Source: Octopus vulgaris (taxonomy: Eukaryota). From it: a stretch of 64,000 nt of DNA. The stretch spans positions 18,414,001 to 18,478,000 of the forward strand of contig OX597824.1 in the NCBI GenBank assembly GCA_951406725.2, read 5' to 3'. The position numbers and the translations under genes were made by a program. The notes under the pieces were generated by a model. The model ran no database searches. It saw only the letters and a program-made list of their open reading frames with translations, and had not been told where the DNA came from. Of this stretch, positions 1 through 64,000 are shown in pieces. Each line of letters begins with the position of its first letter. Within the stretch, counting starts at the first letter, position 1.

Positions 1-61
<61 letters not shown>

Positions 62-65
<4 letters not shown>

Positions 66-238
66 TTTTATTTGTTTCAGTCTACAGTACTTATTCTATG
101 CGTTGTTTAAGTCCCCTAGTACTTAGTCTATCGTTCTCTTTTGCCGAACCGCTAAGTTACAGGGACGTAAACACTCCAGCATCAGTTGTCAAGTGATGCT
201 GGGGACACAAACACAGACACACAAACATATACATAGAT

Positions 239-310
<72 letters not shown>

Positions 311-478
311 CAGCAAAATTTAGGAACGGCCATAATAGGCCGTTCAACCCACTAGAAATAGCAGCCAAGGCTTCAACCGCAAAACAATATTAAATCCGTA
401 AACCAGGAGAAAATTTTAAAAATTGTTTTTTAAAATTTTAAAGTGTATTTGATAGACGGAAACTGAAAGTAGCCCATC

Positions 479-529
<51 letters not shown>

Positions 530-950
530 ATCAATATAGGGTGGCAAAAGAATTCAGCAGAAATTACTTGCCACCAGCGACCTAGTGGGAAAAAGTAAAT
601 AGTAAGAGACCATTAATAAATTCAACAGCAAAATTTAGGAACGGCCTTAATAGGCCGTTCAACCCACTAGAAATAGCAGCCAAGGCTTCAACCGCAAAAC
701 AATATTAATTCCGTAAACCAGGAGAAAATTTTAAAAATTGCTTTTTAAAATTTTCTCCTGGTTTACGGAATTAATATTGTTTTGCGGTTGAAGCCTTGGC
801 TGCTATTTCTAGTGGGTTGAACGGCCTATTATTGCCGTTCCTAAATTTTGCTGTTGAATTTATTAATGGTCTCTTACTATTTACTTTTTTCCCACTAGGC
901 CGCTGGTGGCAAATAATTTCTGCTGAATTCTTTTGCCACCCTATATTGAT

Positions 951-1001
<51 letters not shown>

Positions 1002-1158
1002 GATGGGCTTCTTTCAGTTTCCGTCTATCAAATACACTCACAAGGCTTTGGTAAGCCCGAAGCTAAAGTAGAATTCACTTGCACAAGGTGCCACGCAGTG
1101 GGACTGAACCCAGAACCATGTAGTTGATAAGCAAGCTACTTACCTCACAGCCACCCCT
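62..1158 (-). mobile_element. SINE family A (tRNA head + CORE-like domain), interrupted by a palindromic insertion
   Basis: Matches the many family-A copies in the window: A-box TGGCTGTGTGG, B-box GGTTCAGTCC, CORE-like CCTTGGGCAAGTG, internal (TA)/(CA) tract, tail GACTGAAACAAGTAAAAGAG. Confidence 0.85.
442..1038. repeat. 600-bp palindrome (inner arms 526-737 and 742-954)
   Basis: Arms are reverse-complementary with few mismatches; 4-nt loop TTGC. Confidence 0.95.
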
Positions 1159-1199
1159 GAAATACTCATTGATAGAAATTTATATTGGTTGGCCAACCA

Positions 1200-1430
1200 G
1201 GAACAACTTCGTAGAAGCATGAAGGCACGCTAGCAAAACGCTGCTCCTCTAAATAGAAACCTTACCTGTGGCACGAAGCAAAGCAGGCCTTGCCGTCCGC
1301 TCAAGGAAACACGTATTAAATGAGCAAGAAGCGCCCAAGGAGTCCTCAACTCATTGTCAAAGGTTTTGCAGGGCACCAGTAGGCCACAAGTGACACATTC
1401 GTGTCCATATAACGTGATTAACGCTTTATT
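1200..1430 (+). pseudogene. Possible RTE-type LINE 3' remnant with degenerate C2H2 finger
   Basis: HCQRFCRAPVGHK*HIRVH reading at about 1350-1408. Confidence 0.35.
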
Positions 1431-1472
1431 TTTGTGAAACCTCATTTGCCTTTCACAATAAGATAATCCATC

Positions 1473-1588
<116 letters not shown>

Positions 1589-1990
1589 GAATGGCTGTGT
1601 GGTAAGTAGCTTGCTTATGAACCACATGGTTCCGGGTTCAGTCCCACTGCGTGCCACCTTATGCAAGTGTCTCCTACTATAGCCTCGGTCCGACCAAAGC
1701 CTTGTGAGTGGATTTGGTAGACGGAAACTGAACGAAGCCAGTCGTATATATGTATATATGTGTGTGTGTATGTGTGTGTATGTGTGTATGTTTGTGTGTC
1801 TGTCTGTCCCTCCAACATCGCTTGACAACCGATGCCGGTGTGTTTACGTCCCTGTAACTTAGCGGTTCGGCAAAAGAGAGCGATAGAATAAATACCAAGC
1901 TTACAAAGAATACGTCCTGGGGTCGATTTGCTCGACTGAAGGCGGTGCTCCAGCATGGCCACAGTTAAATGACTGAAACAATTAAGAGAA
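1589..1990 (+). mobile_element. SINE family A
   Basis: Full head-to-tail match to other family-A copies. Confidence 0.88.
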
Positions 1991-2454
1991 TAAATTGGAG
2001 CATCGCTCTTTAATAAATGAAAAAAACAAACAAAGCAAAACAAAAGGTGTGAAGACGATTATTTCTAGTGGAGAATAAATATGTTCCTTTAAACTAAAAG
2101 GACAATTTCAACAAATAATTCTGTTTGAGATTTACGTTGACCTGCGATTAAACGAATGAGAATGGATTATTACGAACTGGAATGGGATTCATCATAAAGA
2201 ATTACAAAACCAGATTTGGCTTGAATAAAGTGGTAATGGAGATCGCTGTCGTCCGGATAAGTATTCTGCAATGATGTGTGCTCTTAGCGTAATTCTCAGG
2301 CCAAATCAGCGAGACACAACGTGTGAAAAATCTGTAACTTTTGAAAAATGTGTACAATGTACCCGTAATTCAATTTGTCCGAAAGACTTTTTTTGCAGTA
2401 TACGGCTTCCTGTTTCACTGACGAAACCAAGTTTTACTCAAAACTCTAAAAATG

Positions 2455-3053
2455 ATTTCCCTACTACTCACAAGGGGCTAAACATAGAGAGGACAAACAA
2501 GAACAGACAAAGGGATTAAGTCGATTATATCGACCCCAGCGCGTAACTGGTATTATTTAATCGACCCTGAAAAGATAAAAAGCAAAGTCGACCTCGGCGG
2601 AATTTGAACTCAGAACGTAGCGGCAGACGAAATACCTATTTATTTACTACCCACAAGGAGCTAAACACAGAGAGGACAAACAAGGACAGACAAACGGATT
2701 AAGTCGTTTATATCGACCCCAGTGCGTAACTGGTACTTATTTAACCGACCCCGAAAGGATGAAAGGCAAAGTCGACCTGGGTGGAACTTGAACTCAGAAC
2801 GTAGCGGTAGACGAAACACCTATGTCTTTACTACCCACAGAGAGGACAAACAAGGACAGACAAACAAGGACAGACAAACGGATTAAGTCGATTATATCAA
2901 TCCCAGTGCGTAACTGGTACTTATTTAACCGACCCCGAAAGATGAAAAGCAAAGTCGACCCTCGGCGGAATTTGAACTCAGAGCGTAGCGGCAGACGAAA
3001 TACCGCTAAGTAATTCGCCCGGCGTACTAACGTTTCTGCCAGCTCGCCACCTT
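2455..3053 (-). mobile_element. SINE family B, head plus three tandem body units
   Basis: tRNA-like head AAGG(C/T)GGCGAGCTGGCAGAAACGTTAG, B-box GAGTTCAAATTCC, central GCCTTTCATCCTTTCGGGGTCG. Imperfect TSD TCAAAACTCTAAAAAT / TCAAAGCTCTTAAAAAT. Confidence 0.87.
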
Positions 3054-3643
3054 TCAAAGCTCTTAAAAATACGACAGTCGCTCCAAATGTCACGCAGCAG
3101 AATCGAACCCGAGAACCCTTTGAATTGTTAAGTGAACTTCTTCACTATTCTACTGAACTCAGTATATAAAGAACAAAAGTCCACAGCCTACAAATTATCA
3201 AATATGTCTTTCAGCGTCTACACATCATCAAAAACTGCAATTAACGGTTTTAGAACATTCTTCTGCCAACCGAAATAGAAACGATAAAAGTATTAACAAC
3301 GCCGCCATTACACTCTCCATCCTCATAGTCCTCCCCTTCGTCCTCCTCATTAACATTAGTCAACAATAATAACAACAAAAGTATATTTTCTGGGGTTTTT
3401 TTTTTTCCTTTTGGAAAGTGTTTAAAATCACGACAGCGCGAGCGAAAACGCAACGAATAAATAAACAAAAAAAAATAAATAAACATTTTTCTTTCCTCGG
3501 AAGTTCTCCCACTGGTGGCAAATCCTTTGATTCATTTCTCTGCCATTTTTACCTCCAAGGATGTACAGGATGAACTGCTGTACTCATATTACGACAGCCC
3601 AGTGCATGGATGCAGGAGATAGACTCATTGACGCTCACACACT

Positions 3644-3705
<62 letters not shown>

Positions 3706-3841
3706 GCACACGCACACTCACACACAAGCAATAAGCATGACAGCCTCGGGCCCCCATCGATCTGAAAATGACTCCGATACTAATTCGTGCAACAACGGTA
3801 GCAACAGCCAGAACGACTACGGCTAATAATTAATGCTGCTG

Positions 3842-3887
<46 letters not shown>

Positions 3888-4029
3888 CACCACCTCCACT
3901 ACGACTACTACTATTACAACTACTAGTACTACTACTACTACTACTACTACTATAACTACTATAACTACTACTACTACTACTACTACCACTACAACTACTA
4001 CTACTACTACTTTTACCAACGATAACATT

Positions 4030-5537
4030 AATCGTTCCTTTTTTAGGGACAAGGCCTGAAATTGTTGAGGAAAAGCTTTACTCGATTGTGCGAACCCATT
4101 ACTTGACTGGTACTTACTTCATGAACCCTGATAAAAGGATGATCGACAAAATGAACCCCGGTGGAATTTGAACCCTGAACGTAAAGACCCGGAAGAAATG
4201 CTGCTAAGCATTTTGTCCAGGATAGTAAAGATTCTGCCTGCTCGCCGCCTTAATATAATGATGGTTTCAAATTTTGCCACAAGGGCAGCAATTTTGGTGG
4301 AGGAGATGAGTCGATTACACCGACCCAAGTGTTCAACTGGTACTTATTTTATCGATCCCGAAAGGATGAAGGACAAAGTTGACCTCGGCGGAATTTGAAC
4401 TCAGAACATAACGACATTTCGTCCGGCGAGCTAACGATTCTGCCAGCTCGCAACCTTAATAATAATAATCATTATTATTATTATTTCTACTCTAGGGACA
4501 ACATTCTTGAAATATTTTTGGGAAAGGGGCTAGTAGACTATATCGACAACTCTGTGCGCAACTGGTACTTATTTCATCGACCCCGAAAGGATGAAAGGCA
4601 AAATCAACCTCGGCGGGATTTGAACTCAGAACTTGAAGACAGACGAAATACAGTTAAGCATTTTGCCCGGCGTGCTAACGAGTCTACCAGCTCACCACCT
4701 TAACAACAACAGCAACAACAATAATAATAATCTTTTCTATTATAGGCACAAGGCCAGAAATTTTAGGGAAGGTGCTAGTCAAGTACATCGACCCCAGTGA
4801 TTCAGAGATACTTAATTTATCGACTCGGAATGGACGAAAAGCAAACGCAAAACTGGACGGAAGGTCACTACAGATATTCCCCAGCGCGGTAACAATTCGG
4901 CCATTTCACCGCCTTAAAAACTATTATAACAAGGGCACTCAGAGAGCGCAAACCTCCGCCAAGGCAACACTAACGTCCTCTCAACGATTAGCGAAACATG
5001 ATTTTTAAAATGAAAATATCTTAAATAAACTCGACTGCTCTCACAAACGAGAATACTAAAAGTGAACCTGACTGCTCTCAAAAATTGAGTAAAAAAACAA
5101 AAAGAAAAAGCAAAAACAAAAGCAGGAATCTTTGTCCTGTACTGGATCGATCCCAAACTCTAATCAGTTCGTGCCAGTCATGAGGCCAAACATCCCTGAA
5201 AATTTCATCTGAATCCATCCAGCGGTTCTTGAGATATCTTGTCCACGGACAAACAAAGAAACAAACTAACAAACGTAAGTGAAAACAATGCCTCCGCCTT
5301 CGCTAAGGCGGAGATAATAATGGTTTTAAACTTTGGAAGAATGCCAGAAATTCCGAGACAGGTGTAAGTCGATTCCATCGACCGCAGTACTCCATTGGTA
5401 GTTATTTTATCGATCGAGAAATGAAGGAGCATGAAGTCGACCTCGGCGAAATTTGAACTCAGAAGGTAAAGACAAACGATAATACCCACAAAAATTTTGC
5501 TCGGCGTGCTAACGGTTTCTGCCAGCTCGCCGCCTTA
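4030..5537 (-). mobile_element. Cluster of about five diverged SINE family B copies separated by (AAT)n
   Basis: Repeated ACTGGTACTTATTT..CGACCCCGAAAGGATGAAAGGCAAAGTCGACCTCGGCGGAATTTGAAC blocks. Confidence 0.8.
4929..5315 (+). mobile_element. Helentron/HINE-like non-autonomous element
   Basis: Subterminal CCTCCGCC at both ends, 3' hairpin CTCCGCCTT-cgct-AAGGCGGAG, (ACAA)n tract, AAATTTCATC.GAATCC body. Confidence 0.62.
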
Positions 5538-5915
5538 ACAACAGTAAGAATACATTATTATAAGAAGGCATAGTTGTCTTATTTTTATGTTCGTACCATC
5601 TCTAGTACTTGAACGGTATGTATATTATCGACAACATCTAAACAAATTATCAAAGAAAATGAAAGAAAATTCCCCTTATTTGATTTCAAGTGAGAATTAA
5701 AAGGGAATTAAGCACCGCATCTTATTTCCTTTGACATTTTATATCGATTTTGATCATCCAAGATATGGTGATAACAGTACGCCATGAGCCTACAGCCTTG
5801 TTAAATCGTGAGATAGAATGCCTCGACGTATTCCGGCTCTCTACGCCCTGAGTTTAAATCGCACTACGAGTGTTCGTTCTTATGTATACATAGATGTGTG
5901 CATATGTGTGTGTGT

Positions 5916-5947
<32 letters not shown>

Positions 5948-5974
5948 AGTATATATATACTCTTTTACTCTTTT

Positions 5975-6227
5975 ATTAAATGCACCCTTTTAAAGCCTAG
6001 CCAGGCTCATGGGCCCGGTTTCCCGGTTTCCATGACGTATGTGTTCCCCAGCGGGATGAGACACCAGTCCATCGCAGCGTTACTCATTTTTGCCAGCTGA
6101 GTGTACTGGAGCAACGTGAAATGAAGTTTTTTGCTCAAGAACACAACGCGTCGCCCGATCCAGGAATCGAAACCACAATCTTACGATCATGATGCTGACA
6201 CCCTAACCACCAGGTCACGCGCCCACA
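5975..6227 (-). mobile_element. tRNA/CORE-type SINE, family D
   Basis: tRNA head, TTCTTGAGCAA..CACGTTGCTCCAGT core, GCGATGGACTGG segment. Tail GAAACCGGGAAACCGGGCCCATGAGCC is also present at about 62380-62420. Confidence 0.72.
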
Positions 6228-6387
6228 CCCTGCTAAATATAAGGGATTATAAATTAATACTGCGCACCAGTTCCATAGTACGAAACACTAAGATTTTGTT
6301 TCTATGTACACGTCTTTATACAGGTAAATATTGGTCACTGTTTACAAGTTGTAAAAGACGTCACACAGTATACGGAATGTGGGAACT

Positions 6388-6825
6388 TACTCTTTTATTT
6401 CTTTCACTCATTTGACGTTGACCATGCTGGAGCGCCGCCTATAGTCGAGCAAAGGACTTATTCTTTGTGAGCCTAGTACTTATTCTATCGGTCTCTTTTG
6501 CCGAACCGCTAAGTTACGGGAACGTAAACACACCAGTATCAGTTGTCAAGTGATCTTTGGGGGACAAAAACAGACACACAAACGCAGACACACAAACACA
6601 CACATACACATACACACACATGCACATACACACACACACACATATATATATACATATATACGACGGGCTTCTTTCAGTTTCCGTCTACCAAATCCACTCA
6701 CAAGGCTTTGGTCGGCCCGAGGCTATAGTAGAAGACACTTGCTTAATGTGCCACGCAGTGGGACTGAACCCGGAACCATGTGGTTGGGAAGCAAGCTACT
6801 TACCACACAGCCACTCCTACGCCTA
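6388..6825 (-). mobile_element. SINE family A
   Basis: Match to family-A copies. Confidence 0.88.
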
Positions 6826-7066
6826 TAATTTGTGTATTTTGCTTTGATAATTCAACTCAGAGTTGAAACAATGGTAACATATACGAATGGAACTGCCAGT
6901 GACCATTGCGTAGGTGCATGACTTAACAGTTTCCACACTTCATCTATGATATGATTCTGCTTATCACGATATATGTTTGAGGATAATATCTGAAATAACC
7001 TTAAGTACGGATCGCAACCGAAGATATAACCGGTATCTTTAACATGATAAAACAGAATTACAAAAT

Positions 7067-7483
7067 TACTCTTTACTCTGTACTCTTTTACTTGTTTCAG
7101 TCATTTGACTGCGGCCATGCTGGAGCACCGCCTTTAGTCGAGCAAATCGACCTCGGGGACTTATTCTTTGTAAAACCCAGTACTTATCCTATCGGTCTCT
7201 TTTGTCGAACTGCTAAGTGACGGGGACGTAAACACACCAGCATCGGTTGTCAAGCAATGCTAGGGGGACAAACACAGACACACAAACACACACACATACA
7301 CATATATATATATATACATATATACGACAGGCTTCTTTCAGTTTCCGTCTAGCAAATCCACTCACAAGGATTTGGTCGGCCTGGTGCTATAGCAGAAGAC
7401 ACTTGCCCAAGATGCCACGCAGTGGGACTGAACCCAGAACCATGTGGCTGGTTAGCAAGCTACGTACCACACAGCCACTCCTG
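7067..7483 (-). mobile_element. SINE family A
   Basis: Match to family-A copies; tail of (AAGAGTAA)-like repeats. Confidence 0.9.
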
Positions 7484-7997
7484 TGTATATTTATGCAACA
7501 AATTAGAAATAAGATCGCTTGCAAAATATCAAATTGCCATGGATACCATTACAAGCGTATCACACAGCCACAAAAGAGGCACGAGTATATATATACGTTG
7601 TACAGGTGTGAATAAATGGTTTTCATGTCTTTTCTGCGATCTACACCATTAGCAGTCTATGGTCACAAACCAAGTCACATGTCAAATAAATACAACACAC
7701 ACGCACACACAAACATACGCGCGAACGCACATGCATACGCACCTGCGCTCGCATATATATACATATATATATATATGTGCGTGTGTGCGTGTATAAATAT
7801 ATACATGATTATGTGTATACGTAATCTCTCTCTCTAAATATATATGTATGTGTATATAGATACATGCATATATACATACGAATATACAAATAGGATATAC
7901 ACTTATACACATTTATACACATATACCGCAAAATAATTCGCGTATGACAGGGAAAGACACCTGAATATTAAGTCGAGTTGATATGCATACGTATATT

Positions 7998-8060
<63 letters not shown>

Positions 8061-8963
8061 GTGTGTGCGCGTGTGTGTATATATATATATAGAGAGAGAG
8101 AGAAACACTGAGAGAGAGAGATGAAAGAGGGGGAATGGAGGGAGGAGAGGGCGAAAGCCATTTGCATGTGCATGCGTGTGTGTGTGTGTGTGTGCGTGTA
8201 TCAGGGGGCAATTGTCTGCGTATATACGAAAGGGAGAGTTTGCATTTGTAGAAGTTTGTTTATGAGCATTAAGCTATATGGCTATATGGACATAAATTTA
8301 CCATGGCTTTATAGACGTAAATATATATGAGGGCTATATATATATATATATATATATATACGCACATACAGAAGCACATTAAACGGTGGAAATATATCAA
8401 ACCACACCATTATCTAAAACACAGTTCAAAGATAGTTTTAATGGTTTAAAGATTTTTAAAATAGGTCATTTATAGAATAGGGGGGAAAAAAAGATCAAGT
8501 AGAACTTGTAAAATGGAGAAGACGCTACAAGGCATTTGACTTTGGTATCGAAGTCCATGTCACGTCTATACACTGTGGGTGAATAACGTATAACTCAAAT
8601 GGGGAGAGCTTCCATCTTTTGCAGCATTTATTTAAGTCTTTCCGGTCGCTGAAATTCTTTGTTATCTGAAAATCACGATTGTTCAACATCCACTTCCGGG
8701 ATCATGAATTAAATTTACCAACTTTAAACGATGATCGTGTCGCATGAGTGACTGTATGTATGTACGTCCTATGCCTGCGTGTATGTATGTATGTATGTAT
8801 GTATGTATGTATGTATGTATGTATGTATGTATGTATGTATGTATGTATGTATGTATCTATGTTTGTACTTATGTATGTATAAATGTATGCATGTATGCGC
8901 GTGTGTACATACAGATAGCCTGTGTGTGTATATATATATATGTATGTATGTATTGTACATATG

Positions 8964-9026
<63 letters not shown>

Positions 9027-9300
9027 GGACGTGTGTGTGCGTGAGTGTGTGTATGTGTGTATGTATGTATATACCTATGCAGATATATACACGCATATAT
9101 ATATATATATATATGTATGAGCATTGTTGAGCATGCGATACATTTATGTATGTATATAGATACATGTGTGTTCGTGCGAGTGTGTATCCGTGTACGTGTG
9201 TATGTGCGTTTGTTTCTGCGTGTGTGTGTGTGTGTGTGAGTGTGTTATGCTGATCCCTTTAAGGACAATCTGAGACACACACAATAATAACATTAATAAC

Positions 9301-9372
<72 letters not shown>

Positions 9373-9879
9373 GACGCCGACGACGACAAAAACACGAGAG
9401 CAGCTATAACAAAATCGTGTTGGCTAGATTAAAAACTAATTAATCAGATATTTTATTCTTTTTTTTAAAATTTTACTTATATCAATTAATAAATTTTAAA
9501 ATTGAATATAAATATTTGTTTTTCAAACAATAGAATTTCTTTGCAATCCTTTTGTACTTCGCGGAGCTATATCTACATATCCATTTCTTTTATAACACGA
9601 AGAATATACAAAATCTGTAAAAAAAAAAAAACAAGTAGTTTTAGATTCGAAAATTAATCTAAAGCATGCAAGCATTGAAAGACGTTACTTTTGGCAATTT
9701 CAGAGAATTACGTACATATCTCACACATAATAATTTAATATTTAGATGTTGTAGATTAATATTAACGTTATATCAGTTTCAATATGATGTCATTTTAATA
9801 CAGTTCTATATTTAAGAGATGAGGAATTATGTACATTATTTACACTTGGCGGATATTTGTCCTCATGTTCTTTGTTGTT

Positions 9880-9925
9880 AACACAACGTTTCGGCTGATA
9901 TACCCTCCAGCCTTCGTCAGGTGTC
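9880..9925 (-). ncRNA. Minimal type I hammerhead ribozyme (Penelope-type)
   Basis: Sense: GACAC CUGACGA A GGCUG-gaggguauau-CAGCC GAAAC GUU GUGUU. Complete core, 5-bp stems I and II, palindromic AACGUU replacing stem III. Confidence 0.85.
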
Positions 9926-9983
9926 TTGGGGAAATTTCGAACCAGGGTTCTCATTCCTAAGCTACTTTTCGATATTATTATTA

Positions 9984-10052
<69 letters not shown>

Positions 10053-10145
10053 TTCAACATTAAAGTTTAATTTGTCAAAATATTTTCGTCGCTTTAAGAC
10101 CGCGACCTGTTCACTGACAAAAAACCTGCAGATGCAGCACGGATT

Positions 10146-10196
10146 TTTGTCAGTGAACAGGTCGCGGTCTCATAGCGACGAAAATATTTTGACAAA
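10146..10196 (+). ncRNA. Minimal hammerhead variant with G3-C8 core (inverted copy at 10071-10121, minus)
   Basis: UUUGUCA GUGAACA G GUCGC-9nt-GCGAC GAAA AUA UUU UGACAAA. 7-bp stem I, 5-bp stem II, palindromic AAUAUU. Confidence 0.68.
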
Positions 10197-10338
10197 TTAA
10201 ACTTAAATGTTGAAGTGAATCGAACGGCTTTTGTGTGTTTCTTAAATGGCTTACAAACACCTTCCACGCTGCAATTGTTTTCGTTTCAGCACACGATCTC
10301 AGATCAAATCACTTGCTATGCAAGTACATCCCATATTA

Positions 10339-10414
<76 letters not shown>

Positions 10415-10427
10415 CATTATTATTATT

Positions 10428-10967
10428 GAGTTTGAAAGAAGTGCATGCCATCAAAGTGACACTGGAGTACAAATATACGAAGCCCAGTATACCCATCATG
10501 ACTACCTGTCTGATAAGGGTACACCAGGCACATGCATCACAACCATATGTGCGCGACATGGTGATCTCATATCAAGATAAACAGCACATGACCTTGCAAG
10601 TGGGACCTAGTTAGATTTTTTTCTGGTCCAGTAACCCATCCTGCTCAAAAGTGTTGTTTAAGGATGTTGAACGAAACACCCATATTTCCAGAGGTGAATT
10701 ATTCAAACCCCAAAGAATCCCTCTCAACACATGGCTATGATGCTCCTCCACTACTTCTGCTCGTGATCAGAGATGCACATATCATCAGCCACTAAGGGAC
10801 ATGGTCAACTGGTTAAGGTCAAACAACTGACAAGCAAATCTGTGGTATTGAGCAGAATATTTACTGTAGCCCGTCTTTTATACCAAGACAAAACAATGTA
10901 CATAATAACACTTCCAATCAGTTAAGATCAGAAGCCACGAGAGCCACTGCCTGGTACTGCATCAGGT
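10428..10967. mobile_element. Unclassified 540-bp insertion within (ATT)n
   Basis: Higher-GC block bounded by (ATT)n on both sides and absent from the uninterrupted copy at 62803-63139. Confidence 0.55.
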
Positions 10968-11261
10968 CATCAGTATTATTATTATCATTATTATTATTTA
11001 TTTTTTCCAGGTCACTGCCTGGAATCGAACTCGGAATTTTGGGGTTAGTAGCCCGCGCTCTCAACCACTACGTCATATGCCCGTATAGTATATGTATACA
11101 TTACTTTCAATATATCTGTTTTATGATATGTAGATGTTCTTGTTCAGAAGGACACTCAACAATGGTTAGTCACGTATTCGACCTTTTGACTATTACATGC
11201 GGCCAACTATTTCGGTGACTTACACCAGAGTGTGTACTTGAACAAGGAAGGGCTTATCAAT

Positions 11262-11497
11262 CTGTATTTTTGAGATGAGGAATTATGTACACTATTTACA
11301 ATAGATGGATAGGTGTCCTCAACTTACTTGTTGTTACCACAACGTTTCGGCCGATGTACTGTCCAGCCTTCATCAAGTGTTCTGGTAGAATTTCGAACCC
11401 AAACCTTTATTTGACTAATGGGGTACACTGTTCTCATTTCTAAGGTATGTTTCTGATGTCAATTTTCTGTTGATATTATTTTTCAAGTCCCTGCCAT
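11262..11497 (-). mobile_element. Older, diverged copy of the hammerhead-tail element
   Basis: GAGATGAGGAATTATGTAC...AACGTTTCGG..CCAGCCTTCATCAAG matches the tail at about 9815-9960. Confidence 0.75.
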
Positions 11498-12306
11498 GTT
11501 CTCCATCTGTGCAGATACTTGATTATGCAACTGTTTCCTTGTATTATGAGATCTGATTGTTTCCTCAAGCGATATGTAAATATTGTCTCCATAAGTTTAA
11601 AGTCTTTGGCTTTAAGAACATTCTATCTGTCTGTCGTGGCCTGAATTTTGTAGAAGTTTCTAGGAAGTCTAGCGTTCCATTAAAACAGCTTCGTAACCCA
11701 GCTTTTCGCTTCTTAGACGATTGGACTTAGAGCCATCCACGTAGTTGCTATGTCCGTCTATTTCTCTACGCTCAGTAGCAGATATGACTGAAAGCCACCA
11801 CTTCGGTTCTTTTGATCTGCTGTTCGCGTCAAGTTGACAACTTCACCACATATATATTGCTTAAAGTAATTTTTCCGTTTCTTACGGTCGGAGAATGATG
11901 AAACTTGGAACTTTCCCATCTGCACGGCAGCTTTTACATCGCACATTCTTCTCCACATTTCTTCAGCTCCGTTCCTCAGAAATAGCAAGATGTTAGAATT
12001 TCAGGATCGGATTTTGGCAGTTTGTATCTTTTTTTCTCTCACCTTTGACATGCGTCTTGAGTCAACGTTTCTCTATAGTTCTGTATCTTACATTTAAACT
12101 CGGCGCCCTGTCACGATTGCGATTCGCAGTCACCAGCTTTTCGGATCACCATTTGCCAATCTTCACACATCATCCTATCTATTTCCCGACAATTTTGAAC
12201 TTGACGAACTCTCGACCATCGACATTTTGAATAAACAGCATTTCCTCCATCACGATCCCAGCACACTTCTTTTTCAACCTGAAACAATATTTCAACCCGG
12301 TTGACA

Positions 12307-12665
12307 TACTCTTTTACTCTTTTACTTGTTTCAGTCATTCGACTGCGGCCATGCTGGAGCACCACCTTTTAGTACTTATTCTATCGGTCTCTTTTTGCCG
12401 AACCGCTAAGTGACGGGGACGTAAACACACCAGCATCGGTTGTCAAGCAATGCTAGGGGGACAAACACACACACACATATACATATATATACATATATAC
12501 GACAGGCTTCTTTCAGTTTCCGTCTACCAAATCCACTCACAAGGCATTGGTCGGCCCGGGGCTATAGCAGAAGACACTTGCCCAAGATGCCACGCAAGTG
12601 GGACTGAACCCGCAACCGTGTGGTTGGTTAGCAAGCTACTTACCACACAGCCACTCCTGCGCCTA
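12307..12665 (-). mobile_element. SINE family A (small internal deletion)
   Basis: Match to family-A copies. Confidence 0.88.
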
Positions 12666-13004
12666 TAAACATGTAGAAATTTGCTGATATTCGAACATTC
12701 TTTTTCGTCGCAAGTACAGCAACTAGCTCATTTCAACATCCTGCTTTATGCAGTGTATGGCTCACTCCGTTTTTCTACTGCAACTCCAGCTCCTCATGAC
12801 AGTCTTTGCACCAGCTCGACCTTTGCTGCTGCAAGTTCATTGCTAACTTCCAGTGTTACAGCTTTTGTCGTATTGTCTTTTTTCTTCTTATATGAAATTG
12901 CGAGACTTAATTCCTCGACGTACTAAACTTTTTTCAGAAGAATTTTCCTGCATGTATTTTGACAATGCTTTGCACCACTGTTTTCGCTTACAGCATGCGC
13001 GGAG

Positions 13005-13221
13005 TCTTTTACTCTTTTACTCTTTTACTTGTTTCAGTCATTTGACTACGGCCATGCTGGAGCACCGCCTTTAGTCGAGCAAATCGACCCCGGGACTTAT
13101 TCTTTTGTAAGCCCAGTACTTATTCTATCGGTCTCTTTTGCCGAACCGCTAAGTGACGGGGACGTAAACACATCAGCATCGGTTGTCAAGCAATGCTAGG
13201 GAGGACAAACACGGACACACA

Positions 13222-13282
<61 letters not shown>

Positions 13283-13295
13283 CATATATATATAT

Positions 13296-13379
<84 letters not shown>

Positions 13380-13556
13380 ATATATACATATATACGACAG
13401 GCTTCTTTCAATTTCCGTCTACCAAATCCACTCACAAGGCTTTGGTCGGCCCGGGGCTATAGCAGAAGACACTTGCCCAAGATGCCACGCGGTGGGACTG
13501 AACCCGGAACCATGTGGCTGGTTAACAAGCTACTTACCACACAGCCACACCTGCGT
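13005..13556 (-). mobile_element. SINE family A with expanded (TA)n
   Basis: Match to family-A copies. Confidence 0.9.
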
Positions 13557-13963
13557 ACACTATTTACATATCATGAACTTCCCGTATTTTCGCTTTGTTG
13601 GATTCAATTTCTGTGGATTTTCTACAAACTTGCAATTTGTGAATGCCTACTACACTTACATCATTTTCTCCTTGCTACTCATGTCTATGATGCAAAGCAT
13701 TCGCTTATGCTACTACATCAGACACAGCAAATTTTACTGTATTTTTTCCTTTCTCCCTGCCACACTCATAACACTTGTACGAATTTCTTCTACTTTGAAC
13801 TAACTCGAAACCTTGTACATAGACTGGAACGTTCCTCAGCATGCGCCTAGTTTAGCTTTTCTGTTGTTGCTTGCTTTTTCGTGTATTTGTTCATTTTCCT
13901 TCGCATTTGCTTAGTGTTGTATATCATCTGTTGATATTTAATTTTTCAGGACATTATCTATTC

Positions 13964-14182
13964 CTGTGCTTTTCAAACTTTTTGCTGGAGCGGAACCCCA
14001 AGGAAACATTCCACTGGCTCGAGGAACCCCTGTGCAATAATTTAATAGTCTTATGCACACATATCTGCACAGGAGAATTAAAAATTACTGCCGATTTTAG
14101 CAGTTTTGTAACTTCTTGCGGGACCCCTGGACTGTACTGGCGGAACCCTGAGGTTCCACGGAACCCTGGTTGAAAACCACTG
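13964..14182. mobile_element. hAT/Charlie-like MITE
   Basis: Right end GGTTGAAAACCACTG, degenerate left end, repeated GGAACCC subterminal motifs, ATCTAGAA target-like flank. Confidence 0.7.
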
Positions 14183-15237
14183 ATCTAGAACAATACATAT
14201 TTTTTAGTGAATATTCTATGTATTTGTAAAATGGTCTCAACGTTCGCACAGATGATTGCATGCCTTCACCCTACTATACACATGCACCATATATTATGCT
14301 TTCGGTTGATTTCCGTCATTCACCGCGCCCTTGTAAGACACAACTTAGCTCTATTAGACCCCTGGATGGTCACGTTATAAACAGAAGGTTGCCTGTCTCT
14401 TGCAACGCAAAAAGCATATCACTGTCGATTTATGGCACTCGTGTGCACACTCACTCTACCTCAGTCACGTTCTAATTGGCATTTTCTGCACTCTGCACGC
14501 GCAAAACGACACAGCTATTCGGACTTACTGGAATAAATCCATTTCTCTATGCGTTTCCTTGGATTCTGTTTCCCGAGGGGCACAATTTTCTCTGCATCTG
14601 TATTGCATGTAGACACACATACGTTACAGAATTTTGAATGTTGATTTTTTACATTGGTCCTGAAATATTGCATTTATTCCATTCCGTTTTCATCAGTTTT
14701 TTGACATCGTAAAAACGATGCATATATTTTTGTCATTTACATTATTGTGTACCGTTACCTCTGTGTAACGGTGTACCTGAGGTGTGCGTAGCGGTATCTA
14801 GATAGCTGAATGATCTTCCTTGCAAAAAAGATCAAAGAGTAACCGCCCTTCTCTAAGCTTCTCGATGCATCAATATCATAAGACGTGATTCTTGATTATT
14901 CAAGAAGCTTAGCGTTTCTCTTGGAAGTTTCTAGAATGTCTAGCGTTCCATAAATTCAAACAGATTTCTAAGCCAGCTTTTCGCTCCTTAGTCGATTAGA
15001 CTCAGAGCCATCCACATATTTGCTATGTCCGTCTATTTCTCTACACCCTGTAGAGGATAAGACTGAAAGCCACCACTTAGATGTTGTTCTATCTTTCTTA
15101 TCTCTGAACCTTCTTGCATAGATTACTTCATTCAACTGAGATTCTACAAATTTTGATTCCATCTATCATCATCGAAAGAAGAATAAAAAATATTTTTATG
15201 TAGTAAAAGTATATATCTTGAATTTATTCTCTCATCT

Positions 15238-15619
15238 GAGGCGCAATGGCCCAGTGGTTAGGGCAGCGGACTCGCGGTCATAGGATCGCGGTTTCGATTC
15301 CCAGACCGGGCGTTGTGAGTGTTTATTGAGCGAAAACACCTAGAGTTCCACGAGGCTCCGGCAGGAGATGGTGGTGATCCCTGCTGAACTCTTTCACCAC
15401 AACTTTCTCTCACTCTTACTTCCTGTTTCTGTTGTACCTGTATTTCAAGGGGCCGGCGTTGTCACTCTCTGTGTCACGCTGAATATCCCCGAGAACTACG
15501 TTAAGGGTACACGTGTCTGTGGAGTGCTCAGCCACTTACACGTTAATTTCACGAGCAGGCTGTTCCGTTGATTCGGATCAACCGGAACCCTCATCGTCGT
15601 AACCGACGGAGTGTTTCCA
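15238..15619 (+). mobile_element. SINE family C (tRNA-Arg-like head)
   Basis: Head GAGGCGCAATGGCCCAGTGGTTAGGGCAGCGGACTCGCGG..GGTTTCGATTCCC; near-identical copies at 30533 and 63369. Confidence 0.88.
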
Positions 15620-15786
15620 ATAAACTCTTGTAATAATATACATGCAGCCACATCAACACCTTGTAATGTTTATATATTCTACTACAATATGAAATTTTGA
15701 ATTTAGCTCACGGATCTCCAGTAATCCTTTTGCGGATCATCAGAAGTCAGCGGACACCAGGTTAGGAACCACTGGCCTAGGTGTAT

Positions 15787-15941
15787 AGCAAACGTCGGCT
15801 TTACTTAGAACTGCACGCACACTGTGTAAAGCACTGACAGTCTGAGGTCCATGTTGTGACTTGACAGACAGTAATGTCTCCGGTGGACATATTACCTTCA
15901 ATCAATAACAGCACGACTTTGGATACTGTGCGAAGCCTTAA

Positions 15942-15945
<4 letters not shown>
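15787..15945 (+). mobile_element. R4/Dong-like 3' end running into (AAT)n
   Basis: QTSALLRTARTLCKAL resembles the QKxALLGTAxILRK terminus; a short 3' UTR is followed by (TAA)n. Confidence 0.6.
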
Positions 15946-16330
<385 letters not shown>

Positions 16331-16339
16331 TGGCCAAAT

Positions 16340-17017
<678 letters not shown>

Positions 17018-17040
17018 TATATGTATGTGTATATGTACAT

Positions 17041-17385
17041 TTTATTTTTATTTTATCTAGTTTCAGCTCACGAGCTTTGGCCATGGTGGGGCACCGCCAT
17101 TTGGTGTTGCTACATGATTTTACTTCACGAAAGCTTTTTAGCAACTGCTATTTGGTGCATGAGAGAGTTCGATGCAGCTGCCCTCATCTGCACCTCCTGC
17201 CGTGAAGTTGGTTCATCCGGGACACCTGATAGGAAGAGATCCACTCCTACTTTAAAGACATCCGCATCCACCCCATGCAGGTCCCTCAGGTTATTCGGGA
17301 GGATATTGAAGAGTTGTGGGCCTCTGAAGCCCAGGCTATCACAGTATCTTGTCCTACATCTTGATGGCAAATTTGTGTAACTCTC
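17041..17385 (-). pseudogene. CR1/L2/Jockey-group LINE 3' end
   Basis: SLGFRGPQLFNILPNNLRD....FKVGVDLFLSGVPDEP C-terminal motif, short 3' UTR, (TAAAA)n tail. Confidence 0.75.
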
Positions 17386-17386
17386 G

Positions 17387-17428
<42 letters not shown>

Positions 17429-17519
17429 ATCCAAACAAGAAAGCACAAAAAAACACAACGCGAGGACGTGGAGCAAATATAGTATTATTAAACGCTCAGG
17501 AAAGAAGGAAAGAAGGAGG

Positions 17520-17554
17520 GCTTAACGTTTCGAGCGGAGCTCTTCGTCGGAAAC
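17520..17554 (-). ncRNA. Minimal hammerhead-like motif (U4C) in a Penelope-like tail fragment (about 17423-17600)
   Basis: GUUU CCGACGA A GAGC-ucc-GCUC GAAAC GUU AAGC; the fragment is embedded in (TA)n. Confidence 0.65.
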
Positions 17555-17626
17555 ATAGGAGAAGTAAAGATCCAGAGAAGGGAAGACAGGAAAAAAATGC
17601 ATACATATATACATATATATACGTAA

Positions 17627-17681
<55 letters not shown>

Positions 17682-17684
17682 TGC

Positions 17685-17724
<40 letters not shown>

Positions 17725-17782
17725 GCGTATATATGTAAGTAAATGTATATACATGTGTGTGTGTGTGAGTGTGTGTGCGTAC

Positions 17783-17813
<31 letters not shown>

Positions 17814-18146
17814 CTCACATGCATAGAAAGTGGGAAAATAGAGTTAGCGAGATTATTCTGTGTTCCTTCTGTGCTTGTGTGTGTGTGTGTGCATGTACCA
17901 TTTTAATTCATAGATACTTCTGTGCATTAAACACACTCAAATACCTCAGATTTTCAAATTATTTCTATCAAATTCTCTATTGAGCTGACAGTTAAAAATT
18001 ATTTATGACTCTGGAGAACATCTTTCTCTGATAGAAATTAAATGGCCTGAAGAATAGCAAAAACAATTCTATAAGATGAGAAATGTTTAAAAAAGCCAAA
18101 TGTAAGTTAATAAAATAATGAAGTATATCCACACAACACATATACT

Positions 18147-18212
<66 letters not shown>

Positions 18213-18268
18213 TATATAAATATGTATATAAGTGTATATTTATATATATATACGTATATATATATATG

Positions 18269-18321
<53 letters not shown>

Positions 18322-18406
18322 ATGCACATACATATATATATGTATGCATGTATATGAGTATATATATATAATATATATATATACACATATATATATGTAT
18401 GTATGT

Positions 18407-18458
<52 letters not shown>

Positions 18459-18574
18459 GTATGAGTATGTATGTGTATATTATAAATATATATATATATA
18501 TATATTCTTATATATGTATATCTGTGTGTGCGAGTGTATGTGTGCGTATATTATATATATGTGTGTATGTGTAA

Positions 18575-18612
<38 letters not shown>

Positions 18613-19944
18613 ATGTGTTTGTGTGTGTGTGTAGGCGCGTGCGCGTGTCGAAAGCACACAGAAACACGTGCACTACACATTGATGTAGTATTATTTTATG
18701 AGATGGAAACAAAAATATTAATCAAGCACGGAATATTTTATTTCATTGTACTCACGCATCTTAATACTTAACAATAAGTTGATTTGTTGAGAATATATTT
18801 CAACTGACAAGACAGCGATAAAATAAACCATAGACTTGACTTCAATGTATTCTTCATCCATTTGGCTACATTATACATGGAACATTTAATGAGATTCTGT
18901 AGAATTACCAAGAACGTGTTAAATATCTGTATTGAAAAATCCCAAGAACTGCGTTAGAATATATGTATATATATGTTTATATGTATATATATATATATAT
19001 ATATATCTGGTACTTCATGCAAAATAGGTAATAACTTATTTAAATTTAAAATAACATACAGGCAGAAAATTGAAAAATCAAAATCTCACAATCTCTATGA
19101 AAATTGTAATGGTTTGCTCCAAGATTGGAGATAAAGAGTTTGGGTTGGGTTTTTGCGGGGGTGGGGTTGTATAGTTTTGATATTGTCATGTGCAAATGTT
19201 TGACCTTGCTTTTATATACTATCTAAACTATTTAAAGTTGTCTTGCTGCCTTTGTTACTGGTATTCAACGAAGGATTAACCTATTCTCACAAATGACCAT
19301 ACGGCAGCTTAATCCGAATTTTAATCTTAAAAAGAAGGAAACTGTTGGAAATGTATTTATAGATATAGAAAAAGACTATGCAAGCATATGTAGCAAATAT
19401 TTGGTTATATATCTCCTCAACAAACACTGACCCCAGGATAAATAAGGCCATTAACACATACAATTAAAGTACGGGTGGCTCACAGTCATAAATGGATAAA
19501 CAAATCTTCACTGATGAGATCCAATGAGGCCGATACGTGTGGTGATGTAATTTCGTACTTACAAATAATGAGACTTCAGATATGCCAACAGCGTATGATT
19601 AATTTAATTTAATATATATAGACTCCGTTCGATTGTCTTCCTTCTATCTGTTGCCCATAACTAATCAGAAAAACAATAATGGTGATTACTCCACGTAAGT
19701 TTGATTGCAGTATTTGTTAATCAACATTTATTTCCTGTATCATTACTTCAAGAATTTGATCACCAGGTTTATCATTTGTGCGCATTTATCATCTGGTTTA
19801 TTAATCCTAGTCATAATGATATCCTAATACCCTAGTATTCATTCATGAAAATGTCATATTACATCGTATTATATCATATCCTATCCTGTTTGTGTGTGTG
19901 TTTGTGTGTGTGTCTGTGTGTCTGTGAGTGAGTATGTGTGTGTG

Positions 19945-20283
19945 TAAAAGGGCAAAGACACCCTTTTGTCATGGGATTGCACCTAGAAAGTTCCCCTCCG
20001 AGTCACAAGTCCGGCAAGATTGTTTATGGAAGACCAGCAATCACCCATACGTAAAGGCCTACCCCTCTCCACGCCACCGATGTTATCCAAGAGAAAGGCA
20101 AAGGTCGATACAGCTTGGCACCAGTGACGACGTCGCAACTCATTTCTACAGTTGTGTGAACTGGAGCAACATAAAATAAAGTACCTTGCTCTAGAACACA
20201 ACACAGCCCGTTCCGGGAATCGAACTCACACTCTCATTATTGTGAACCCCGTCGCTCTAACCACTGAGCCATGTGCCTTCACC
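19945..20283 (-). mobile_element. tRNA/CORE-type SINE with another 3' tail
   Basis: Same head and core as family D; tail also seen as a fragment at about 58440-58510. Confidence 0.7.
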
Positions 20284-20501
20284 ATCTATATACATGTGTG
20301 TGCGTGTGTGCACGTGTGTATGTGTGTGTGCATATACCTATGTGTGTGTACCTGTGTGTGTGTACGTGTGTATGTGTGTGAGTGTGTGTCTTTGTGTATG
20401 TATACAAATATAGATATATACACGCCAACCACACATACGTATATATCTATATGTAGAAACATGCATGTATACATATGTATGTATATTTTATGTGTGTGTG
20501 C

Positions 20502-20553
<52 letters not shown>

Positions 20554-22003
20554 GGTTGCATAAATCTTGTTAGATGTGTCTGTAACTGTAAGACTATACA
20601 CCGCTGATGAGGGCTAATAATAGCAAAACATCTCCGGAAACGTCACATTACTATCAACTATAAGTACGTTCTTTCTCACATGCTTACCTACATTTTGTTA
20701 CTAATTACCCTTATATATTTACATTTAATGTTATAGTCTCTCTTGTGCTTGACATTAATTAACTACCGAATTTTTCTGCGCGCCAGGTATGTACTTTTAA
20801 TTAAGGGAAATTTCTTGGGTTACTGTATTAATTATATTGCCACCGACATCACTCCGTACCATATATTTTTCATTTCTCCTATGATTTCACAATTTGCTAT
20901 TTTTATTTAACCTGCTCAATGGCTTTCAAAACAGAGTATAAGATTGTTCATACGTTGGTAACTTTAGTATTAGTATGATACCAGTTGGGTGGTATTGCCA
21001 GCGTTTCGTGCTTCTTATTATTATTTTGGTAACTCCCTTTCGGGTTTAAATATCATTAATTAACGTAAGGAAAATTGTTGGCATCCGGTCCTCAGTAAAG
21101 CAACTAGTGGAACATTTCCTGTGGAATAAACAACCTTACTAACATATGTAGTTAATAATGCATGTCTCTGATCATATTCAAATACTTGTATACTAGTATA
21201 TATATACACACACACACACTCACATATATATATATTAATATATATATATATATTAAAAGGTTCCACGAAATTAAAAATATATACATATACATATGGGAAA
21301 TAATATATTTACGCAATCTACCGGTTTCGCTTGTGCTGATCATGACCAAGAAGTTTGAAGTTTGTGGTTATGCTACAATTTGAGTTCTACCATCAGAAAT
21401 TTTTATTTCATGTAAATAGGAGTAAAGATATCATATAATGTGTGTGTGTATGTGCGTGCGCGTTCGTGTGTATGTGTACGCGTATGCGTGTGTTTGTGTG
21501 TACTTATATATGTATACTTAGTGTTTCCGAGGCGAAATTGTTAGCCGCACGTCCTTGTATATTACGAGTTTTGAATATTTCCGGTTAAATCTGTTTTGAG
21601 AGTTAAATATTTTGATCGGGAATATAGCATACCATCAGTTATATATTACCAAACATAACCCTTCTTTAAACCCATTGAATCAGTCATACGAAGCCCTGAT
21701 AATTCCTTGCTGTTGTAATTTGTGAAAGCTTCATTACGATTTCGGGGACACGGCGAGTTCAAGAAATAGATTTGCAATGAACTTGCCAAAATTTGGTAAA
21801 ATGTTTTAGAATTTTTTTTTTCTTACTTAGCCTAGTGAAAACCCGTATATTGATATACTCTATATCGCAAATTCACAAAACCCTCGCCAACTTTTATTCG
21901 GGTCCTTTGAATATTTCGTGAATTCATGGATCTGGAAAGGAAGTGTTAATTTATGACACAAGACTTGGAGAAGGATTTCGTTTTTTTTTTCTTTTTTGAC
22001 CAG

Positions 22004-22109
22004 TTGTTGCTCATCTCTGTGTCACCGATGTTGTCCAATGGAACCACGGCGTGACATTGGTATCATCACAATCAGTGGCAATAAAATGCAAAGAGCCAGA
22101 GGAGAATAT
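22004..22109 (+). other. Candidate host-gene exon
   Basis: Polypyrimidine tract plus CAG acceptor, TAT/GTAAGA donor, 106 nt of non-repetitive sequence, two open frames. No recognisable protein. Confidence 0.33.
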
Positions 22110-23065
22110 GTAAGAAATCTCGTCCGACGTCCTAAATATTATGCCTATGCGCCTATCTTTACCTACTAAATTTTTCGTTCCTTCCACGTTACTTCTTTGG
22201 GATTTAACACAGAGCACAGGCAACTGAGATACTATTTAGCTGTGTATTTACACAGCAACAAGCCGAATATTTTATTCAGATTCGAATATCATAGCACTGC
22301 ACATAACTAAGCAATGGCGTCAAAATACTAATCATAAAGCTAGCCGTCACATTTGATCCCTCATTCACTTCATGTAAGTCTGCTTGCAGTATTTGTTTAT
22401 CAACAACTATCTCTTGTATCATAACTTCAACAATTATATCACCCTCTCTTTACTCTTTCTCTTTTACTTGTTTCAGTCATTTGACTGCGGCCATGCCGGA
22501 GCACTGCCTTTAGTCGAGCAAATCGACCCCGGGACTTATTCTTTGTAAGCCCAGTACTTATTCTATCGGTCTCTTTTGCCGAACCGCTAAGTAACGGGGA
22601 CGTAAACACACCAGCATCGGTTGTCAAGCAATGCTAGGGGGACAAACACAGACACAAACATATACACACACACTTATATATATATATACATATATACGAC
22701 AGGCTTCTTTCAGTTTCCGTCTACCAAATCCACTCACAAGGCATTGGTCAGCCCGGGGCTATAGCAGAAGACACTTGGCCAAGATGCCACGCAGTGGGAC
22801 TGAACCCGGAACCATGTGGTTGGTTAGCAAGCTACTTTATTTCATATAATTTGCCATTTAGGCATTTACAAAGAGGGGACAAACAAGGACAGACAAATAT
22901 AAAGGGTGAAGTAGCTTAACACAGTTACAATTTTCGAATGAAATTACGGATAAGATTATAAACAATGAATTTTACGAAGGCAATGTTTAAAAATATTAAT
23001 GATCATGTCGAAGGACGGACACCCAGCCATCCGGGTAGAACCTTTACTTTCTGATCCGGTCACAC

Positions 23066-26000
23066 TTACCTGGTGCCAAACATACCCATCTTGTATGCCA
23101 CAGGCTTCCATCTTTTCACAAACATATCTCGTGACAGACACCTCTTCTCCAGCCTGATTTTGCTACTGAGGTGGTAACTAAAAAAGTTAATCAACCCCTG
23201 GCCGGAGACAAAGGTGCCTGTCACTATACCTTTCGTACGCGTCTTCCATACTGTTTCTTTCAGTATGGCTACTACACAGAAAAAACAAGCCTTTCTTTCC
23301 CTGTTAAGGAAAGGGGGCGGCACAATCTCGATGATAGACTCAGCTGATAGCTGTACTCTTCCCATCACTGACAACAGTTGTTCTACAAAAGCTATCAGTC
23401 CCGATAACTCCGGACACTCCACGAATGCGTGCAAGACGGTCTCCCTATCCTGCTCACATCGCGGGCATGTCGGCGAGACGGCACTACCGTGCCTTGACAG
23501 CTTGTCGCGAACAGGTAAAGCCGCACGGAAACACTGCCAGGCTAGGGAATTCTGGTAATTATCCAGATACCCCGGCCCGAACGTCCTCCGGAACAGGTTG
23601 ATCAACTGATTTTCATCGTAGCCCAGGGTCTCCCCCAAGGCGTCTTCGGACTTAATCTCCACTAACCCGCTATAGAAATCCGTGGTGGAACTCCTGTTGC
23701 CGGCGTTGCCCACCCGAGATAGTAGCTGGAGCGCCTGACGGCACTCCAAATGCCATTCACTCAGTTTAGGTCTCCGCTTGATCCATGCACCGATGTCCGT
23801 TAGGGATGTTAACTGGGGAAGGTAGAACCGGACGTGCGGCGACCACACCTGCTCTCCATCCAGGTAAAGCCAGAGGTGCCTCAACCTTAACGCGAGTTTT
23901 CGCATCCTCAGCCAAGGCATCCCTAGCCCACCCTTTAGCGGTTTCTGGCAGCAGACAGAGCGCTTTACAAGTGGCTTTCCTCCTTTCCACAAAAATCGGA
24001 AAAGGATTCTCTCCAACTTGTTCAGCCACAAATCGGGGCAAGGCACCACGGTCAGACGGTAGGTGATTACTGATGCTATAAACATCTGCACCACCTCCGC
24101 CTTCCCTAGCAGGGATAACGCCCGCCCAGACCAGGTCTGGGTTAGAGCGGTCACCTTGTTGGCCACCTCACTCCAATTTTTCTCAATCTGGAGGTCTGGC
24201 CCGAACCAGACTCCGAGCAGCTTAACAGGACCTTCCGTCCAACGCCCTACGACGTTATTGGACGGCATCGGCTTGCCCCTCCAGGTGCCGAGTTGCAAAC
24301 CGACCTACTTGTCCTTGTTAACCTTTGCTCCTGCCACCGCCTCGTAGCTTTTTATGGCCTCTTCCACCACTGGAAGCTGGCCTTCGTCTGCCACGATGAT
24401 GGAGGTGTCATCCGCATACGCCGTAGCTCCTCTTCCACACCATAGATCATGCGGCGCGCCCCCTAGTGCCTCCAACTTCCGCAGCAAAGGCTCAAGAGCC
24501 AATACGTATAGGAGCGAGGACAGGGGACACCCTTGACGAACTGAACGCTCGATCCTGAACGGCTTCGAAAAGGAACCGTTCACCTTGACTACAGACTCGA
24601 TGTCGCTATACAAAGCAGCGATCCAACCTCGAAAGGTCGGGCCTAGGCCAGCCTCTCCGAGGACCGCCGCCAGGTACCGATGGTCGACCCTATCAAATGC
24701 TTTGGACTGGTCTAAATGTACCAGCGCTCCCCCTGCGCCAGAAAGCTTCCCCACCCTCTCTAAGGAGTAGCGTATAAGGTGGAGATTGTCGTGGATCGTT
24801 CTGCCGGGGATAGCGCACGTTTGCGCTTCCCCGACAAGTTTGTCCACGACCCGCGCCAACCTTTTTGCTAGCACCTTGGCCAGAATCTTTAACTCTGTGT
24901 TTAACAGAGTTATGGGCCTGAAGTTCCCTATCTCGTCCCCCTTGTTCGGGTCCTTCCTGATCAAGGTCACCGCCCCCCGGCTCGCAGACTTGGGAATTCT
25001 CCCATTCTGCTGCCAGTTGGCGTAGACGCTAGCCAGCAGGTGCCCGAACAAGTTTGGCATACTTCTATAAAATTCATAGGGCAGACCATCGAGACCCGGC
25101 GACTTCTCCCCGGGGCACTTGCCCAACACCTCGATTACTTCCTCGGCTGTGATTGGCCCTTCACAGCACTCAGCCTCTCGTGTCGAGAGGCGCGGGCCAC
25201 CAGACAGGAAGTCCCTAAGGGCCTCACCATGATCCAGCGTCCCGCACCTCCCGAACAACTCGGCGAAGTGCTTGTGGAGTGCCTCACACATCTCGTCCCG
25301 CTTCTTGATCGTGCATCCGTTTTCATCAACAAGAGACCCAATTGTGGCATCGTTTCCACGCTGTGTTTCTATCGTACGGGCCCATCCGGCAACATTAATT
25401 CCCTCACGGCCCAATGCTCGTACTTTAGCCCGGACTCTACATCCCTCATGTTTGGTTTTGAGGTGACGGTCTAATGCCGTTCTCGCCGCTAAAATGTGAG
25501 ATGCAGAGCCCAACCTCAACGCCTCCTCTAAGTTCTTAACTAGTTGCCCTTCAATTCTAGCCCTATCTAGTCTTAGTTGTTTACTAAATCTAATGGACTC
25601 GAATCGAATGGCTCTTTTGAGGGTGAACCACCACCGGTTATTAACCACGGCTCCGGTTAACGCCCTCTGCACTAACACCTTAATCCGGCTACGGTATGCC
25701 TCGCGTGTCAAAATAGACTTGTTCAGCTTCCAGTAGCCGGTTCCTATCTTAAGTGTGCTATCTATGTCCAGTCTACACGTGACCATTCTATGGTCAGTAT
25801 AGGGCACCTGGACGAGCTGTGGACAACTAAAACTAGACTTATCTCTAGTTCTTATCACTATCCTGTCTAGATAAGACTTGAACCTTCCGTCGCCACTCAT
25901 CCAGGTCCACTCTGGGACGTTCGGATGGTCAAGTCTGTAACGATCTGCTAGCTGAAACCGCTTAAGCAGATCCACGAGACGTGAGTTCACTTTCCTATAG

Positions 26001-26467
26001 ATCGAGCCAACGCTATCGATGTGTACGTCAACGATAGCATTAAAGTCCCCTAATATCACTAAAGTCTTCGACGTCACGAGAAAGCCCTCTAGGCGCCGAT
26101 AAAAATCAGTTTGGAAACCTCTAGCACAAGGTGCATAGAGTCCGATTAACCTGAAGGCCTTACTGCTGTATGTCCCATCAAGGACGACCAGCCCACCTTC
26201 TGGGTCTACATAGACTGTACTTGTCTGTAGAGCCAAGTCTTTACGGATCAGTACCACTACGCCCCCTCGCCCTCCGGTCTGGCCAGGAGACATGATTTTC
26301 TCGTAGCCATTCAGGAGAGGCGAGAAGGTTTGTAGGCTGTCCAGCTTGGTCTCTGTAGCAACCATCACATGTATATCATGTGATCTGAGGTCGTCGAGGA
26401 AACAAGCCTGCTTCCACTTCGAACTCAGACCACGCACATTTAAACAACCAAGGTTAAGCGAAGCCAT
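23066..26467 (-). pseudogene. Tx1-like ORF2 (endonuclease-reverse transcriptase), one in-frame stop
   Basis: Motifs LNVRGL, ETK, GDFNA, YLDRI, TDH (APE); SPGLDG, FRPITLLN, DQSKAFDRV, VRQGCPLS, YADD (RT); CPRC-x7-H-x4-C. The two track ORFs (24305-26467 and 23066-24298) are in the same frame, separated only by TAG at 24305-24307 (NKDK*VGLQLGTW). Confidence 0.93.
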
Positions 26468-26483
26468 TACAAAAGTAAAGGTT

Positions 26484-27885
26484 CTACTTACATTTCGTTG
26501 GAGAGGTGGGGGCCGACCTCACCACACGTTTGTGGGCCCCTTCTTTCTCCTCTTTCTTCAGATAGTCCGGCAAGTTCGCGATATGCCGGATGGCGTTTGG
26601 GTGTCTGTCTTTTAATTGTTTGAACGTTGTTTCCGCAATCCACGCGTGTCTATTTCGATCTTTGTATTTGTTGTACAGTCTTGCTGACTGATGCTGAACC
26701 ACAATATCGTTTATGTATTTGTCTTGTGTGTCGAATTCAATTAATATGAGTTCATTTTCTTTTTTGTCTTCTTTTTCTGGGCCAGTTGAGCGGGATTTTT
26801 TTTTCCGTGTCTGTGGTGTGTCTTTGTTTTTATTATTTTTTGTAGGGGATGTGGACGGGGATGCTGCACGAATTCTTTTACGAACTGGTGTAAATCCCCC
26901 TCTGATACCTCCATGGTATCGTCTGTGGTAGCAATAGTTTGTTCGGTAGGCGCCGCGGTTTTTAGGGGGTGGGAGGTTTTAATAGTGTAGGGGTTTGTGA
27001 GTGCGAGGGCTGGGTTTTTTCTTCAGTCTGTTTTGGGGTTGGCACCGTAACAGCAGGAGTGGGATTTTTTGTTTTTGTAGGGGTAGGTGTGTTTGCAAGG
27101 GTAGGGACTTTTTTATTATCTGAGGGGCCTGGTGTCTGCGGTTTCTTTTGCTTGTCTGGACAGTCTACACGAATGTGGCCCTTTTTGTTGCAGGCGTAAC
27201 AGGTGGGTTTTCGGCCTTCGACCTGTACCCTGAGGGCTACGTTCTCGCCCACGAGCACCCTCTCAGGAAGGAGCTGCAGGTCCTCCGCTGTTCCTTGAAT
27301 TAATATATTAATGTTACGCCCGAGCCAAAATCGAGGGGTAGAGCATGTTACTTCTAGTATTTTTATTTTGTCCGCCCTTTTATATAACAGGGCGGCCACT
27401 ACCTCTACCGGATCTACGTCCGGCGGGGCTTCTACAATCCTGACCCGGGACGACCTGCGTCCCCTATAGCTTGGAAAAAGTACCACCTCCTTGGTTTTTA
27501 GGGGGTTCACAGAATGCCCGCGGGCCATTTCTTCCCCCGAGAAGCGGACATCCACAGTGCCATATGCCCGTCCCCTGGCGACGTACACGATGTCCTTCCA
27601 AATCGGGGACAGGCATTTCTCGATGGTGCTTTTTTCAAAGTGTTTGAACCTTCTGCTTTGTGGACAGAAAGTTTTAAACACTACGGTCCGCTTCTCGGTC
27701 TCCACGATACTGGCGGAGGGTGATATTTTAACATCACCACCCTCCTCTTGCATTCTTTTAAATAGCTCGACGAGCTGGTTGACATCGATGTCAATCTTCT
27801 CGGTAGCCACTGCGGCTACCTCAGAAAATTTTTTAACATTGCTCTCCTCAAGAGCACTACTTTCGTGAATAATTTCAACAGACAT
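26484..27885 (-). pseudogene. Tx1-like ORF1 (gag-like, CCHC zinc knuckle), two homopolymer frameshifts
   Basis: CYACNKKGHIRVDC knuckle in the 26962-27909 ORF; first ATG at 27885. Adding one base to each of two 5-nt homopolymers (near 26965 and 26897) joins it to the 26484-26702 ORF, which stops 16 nt before the ORF2 ATG. Confidence 0.82.
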
Positions 27886-28413
27886 TATTCTGTTGAAATT
27901 AGACAACACAAAAATTACGAATATTGGTTTCCCACAAAACTGGGAAACCTATAGAAAGTTTTTCTTCCAAAGTAGTTCAAAAAAGCAGTTCAAAAATTCC
28001 AATTCCCACCCCCATTCGGGGGAGGGGCACGAAAATAGTCTGGCAGGACTATATATAGTCACGTAAATAAAAAGCCACAGTGGCTAACAGTTCAACGGTA
28101 AGAAATTATTCAATTATTTCCCGGTAAAACCGGAGAACAAGACAGTTCAGCAACGTTTAAAGGCAAATTTTCAGTAGTAGGAATTCAACAATTAACAACA
28201 CAGCAAAACTCTTACCGGGAAGAAAACGCGTCCAAACCGTAGTACGGTAGGCAAAGTCACTCTTCTGTCAGTGAGGTTAGCAAGCTACTTACCACACAGC
28301 CACTCCTGCGCCTAGTATTTCTGTCTATTATTTCTGTATATTTATGCCTCAGGCTTACTTATCCCACAGTCATAAGAATACTTAATATCTTAATATTGAT
28401 TCATGGAAAGTGG

Positions 28414-28850
28414 AAGGCGGCGAGCTGGCAGAAACGTTAGCGCGCCGGGCGAAATGCGTAGCCGTATTTCGTCTGCCGTTACGTTCTGAGTTCATATTCC
28501 GCCGAGGTCGACTTTGCCTTTCATCATTTCGGGGATCGATAAATTAAGTACCAGTTACGCACTAGGGTTGATGTAATCGACTGAATCCCTTCTCCTGTCC
28601 TTGTTTGTTCCCTCTATGTTTAGCCCCTTGTGGGCAATAAAGAAATAAGAAACATTAGCACGCCGAGCGAAGCGCTTTGCGGTATTTCGTCTGTTTTTAC
28701 GGTCTGAGTTCAAATTCCGCCGAGGTCAAATTTGTCTTTCATCCTTTCGGGGTCGATAAATTAAGTATCAGCTGCGCACTGGGGTCGATCTAATCGACTG
28801 GTCCCCTACCCCAAAATTTCGGACCTTGTACCTAGAGTAAAAAATAATAT
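28414..28850 (+). mobile_element. SINE family B dimer with two different 3' tails
   Basis: Two monomers in tandem; flanking TATTGATTCATG direct repeat (TSD). Confidence 0.85.
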
Positions 28851-29071
28851 TATTGATTCATGAAAATAACATATTACATTGTATCGTATATCATACATAT
28901 GTGTGTATAAAAATATACAGAAAATTTGGAGGTTTCGGGACATAAGAAATAATTGCATTTCGTTTATAGGTGCTGGTATTTTCTTTAATTCAGAACAATT
29001 CTTTAATTCCAAACGATTTCGCTACATTTCAGCCACTGCTATCATGTTTTAGTTAAATACTACATCAAGGA

Positions 29072-29265
29072 CTCAATTCTGGGAAGAGGGTATTTTCAGG
29101 TTAAAGGAAAGATGGAGACACATTGTGCAACAAAATGGTTCATATTTGGTTGATTAAAAATGTAATGGCTAGTATTTATTGAACTTTTTCTTTCCTTTAA
29201 AAATCGGCACGAACTTTTCGGACAACCCAATATATATTCGGTTATATGTGCCTTATAAATAAATT
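29072..29265 (+). repeat. Direct duplicate of the mariner right end plus flank (copy of 29803-29996)
   Basis: Near-identical over about 194 bp, including about 35 bp beyond the TIR. Confidence 0.9.
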
Positions 29266-29395
29266 AAAAGGAGGGTAGGATGTCGCTTCTAGAATGACAT
29301 GCTATCACGTAAATGAGCTGAGATTTTCCATTGGCTTGTTCATGAAAAGATCACGTTTGAACTCAAGAGTTGATCGCTCATTACTTCGGGATGAA

Positions 29396-29961
29396 TTAGG
29401 CTGTCCGGAAAGTTTGTGCCGATTTATTGTAGCTTATATTTCGACTTATTTTAGAACATGGTTGAGTCCATAAAATAGGATTTGACTACACCTCCATTTA
29501 GAGCACAGTTTAAGCTATCTTTTCGTGGAAGAAGGTTTATGTTCCCATAACCTGTGTTAATTCTGTAACCCTTTAAAATGAAAGATAAGAAAGTTCATTT
29601 TCGGCACTTGATGTTTTGGGAACCAGACAAAAATTGCTGCAGCTCGGCCGGGATGTGTTACCCCGCCCTCCATATTCACCAGATATTGCTCCTTCGGATT
29701 AACATTTATTCAGGTTTCTGCAGAATAGTCTTAATGGTAAAAATTTCAATTCCTTGGATGACGTAAAAAGATACCTCGATGAATTCTTTTCCATGAAACC
29801 ACCTCAATTCTAGGAAGAGGGTATTTTCAGGTTAAAGGAAAGATGGAGACACATTGTGCAACAAAATGGTTCATATTTGGTTGATTAAAAATGTAATGGC
29901 TAGTATTTATTGAACTTTTTCTTTCCTTTAAAAATCGGCACGAACTTTTCGGACAACCCAA
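29396..29961 (+). mobile_element. Internally deleted mariner (non-autonomous)
   Basis: Imperfect TIRs similar to TTGGGTTGTCCGGAAAGTTCGTGCCGATTT; N-terminal MKDKKVHFRHLM fused to the PPYSPDIAPSD C-terminus. Confidence 0.9.
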
Positions 29962-30532
29962 TATATATTCGGTTATATGTGCCGTATAAATAAATTGTTC
30001 AGATCGGGTTATTTCATCCAATTTTAGAAACACTACCATTGCGCCGCCGCTGACTGAGTAATCACAGAATCAACAAAACAAACAAAGTGGTTTACACCAA
30101 CTGACCATTTAACGCCTAGTTTTCCAACTTACATTGATCTTAACTGTCTGTTGTAATTACAAACATTTTGAAATGTCGAAGCCACGTTTCCTGTATTCTA
30201 AATAACTGGCTTATGCAAACAAACCTGTTCATAATACGATTGACATTCTTGGGGACATTCAAACCATTTATTATTAAACTTTTTGCAGAAGGCATAGATG
30301 AGTTACAAAATATATTGTGAATTGAAAAAATCTGTTTTAGAATTAATTTTACGCTAACCTAAGTGTATTGTCATCCAGCTTCATCCTTATATGCTCATAT
30401 AACATTGTAACATTTTAGAATAAAATGTTGTGCCCCGAAATATATACATAGATACAAATGCATCTGTATGCAAATCTTTCTGTATATATGTATCTGTGTG
30501 TGTCGTTCTGTATGTATCCTTATATACGTGTT

Positions 30533-30914
30533 GGAGACGCAATGGCCCAATGGTTAGGGCAGCGGACTCGTGGTCATAGGATCGCGGTTTCGATCCCAGA
30601 CCGGGCGTTGTGAGTGTTTATTGAGCGAAAACACCTAAAGCTCCACGAGGCTCCGGCAGGGGAAGGTGGTGATCCCTGCTGTACTCTTTCACCGCAACTT
30701 TCTCTCACTCTTACTTCCTGTTTCTGTTGTACCTGTATTTCAAAGGGCCGGCCTTGTCACTTTCTATGTCATGCTGAATATCACCGAGAACTACGTTAAG
30801 GGTACACGTGTCTGTGGAGTGCTCAGCCACTTACACGTTGATTTCACGAGCAGGCTGTTCCGTTGATTCGGATCAACCGGAACCCTCGTCGTCGTAACCG
30901 ACGGAGTGTTTCCA
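30533..30914 (+). mobile_element. SINE family C
   Basis: Full copy with TSD TTATATACGTGT; followed by a family-A head at about 30955-31120. Confidence 0.9.
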
Positions 30915-32198
30915 TTATATACGTGTCTGTCTGTCTGTGTCTGCGCTTATGTGTAGGCGCAGGCGTGGTTGTGTGGTAAGAAAATTGCTTCCCTATGGTT
31001 CTACATGGTTCAATCCCACTCTGTGGTACCTTGGTCAAGTGTTTTCTACTATGATCGCAGACCGACCAAAGCTTTGAGAGTAGATTTTGTAGGCGGAAAC
31101 TGAATGAAGACCGTTGCATATATATATATATATATATATAAGAAATATTGAGTTTCTAAATCTCTCGTAGAGAGGTGTACGGTGGTGGAGCGATATAATG
31201 GTTGTATACTGTCAATCTAACAAGAACGTGACAGTAGGGGGTACACCACCGTTATATAGCCCTAGGAGGCATCGAACGCCTCCTGAGGAGGCGTTCCTAT
31301 GAACGCGATCCTATGAACGCGAGTCCTCTGCCCTAACCACTGGGCCATTGCGCCTCCAGCACGTATATAAGGATACATACAGAACGACATACACAGATAC
31401 ATATATACAGAAAGATTTGTATACAGATGCATTTGTATCTATGTATATATTTCGGGGCACAACATTTTATTCTAAAATGTTACAGTTGGCAACACGTGTT
31501 TCATGAGGTACATCCTCGGGTTCCTAAACCACTCCGTGTTTCCCTGGAACCCCTCTCAAAATGTAACCCCAATCAACAGGCCCTTATATCACTTTATCAA
31601 CATTCAATATATAAACCTAGCCATCTGGAGCCTACACAGGTGTATTTAAGGCACACATTTAACCATCTCGCTACAGTCAAAAATTGTGAAGCATCACTGT
31701 CACCACTACTACATGAACCTGAAGATTGCGTAATTTAATGCATGAAAGTACTAGTTCAATCAGAATGAATATTTAACATTCTATTATTTTATTCTATTTT
31801 ATTTTATTATATTATATTATATTATATTATATCATTATAAGATTGTAAATAAAACGTGAAAATCAGACAAGGTTGGAATTCCTTTTATTAATATATAATA
31901 TATATATATATATATATATAACACACAGACACTCAGGCACAGACACACATACACACACACACACACACGCAAAGATATGAATAGTGATATGAGTGTCATA
32001 TGGTGTAGGCATTGCAGTTTGGTTCCTCACTTATCTGAATTACTGTTTTCTGTATTTCGCTCTTTCTTTCTTTCGTTCTCTCGCTAAATGTATACGTAGA
32101 CACACATGAAACATAGATACACACACGCACACTCACACATACATACATACGCACACACACAAAAACATTCTTACATATATATAATTAGATATACCCAC

Positions 32199-32593
32199 CT
32201 TTTTACTCTTTTACTTGTTTCAGTCATGTTTAGTCGAACAAATCGAGCCCCAGGACTTATTCTTTGTAAGCATAGTACTTATTCTATCGGTCACTTTTGC
32301 CGAACCGCTAAGTTACAGGGACATACACACAACAGCATCGGTTGTCAAGCGATGTTGGAGGGGCGGCCAAACACAGACAGACAAACATATACACAAACAT
32401 ACATATATATATATATATACATACATGTATACGACGGGCTTCTTTCAGTTTCCGTCTACCAAATCCACTCACAAGGCTTTGGTCGCCCCGAGGCTATAGT
32501 AGAAGACACTTGCCCAAGGTGCCACGCAGTGGGACTGAACCCGGAACCATGTGGTTCATAAGCAAGCTACTTACCACACAGCCACTCCTGCGC

Positions 32594-32595
<2 letters not shown>
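32199..32595 (-). mobile_element. SINE family A
   Basis: Match to family-A copies. Confidence 0.88.
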
Positions 32596-32633
<38 letters not shown>

Positions 32634-33256
32634 TTGTATAAACGCATATAATAGATATATGGTATATACGTGCATGCGCGTGTGTGTGTTTGCGTGTGGA
32701 GTGAAAGGCTGAGAGAGTGAGAGAGAGATATACAGAGAAACAGAGGAACAGAGAGAGAGAGAATGTAGGCGAGACAGCTATCTGGTTAGAGAGGTAGGGA
32801 GATTGATGGAGAAATATAATATATAAAGTGCAACTTGCAAATGTTCTGTAATTAGTGAATGTACCGATGACATATTTCCTGTCAGATAACATTTATTTAA
32901 ATTACAGCTTGAGTATCCATCTTGACTACGATTTTTCTTCCATCAGAAATGTATTTCTTTTTTCTTATTCAGAATATGTATATGTGTATCTGGGTGTGTT
33001 TTTATATGTGTGGGAGTGTTTGTGTGTGCGTGTGTAAGTTTGTATGTGTGGGAATGTGCTGTGATTTTGTATGTCTGTTTATATATATATATTTATGTAT
33101 ATGTGTATACACACAGACATGCATCTTTGTGCAGCGATGTTGATACATATATGCGCATATGCATCCGTGTATATCTGTATGAATGTGAGCGTATATACAT
33201 TTACAATATACACATATATGTATGTAGATATATACAATCCATACACGCATACATAC

Positions 33257-33293
<37 letters not shown>

Positions 33294-33351
33294 CATACAT
33301 ACATACATACATACATACATACATACATACATACATACATACATACATACA

Positions 33352-33517
33352 AGGCGTAGGAGTGGCTGTGTAGTAAAAAGCTTGCTTGCCAACCACATGG
33401 TTCTGGGTTCAGTCTTACTGCGTGGCACCTTGGACAAGTGTCCTCTGCTATAGCCTCGGGCCCACCAAAGACTTGTGCGTGGGGATCTGGTGGCCGGAAA
33501 CAGAAGGAAGCCCGTCG

Positions 33518-33556
<39 letters not shown>

Positions 33557-33790
33557 TTGTGTGTTTGTGTGTGTAAGTACGTGTTTGTTGTCTGTGTCTG
33601 TGTTTGTCACACCCACCATCGCTTGGCAACCGATGCTGGTGTCTACGTCCCCGTCACTTAGCCGTTCGACAAAAAGAGACGAATAGAATAAGTACTAGTC
33701 TTACATAGAATAAGTCCCGGGATCGATTTAACTCGACTAAAGGTAGTGCTCCAGTATGACCGTAGTCAAATGACTGAAACGGGTAAAAGA

Positions 33791-33792
<2 letters not shown>
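33352..33792 (+). mobile_element. SINE family A
   Basis: Match to family-A copies. Confidence 0.85.
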
Positions 33793-33841
<49 letters not shown>

Positions 33842-33985
33842 ATATATATTATATATATATGCAGCACGGATTTTGTCGCGGAATTTAGCGACGAAAATAT
33901 TTTGACAAATTGAACTTAAATGTTGAAGTGAATCGAACGGCTTTTGTGTGTTTCTTAAATGGCTTACAAACACCTTCCACGCTGC

Positions 33986-34022
<37 letters not shown>

Positions 34023-34599
34023 CGATATATATATGATGTGTGTGCGCGCGCGTATTCTATATGAACAGCTAATTGTGAGTGAAATGGTCTAAATCACAAA
34101 GTCATCTCTCAGTGAACCAGTGAAGAACCCCACGTACTGTTTTGTATTGCTCTTTATATACAATTCCTTTCTTACATGGGAATAACATTTTATCAGTTCT
34201 GGAATGCTTGGGAGTACATGGTCTAAGATTTATATTTACAAATGTCAGTGAGTGCTACGTGCGATGATCATCTGCGCCGGATGGATTGAAGTCATATCTG
34301 TTAGAATTGAGAACAAGGTCAGCTCCAATGCACATGTCGTCCAACAAAGCTCCGCAACTTGTCATGTATTAGACTTATTTTTCCACACGGATTAAACTCA
34401 TGTCAAGGAACTACGATTAAACAATCAGATGGTTTATCATGCTAACTTTCTGTAAGAACTGCGGTTGACCATCGACTGCGGCCTCGAGCTCAAAAAGGAC
34501 AAAATAGGAAGGCATTTGGTCAATATGTCGGCTCAATTTACATTTGTGGTTGCCATAATAAAGACTGGTATTTTCTAATAGGTTACCACGTGGCGTCGG

Positions 34600-34892
34600 G
34601 ATTGCTGGCATTGTTTCAGTTACGACGATAAGGGATCCAGTGGATCGAATCAAAGGAACAGCTCGCTCGTGAAATTAACGCACAAATGGCTGAGTACTCC
34701 ACAGGCACGCGTAGAGAGATGCACCGTATCACAGAATGTGACAAGGCTGGTCCTTTAAAATACTGGTACCAATATTTCGTGAGCTGAGATGACTGGCGCA
34801 GAGGGAAACAAGCTCGAGGACATAACGCGAATCGAACGCACGATATTACGATCGTGAGACGAAATCCCTAGCCACTAAGCCAGGCGCCTTCA
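34600..34892 (-). mobile_element. Diverged CORE-type SINE with family-C 3' part
   Basis: GGAACAG..GCTCGTGAAATTAACG body shared with family C; degenerate tRNA head. Confidence 0.65.
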
Positions 34893-35105
34893 GTGCGTCA
34901 GGATACGGAAATGAGAGGTGGCTTAGAAAGAGAGAGGAAACAGTGAAAGGAAAAGAAATCATAACCTTCTCTTAAGATGGACAGAATCCTTCGACGACAC
35001 AGTAAGTGACGTTAGTGTGTGAATGAAAGGACGAAGCAAGCAATCTATAATGAAATGTAGCAAAATAGAAAATGATTTTGAACAAAGAATTACAGTTATG
35101 TATAC

Positions 35106-35311
35106 GCGTAGGAGTGGCTGTGGGGTAAGTAGCTTGCTTACCAGCCACATGGTTCCGGGTTCAGTCCCACTGCGTGGCACCTTGGGCAAATGTCTTCTAC
35201 TATAGCCTCGGGCCGACCAAAGCCTTGTGAGTGGATTTGCTAGACGTATATATGTATATGTATATATATATGTATATATAAAAGTGTGTATATATGTATA
35301 TATAAAAGTCG

Positions 35312-35379
<68 letters not shown>

Positions 35380-35598
35380 TGTGTGTTTGTGTGTGTGTGT
35401 TTGTTCTCCTCAACATCGATTGACAACCGATGCTGGTATGTTTACGTTCCCGTAATTTAGCGGTTCTGCAAGAGAGACCGATAGAATAAGTACTAGGCTT
35501 AGAGAGAATAAGTCCTGGGCTCGATTTGCTCGACTAAAGGCGGTGCTCCGGCATGGCCGCAGTCAAATGACTGAATCAAGTAAAAGAGTAAAAGAGTA
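35106..35598 (+). mobile_element. SINE family A
   Basis: Match to family-A copies. Confidence 0.88.
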
Positions 35599-36038
35599 TA
35601 GAAAGTAACTAAATTAATAAATGTATTTTATTTTGCGTGTAATACAAATCAACAGAAATTCGTTTTGTGACGTGATATTTCGGGTTAAAAACCACTTTTG
35701 CGGGGTTTTCTTTTTAATGTTACCCGGTAAAATCTTCCCGTTTATATCATCAAAGGTCACATGGTAACCGGGTACTTCTTAAAATTTGTCGCTGCTTCGC
35801 AAACGTTAAATCAGTAAGACGTTGGAGTAAACGTAGAATATCGTGTGAGCTTCGGTAACATAAACAATGAAATCCTATTAGGATAATTCCAAAATACTTA
35901 CCTCTCTTCACTCCATTTTAGAAAATGATTGTCTGGCATTCTATGGCTTATTCTTTTATTCATAACTAAATTTAACAATATGCTATGCAATTCAAACAAA
36001 TTTTCTCATTGCATTTATACAAATATGTTTATGCATAT

Positions 36039-36642
<604 letters not shown>

Positions 36643-36745
36643 CGTGTTTGTGTGGTGTGCTGTGTATTTGAGAGTCTATGTGAATATGTATGTATGCGTG
36701 TATGTATGTATATATGCATGTATACAAATATATGTATATACATAG

Positions 36746-36819
<74 letters not shown>

Positions 36820-38363
36820 TGCATGACGGAGACGATGATTAATGCATAAAGCCGAGCAAATACAACATGTATATGTGTGAATAACGTGTGGGTGTATATT
36901 TTTTGTCTTCGTGTTTTGGAGGCAGTCCTAAGATTCCATGTATTCTATTACATGTACATGCATATTCGCATTATTTATAAACAAATGTCTGTATAAACTT
37001 GCGTCATTATATATATATATATATATATGAATGCGTATCTGTCTACACGAGTACGTTTACGCGTCAGTGTGCATGCGCGTGTTTGAGTGCATGTTAGCGT
37101 GTGTATGCGAACGCCTGCGTTTTTGTATAGCCGTATCCATGTTGAAGATGTTTGTATAGAAATTAAGCGCATAGGAAGATTGGTGTTTAAGAGAAACGAG
37201 ATTCATCGGAATTAACAAGAATTCAATTTATTTCCGTTCTCTGTTGGAAACATAGATGTGTTCCCTATTATTTCTGATCTACTTGAACTTTGAAAATATT
37301 CTCTAATTCAATCATTAATTCCGAACATGTGACACCCTCTTTCGTTCTCTATTAAGCTATACGCTGTTAAATTTCTATGATATTCATGTAATCATTATTC
37401 ATTCTATTTTCAAATAGATTTCTTATTATCAAATAAATGACAAGGTCTTTCAAATTTAATTACCAAAGTGATTTTTTCAGAAACGAATTCTTTTATTATC
37501 GATAAGATTTCTTTAAAATTTTTACAAAACATTTTATGTAAATCAAAAGTTTAATATCAATTATCAATATTTAAATTTGTTCGGAGAAAGGTTAACATTT
37601 ATCTAACAATAAAACTTATTTGATATGATGCCTCGTTTGTCACAGTAATATCTAAATAAGTTTCAATTATCACGTAATTTAAATAACATAAATGTATAAT
37701 GGAGAAAAAAAAATGTCTCCTTATCGCCCTTCTAACTCAATTAACAACGTACCAAGTCATTTTAATGAATGTTAATGAACGTTAATATTCTAAACAGAAA
37801 TAAAATGATTAACAAAACTCATTTGATAATCTATTTTACAGACTTCATTCTTTAAATGTATGTAATTTACATTTATAGACAAACATCACTGAGGATGAAG
37901 GATTGGTTTCGAACAGCCTAAAATCATAAACTAGTTTCAAATCTCTGTCGCTGTTTTATTAATAATCGTAGTTTTGTTCTCATCGATATTGACCTATTGC
38001 CAGTGCTTTGAAAGGGATATAATCTCAGTTAAGCATTTCCTGTTGTGACACGGTAACAAATACTTTTAAAAATCATTAAAATTTGAATAAAGTGATCGTT
38101 GGTTTTGTCGTGTTATCTGCTTCTATGCAGTTAAAATATAAAAGGAAATGTCGGGCTGCTTAGAACAAAGAAAATAATTATAATTTTGAGCTGACTTATT
38201 TATTGCTCCTCACCCCAGAGTATTTCACTGAAGGTGCACTTTTTCGATGAAGTCCCAAGTCTGGCTAAACTCGTAGATTTTTCTCGCACCGCGTCACACT
38301 TATATGTTTCGGTATTTTCTTGTATGTCAAGGAACTTTATAAAATATCAAATTCACAGTTGAT

Positions 38364-38792
38364 AGGCGCAGAAGTGGCTGTGTGGTAAGTAGCTTGTTTA
38401 CCAACCACATGGTTCCGGGTTCAGTCCCACTGCGTAGCACCTTGGGCAAGTGTCTTCTACTATAGCCTCGGGCCGACCAAAGCCTAGTGAGTGGATTTGG
38501 TAGACGGAAACTGAAAGAAGCCCTGTCGTATATATGTATATATATATATATATGTATGTATGTGTGTGTGTATGTTTGTGCGTATGTGTTTGTCCCCCAA
38601 CATCGCTTGACAATCGATGCTGTTGTGTTTACGTCCCCGTAACTTAGCGGTTCGGCAAAAGAGACGGATAGAATAAGTACTAGGCTTCCAAAGAATAAGT
38701 CCTGGGGTCAAATTCTTCGACTAAAGGCGGTGCTCCAGCATGGCCGCAGTCAAATGACTGAAACGAATAAAAGAGTAAAAGAGTAAAGAGAG
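38364..38792 (+). mobile_element. SINE family A
   Basis: Match to family-A copies. Confidence 0.9.
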
Positions 38793-39406
38793 TTGGTTTA
38801 AGTTAATATGATACCGATACAGTTGCGAAACGTTAATCTCAAACAATTAAATGTGACCAAAACTTTCCACATTTCTCTTCTATTTTAACGGTTCTCCATC
38901 CAATATATATGTTTAAACTGGTATAACTTGACACCGGAAATAAGCACAAGCGCTATGGAGAGCTAAGATGTTTAAAGTTTCTGTAATCTATACTTTACTA
39001 AAAGTAATTTGCATCTTGAATTATAGCTGTATAAAAACTCATCATCTACTATACAAAGCTTCCAAGTTGACAATTCTTATATTTTGGTTTTAACAAACCT
39101 ATTGTCTTATTTTTGCTTCCTCAGTCGTTTTCAAACTTGTCTTGAATGTTCTACTCACGATTTCAACGGCATTTCTGAGTGAGTAATGGGACTGACAGCT
39201 TGTAGGGCTGTCTTTGACTTTGGTCATAGTTTAGGTAGATTGTGGCCTTATTGTATCCACACAACAAGCGTATCACCATTTTCTGAATTTTTAAACACAG
39301 CACGATTAAGACTATTTTCTGCATGCTAGAGCGCTTTTATTAAACGACACGTTTTGATATATACATACATATACATACACACATATATATATGTATATAT
39401 ATATAG

Positions 39407-39459
<53 letters not shown>

Positions 39460-39475
39460 CACACACACACACACT

Positions 39476-39507
<32 letters not shown>

Positions 39508-39577
39508 CATAAACATACACACACACATATATATACATATATACATATACATATACATACATACACACATATATATA

Positions 39578-39841
39578 TGCCCCTCTCTATACATCGGGCA
39601 AAGAGGACGCTGCTTGGCTGACTGGTTCGCGGAACACCTCCGAGACATCCGACTCGGCAATGCCACCTCGATCTTTAGCCATTTCCGCTCTACCAGTCAC
39701 TCTTTGCAACACCTGTCTATGTTTGGATTGTCCTTGCACAGGGACCATCCGGACTCCCGTTTGCGCAGTGAACAGGGTTTAATCTTCTCTCTTCGCTCCT
39801 TTGCGCCACTTGGGCTCAACTCTCCTCCCCTCTTCATGTAA
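39578..39841 (+). pseudogene. Penelope-like element GIY-YIG endonuclease C-terminal remnant
   Basis: In-frame translation CPSLYIGQRGRCLADWFAEHLRDI...SHF...RLRSEQGLIFSLRSFAPLGLN carries the YIG, EH, E and GLN motifs; followed by a C/T-rich tract. Confidence 0.82.
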
Positions 39842-40159
39842 CCTCCTTCCCTCTCTTCTCTCCTCCTCACACCTACTTCCTCCCACCCACCTCTCCTCTC
39901 TTGCTCCGACTTCTAATTCTCTTCACTCCTGCTCTCCGTCTCTCTTCTCTTCACTGCTACTCACTTTCTCCCTTCCCCCTTCATCGTCACCCCTCCCTCG
40001 TAACCCAACCCCACCCTACACAATCCAACCCCACCTTCGCTCTCCATCCCATCCCACGCCACCCCTTCCTTTACACCTACTCCCACATACCCCACCTCTA
40101 TCCCCATCCGCAGCCTACCTACATATCCCACCTCTAACCCTACCCTCATTCGTTGAAAA

Positions 40160-40665
40160 AATCGACGCCAGAAATTATTTTTTTAAGCCTAGTACTTATT
40201 TTATCAGTCTCTTATGTCGAACAGGTAAGTTACGGAGTCGTAAACACACCAACACCGGTTGTAAAGCGATTGTGGTAGTGGTGGTGGTGGTGGGGACAAA
40301 CACAGACTCAAAGACGCACACACATACACGCACATGTATGTGTGTGTATATACATATATATATGTATGTATAAAAAATATATATAAAAATACAAAATGGG
40401 ACAAGAACGCAAAACACTCAAATAGATGACACAAAAAACTGGATCATTCTCGCAATTTCGGCTGATTAATCTTGAGATCGCTCCGATCCGGCCAGCTCCA
40501 TGGAAAAACTAAGCTACGAGCATTAGATTTCTTGGGAAATACATATATATATATATACACGACGGTCTTCTTTCCAGTTTCCGTCTACCAAATCCAATCA
40601 CACGGCTTTGGTTGGTTCGAGGGTTGTAGTAGAAGATGCTTGCCAAGTTACCTGCACCTGTGCCT
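40160..40665 (-). mobile_element. Degenerate SINE family A with a nested insertion at about 40380-40540
   Basis: Diverged match to family A on both sides of a different repeat. Confidence 0.7.
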
Positions 40666-40682
40666 ATATATATATATATATA

Positions 40683-41050
40683 TCTCTATATATAAACGGC
40701 AGTTTGTCTGTGCGTGTTTCTGTGTGTCTGTTTGCTTGTACCCTCACCCTGACCACGGCTTTCAACCGATTCTGATGAAACTTGACACACACATAGCCCA
40801 ATGTCATAATTCAAAACTAACGCAGCGAAAATTTTGAAAAGTTCCCCCAGTTCTGAAAAAAATCAATAAAATCGACATGGGGTCGAGAATCAGAAACAAA
40901 CCACAGTGTCTAGGGGACGCAACTCAACCTTTTTTAACTCAAAAAAAAAATTTACCATAATTTTTTTGCTATTTTTTGGCTATAACTCTCTAAAAATGCT
41001 TTATAGTTATTTCCCTTACACACCTGAGCAACGCCGGGCGATACTGCTAG
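40683..41050 (+). mobile_element. Non-autonomous Helitron
   Basis: 5'-TC start, GC-rich subterminal hairpin, CTAG-3' end, A/T insertion site in (TA)n, no TSD. Confidence 0.8.
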
Positions 41051-42259
41051 TATATATATATATATATATACATACATAAAGGTATATGAAAACCACTTAG
41101 ACACAGAACGAATAAATAACATTAACTGCATAATATCTTACACGATCTTTGAGAATGGTATCCGGAAAGAAGGACGTTCAAAGAATACTTGCAACATCTA
41201 TTTCGCTAAAAAAAAACAAAAAAACACACGATGATGACAGAGTATAGGTGTGACAGTTAAACCGAGTTTCCGATTAATTTTTAGAAAGCTTAATCCGGGA
41301 TAGGCTGCTCCCACTTTCAGCTTTATTAAAACCGAAAATGGGGAGCAGTTGAAATTTCAATCGGGTGGTTATGGTGCCATATCTTCTTAATTTCCCCATG
41401 TTGCAAATGCTCCGCTTATGGATTCACTCCAGAATTGCGTACATGCGAAGCGAACCTCTAAACTCCATAGCATTTTCTATAAATCCATATTCCATAATCG
41501 TTGGTTGAAAGCAAAATATTCAATGAAGTAATTTCACTAAAAATAAGTTTTTAACATGATTTTGTCTTATGTATTGAATACATTTTTTGTGTTAATTTCA
41601 TTGAGATTGACAAAGAACGAAGAGTGCTTTTTAAAGCAAAATTTACTGTTGGAGTCCTTTTTCAATAAACCGAAATAGACAGCCATGCTCGTAGTTGACA
41701 ACAATTCTCAGTGGTTTCTCATACGTAGTAATATATAGTCCCTGAAATCAAATTAGACGAATATCGAAATGACATCAATTTTAAAGTTAAAATTAATATA
41801 ATATTAGAGAACGAATATTAACTTCGAAAGAAGAGTAATTCTAATAGAAAGATAAATGCATCAAACCCAAAATTGAGCGAACTTTTGACGAAATGTTCTT
41901 CAAAATTAATTACATTTCTCTCCTTAAGTCGCCAATCTAATGTATTTTTCTGCTGTTCTCTAATCATCACGCGGTAGTTTTAATGTAGCTGCTCTTTGAA
42001 ATATGGAACTTACAGGTACGTGATAAAAGACGTTTGAAATAAGGAACTACACAGTGAAATATTAATACGTTGTAATAGTTTTTTTGGATTATTAGCAAAC
42101 CAATAGCGGAATGTTCAATCTGGTTTAATCTGTATGATCCAATCGACAGCGGTGAGTTTATGTGGCTACTTGATCGGATAGAAATAGCAGCCACATATCA
42201 ATTGACACCTCATACTATCATCTTTAGAAAATGCATGATCCAATTAACATAGATATATA

Positions 42260-42825
42260 TTGGGTTGTCCGGAAAGTTCGTGCCAATTTATAGTAGCTTA
42301 CGTTACGACTTATTTTAGAACATGATTGAGTCCATAAAATAAGATTTGACTACACCTCCATTTAGTGCACAGTTTAAGCTATTTTTTTGTAGAAGAAGGT
42401 TTCTGTTCCTACAACTTGTGTTAATTCTGTAACCCTTTAAAATAGAAGATAAGAAAGTTCATTTTCGGCACTTGATGCTTTGAGAACCACACAAAAATTG
42501 CTGCAGTTCGGCTGGCATGTGTTACCCCACCCTCCATATTCACCAGATATTGCTCCTTCGGATCTCTACTTATTCAGGTCTCTGCAGAATAGGCTTAATG
42601 TTAAAAATTTCAATTCCTTGGATGACGTAAAAAGATACCTTGATGAATTCTTTGCCATTGAAATACCTTAATTCTGGGAAGAGGGTATTTTCAAATTAAA
42701 GGAAAGATGGAGACGCACTGTGCAACAAAATGGTTTATATTCGGTTGATCAAACATGTAATGGCAAGTATTTATTGACCTCTTACTTTCCTTTAAAAATC
42801 GGCACGAACTTTCCGGACAACCCAA
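42260..42825 (+). mobile_element. Internally deleted mariner (same family)
   Basis: TIRs, TA TSD, LPHPPYSPDIAPSDLYLFRSLQN. Confidence 0.92.
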
Positions 42826-42832
42826 TATATGT

Positions 42833-43506
42833 GGCGTGAAGGTGCATAGATTAGTGATTATGGTCGCGAGTTTGATTCTTGGTGGTGTATTGTCTTCTTG
42901 AGCAAGACACTTTACTTCACATTGCTCCAGTCCAATCAGCTGACAAAAGTGTGTAGTAACTCTATTTCAAGGGGACTGGCTTGTCAGACTTTGTGTCACG
43001 CTGAATCTCCCTGTGAAATATGTGAAGGGGTACGCATGTCTGTGGAGTACTGAGCCACTTGCAGTATGTGAAGGGGTACGCGTGTCTGTGAAGTGCTCAG
43101 CCACTTGCAGTATGTGAAGGGGTACGCATGTCTGTGGAGTGCTCAGCCACTTGCAGTATGTGAGGGGGTACGCGTGTCTGTGGAGTGCTCAGCCATGTGC
43201 AGTATGTGAGGGGGTACGCGTATCTCTGGAGTGCTCAGCCACTTGCAGTATGTGAGGGGGTACGCGTGTCTGTGGAGTGCTCAGCCACTTGCAGTATGTG
43301 AAGGGGTACGCGTGTCTGTGGAGTGCTCAGCCGCTTGCAGTATATGAAGGGGTAAGCGTGTCTGTGGAGTGCTCAGCCACTTGCAGTATGTGAGGGGGTA
43401 CGCGTGTCTATGGAGTTCTCAGCCACTTGCACGTTAAGCTCACGAGCAAGCTGTTCCGTTGATCGGATCAACTGGAACCCTCGTCGTCGTAAGCGGCGTA
43501 GTGCCA
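42833..43506 (+). mobile_element. CORE-type SINE with family-C tail containing a minisatellite
   Basis: tRNA head, TTCTTGAGCAAGACACTT core, family-C tail. Confidence 0.75.
43019..43431. repeat. 46-bp minisatellite, 9 copies
   Basis: Unit TATGTGA(A/G)GGGGTACGCGTGTCTGTGGAGTGCTCAGCCACTTGCAG. Confidence 0.95.
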
Positions 43507-43694
43507 GCTTTATTCAGTCTCATAGATATAGTAGGAACTTAAGTGTACAACGTGAAACGTGTACAAACACATTATTATAAACGGCTGGACGTGAACGTCT
43601 TTTAAAACCTGCAGAATTCTCAAACATCTTGAATCCAGGAACAGATGAAAGAAAAGATTTAAAGAAAAGACCTGAAAGAAAAGACCTACGATAT

Positions 43695-44052
43695 AGGCGT
43701 AGGAGTGGCTTGCTTGCGAACTACATGGTTCCGGGTTCAGTCCTAATGCGTGGCACCTTAAGCAAGTGTCTTCTACTATAGCCTCGGGCCGACCAAAGAC
43801 TTGTGCGTGGATTTGGTAGATGGAAACAGAAAGAATCCCGTCGTATGTGTGTCTGTGTTTGTCCCCCAAACATCGCTTGAAAACCGATGCTGGTGTGTTT
43901 ACGTCCCTGTAACTTAGCGATTCGGCAATAGAGACCGATAGAATAAGTACTAGGCTTCCAAAGAATAAGTCCTGGGGTCGACTTGCTCGACTAAAGCCGG
44001 TACTCCAGCATGGCCACAATCAAATGACTGAAACAAGTAAAGAGTATAAGAG
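43695..44052 (+). mobile_element. SINE family A
   Basis: Match to family-A copies. Confidence 0.87.
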
Positions 44053-44199
44053 CATATCCATTCCGATGAAGAATAAGAACTGCATTGCATTATATGTACA
44101 TAGCTGACTTGACTTAGATTGATCCAAGAAATATTTCCACCTCTATGTACTCTGGACAATAAGGACTACATTATATACCTTTCTTATATTTGTCATTAT

Positions 44200-44650
44200 A
44201 TTATAAGGAGAGTACAGGAGGCGGTCGAAAAAGCCAACTTCTATATATGGCTGAAGCGAGAAGACCAAAAATGGCTTGAAAGTCATAACATGCCAGCGGA
44301 AAATAACATCAATAGGTGAGACGGACAGGTGACGGTCGTTTAGAGAATGCGTGGGCTAAGACTACGCGCCTTCATTGGTCAGTTAAAGTTGAGACAGTGT
44401 TATGTGACAACTTGCTGGAGCCTAGCAGCAGGTATTTAAAGGGAAAAAAATTGACAAGTCAGTCAGTCACCCGCTGACACTCATTGACGCTACATCGAAG
44501 AGGCCAGGTAACAGAAGAAAGAAGAAAGAAGACATGCACCCAACACCAGAGCTGAAGACACCTCCGAAGGGGGGGGGGGGGCGTCTTAAAGGGTAGAGGA
44601 GCAGGGGCCGAAACCGGACGTGGTTCCTCCTGATGATGTCTTGAGCTAAC
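44200..44650 (+). mobile_element. Possible HERO/NeSL-like (restriction-like endonuclease, RLE) retrotransposon 3' remnant
   Basis: IRRVQEAVEKANFYIWLKREDQKW resembles the HERO C-terminal AExxSxWxWLxR motif. Confidence 0.5.
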
Positions 44651-45104
44651 TGGATCCTATAAAAGAAACTGACCACGAAAGACGGTTGAAATTCCTTTCT
44701 CTGTAAATTAGAAATTTCACGTAATTTAAGCTGAATAGACCCTACATTCGTGACAACGCTGTTCTGATGCAACCCAGCTACATCGAAATATCAGCTATAT
44801 ACGAATGTTAATGTTTCTTTCAATACAATAAACTTTAATTAAAAGAGAGAAAATTTGATCGAATATATGTGTTAGAAAACAAAACACGTGACTTAAAACT
44901 TTTGCATGCGAAAATAAAATGAAATAAAATATAGATTCCTGGCTAATCGATCCCCTCCGTCGGCACCGTATTGAGTAACCAATCGACTCTCAAAATATAT
45001 ATATATATACATATACACGTATATATATATATATGTATATATATGTATATATATATGTATACATACATACATACATACATACACATATACATACATACAT
45101 ACAG

Positions 45105-45137
<33 letters not shown>

Positions 45138-45326
45138 TAAATACATATACATACACTCATATATATACATATATCCCACTAATCTACTATGATCTATATA
45201 TGTACATACATATATACACGCACAAATATATATATATATATACAGACATATATATATATACACATATATATAAATACATATATATGTACATATATATACA
45301 TATATATATGTATATATATATATTTA

Positions 45327-45372
<46 letters not shown>

Positions 45373-45403
45373 ACTATATTATGTGTGATATATATATATA
45401 TAC

Positions 45404-45446
<43 letters not shown>

Positions 45447-46213
45447 GTATATTATCTGTGCTTGTGTGTATACACGTCTATAAATGTCTGGGTATACTTT
45501 TGTGTACTTACCTACGTAGGTCTCTGGTTATATATATATATATGTACGTTCACAAACATACATATGCGCTTAAGTATACTATACAGACCAACTTATTGTC
45601 ATATACACACATGAATCCGTGTGAGTACAGGAGTCTGAATGACCGTCATTGTATCCACATAGGAAGCGAGATTCGGAATGCCATATCAGTAATATTCTCG
45701 TTTGTTTTACATAACTTAAAATATTAAATGGCAGTAAGTGGATCGATTTGAGAATAGACTGATACAGAAAGAGAATGTATATCCTGCCAGTTGAAAGAAT
45801 ATAGCGTTTTATTTTTTTTTTAACACCCTCCATTTACATCGAATTCAGTTCAGTTCGGTGATGAATAGACTATTTTTCATTTTTTTTTTAAATTTCATTT
45901 TTGCTATATTTTGTGGGGGATTCATATCTAAGTTAGGTGGTTAATTTCATACGTCCTACGTCCACCTATGTATTATTTAATGCTTTGTGCTTGGTTATTC
46001 ATAGAATCGTGGATTTATCCTGCATCCGTGTATGCATATGCATAGACTAACGCACACAAACATATAAATAGGTCTTACATATACATGTATATATGTATAG
46101 GTGTATATATATATATATATTTAGGTGTGTATATATATATATTGCTAGTGTCTTATGCTTATCTATTTCTCTATCAATCTGTATTCTTCTTCGTCTCTTT
46201 GCCTATATATATA

Positions 46214-46259
<46 letters not shown>

Positions 46260-46300
46260 ATATATGCATGTATATATATATATATATATATACACATACA

Positions 46301-46402
<102 letters not shown>

Positions 46403-47121
46403 TGTATGTATGTATGTATGTATGTATGTATGTATATTTACACATCTGCATGCTTGCCAAGGTATTAAATTCCGTGTAATATTCCATATTTTGAATTCAT
46501 GCTGAGAATCATAAAATTTAAAAGAACAAACATATTTTCGGGTAAAATTTTAAAATGTCCTTCAATGCCTAAATTTTTTTCACGTTCGATTTAAGTAGTA
46601 AATGCATATTACTTGTTTAGAATTAACATTCAAATAAGTGTTCAATAATCGCAGTTTAAAATTTCTTGTAGCTTGTGAGTTAGGTGTTCTGTCTTGTAAA
46701 TCCTGAGAGTTCTTCATGTTTAGCTTCGATTCTGAGATAATAGTGATGAGAAGTGAGAGAATAACGTGCTATCTCTATATATTTATTCTTTATCGTATTT
46801 ACTAAACTAAGGACAACATTATGGCTCTGTGCCTTTTATTTATTGGCATTTTATTTGAGAATGCTGTGGCTGACATCTCGAGCCATCAGGCAGAATATCA
46901 CTCTTTTACCTCTATTTCGTTCTGGTGAATGTAAATATACATGTTTGAGTGTATGTATGCATATAAGCGAGTATATATACGTAAGGGAAGGACCGTGTGT
47001 GTGTGCTTGTATGTGTGTGCGTGGATGTATGCATGCATATGTATATGTATGAACATATATTGTACACACATATATATATAAATATATATATATATACATA
47101 TATATACACAGATAGATAGAC

Positions 47122-47204
<83 letters not shown>

Positions 47205-47227
47205 CAGACAGATAGATAGAGAGAGAG

Positions 47228-47318
<91 letters not shown>

Positions 47319-47404
47319 AAGAAAAAGGATCCAGTAATCCAGGCCTATACTCAAGGCAGGATACCTGCGAACACGGGCAAATGGAATGTGTGGAAAGTTT
47401 TGGT

Positions 47405-47771
47405 ATGCTTTGGGAGTTTTCTTTCGACGAGGAGGTTTTTCCATCTTTCTCAAACGCTGTCATTACTTTCGAGACAGTACTTCTTGATACACCAAGCATT
47501 TCGGCTGTTTTCATTACGCTAGCGCCTGCCATACGGGCACCGACAATTTGACCTCTTTGAGAAACCAATAGATCTGTCATTTTAATGAATTTTAATTACA
47601 TTTTTCTGATGATATCTGAAAAGATACAACAATTTTAGTAAAACATATTAAGCAACACTAATTATGAATAAAATAAAACATAAAAATATACTAGCTTTTG
47701 ACGCTTTTATAGATATTTCAAAATTATTATGCTATGATGCTAGATGTTTTCATTATTTTGTCTAACCCCTA
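47405..47771 (-). mobile_element. Tc1-like transposon 5' remnant
   Basis: TIR-like AGGGGTTAGACAAAATAATGAAAACA; HTH N-terminus QRGQIVGARMAGASV.KTAEMLGVSRSTVSKVM. Confidence 0.85.
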
Positions 47772-47773
47772 TA

Positions 47774-47935
47774 TATATAGCTGAAGGATTAAAATTAATC
47801 AAAGGACATACTAGGTATGTTTACTCGCTGGAAATAACAATCAAAACTCTTATAAACAAGAGTTTTGACTGTTATGTACAGCAGGTAGACATAATTAGTA
47901 TGTCCTTTGATTAATTTTAATCCTTCAGCTATATA
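47774..47935. repeat. 160-bp palindrome at TA repeats (a second short one at 47969-48030)
   Basis: TATATAGCTGAAGGATTAAAATTAATCAAAGGACATACTA and its reverse complement. Confidence 0.9.
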
Positions 47936-48075
47936 ATGCTTTTTTTTTTTGGACCTGCAATCGCCTATATCATTGATTCTGTTATTATCATTTTTAAACT
48001 GTTACACTAGATAATAACAGAGTCAATGGTGTCTTCGCAATTAATTTTTCCGTGAATTATTTGCACCGTATTGAA

Positions 48076-48144
<69 letters not shown>

Positions 48145-49643
48145 CATGTGTGTATGTATGTATGTATGTGTTTGTGTGTGTGTATCTATATGTATTTGTG
48201 TACTTATGTGTGCGACACTCTAAGGGCTTGTAAAAATCAAAGATCCTCTGTCTAATAAACACATACATACTCCCTATTAGATACTGAGTTCTGTTCCTCT
48301 TCTTTATGAAACCAAACTTATTCGTGGACACACGTGTACACAGACGTGTGCACACGTATATGTCACGTGCAATTGTGTCTATTATAGCAACAGCTGACAG
48401 ACAACTCTGGCTGGATTGTTCAGGAATGCCATGAGAAGCAGAGACGTTGAAGACATCAGGGGACTGCAATCTCTTTTACTTTGGCGATGCTGGTGACGTC
48501 TCTCTCTGTCTCTCTCTCTCCCTTTGTCTCTGTCTGTTTGTCTCTCTCCCTCTCAAATCATCAGCCGTGTCACGCACAACACACGTTAACATCCCAGTAA
48601 GATGCAAATAAAGTCTGTCCGTTTCTAAATGCAAAGAAGATTGAATATGTGACCACCAATGAGGATGAAAGCCTGTCTGTTTTAGCGAGAACACATGATT
48701 CAAACAACCTATACCATGAAGTATCTTGGTTTCTAATAACATGTTTTAAAACCACAAAGTATTTTAAATTCCGTATAAGTTGCTTTCTTTTGAGCATGTG
48801 AACAAACCGTTCCACCCCCATGGAGCCGAAACACGGAATATGAAGATGCTTACAGTTTGGCTGAATAGTACAGGAACCAGGTTTCACGTGAAGGCTTAAA
48901 ACATCACATGGAGTGAGTACAAGGATAAAGAGGAAAATAGTGGACAAATCGTACCCATATCTATGGCTTCACATTTAGACACAAGACCAATAATAAGTCG
49001 ATTCATTTGATGTCATGCTCGTCTGGTTGTTATTTTATCAGCCCCGAAAAAAATGGAAGGGTAAATTGGCATCGGTGGAATTTGAACTCTGAACATTAAG
49101 ACTTACAAAATGCTGGTAAGCATTTTGCCTGGCTCGCTACCTGCAATACCAGTTCTCAGCGTTACGCATATCTTACATTATTGCTCAAAGCATGGTAGGC
49201 TTTGTTACTGGAAGTTAATCACTACATGCAATTCAACACCTACCGAAAAGATTACTGGCCTAGTACTGTGGGACATATCTCGGAGGCAGGTGATTGAGGA
49301 ATGTATATCAGTTTATATAGTATAGCATGTATAAATACACATGTACTTATGTGAATGTGTGTGTGTATAATTTTCATATATATATCTCGCTTTGTCTCTG
49401 CCTTTCTCTCTTGCACTTCCTCTTTCTATCTTTCTTTCTTTCTTTCCCTCTCCATATATATATTTATATTTATTTATACATATTGTACTTATTGTATCAT
49501 ATTACTCATTGATGTGCACTGTTTTGTTCTGTACTATTATGTTTGACCTTGATGTTCATATGTAGTTGGTTAATAAATTATGTGAATGGGTATTATCTGG
49601 TAGTTGATTATTGATTAAGGTGTATTTCTCCATTTTCGTATTT

Positions 49644-49722
<79 letters not shown>

Positions 49723-49725
<3 letters not shown>

Positions 49726-49918
49726 AGGTTAGCCAGATTGGAGCAATCTCAAAATTAATCTGCAGAGATTGCGAGGATGATCCGGTTCTTGACTGAGGAT
49801 AGAAAGCCTCGAATGACCCGTCCTTTTTTTTTTGTATCGACTATCTGGATGTTTAGTTGTCCCTTTTTGTATCACCTAGTTGTCCGGATGTTTTGCGTTC
49901 TTGTCCCATTTTGTATTA
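49723..49918 (+). repeat. Microsatellite-embedded interspersed repeat (second copy about 40380-40540, minus)
   Basis: Shared TGTTTTGCGTTCTTGTCCCATTTTGTATT end and GGAGC.ATCTCAA.ATTAATC segment. Confidence 0.7.
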
Positions 49919-50292
49919 TATATATATACACACAGAGACAGAGAGAAATCACACGTGCAGAATAACAGAAAAAGATATATATGGATACAAAGGCAAATAC
50001 ATATAAATTTATAATATATAATATATAGTATATAATATATGTATGTATTTATGTTTGTATATAAGTATGTATGTATAAACGTGTGTGTGGTAAGGCTTCA
50101 GCAAGTAGAATGTCATTCGATTAGCAGACAGTAAAAATAATCTTATTATAATAAAAACCACATGACTTGTGAAATAGAGATTTCCTGGTCAAAATACTAA
50201 TATATTTCGCCACTTTACAAGCTAATAAAAACAACAACAGCGACCCCCATATGTATATATATAGACATATATATATATATATTTATTTTTTA

Positions 50293-50363
<71 letters not shown>

Positions 50364-50606
50364 TATGCATATATAATATATATATACATACATACATATA
50401 TATGTATATATATATTATATTCATATATGCATATGTACATACAAATGTGCACATACCTACATATATATGTATATACATATACATATATGAGTACAGGACG
50501 TCACAGAACGTACACAACATGAAATACGAAAACATGGAATACGAACATTTTTGCGAACTACGAAAGAAACAAACGGCAGAGAAGACAAGCAACATAAAGA
50601 ACCACC

Positions 50607-50670
<64 letters not shown>

Positions 50671-50705
50671 GCATATACATGTATATACACACATATATAC
50701 GTCTT

Positions 50706-50739
<34 letters not shown>

Positions 50740-50745
50740 TGTATG

Positions 50746-50781
<36 letters not shown>

Positions 50782-51476
50782 CACGCACATGTATTCACTT
50801 GTGCCTATGTAATGAGTGGTGCGTGAAGGTACGTTTTTGTTACGCTTATGAGTATGAATGTGTCTGTATTAGTTATTTGAGTGTAAGACAGTGTGTATAA
50901 TGTGTGTATATGAACGAGCTGGTGGGCAATTGTGTCTCTGAACATTGTTAATACGCATGTTTTCATGTAGAATCATATGCGTGTGCGCTTGTGTGTGTTT
51001 GTGTGTTTGCGATTGTGTATATATGTACGTGTGTGTGTACCCTCGTTTGTGTATAAGTGCATGAGTGTATGAAAATCTGAATGTGTGCCTTAGCATGTAT
51101 TTGTATAAAGAATAATGATTGCAGACAATACATAGGAAATGACTGATTCGTTTTGCCAATGTATTGTGTTGAGTCTACCGTGATGTGTACATTGTACAAG
51201 ACGCAGATAGGAAGTGTGTGTATGTTTGTGAGAAAAAGTGGAGTATAGATAGATAAATAGAGCGAGAGAAAGAGAGCAGAGAGAAACAAACAGGCAGGCA
51301 GATAGAGACACTGATTGAGAGATAGATAGTCAAATAGATAGTTAGATAAATTGATAGATATATAGATACATACATACATACATACATAGGTAAGTAGATA
51401 GACAGTTATAGATAGAGAGAGAGAGAAGACAAATATAGACAGATAGACAGATAGATAGATATCTAGATAGATAGAA

Positions 51477-51539
<63 letters not shown>

Positions 51540-51540
51540 T

Positions 51541-51571
<31 letters not shown>

Positions 51572-51848
51572 CACAGATAGATAGATAGATACACACATAC
51601 ATACATACATACATACATACATACATACATACATACATACATACATACATACATACATACATAGGTAGGTAAGTAGATAGAGAGATAGATGGACAGACAG
51701 ACATATATAGAGAGAGGGGGGAGAGAGAGAGGCACACGGACAGACAGGCACACAGACAGACATGCAGACAGACAGACAAATAGACAGACAGTTAGACAGA
51801 TAGATGGAAAGAGAGAGAGGAGGTGTCAGACAGACAGACAGACAGATG

Positions 51849-52158
<310 letters not shown>

Positions 52159-52437
52159 ATTAGGGAGATAAAAAAATAGAGATGTGTGTATGTAATGATA
52201 CTTCCTTGTGCTGATTTGTGTTGATATTTTCTGCTGTTCAGTGATTGGAATGGTCGATCGGACTATAGAATGGCACAGTTGTTCTTAGACAAAAGTTTGC
52301 TGTTGCATAAATGCGAATACAGTTGTACGACATTCTGATTTTTCTTTTTCTTTTGTGTGTGTCGTTTTTTTTTTTTTTTTTTTTGCATGCGTGTGTATGT
52401 GTACTTGTTTATTGAATATATTAACATAAAAAAAAAA

Positions 52438-52564
<127 letters not shown>

Positions 52565-52627
52565 GTAATAATAATAATGATAATAATAATAATAATAATA
52601 ATAGTAATGATAATAATAATAATAATA

Positions 52628-52673
<46 letters not shown>

Positions 52674-53197
52674 TACGTTTTTCAACCAATAACAACCACG
52701 CCCCAGATAACCATCATAGGAATACTAATAAATAGAAGAAAAAGATACGGAAGAAGCAGGCGGAGAAGAAGAAGAAGAAGAAGAAGAAGAAGAAGAAGAA
52801 GAAGAAGAAGAAGAAGAAGAAGAAGAAAAAGAAGAAGAAGAAGAAGAAGTAGTAGTAGAAGAAAACAACAACCACAACAACAGCAACAATGATGGCTACG
52901 ACGTCGCCGACAGCAACAACAAGACTGCGACCACGCCACTACGATGATGACGACGACTATGACAGTGACAATGATGATGTTGATGATGATGAATTTTGTT
53001 GTTGATGCAATGAAGAGGCAAGAAACCGAGAGGAAGTATGGAGGAAATTGCGGCGGAAAAAGATAGCGCATCGAAAGAAAGAAATTGAAAAAAAAAAAAA
53101 AATAATAATAATAATAATGATGATGATAATAATAATAGTAGTAGTAGTAGTGGTAGTAGTAATAATAATAATAATAATGATAATAATAATAATAATG

Positions 53198-53298
<101 letters not shown>

Positions 53299-53980
53299 GA
53301 AAATAAACAAATATAAGGAAGAAAATACAAACAATTAAAAGAAACTAATGAAAACAAGAAAACGAAAGAAATATAAAGAGAAAGGGACAAGAAAGAACTC
53401 CTTGGTTGCCTCCTGTGTCATCCCTTATCTGTTGACAATGATCTTAGTGAGTTAATGATAATAGGCCTGAGTTTTAAGCAGTGGGTTTATCAAAAGGAAT
53501 TTTGAAAAACAATTAACTCCTTTCATTTCTGTTCTGACTAAAGAATGTTTTACAACTCATTTGTACTCCTGACAGGGGCCTACAGCTCAGACGTACTCTT
53601 AAAATTTGCTGTGCTATTCACCTTTAGTCATCAAAATTGTTTTTTCTTTCTATGTTTGTTGTTTGTTTCTAGCTTTCAAGAAGGTTTTCAATTTGCCCCC
53701 TTCTCCATACGTGTACACAAAGTTCTTTGGCTTATGCAGTTTGCCCCTATTTCATAAGGTACATTATTTCCCTTTTTGAATTTTTATTTATTTTTTTTTT
53801 TTGTTATTTATTTGTATGTTCTTAATTTTTAGGGGATTGGCGCAGTTTATTTTTTATTATTTCTTCTATCACTGTGTTTATATTTTTTTTCCTCAAAAAG
53901 TTTTATACAAATAAATATATACGTGTGCGTGTATCTGTGTGTGTGAGAAAGTACGTTTGTGGGTTTATGGCTGCGTATGT

Positions 53981-54059
<79 letters not shown>

Positions 54060-54064
54060 TATCC

Positions 54065-54136
<72 letters not shown>

Positions 54137-54151
54137 TACATATATATATAT

Positions 54152-54186
<35 letters not shown>

Positions 54187-54357
54187 ATTATTCATATATA
54201 TACATATATATTATTAGGTGTTATACACGCGTGTGAGTGTGCTTGTATTTATTAGGTACTAAAAATTCTCTTTCTTCTTCTGTCCTTTATTTTATCTTCA
54301 TTTTCTTTTTCACTTACATTACAAAACTAAAAGGCAATAAATAAATAGATATATGAA

Positions 54358-54400
<43 letters not shown>

Positions 54401-54894
54401 GAGTCCTGATTGTCTTAAAGAGAAAATGAACACATCTTAAATAAATAATCAAATGGAAAAATAAAGATAGTTTTACGTCTGTTGAAGCTACCCATCTCTT
54501 TGGCTAAAATGCTTAGCATTGTTTTGTTCTTTCTGGTTAATCTTTCCTCACTAGCTCTACCATCCAAATAGCAGAATCAATATTATCACCATCATATCAC
54601 CGTTCTTCTATAGAAGTTATTTTGTAAATTAAACTCACCCTTTGTTATCAGTTCATTCACTCGATTCTCAACTTGTTTAATCACCGCCATCTTTTGTTCT
54701 CCGGAGTTTGTGTATGCGCGTATGTGTGTATATGCATGCATATATATATATATATATATATATATGTTTGCGCTTGTGTGTATAGATGTATATGTATGCA
54801 TTTATATATATGAATATATGTATGTATATATGTATGTGTATATATATCTATATGAATATATTGTATGTATATAGGGTTATGTGTGTATATATGC

Positions 54895-54944
<50 letters not shown>

Positions 54945-55783
54945 TTATAGATACATGGATAAAGAGCAAGAGAGATACAGATAGATAGATACATACATAC
55001 ATACATACATACATACACATGTGCATACACATACACACGTATATACATACATTTATACATATATACACACACACGCACACAACCTTCTACTCAACTGACT
55101 CTTTTTAGTCAAGTTTATTTTTGATTTATCCTCCATTTTTTACGTCTCTTTTACCTCAATTTCTTATTTCCTGTTCTGCTTTTTATTTCATTTCTTAAAA
55201 TTTTCCACTAGATTTTTTTTCTCATCGCAATTTATTACGAATTCTTTTGTGTTTTGTTTTGTTTTGTTTTGTTTTGTTTTGCTTTTTCCTATATTATTGT
55301 TGCTTCAGTTACCATTCTATTTTATTTCGTCATACAGTTTACTGTTTTATTCTTAAACAAACATTATCGTTGTCATCGTCATGCTGCTTTTCACTGAAGT
55401 GAAATTTGAAAAGAAACTGTGCCAAGTTCTTTGTAGAAACAACGACGACAACACCAACAACAAAAATAACAACAAAAGTATAAAAAAACCCGAATGTGTC
55501 ACCCTCTTAATGAAGGAATGATTCCAGAAAAGGGCTCTCAATAGAATGTCGGTTTTCAATAGTCGAAGCTTTTACATTTTTTCTAGACCATAAAAATGTG
55601 TTATCCTTCTTCCTTTTTTTTTTCTTTGCACTTATTTATTTTAAAGGTTCATATACATATACACGCACAGGGACCCACACACATATATACGTTCTCACCT
55701 CAAACAAATCCACAGATATACGTACGAAAGAAACAAAAACTATGATGATAATAAAGACATCAAGTGTTAGAATAAAATGAAGC

Positions 55784-55874
<91 letters not shown>

Positions 55875-55965
55875 CACGTACACATTTACGCACTCACGCA
55901 CAACTTGCATTGATAGAGACAATAATAACCACCGAGAGAGAGGGGAGAGATGATGTGTGTGTGTG

Positions 55966-55996
<31 letters not shown>

Positions 55997-56551
55997 GTGA
56001 GTGTGCATGTGTGTGCATGTGTGGCAGAGAGACAGATAGAAGAGTGGAGAGTGCTGTGTTGATAGAAGTGTGGAGAGAAAGAGGTGGCGAGTAAGGTGAA
56101 GAAAGACGTGGAGAGTGAGATTAATTTTGTATTGTAAAGCAATCACTAAGCTATGTGTGCAGTCCTTTCTGAATGACACAGCATCAAATGGAAATTTTGC
56201 TATTTCCTGCCAACGTTTTACCACAAAATACACTATCTTGAACAAAACGCTTCCGATCTATATCAAAGATAATTCCTTACACTCACTTAACTTCTTGAAT
56301 AGCCGGAAAGTCAACATTCTGAAATGGTTTGCCAAGAAGCATGCTGTTATTGTGAAAATATAGTTAAGTATTTTATATAACCTGAACAATATCACCCATC
56401 GACATCACTATCTCGCTAGAAATTGGTCCAAAAGAAATCATTAAGTAAATGGAAATAAAACAATAAAAAGAAGAGATCTTTTCTTCAGTGTTAGCAGTAA
56501 CTTTTCCAAATGTATCAGTGTGTCTCTGCCTTCGTTCATCATTAGCAAGTT

Positions 56552-57340
56552 CCTATTTCTTTACTACCCACAATGGGCTAAACACAGACAGGACAAACAA
56601 GGACAGACAAACGGATTAAGTCGATTAAATCGACCCCAGTGCGTAACTGGTACTTATTTAATCGACCCCGAAAGGATGAAAGGCAAAGTCGACCTCGGCA
56701 GAATTTGAACTCAAAACATAGCGGTAGACGAAATACCTATTTCTTTACTACCCACAAGGGGCTAAACACAGAGGGGACAAACAAGGACAGACAAACGGGT
56801 TAAGTCGATTATATCGACCCCCAGTGCGTAACTGGTACTTATTTAATCGACCCCGAAAGGATGAAAGGCAAAGTCGACCTCGGCGGAATTTGAACTCAAA
56901 ACGTAGCGGTAGACGAAATACCTATTTCTTTACTACCCACAAGGGGCTAAACACAGAGGGGACAAACAAGGACAGACAAACGGATTAAGTCGATTAAATC
57001 GACCCCAGTGCGTAACTGGTACTTATTTAATCGACCCCGAAAGGATGAAAGGCAAAGTCGACCTCGGCAGAATTTGAACTCAAAACGTAGCGGTAGACGA
57101 AATACCTATTTCTTTACTACCCACAAGGGGCTAAACACAGAGGGGACAAACAAGGACAGACAAACGGATTAAGTCGATTATATCGACCCCCAGTGCGTAA
57201 CTGGTACTTATTTAATCGACCCCGAAAGGATGAATGGCAAAGTCGACCTTGGCGGAATTTGAACTCAGAACGTAACAGCAGACGAAATACTGCAAAGCAT
57301 TTCGTCCGGCGTGCTAACGTTTCAGCCAGCGCGCCGCCTT
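56552..57340 (-). mobile_element. SINE family B, head plus four tandem 184-185 bp units
   Basis: Units start at 56552, 56736, 56921 and 57105; single head at about 57290-57340; TSD-like TTAGCAAGTT on both flanks. Confidence 0.92.
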
Positions 57341-57725
57341 CGTCTTTAGCAAGTTCTCCTTTTAATCACTTAATTTAAGCAAATTTAATCCAATTTGACC
57401 GCCATTTACTCTTTTCAACGGCCACTTGATATCCATATCCCATTCTCTTGACAATTGTATTTTTTCTCTTTTTTTTACATTCTTGGAAATGCGCATTGTC
57501 TACGTTTGCTCGGTGAAACATTCCCCCAAACACAGCTTCACCTACTGGTCAAATAAATGATAGACAAAGGTCGCCTAAAAAACATACTTTTGGTTCAACC
57601 CAATTGCGTAATGACTAGAGTTACTAGAAAGAGCAACCAAGTCTCCCAGGCCCTGAAGAAGATTAGACCGAATAAATACTGGTAAATTTGAAGTTACATA
57701 CAAGATTTGCAAAATATAACAAAGC

Positions 57726-57757
<32 letters not shown>

Positions 57758-57776
57758 GACGACGACGACGACGACG

Positions 57777-57807
<31 letters not shown>

Positions 57808-57966
57808 GTGCTGCTGCTGCTGCGGCTACTGCCGCCACCGTCACATCCACCACCGTCACATCCACCACCACAACTACTACTAATAATAATACCACAAGCA
57901 GCATCAGCACCAGTACTACCAACACCACCACCACCACATTCACCACCACCACCACCACCACCACCA

Positions 57967-58009
<43 letters not shown>

Positions 58010-58121
58010 AACAACTACTACTACTACAACAACTACTAATATTCCTCCTAATAATAAGAAAACGTTAAAAACAGTTTACCAGAAAGTGTTTAAGAAAGTA
58101 ATCAGAACGGGACTCCAAAAA

Positions 58122-58154
58122 GTAGAGTTCAATAAAAATCATGTTTGTTTAGTA

Positions 58155-58200
<46 letters not shown>

Positions 58201-58347
58201 GGAGATATATTTAAGAATTTACAAAATATTGTAGAGGAATAACTTATCTTTCTGACATTTTCTCTTGTGTGTAGCTAAAGAGAAAATGCCAGAAAGATAA
58301 GTTATTCCTCTACAATATTTTGTAAATTCTTAAATATTTTTCTTTTT

Positions 58348-58403
<56 letters not shown>

Positions 58404-58436
58404 TACCAAACAAACAAGATTTTTATTGAACTCTAC
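58122..58436. repeat. Nested palindrome with two (TA)n tracts
   Basis: Outer arms 58122-58157 and 58401-58436; inner palindrome 58207-58337. Confidence 0.92.
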
Positions 58437-58605
58437 ATGACCATGGAATTGCACCTACCGAGTTCCCCTCCGAGGCAAAAGTTCGGGCAAAGTTGTTTGT
58501 GGAAGACCACACACACATATATACACACATACATATATATATTTATATATATGTATGTGTGACCGATCGACTCCTTGCAAGTACATTTGGTAACTGAAAC
58601 GTCTT

Positions 58606-58670
<65 letters not shown>

Positions 58671-59100
58671 TGTGTGTGTGCGTGTTACTTCTGAAGATTC
58701 ACCGGCGCAATTTCGAAATCACAGCTATCTATGTTTAAATTTTTATGGAAATGAATAGCTGCTTTTCTTTTTCTTTTACCGATATTTGAGTTCTCTTACG
58801 ACGTAGTATTTGTTTCTTTTTGAATATTAATAAACACAATATAACTCTCATTACCAACGACCAGCCATTTTATATTTTGTATAAGAACACAGCATAACTG
58901 TTATAGATAAACACAAACATACACTCCCACACATTTATAACCATACGTATACATATTGTGTTCGTATGTGATCTTTCGGCGTACGTTCACGTAGAATGTA
59001 AACGTCATTATGTAAGATATATATATATATACATGTATATATATGTGTAAATGTGTACATATACACACAAGAATATATCTATGTGTGTATGTACATATAT

Positions 59101-59135
<35 letters not shown>

Positions 59136-59168
59136 AGCATATCTAAGTATGTGTATATACATATATAT

Positions 59169-59207
<39 letters not shown>

Positions 59208-59319
59208 TATACACAAACAAACATATACAAACAAACATATACACAAACAAACATATACACAAACAAACATATACAAACAAACATATACACAAACAAACAT
59301 ATACACAAACAAACACACA

Positions 59320-59382
<63 letters not shown>

Positions 59383-59725
59383 ACTTTTGTTCTTGTAATC
59401 TTATATTCTTACATACAAAAAAATTGACAGAACAAGCAACACAACGTGTGCTAAACCAAAACCATATTATGCCTAATTAACAAAATCAAAATGTTGTTAA
59501 AAGTTAGCGATAAGATAAAATATATTTTAAAGTGAGTGTCAGTTCTATAAGAGCAATGCCTAATAAAGAAAATAGACAAAGACGCGACGTGTCAGTTAGT
59601 CCAGATACTTAAGTGACACTATCTGTGGAGCTAGATTATAGATCCAGACATTTCTTGACAGAATTTATCAGATTCTAGAGCGTGACAAGAAAGTGGTTAT
59701 AATACTTGAATACCGAAGTCATGTC

Positions 59726-59801
<76 letters not shown>

Positions 59802-59997
59802 GTGCTTGTCTGTACGTATATACGAATGCATATGCGCATACATATATTCATGTATATTTATGTATGTGTGTATATGTGTGTGCATGTGTGTGAGTGTGCA
59901 TATGTATGTATATAAATATATATTTGTGTGTATGTGTATATACACATATATATACGTGTGTGTGTATATATATATATACATATATACACGCATACAT

Positions 59998-60037
<40 letters not shown>

Positions 60038-60077
60038 TTGCATATACAGATATGTATGTATGTGTGTGTGCGTGTAT

Positions 60078-60126
<49 letters not shown>

Positions 60127-60661
60127 CATATACATATACATATATATATATATATGCATACTTATGATATATACATTCATATATACATATATGTTTATCT
60201 ATCTATCTCTATACACACACACATACACTCACACATATATATATATATATATATATGAAATTATAAATCTATATAAAATGACATATACATCTATTTTAAA
60301 CTATGTATATATAAGTATGTATGTATGTATGTATGTATGTATGTATATGAGAGAGAGAGGGGGAGGTAGAGAGAGGGGGAGAGAGAGAGTGAGAGAGAGA
60401 GAGAAGCACAATCTTTGATATCCGGCCTTCTTGTGTACAGTGCACGAACTGTCGTTGACCGCATAAATATTCACATCTCACCATTATAGTTTCCTACTCA
60501 TATTTTCCGTTACTGCAAGTGTCGTCACATCCGCCCAATTCGCAGAGCTTTCTTTTGCACAATCGATTGCCATCTGAAACCTGCATCGAAGAATTATAGC
60601 CAGCTGATCCACAATAATATTGCGATACTATTTCTTCCAATTATTTTTATTATTGTTATTG

Positions 60662-60706
<45 letters not shown>

Positions 60707-60743
60707 GTTATTATTTTTATTATTATTATCATTATTATTGTTA

Positions 60744-60852
<109 letters not shown>

Positions 60853-60854
60853 CA

Positions 60855-60888
<34 letters not shown>

Positions 60889-60969
60889 CATTGTTATTAT
60901 TATTATTATTATTATCATCACCATAATCATCATCATCATCATCATCTTCATCCTTATTATTATTATTAT

Positions 60970-61018
<49 letters not shown>

Positions 61019-61454
61019 ACCGCATTTTCTGCTCATGAAATGCACTATTTTCTTCGGAAAATATTCTCTCAATATTTGCCTGTAAAATATTGCACAGAAA
61101 TGTGAAGTATTACAGCATTCAAAATTTTATATACAACCCTGAGCTCGTCAAATATTTCCGCAAATTTGAATTCATTCATAAGAATTATATTCCAGTGCTA
61201 TAATAATAAACATTTATATTCGTTTTGTAATTTGCAGATTTTAAGTCATACATTTTATAATTTGCAGATTTTAAGTCATAAATTTAGGATGGTTTTCCGT
61301 CACTTGTTTTGCTTGGATGATATGTCACTTGGTATACGTTCGCGTCCAAGCGTCGAAATTAAGTGTTTTAAACAGTGAATACATTAGTAAAAAGCTGTGG
61401 GCAATAGTTTTAGTTGTAACTGGTAACACAGGCGACACAAAGCTCGCGTATTTA

Positions 61455-61772
61455 GTCTTTTACTTTTTTACTTTTTTTCTTGTTTCAGTCATTTGACTGC
61501 GGCCATGCTGGAGCACTGCCTTTAGTCGAGCAAATCGACCCCAGGACTTATTTTTTGTAAGCCTAGTACATATTCTATCGGTCTCTTTTTCCAAACCGTT
61601 AAGTTACGTAAACACACCAGCTTCGGTTGTCAAGCGACGTTGGGGGACAAACACAGACACACAAACCTATACACACAAATAATAAGTCCTAGGCGTCAAT
61701 TTGCTCGACTAACGGCGGTGCTCCAGCATGGCCGCAGTCAAATGACTGAAACAAATAAAAGAAAGTAAAAGA
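61455..61772. mobile_element. Fold-back (inverted duplication) of the SINE family A 3' part
   Basis: About 61468-61552 is the reverse complement of about 61680-61770; there is no tRNA head. Confidence 0.8.
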
Positions 61773-62239
61773 AACTGCTGAAAAATGATTAACCCCAAGA
61801 AAACAAGTGGATTGCTGGTTTTTCAGTTGGTGGAGTGATCAAGGGCGGTTCAGGAATCGCCAAAGAATGTGGTATCTATAAAGATAACGTTGACCCAGAA
61901 ACCAGTCCCAATGTTGATTGTGTTGTATATGACAGCAGTAATAAATGTGTTAATATGAATTGTATCTGTTAGACAGTAAGCTAAGCTACAGGGTCTTCAG
62001 TTATCTGTGATAATCTAGAGAAACATATTTCACATCAAAGATAAGTCTAAAAGAGGTGAGGAAATTTTCGTTTTTATCAACTTTAATTTTCACACACAAT
62101 ATAATGGGGGTATTCGAATATAATGGGGTAATTGGTACAGCACTGATCTACATAAAATACAATATAGTTCAGTGGATATCACAGGCAGATGGCGCTTGAG
62201 AATATATTTGAAACGCTTCCACGGGAACCGGGAATATGT

Positions 62240-62432
62240 GGAGGCACATGGCCTAGTGGTTAGAGCAGCGGACTCGCGATCAAGGTATCGTGGGTTCGAA
62301 TCTCAAACCGTGTGATCTGTGTGTTTATGAGCGAAACGCCTAAGCTCCACGCGTCCAGGTAAGGAACCTCTACGCCAATGAAACCGGAAAACCGGCCCTT
62401 ATGAGCCAGGCATGGCTTGTGAAGGAACAAAC
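62240..62432 (+). mobile_element. Short SINE: family-C-like head with family-D-like tail
   Basis: GGAGGCACATGGCCTAGTGGTTAGAGCAGCGGACTCGCG head; GAAACCGGAAAACCGGCCC tail. Confidence 0.68.
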
Positions 62433-62711
62433 AAACCTGGAATGTAATAAAGTATTGTGGACAACGTTTAACAAATGTGTTCGGTAGAAAAGCTTTGTAA
62501 ATACATTATTAATTTCTTCTAAATTAAGTCTTAGGAAATATATATTTATTTAAATTATTTACAATTGAAGGATATTCGTCCTCAACTTGTTTGTTGTTAA
62601 CACAACGCTTCGGCTGATAATCCCTCCAGCCTTCTTCAGGTGTCTTGGGGAAATGTCGAACCTGGGTTCTCATTCCTAAGGTATTTTTCGATGTTGTTAT
62701 TATTGTTATTA

Positions 62712-62785
<74 letters not shown>

Positions 62786-62802
62786 CACTTCACCATATGC
62801 CC

Positions 62803-63139
62803 ACGGGCATATGGTGTAGTGGTTAAGAGTGCGGGCTACTAACCCCAAGATTACGAGTTCGATTCCAGGCAGTGACCTGAATAATAATAATATTAATAAT
62901 AATAATTATAAGTAATAATAATAATAATAATAATAACAACAACAACAACAACAACATCGAAAAATACCTTAGGAATGAGAACCCAGGTTCAAAATTTCCC
63001 CAAGACACCTGATGAAAGCTGGAGGGTATATCAGCCAAAACATTGTGTTAACAACAATCAAGATGAAGCCGAATAACCATCAATTGTAAATAATGTAAAT
63101 AGTGTACATAATTCCTCATCTCTTAAATATAGAACCGTA
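62803..63139 (+). mobile_element. tRNA-head + (AAT)n + hammerhead-tail element, preceded by its own inverted partial copy (about 62545-62802)
   Basis: A-box TGGTGTAGTGG, B-box GAGTTCGATTCC, (AAT)n/(AAC)n spacer, tail with CTGATGA-stem II-(G>A)AAAC. Confidence 0.85.
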
Positions 63140-63368
63140 TATATTTATGTATCATCAAAGCATTTAATTTCCAAAATATATCTTGTTAAGTACGGGATGC
63201 CTATTATCAATTATATCGTCTTTTAAGACGGAAACTTCAATACTTACATTCATCGTATAATATAACACCAGAATTACATGAACATTTTTTTTTCTCGTTT
63301 TATTATGAACCTCATTCATTTCCAAACCATCCAGTTCCAGAGGCATGCCCTTAAAATTATCACAGTGG

Positions 63369-63750
63369 TGGAAGCACTCCGTCGGTTACGACGACGAGGG
63401 TTCCGATTGATCTGATCAACGGAACAGCCTGCTCGTGAAATTAACGTGTAAGTGGCTGAGCACTCCACAGACACGTGCACCCTTAACGTAGTTCTCGGGG
63501 ATATTCATCGTGACACAGAGAGTGACAAGGCCGGCTCTTTGAAATACAGGCACAACAGAAACAGGAAGTAAGAGTGAGAGAAAATTGTGGTGAAGGAGTA
63601 CAGCAGGGATCGCCACCATCCCTGCCGGAGCCTCGTGGAGCTTTAGGAGTTTTTGCTCAATAAACACTCACAACGCCCGGTCTGGGAATCGAAACCGCGA
63701 TCCTACGACCGCAAGTCCGCTGCCCTAACCACTGGGCCATTGCGCCTCCA
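63369..63750 (-). mobile_element. SINE family C
   Basis: Full copy with TSD AAATT(A/C)TCACAGT. Confidence 0.9.
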
Positions 63751-64000
63751 CAAATTCTCACAGTACAGTTTTATAAGACCGTCAGTCGTTTTTGGTACAT
63801 ACATCTCCTTCTGCAACAGCTGACTCCTTGAGATTATAAAAAAATACTAGCTTCTTATTTTATTTACTTCAGGAAGCTGACAAACAGTCGTGATAAAGAT
63901 TAATAAATTATTTCCGTGTGTGCAAAACAAAACTGAATAAGTAAAAGCGATCCACTCGCAACAAAATCTCACACACACACAGCATACTATCATTAGGCAT

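Follow-up and report, generated by a model that had tools for sequence, protein, structure and literature searches.

A full-length LINE of 5,437 bp occupies positions 28274-22838 of the minus strand in the window analysed here, a 64-kb stretch of Octopus vulgaris DNA, where it interrupts a tRNA-type SINE (SINE-A) between the A and B boxes and in the same orientation as its host. The insertion is bounded by an identical 16-mer, without mismatches, at 28275-28290 (upstream) and 22822-22837 (downstream), and the window contains just one other exact match to this target site duplication (TSD), at 12626-12641 in a SINE-A copy that is empty. Read along the minus strand, the first 22 bases of the host SINE-A head (28291-28312), with an A-box-like 11-mer at 28302-28292, are followed by the upstream TSD, a 5′ UTR of 389 bases (27886-28274; first TTTT at LINE base 49), ORF1 (26484-27885), ORF2 (23066-26467), a 3′ UTR of 228 bases (22838-23065) and the downstream TSD. 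The remainder of SINE-A (22446-22821) comprises a B-box-like 11-mer (22806-22796), the body, an inner microsatellite and the tail. The host head is 100% identical to the empty copy over 40 bases (12665-12626), and the insertion site is one base past the A box.

The LINE terminates in TATGAAATA, without poly(A), and the SINE-A sequence past this 3′ junction reads AAGTAGCTTGCT. The sole AATAAA in the 3′ UTR is the one formed with the AA of the target; the boundary between LINE and target is uncertain by 2 bases, and if this AA is LINE-derived the TSD is 14 bp. A first-pass annotation of this DNA had described a perfect 16-bp TSD, a LINE on the strand of the SINE, an insertion between the boxes of its tRNA head, a full 5′ end, and a poly(A)-less terminus completing AATAAA with the target. 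All of this is upheld by the 16-mer on both sides, the box motifs flanking the LINE, the 389 bases ahead of the ORF1 ATG and the single target-dependent AATAAA. Its limits for the element (22822-28314) require correction, as the LINE proper covers 22838-28274 and an end at 28314 wrongly takes in the SINE head. No other copy or fragment of the LINE body was found within the window, an outer TSD around the host SINE-A was looked for and not found, an exact search of metagenome contigs with the LINE 3′ end gave no matches, and comparison of the 5′ end with Rfam yielded no RNA family or ribozyme (best E 1.3).

The host SINE

In an empty SINE-A copy the A- and B-box-like motifs are 43 bases apart, each with one mismatch to the box consensus. 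The window holds SINE-A in 15 BLAST rows, self included, for the part after the nick and 12 for the head, in agreement with an earlier count of about 15 copies. Boxes at tRNA spacing and dispersed copies point to SINE-A being a tRNA-derived SINE, presumably resembling the octopus CORE-SINEs OR1/OR2, a type marked by a common CORE domain in its centre. ARAGORN and Rfam called no tRNA at SINE-A, its head was found in none of the viral contigs, and two short strings for the CORE-SINE comparison are absent from the supplement of PMC4824008. With 5.4 kb now separating the A and B boxes, it follows that the promoter of this copy is disabled, a loss of little consequence for so common a SINE. As SINEs make up 11.6% of the O. 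vulgaris genome (PMC13282606), a single insertion in a SINE is in itself weak evidence of targeting.

Coding capacity and age

ORF2 (1,133 codons) encodes an APE-type endonuclease, a reverse transcriptase (RT) and a C-terminal zf-RVT domain (PF03372, PF00078 and PF13966), in which residues N10, E39, D141, N143, D201 and H226 and the YADD motif are all present. It aligns to human L1 ORF2p over residues 6-870 (E 1e-67) and to R2 proteins at E 4e-20 or weaker; no relatives were found in viral contigs. ORF1, which matches PF00098 (E 7.8e-05; one CCHC knuckle), has about 467 codons by frame arithmetic and no sequence homologs at E 0.001 among 1,916 candidates. Its atlas neighbours bear zf-CCHC, and one cluster with ZCCHC3 RBD domains (score 0.90) provides a lead, and only a lead, to an RRM-like part in ORF1.

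Over the roughly 3,940 bases covered by seven close contigs of the public sequencing run X1, the window copy shows 7 substitutions and 2 gaps (~0.2%). The description of the LINE as young thus holds for its distance from related copies, but the copy itself is broken: ORF2 has one in-frame stop at codon 721 (24305-24307), and ORF1 falls into two frames owing to a 1-base gap in each of two homopolymer runs, near 26964 and near 26895. At the position of the stop, 98-100% of the depth in each of four runs carries a different letter. The endonuclease domain (ORF2 residues 1-240) is unbroken.

Placement in the Tx1 clade

In the more careful of two RT trees the LINE falls in a 21-row group with three U2-flanked elements (support 95/93), and a quick tree groups it with Tx1 stand-ins (support 98), these stand-ins being elements labelled by their flanks rather than named Repbase families. 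Its subgroup sits on a long stem in the careful tree, where L050, another U2-like-flanked locus, falls elsewhere. Together with the domains of ORF2 and ORF1, the phylogenetic check that the first-pass annotation had proposed bears out its Tx1 assignment and supports a place, judged from sequence, in the Tx1 clade (L1 group) near U2-flanked, Keno-like elements. Identity with Keno itself was rejected: Keno inserts in U2 snRNA, there is no Rfam match in the window, and the LINE is flanked by SINE-A. According to Kojima 2015 (PMC4494074), some families of the Keno-related branch target other mobile elements. The endonuclease hairpin loop is different in all relatives compared and gives no clue to specificity.

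A second 5′ junction and its interpretation

A 1,941-base contig of run X1 (record 8), spanning 26366-28304, extends across the LINE 5′ junction into the SINE head for exactly 30 bases, the upstream TSD among them, the point at which a 31-letter graph should break off on entering a high-copy repeat. Its depth is 20.4, against 13.7-23.2 for the other close X1 contigs, and since the junction is crossed at a mean depth like that of the LINE body, it is probably common to other LINE copies. The junction was seen in one of four runs only (X1). The contig differs from the window copy at six positions (four letters, two gaps), all within the LINE, and at each of these six X14 and X16 favour the reading of the contig. 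At 27418, 27475, 27796 and 26470 it has the reading of the window copy and not that of the majority in X14 and X16, which places it in the subfamily of the window copy; it may represent an allele or the expression of a single locus.

The last point leaves room for an isolated insertion, in a common SINE, of a Tx1 element that is non-specific or has another target, the X1 contig being an allele of the window locus or its expression. The abundance of SINEs (15 rows in the window; PMC13282606) would favour such an event, as would the label of run X1 ('RNA?'), the agreement at four sites against X14 and X16, and the unrelated sites occupied by the SINE-B loci that have the same tail as the LINE (see below). 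This explanation is nevertheless unlikely, for the contig has none of the six changes of the window copy and no private change of its own; the four substitutions lie all on the window side, for which p = 1/16 if the allele model is symmetric. X1 covers the LINE at an even depth throughout, with a ratio of SINE to LINE depth that lies within threefold of those in X14 and X16, the pattern expected when the entire family is sampled, and a lone locus at an assumed 0.3-0.5x depth would have its junction seen twice in 1-6% of cases, or 8-17% if mates overlap. The family itself is estimated at roughly 50-100 copies from the depth on the 3′ contig (1,555 in X14 and 402 in X16), relative to diverged contigs taken as single-copy (11-25 and 4-9); this figure takes no account of summed depths over the RT region, to which older families also contribute at 85% likeness.

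A junction shared among copies could also arise if the SINE head were carried in the LINE RNA, either by 5′ transduction from a source copy or through capture of a head, as with the U1/U2 heads of Tx1-Mar, in which case the 5′ junction would be family-wide and the 3′ flanks would vary. This would account for the X1 contig without targeting, and it has parallels in the U1 or U2 pieces that precede the ORFs of the close relatives L007-L010, L012 and L016 and in the heads reported by Kojima 2015 (PMC4494074). It is improbable, as the window copy, whose 3′ end adjoins the matching SINE remainder, would have to be the source locus, a chance of about 1 in 50-100, and Pol III transcription from the head would be blocked at LINE base 49.

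Equally, a single insertion might have been followed by multiplication of the whole SINE-LINE-SINE block through segmental duplication or read-through retrotransposition, which would yield identical junctions in many copies, and the 30 flank bases of the X1 contig are indeed exactly those of the window. However, this variant of the TSD 16-mer is common in empty SINE copies (482 contigs vs 295 of the other variant in X14), so that flank identity tells little, and the sequence upstream of the SINE head is mixed in every run (the contigs being mostly empty SINEs). The missing outer TSD around the host SINE speaks against a composite moved whole by LINE machinery, and we consider this course of events quite improbable.

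On the 3′ side, none of the 32 contig pieces listed (of about 160,700) reaches a second junction of the LINE with SINE-A, and the three 3′-most among them end at 22872-22882. No loose ends at either LINE boundary occur among the rows listed, where 30-base overlaps may escape placement, and this absence was given no weight.

SINE-A as a probable preferred target

The first-pass annotation had suggested that the family may target this SINE as a safe haven, a rationale that is speculative. The second 5′ junction lends weight to that view, and so does the 3′ junction, where the window LINE is followed by AGTAGCT and all three U2-flanked relatives compared by AGTATCT, a match at 6 of 7 bases (chance 0.5%, post hoc), but the 3′ junction has not been seen outside the window. 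Families have been called target-specific when more than 20% of copies are flanked by one target type (Kojima 2015, PMC4494074). On balance, the evidence favours a recently active, Keno-related Tx1 family with a preference for a single site in the tRNA-like head of SINE-A. A search of the published literature did not find a SINE as a Tx1 target; other mobile elements are already published as targets, and a SINE would probably be a new one.

A tail in common with SINE-B

The last 60 bases of the LINE have their homologue in the tail of another SINE, SINE-B (29/30 bases, E 3e-07), and the two tails are collinear to the same final bases, GAAATA. All seven SINE-B tails outscore all 1,000 shuffles; the last 30 tail bases alone do not (102-357 of 1,000 attain the score). 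The tail occurs at three loci: at 28411-28647 (plus strand) on a SINE-B unit behind which stands another SINE-B body, starting at head base 15 and extending to about 28845, with a 19-bp outer repeat (17/19) around the two; at 56550-57341 (minus strand) on each of four tandem units of about 184 bp, with an 18-bp flanking repeat (16/18); and at 2455-3056 (minus strand) on three tandem units, with a 17-bp flanking repeat (15/17). None of these loci lies within SINE-A, and their duplications measure about 16-18 bp.

SINE-B and the LINE thus appear to form a SINE/LINE pair with homologous 3′ termini, like the known pairs with a common 3′ tail (PMC3747384, PMC4824008), here over about 60 terminal bases. 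The L1-clade pairs named in these sources are from maize, sorghum and Chlamydomonas, and none of the five mentions of Tx1 in PMC3747384 concerns a Tx1 partner for a SINE. A 3′ hairpin of a 4-bp stem and a 5-base loop recurs at the same place in three folds, none of which beats shuffles (z -1.5 to 0.1), and the shared-tail pattern was found in no viral and no genome contigs. MetaSINEs have a 66-bp Meta domain after the head; this label was rejected for SINE-B, which by eye is unlike the BivaMeta and BivaMD rows in the supplement of PMC4824008, where two SINE-B strings are also absent.

Proposed mechanism

The APE endonuclease would nick a T-A step (CTT|ACC) on the bottom strand and, 16 bases further along, the top strand, and target-primed reverse transcription would begin at the LINE's own 3′ end, recognised by sequence and not by poly(A). 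Since AATAAA needs the first AA of the target for its completion, the LINE RNA is expected to run on and stop about 10-30 bases into the SINE. Such a tail of SINE bases could pair with the nicked strand, which would account for the absent poly(A) and strengthen the tendency to insert at that site again. Transcription would start from the LINE's own 5′ UTR; a promoter role for Pol III starting at the SINE A box was rejected, as its transcription would hit the TTTT at base 49. The family or an older relative may also have moved SINE-B through the common tail, with looser site choice.

Comparison with known systems

A close parallel is Tx1-Mar with SINEU in crocodilians, a Tx1-clade system that co-clusters with Keno, has preferred sites inside an abundant interspersed repeat and moved SINEs in trans, as set out in Kojima 2015 (PMC4494074). 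There the target is the Mariner DNA transposon (LTR elements or Harbinger in other families) and not a SINE promoter, and the families are old (85-87% to consensus), in contrast to the divergence of about 0.2% here. SINEU heads are U1/U2-derived and the 3′ part of SINEU-1 matched no LINE, whereas SINE-B has the tail of the window LINE (PMC4494074). Tx1L in Tx1D of Xenopus is likewise an APE element within a non-autonomous mobile element, a piggyBac-type DNA transposon, with a specificity proven biochemically and not, as here, inferred (Christensen et al. 2000, cited in PMC4494074). Keno, Mutsu and Dewa target functional RNA genes (U2 snRNA, 5S and the tRNA-Leu spacer; Kojima and Fujiwara 2004, cited in PMC4494074 and PMC3706591) rather than a SINE head, and L005, L007 and L016 have poly(A) at the junction, unlike the window LINE. 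Dada DNA transposons also insert at the A box, but by cut-and-paste and in real tRNA genes at nucleotides 8-13, the window LINE lying just past the box (PMC8869645).

Implications

A wider scenario would have a living Tx1 family that once targeted U2 snRNA turn to the promoter of its host's commonest SINE, the target completing the poly(A) signal and each transcript carrying a piece of target that guides the next insertion; the same lineage would have given its tail to a second SINE, which inserts in SINE heads of its own kind, so that the LINE would be parasitic on one SINE and the partner of another. As a whole this is rather doubtful. The LINE is also a candidate Tx1 partner of an octopod SINE; such SINEs often have no known partner. 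No new class of mechanism is involved, since Tx1 elements that target other mobile elements have already been published. If the preference for SINE-A is true, SINE promoters would join the list of Tx1 targets, and with copies within about 0.2% of each other and an unbroken endonuclease domain, this young example would make a shift in specificity from U2 to a look-alike site testable in vitro.

Insertion anatomy and target site

The LINE, a young full-length Tx1-type element of 5,437 bp, runs on the minus strand from 28274 to 22838 between the identical copies of a 16-base target duplication (28275-28290 and 22822-22837); within the window, BLAST found the identical 16-mer once more, at 12626-12641 inside an empty SINE. 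Upstream lie the initial 22 bases of the head of SINE-A, a common tRNA-type SINE, and downstream the remainder of this host SINE-A continues to about 22446. An A-box-like motif (28302-28292) and a B-box-like motif (22806-22796), whose starts are 43 bases apart in an empty SINE-A copy, are presumably the A and B boxes, as judged against the box consensus. The first-pass annotation had described a Tx1 LINE between the A and B boxes of a SINE, a perfect 16-bp duplication and about 15 SINE copies; coordinates, duplicated 16-mer and flanking box-like motifs confirm this, as do 15 SINE-A BLAST rows within the window, self included.

The LINE 3′ end is TATGAAATA, and the sole AATAAA of its 3′ UTR arises at the junction, using the target's AA; these two A could be LINE-derived, making the duplication 14 bases. 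A T-A step is the usual L1-type nick step, and the 16-base duplication places the first nick at such a step. The 7 bases past the 3′ junction, AGTAGCT, are 6/7 identical to AGTATCT at the U2 junctions of the relatives L005, L007 and L016, a comparison picked post hoc with the data already seen, and likeness of 6/7 or better to AGTATCT occurs at 573 of 117,128 window positions. The target, comprising GGT and the duplicated 16-mer (28272-28293), can form an imperfect hairpin; the LINE 5′ UTR begins with two short hairpins, and no Rfam match was found.

Coding content and phylogenetic placement

ORF2 (26467-23066; 1,133 codons) encodes an endonuclease, an RT and a zf-RVT domain, and its match to human L1 ORF2p (E 1e-67) is stronger than that to R2 proteins (E 4e-20). 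Its single stop in the window copy is at codon 721, where 98-100% of the depth shows a different letter in all four runs. ORF1 (27885-26484), with a CCHC knuckle, is split over two frames; comparison with other copies explains the frame change fully by two 1-base gaps in homopolymer runs, which may be assembly errors. Among named proteins, one of Argonauta hians comes nearest (64% across one third of the query), the remaining named cephalopod matches are at 48-57%, and by sequence the host would be an octopod. Elsewhere in the window, a short frame at about 47390-47595 (minus), interrupted by a GATA microsatellite, is presumably like a Tc1-type transposase N-terminus, and another at about 16400-16670 (+), ending ...WEQKLLHGKY..., is presumably similar to a C-terminal segment of a different non-LTR element.

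Metagenomes scanned with an alignment of 24 rows yielded 360 relatives, and 80 of these were retained. Rfam, applied to 40 of the 80, detected U2 in six, U1 in one and 5S in one, and ARAGORN, applied to 60, detected one tRNA; additional flank labels were assigned by end-to-end BLAST and by known motifs. From 122 RT segments, 70 entered a quick tree and 40 a careful tree after removal of near-duplicates, short rows and the majority of distant rows; flank-labelled loci stand in for named Tx1 families in both trees. The RT of the window LINE clusters with the relative P0002 and the Argonauta protein (98/99), and this subgroup, reached by a long stem, is nested in a 21-row group (95/93) of unsettled inner order that includes the U2-flanked L005, L007 and L016. 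Loci flanked by 5S or tRNA halves lie outside this group, and L050, with a U2-like flank, is placed away from it.

Two loci that group together (100/99), L030 (1-70) and L034 (1-60), start with a tRNA-like 5′ half, which we take to be Gln and Ser, respectively, and their contigs stop before the 3′ flanks. The L030 match ends about 15-16 bases past the D-loop GGT, the geometry of the window insertion. L022 has a U1 gene carrying an insert at the U1 3′ end. The U1 or U2 5′ pieces preceding the ORFs of L007-L010, L012 and L016 resemble the snRNA-headed Tx1 families described in Kojima 2015 (PMC4494074).

Other copies and the 5′ junction

At least half of the sampled words were contained in 20 of 24 public sequencing runs (7 studies, two organism labels), all of them assembled contigs; four of the 24 runs were aligned to 22800-28314 at 85% likeness. 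Among the matches listed, the 3′-most LINE contig has a depth of 1,555 in run X14 and 402 in X16, and diverged contigs have 11-25 and 4-9; with the latter assumed single-copy, the ratio gives roughly 50-100 copies of the family. Most copies look full length, since the X14 5′ contig has a depth of 1,144. Over about 3,940 bases, the seven close contigs of run X1 show 7 substitutions and 2 gaps relative to the window copy; an eighth (40 differences), a diverged relative, was excluded. Two variant sets extend across 26470-27821, X14 and X16 preferring letters other than the window's at 26470, 27418, 27475 and 27796, where X1 has the window letters and run X15 is mixed.

One X1 contig, record 8 (26366-28304; 1,941 bases; depth 20.4), spans the LINE 5′ junction and stops exactly 30 bases into the SINE-A head, the point where a 31-letter graph would meet a high-copy repeat. 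It differs from the window copy at 26957, 27188, 27189 and 27453 and by two gaps, all within the LINE; its reading is preferred at 6 of 6 sites by X14 and X16, and by X15 at the four substitutions, not at the two gaps. On the assumption that X1 is DNA sequenced at a low depth of 0.3-0.5x per locus, the calculated chance of a lone locus yielding the junction twice is 1-6%, or 8-17% with overlapping mates, and thin links tend to be cut by assemblers; the LINE/SINE-A 5′ junction is therefore probably common to many copies. The same calculation speaks against a one-off insertion of which the contig is an allele, a reading that is unlikely but draws on two observations: X1 carries the label 'RNA?', and record 8 has the window letters at 27418, 27475, 27796 and 26470 against the X14 and X16 majority, which assigns it to the window copy's subfamily. 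Record 8 may thus be an allele or a single expressed locus. That the SINE head was instead carried within the LINE RNA has little probability. Record 8 is one of 32 pieces among the matches listed (160,655 further pieces exist), none of which reaches the 3′ junction, the nearest ending at 22872, 22876 and 22882. The earlier suggestion of SINE targeting has thus gained a second sequence at the 5′ junction and none of the listed pieces at the 3′ junction, and is probable, though unproven.

SINE mobility

No outer duplication was found around the host SINE-A, nor in three other SINE-A copies with tails found (five tried), which suggests that a LINE other than the window LINE probably mobilised SINE-A and that the window LINE probably did not carry the composite along as one unit. 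Block duplication, against which the missing outer duplication counts, is improbable.

The LINE 3′ UTR matches repeats at eight further window places (best 29/30), which are tails of a second SINE, SINE-B, at three loci: a four-unit tandem, a three-unit tandem and a LINE-adjacent dimer. These tails are collinear with the last 60 LINE bases, most share the terminal GAAATA, and 7 of 7 tested scored above 1,000 shuffles; the final 30 tail bases on their own did not beat shuffles. Flanking repeats of 18, 17 and 16 bases are comparable to the LINE's duplication, none of the three tail-bearing loci is inside SINE-A, and one sits within the A box of another SINE-B. From the common tail, the similar flanking repeats and the absence from SINE-A, the SINE-B partner is likely a relative of the window LINE family with looser site choice. 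One locus has CTTGCTAA near the nick, in common with the LINE target, a post hoc likeness equalled or bettered at 95 of 117,102 positions.

In the tandems at 56550-57341 and 2455-3056 (minus), the GAAATA tail end adjoins GGTATTTC, giving a small inverted repeat, and the repeats each resume at about head base 50; this structure may reflect self-priming or template jumping. The dimer at 28411-28845 (+), enclosed by a single 19-bp outer repeat, starts with a unit bearing the LINE-like tail, after which a unit with another tail restarts within the A box; it represents a dimeric subfamily or one insertion nested in another. Further SINE-B matches, all lacking the LINE-like tail, number five within 1.4 kb at 4106-5536 (minus) and one at 49023-49139. 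Identity of SINE-B with MetaSINE was rejected against the supplement rows consulted from PMC4824008.

Known targets and proposed mechanism

Tx1 targets named in Kojima 2015 (PMC4494074), which sets a target-specificity criterion of 20%, are Tx1D, U2, U5, 5S, satellites, microsatellites, Mariner-N4, LTR elements and Harbinger; the tRNA-Leu spacer is a further target (PMC3706591). For O. vulgaris, PMC13282606 reports 421 insertions from 13 L1-Tx1 families with recent activity, and no target analysis was seen in the portion consulted. Titles and abstract openings on Tx1 or site-specific targeting contained no Tx1 targeting a SINE, and the phrase 'inserted into SINE' did not occur in six papers from these searches; Repbase, Dfam or subscription journals may hold such a family. 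Portions of PMC4824008, PMC4758252, PMC8869645, PMC5804259 and PMC3747384 were also drawn on.

In the proposed mechanism, the endonuclease would nick one base past the SINE-A A box, reverse transcription would begin at the 3′ end of the LINE itself, and the target duplication would result from a stagger of 16 bases. The AATAAA made at the junction predicts an RNA end inside the target, and a LINE RNA ending there could pair with the nicked strand. Pol III transcription from the SINE-A head was excluded as the source of LINE RNA by TTTT at base 49. Target co-transcription can strengthen targeting, according to Kojima 2015 (PMC4494074). Overall, the LINE is rather likely to be a member of a site-preferring Tx1 family.

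Follow-up and report, generated by a model that had tools for sequence, protein, structure and literature searches.

A repeat at positions 62541-63139 of a 64,000-nucleotide stretch of the Octopus vulgaris genome (here called the window) carries a head with the promoter boxes of a tRNA gene, an (AAT)n spacer and a tail with a hammerhead ribozyme motif. It raises the question of whether this is a non-autonomous SINE moved by the machinery of a Penelope-like element (PLE), as a sequence-only reading had proposed, or part of such an element itself. We find that the locus is a dead head-to-head double copy of the end repeat (pLTR) of a Penelope element, and not a separate SINE. The pLTR, which comprises head, spacer and tail, belongs to an autonomous PLE, probably of the Penelope/Poseidon clade, and we consider it probable, at roughly 0.6, that within this pLTR the tRNA-derived head serves as an internal RNA polymerase III (Pol III) promoter for the whole element. 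The earlier interpretation therefore stands in describing a tRNA-headed unit with a PLE-type hammerhead that was moved by Penelope and not by a LINE, but falls in describing a SINE that borrows this machinery, as the unit is the pLTR of an autonomous element.

Anatomy of the flagged locus

The features of the locus and its relatives in the window are collected in Table 1. The parts named at the outset (a tRNA-derived head with A and B boxes, an (AAT)n spacer and a tail of about 185 bp) could all be located, at 62805-63139, and the sense strand indeed lacks a TTTT (T4) terminator across the unit, with the first T4 at 63221. The inverted partial duplicate reported upstream, with its centre at about 62803, corresponds to the mirror arm. 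The two arms share 189 nt at 89% complementarity around a centre at 62803-62804, where the GCCCAC leader and GGGCA form a palindrome, and the tail of the right arm stops at the long 3′ end of the family (tail position ~175). While the mirror arm is real, the ‘fold-back’ by which it was explained is only one of two possible origins. The minimal hammerhead motif is present in the tail as claimed, but its core is mutated in both arms: G has become A at 63037 and 63042 in the right arm (G12 and the G of GUU), and A15.1 has become G in the mirror arm.

Table 1 Features of the flagged locus and related pLTR copies in the window.
Feature	Position	Strand	Remark
tRNA-derived head, right arm of pLTR	62805..62879	+	Cloverleaf lost
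GCCCAC leader	62799..62804	+	G62799 is the putative RNA 5′ end (-6)
A box	62812..62822	+	One CpG decay (C-to-T) in the flagged copy
B box	62857..62865	+	Seen in sequence
(AAT/AAC)n spacer	62880..62955	+	Subfamily B counterpart is an unexpanded A-rich linker
pLTR tail, 184 nt	62956..63139	+	Doubles as first 156 nt of the PLE ORF (ATG 62975)
Minimal type I hammerhead, mutated in the flagged copy	63004..63049	+	Predicted cut after 63044
Mirror arm	62541..62802	-	First 20 nt of head, spacer, tail to short 3′ end (~147); mutated core
Target-site duplication, left copy, 11 nt	62539..62549		
Target-site duplication, right copy, 11 nt	63138..63148		
Second copy of the same pLTR	9799..11084	-	Intact hammerhead core 9920-9885; two insertions interrupt the spacer
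pLTR remnant, sister subfamily B (end of head, linker, tail)	11262..11497	-	

The head-spacer-tail order recurs in the second copy, as had been noted, and a motif scan finds there the only intact hammerhead core of the window. What had been taken for an older tail copy beside it belongs instead to a sister subfamily, B, which has a head and an ORF distinct from those of the flagged family. The Penelope GIY-YIG remnant at 39578, which had been suggested as a partner, is unrelated: it is a member of a different, C-rich PLE family with an extra zinc finger, which we take to be Neptune-like from its motif, and in BLASTP it gave no match to the endonuclease of the pLTR family (best E 3.2). This remnant (39578-39841, +) represents a younger family, with copies (L316-L323) that have open frames of up to 835 codons and long C/T-rich 3′ tracts downstream.

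Several other repeats were seen in the window. A 540-bp element at 10426-10965 (minus) is inserted in the (AAT)n spacer of the second copy; it is also found in the spacer at loci L003, L029, L112, L143, L158, L181, L187 and L229 and, given this recurrence, appears to target (AAT)n. The same spacer holds a hairpin element (10051-10216) with 76-nt arms that are 95% complementary. Tandem arrays of a 184-185 bp unit, up to 96% alike, lie at 2462-3004 (three copies) and 56552-57290 (four copies), and could be a satellite or a retrozyme-like repeat. Further tRNA-SINE heads lie at 62242-62316 (+), 20278-20204 (-) and 63365-63750 (-).

An autonomous element with this end repeat

In the 2.8-Gb genome, exact 25-mers were counted 6,990 times for the hammerhead, 2,521 times for the start of the head, 702 times just upstream of the head and 75 times at the tail-to-ORF junction, with reversed controls at 0. 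Calibrated by the share of sampled copies that match, these counts correspond to about 30,000 arms with the hammerhead, 11,300 with the head start and 2,000 with the sequence just upstream of the head. The family looks dead, since the median identity to the majority sequence is 93% and no ORF stretch exceeds 96%.

The linkage of head and tail holds in genomic copies, with a tail found within 900 nt of 60 of 70 position-ordered heads. Of the ten remaining heads, nine were inspected and lead into other insertions or unrelated flanks, with no second shared tail among them. The tail belongs to a Penelope element of the same genome, as it is joined in direct orientation to the ORF start at loci found with the 5′ part of the ORF. 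The GIY-YIG end of the ORF lies upstream of the head at 2 of the first 30 tail loci; at 30 loci found by a GIY-YIG-end piece, a set that includes the query and a few duplicated loci, the head follows directly in 28 and the tail in 26. We see the complete layout pLTR-ORF-pLTR (tail-ORF-tail) at L280 and L285 and a full head-spacer-tail ahead of the ORF start at L287 and L512, and pLTRs flank the ORF in both direct and inverted arrangement.

The majority sequence of 37 copies has a single open frame of 835 codons, encoding a reverse transcriptase (RT) and, C-terminally, a GIY-YIG endonuclease (EN). The frame opens with an ATG at tail position 20, crosses the hammerhead and closes with a stop codon 29 nt short of the next head. 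The RT was matched by Pfam RVT_1 (E 5.5e-10); the natural ORF piece examined gave no Pfam GIY-YIG match, and the endonuclease was recognised by motif. A CX2-5CxxC linker (a zinc finger between RT and EN) was not seen in the majority ORF and is present in the 39578 family. Protein relatives show 36-72% identity among the 120 listed of 1,009 matches, with 60-72% for P0001-P0006, the nearest headless ones. In subfamily B, as in subfamily A, the ORF is followed by head, linker and tail; the B majority, called over 1,003 nt only because a search with a B ORF piece gave mostly subfamily A, differs from that of A by 34 synonymous and 19 replacement codons over 279 codons.

Three other ideas about the unit were considered. 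An intron in the tail (GT..AG, 38/47 nt) was dropped because the frame is open from the upstream ATG in both subfamilies, with in-frame indels only; the second ATG is often GTG in subfamily B. A poly-Asn spacer is not supported, as the spacer precedes the ATG. An origin by insertion into the (AAT)n tail of a SINE is not needed, since subfamily B has a plain A-rich linker. At one locus (L505), three tandem units, each made up of the tail and the initial 79 nt of the ORF, form a retrozyme-like array derived from the PLE.

A probable Pol III promoter and the start of the RNA

The 5′ ends of the copies cluster at the head. Among 70 head matches (the first 70 of 100 listed on one contig, with a few duplicates and blind to ends within the first 25 nt of the head), 56 have their 5′ end at -20 to 0, where values below -7 are mostly mirror sequence. 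Another 14 extend 62-922 nt into the ORF, and no end falls at -21 to -61. In a sample chosen by the tail, 41 of 76 arms reach the head, with 13 ends at +39 to +11, 24 at +7 to -7 and 4 beyond. Thus 24 of the 28 arms reaching +7 stop by -7, against 14% expected (binomial P 4e-17 when set against the frequency of ends within the head). Taking every locus together, 95 of 99 arms free of mirror and ORF sequence end at -7 to +2. At three independent tandem junctions (L495, L507 and L516/517) 1-12 extra A's precede a downstream unit whose first base is G-6; in a fourth junction that unit begins near -5, and in two others within the head. Most 5′ ends scatter from -4 to 0 and not at -6. G-6 lies 13 nt before the A box, a spacing known from SINE start sites. 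These 5′ ends mark an RNA end at the head; a peak of this kind marks a transcription start irrespective of the polymerase, a point against taking it as evidence for Pol III.

The A and B boxes match the consensus in both subfamilies, and the two differences within them fall on degenerate positions; box conservation between A and B alone is not significant. The tRNA-like head and the hammerhead rest on motifs, because ARAGORN and Rfam call neither a tRNA at the head nor a hammerhead in the tail, and neither family is among the best 150 of 276 matches in a further listing. The closest of the sampled tRNAs are Arg(TCG/TCT). Two SINE heads of the window (62242-62316 and 20278-20204) equal or surpass the Arg tRNAs in their alignment to the PLE head, so the head may derive from a captured SINE. 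A tRNA-Asn parent is unsupported, Asn not being among the tRNAs sampled. Elsewhere, tRNA-Cys genes and variants are clustered within 3 kb at L329. No A/B boxes were found downstream of 52 control PLE ORFs, over 700 nt at most and much less for many.

On the sense strand of the 2,929-nt majority sequence there are 0 T4 runs, against 33 on the other strand. The within-sequence test of this depletion is weak (a synonymous codon shuffle expects 2.9 T4, P 0.03; first-order Markov, P 0.09), while T-matched controls predict 6.3 (Poisson P 0.002). In 52 control open frames from 80 metagenome PLE loci, which are only remotely related (28-48% amino-acid identity), share some of their source assemblies, and are single copies set against the majority sequence of a family, there are 480 T4 against 420 expected. 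Only one of the 52, a 1.25-kb piece, is free of T4, and all 22 control ORFs of at least 650 codons carry at least four; three control ORFs have T4-free stretches of 1.8-2.2 kb. The observed/expected ratio of TTT in the element is 0.50, below all 52 controls. Compared with the 30 controls of at least 1.5 kb, TTTT is the most depleted of 256 4-mers, with TTCT second, and TTT is first of 64 3-mers, on z values that depend on the pseudocount. Subfamily B has no T4 over its 1,003 called bases. The other (39578) PLE family of the genome is not depleted, with 5 T4 observed and 5.7 expected. In the PLE ORFs at L418 and L470, all T4 runs lie within the first 600 nt and the remaining 1.8-2.2 kb are free of them.

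Because the boxes fit, the 5′ ends lie at the head and TTTT is depleted, the element is likely transcribed by Pol III. We put forward more tentatively, at somewhat less than even odds, the full account in which the 2.9-kb RNA, including the mRNA of the 835-residue RT-endonuclease, is made by Pol III from a captured tRNA-type promoter, the coding sequence has evolved terminator avoidance, and tens of thousands of SINE-like copies have been shed from the RNA 5′ end. Against Pol III, its RNAs are uncapped, and translation of an 835-codon ORF is unexplained. Kojima, writing of LTR elements, argues that Pol II is obligatory for autonomous elements (PMC10886601, section 4.2).

It is on the whole unlikely, though to be taken seriously, that the mRNA is instead made by Pol II, from the head or from an upstream start in the same pLTR, with Pol III making no more than short RNAs that serve as templates and the missing T runs reflecting an A-rich bias or the avoidance of splice or processing signals. 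This would remove the translation problem and would agree with the promoters described for PLEs, which are of Pol II type and inside the pLTR (passages of PMC2377424 and PMC8557442), and a codon-shuffle P of only 0.03 leaves room for it. It fits poorly, however, with a 5′ limit 13 nt before an A box, with a depletion that is strongest for TTTT, TTT and TTCT and spans the entire ORF, and with the undepleted second PLE family of the same genome. A head that is only a passenger is improbable. Here the 5′ pile-up would come from RT stalling or switching at the palindrome (-7 to +4), or from RNase P-like cutting of long RNAs where the tRNA-like part begins; the palindrome is indeed present, mirror sequence is found there in 17 of 70 copies, and many ends lie at 0/-1. 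But a hairpin should halt RT on its 3′ side (~+5), whereas most ends lie at or 5′ of 0, and tandem junctions that lack mirror sequence begin at G-6. The head has no acceptor stem any more, tRNA prediction gives no fold there, and T4 depletion is left unaccounted for.

Sequencing runs that contain the stretch include none recorded as RNA. In three raw RNA-seq runs (~6% of each sampled), depth was equal in both directions and 80-87% of reads extended into unlike flanks, with no shared start or end point of numerous molecules, and the joints listed include no GT-AG. This pattern fits passive read-through of dead copies and is neutral on polymerase and cleavage.

Short copies and known relatives

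Arms of the element have two fixed 3′ ends 30 nt apart: 69 of 76 end at tail positions 132-149 or 170-175, which lie 55-90 nt beyond the hammerhead cut site. Head-to-head pairs combine one long and one short 3′ end in 94 of 119 cases, and a duplication of at least 8 nt (mostly 12-13) is seen in 68 of 110 pairs, versus 1.8% when shuffled. For the Anolis Poseidon element PAc, reverse transcription is described as starting from two internal sites that define the tail, with nicks on both strands and use of uncleaved RNA (PMC11167929). The mirror arm is therefore ordinary, since its 3′ ends follow this known PLE mechanism; it arose either from two cDNAs or from one cDNA copied back. The modelled pairing energy of the 5′ palindrome is -11.8 kcal/mol from -6 against -5.6 from 0, and such pairing would let cDNA ends join.

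The hammerhead core is identical in subfamilies A and B and intact by motif in 78 of 190 copies. In dead copies, core decay is 3.7% against 4.7% elsewhere, and no compensatory stem changes are seen between A and B. The core of the second copy folds with helices I and II as expected, not significantly beyond shuffles (z -1.6). The minimal hammerheads described for PLE pLTRs (in parts of PMC4209133) share the short helix I, longer helix II and lack of helix III, the palindromic AACGUU for dimer pairing, and the occurrence of single and opposed copies from truncated PLEs. We see no difference from these, and the hammerhead part is ordinary. The ribozyme sits inside the ORF and is spanned by the copies; it may cut and circularise unit-length RNA, and in this way supply ORF-bearing copies.

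These steps can be arranged in a proposed cycle. Pol III would start at G-6 and read through the terminator-free element, and the protein would bind the ORF start and prime reverse transcription from either of two sites within the element, as in Anolis PAc. The cDNA would run off the RNA 5′ end after ~280 nt, giving SINE-looking copies. Head-to-head pairs, flanked by a ~12-bp duplication, would form when the 5′ palindrome joins two cDNAs whose priming took place on opposite strands, or when a single cDNA is copied back on itself. Read-through in tandem arrays, or circles of RNA cut by the hammerhead, would account for the copies that carry the ORF.

It is very improbable that the short copies are an independent non-autonomous SINE which acquired the pLTR and spreads from source copies of its own: although ~80% of intact-head copies begin at the head, and short copies carry promoter boxes and no terminator, in both subfamilies the autonomous element itself includes the head, short copies share their variants with ORF-attached copies and have nothing diagnostic, and, ending at RT start sites, they would, by analogy with PAc, lack the ORF sequence farther downstream that its template must contain (PMC11167929). 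The majority sequences of 107 short (head-starting) and 53 ORF-attached arms differ in one column, which is evenly split; no variants special to short copies were found in this comparison, and polymorphism ratios are alike (head 63, 40/63 versus 17/27; tail 57, 26/78 versus 9/37). We thus see no non-autonomous lineage distinct from its partner, in the sense used for SINE2, and the description of the unit as a non-autonomous SINE does not hold, as it lies within an autonomous element. Nor do we see tandem non-coding monomers bounded by the ribozyme cut, as for retrozymes and SM-alpha; the copies span the cut site.

Anolis PAc shares with this element a single ORF of RT and C-terminal GIY-YIG that overlaps the pLTR hammerhead, two RT start sites ~30 nt apart and AT-rich targets (PMC11167929). 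The octopus protein is 40% identical to an Anolis sagrei protein. Unlike Penelope/Poseidon PLEs including PAc, the octopus pLTR begins with a tRNA-derived A/B-box head. Penelope of D. virilis likewise has its start site and an internal promoter within the pLTR (PMC2377424), and an inverted 5′ pLTR with a one-sided tail (PMC8557442). Its promoter, however, is described as Pol II-type, TATA-less, with a DPE and a 75-nt intron (PMC2377424), whereas the octopus element has A/B boxes and a frame open without splicing in both subfamilies. A small-RNA-derived Pol III promoter in a terminal repeat is reported for the TRIMp3 elements Helenus, Ajax and Cassandra (PMC10886601); these are short non-coding LTR elements, while the octopus repeat belongs to a protein-coding PLE. 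Schistosoma SM-alpha, treated together with Sj-alpha, resembles it in combining a Pol III promoter with a hammerhead (PMC6765202), and non-LTR retrozymes share pLTR-related non-autonomous units (bioRxiv 10.64898/2026.07.22.740005). Both groups are non-coding, often tandem and ribozyme-released, unlike the octopus copies, which extend across the cut site and have an autonomous element as their origin. The octopus tRNA SINEs OK, OR1 and OR2 (Ohshima and Okada 1994) likewise have a tRNA-derived head. OR1 and OR2 are cited as CORE-SINEs, unlike the octopus unit, a distinction drawn from citations and not from sequence, and the unit was possibly described before under the name OK, OR1 or OR2.

In the literature covered (mostly titles and abstracts, exclusive of Repbase, Dfam, SINEBase and subscription papers), we find no PLE with a tRNA-type promoter and no account of a SINE mobilised by Penelope, and hammerheads are unmentioned in the passages and supplement consulted of a 2026 octopus repeat annotation (PMC13282606). 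What is new is a tRNA-type promoter in a PLE, probably of the Penelope/Poseidon clade; the hammerhead and mirror arm are ordinary. The sharp 5′ limit at -6/-7 and two 3′ ends give genome-scale confirmation of the internal initiation described for PAc, and automatic annotation is likely to class the ~30,000 arms as SINEs. If the proposal is true, SINE-like repeats can arise without any SINE, when copying of a PLE RNA runs off at its 5′ end, and the PLE hammerhead would gain a testable role. The octopus element would then also be a natural example, from an animal, of Pol III making a long RNA that codes for protein, and would raise the question of how an uncapped RNA gets translated.
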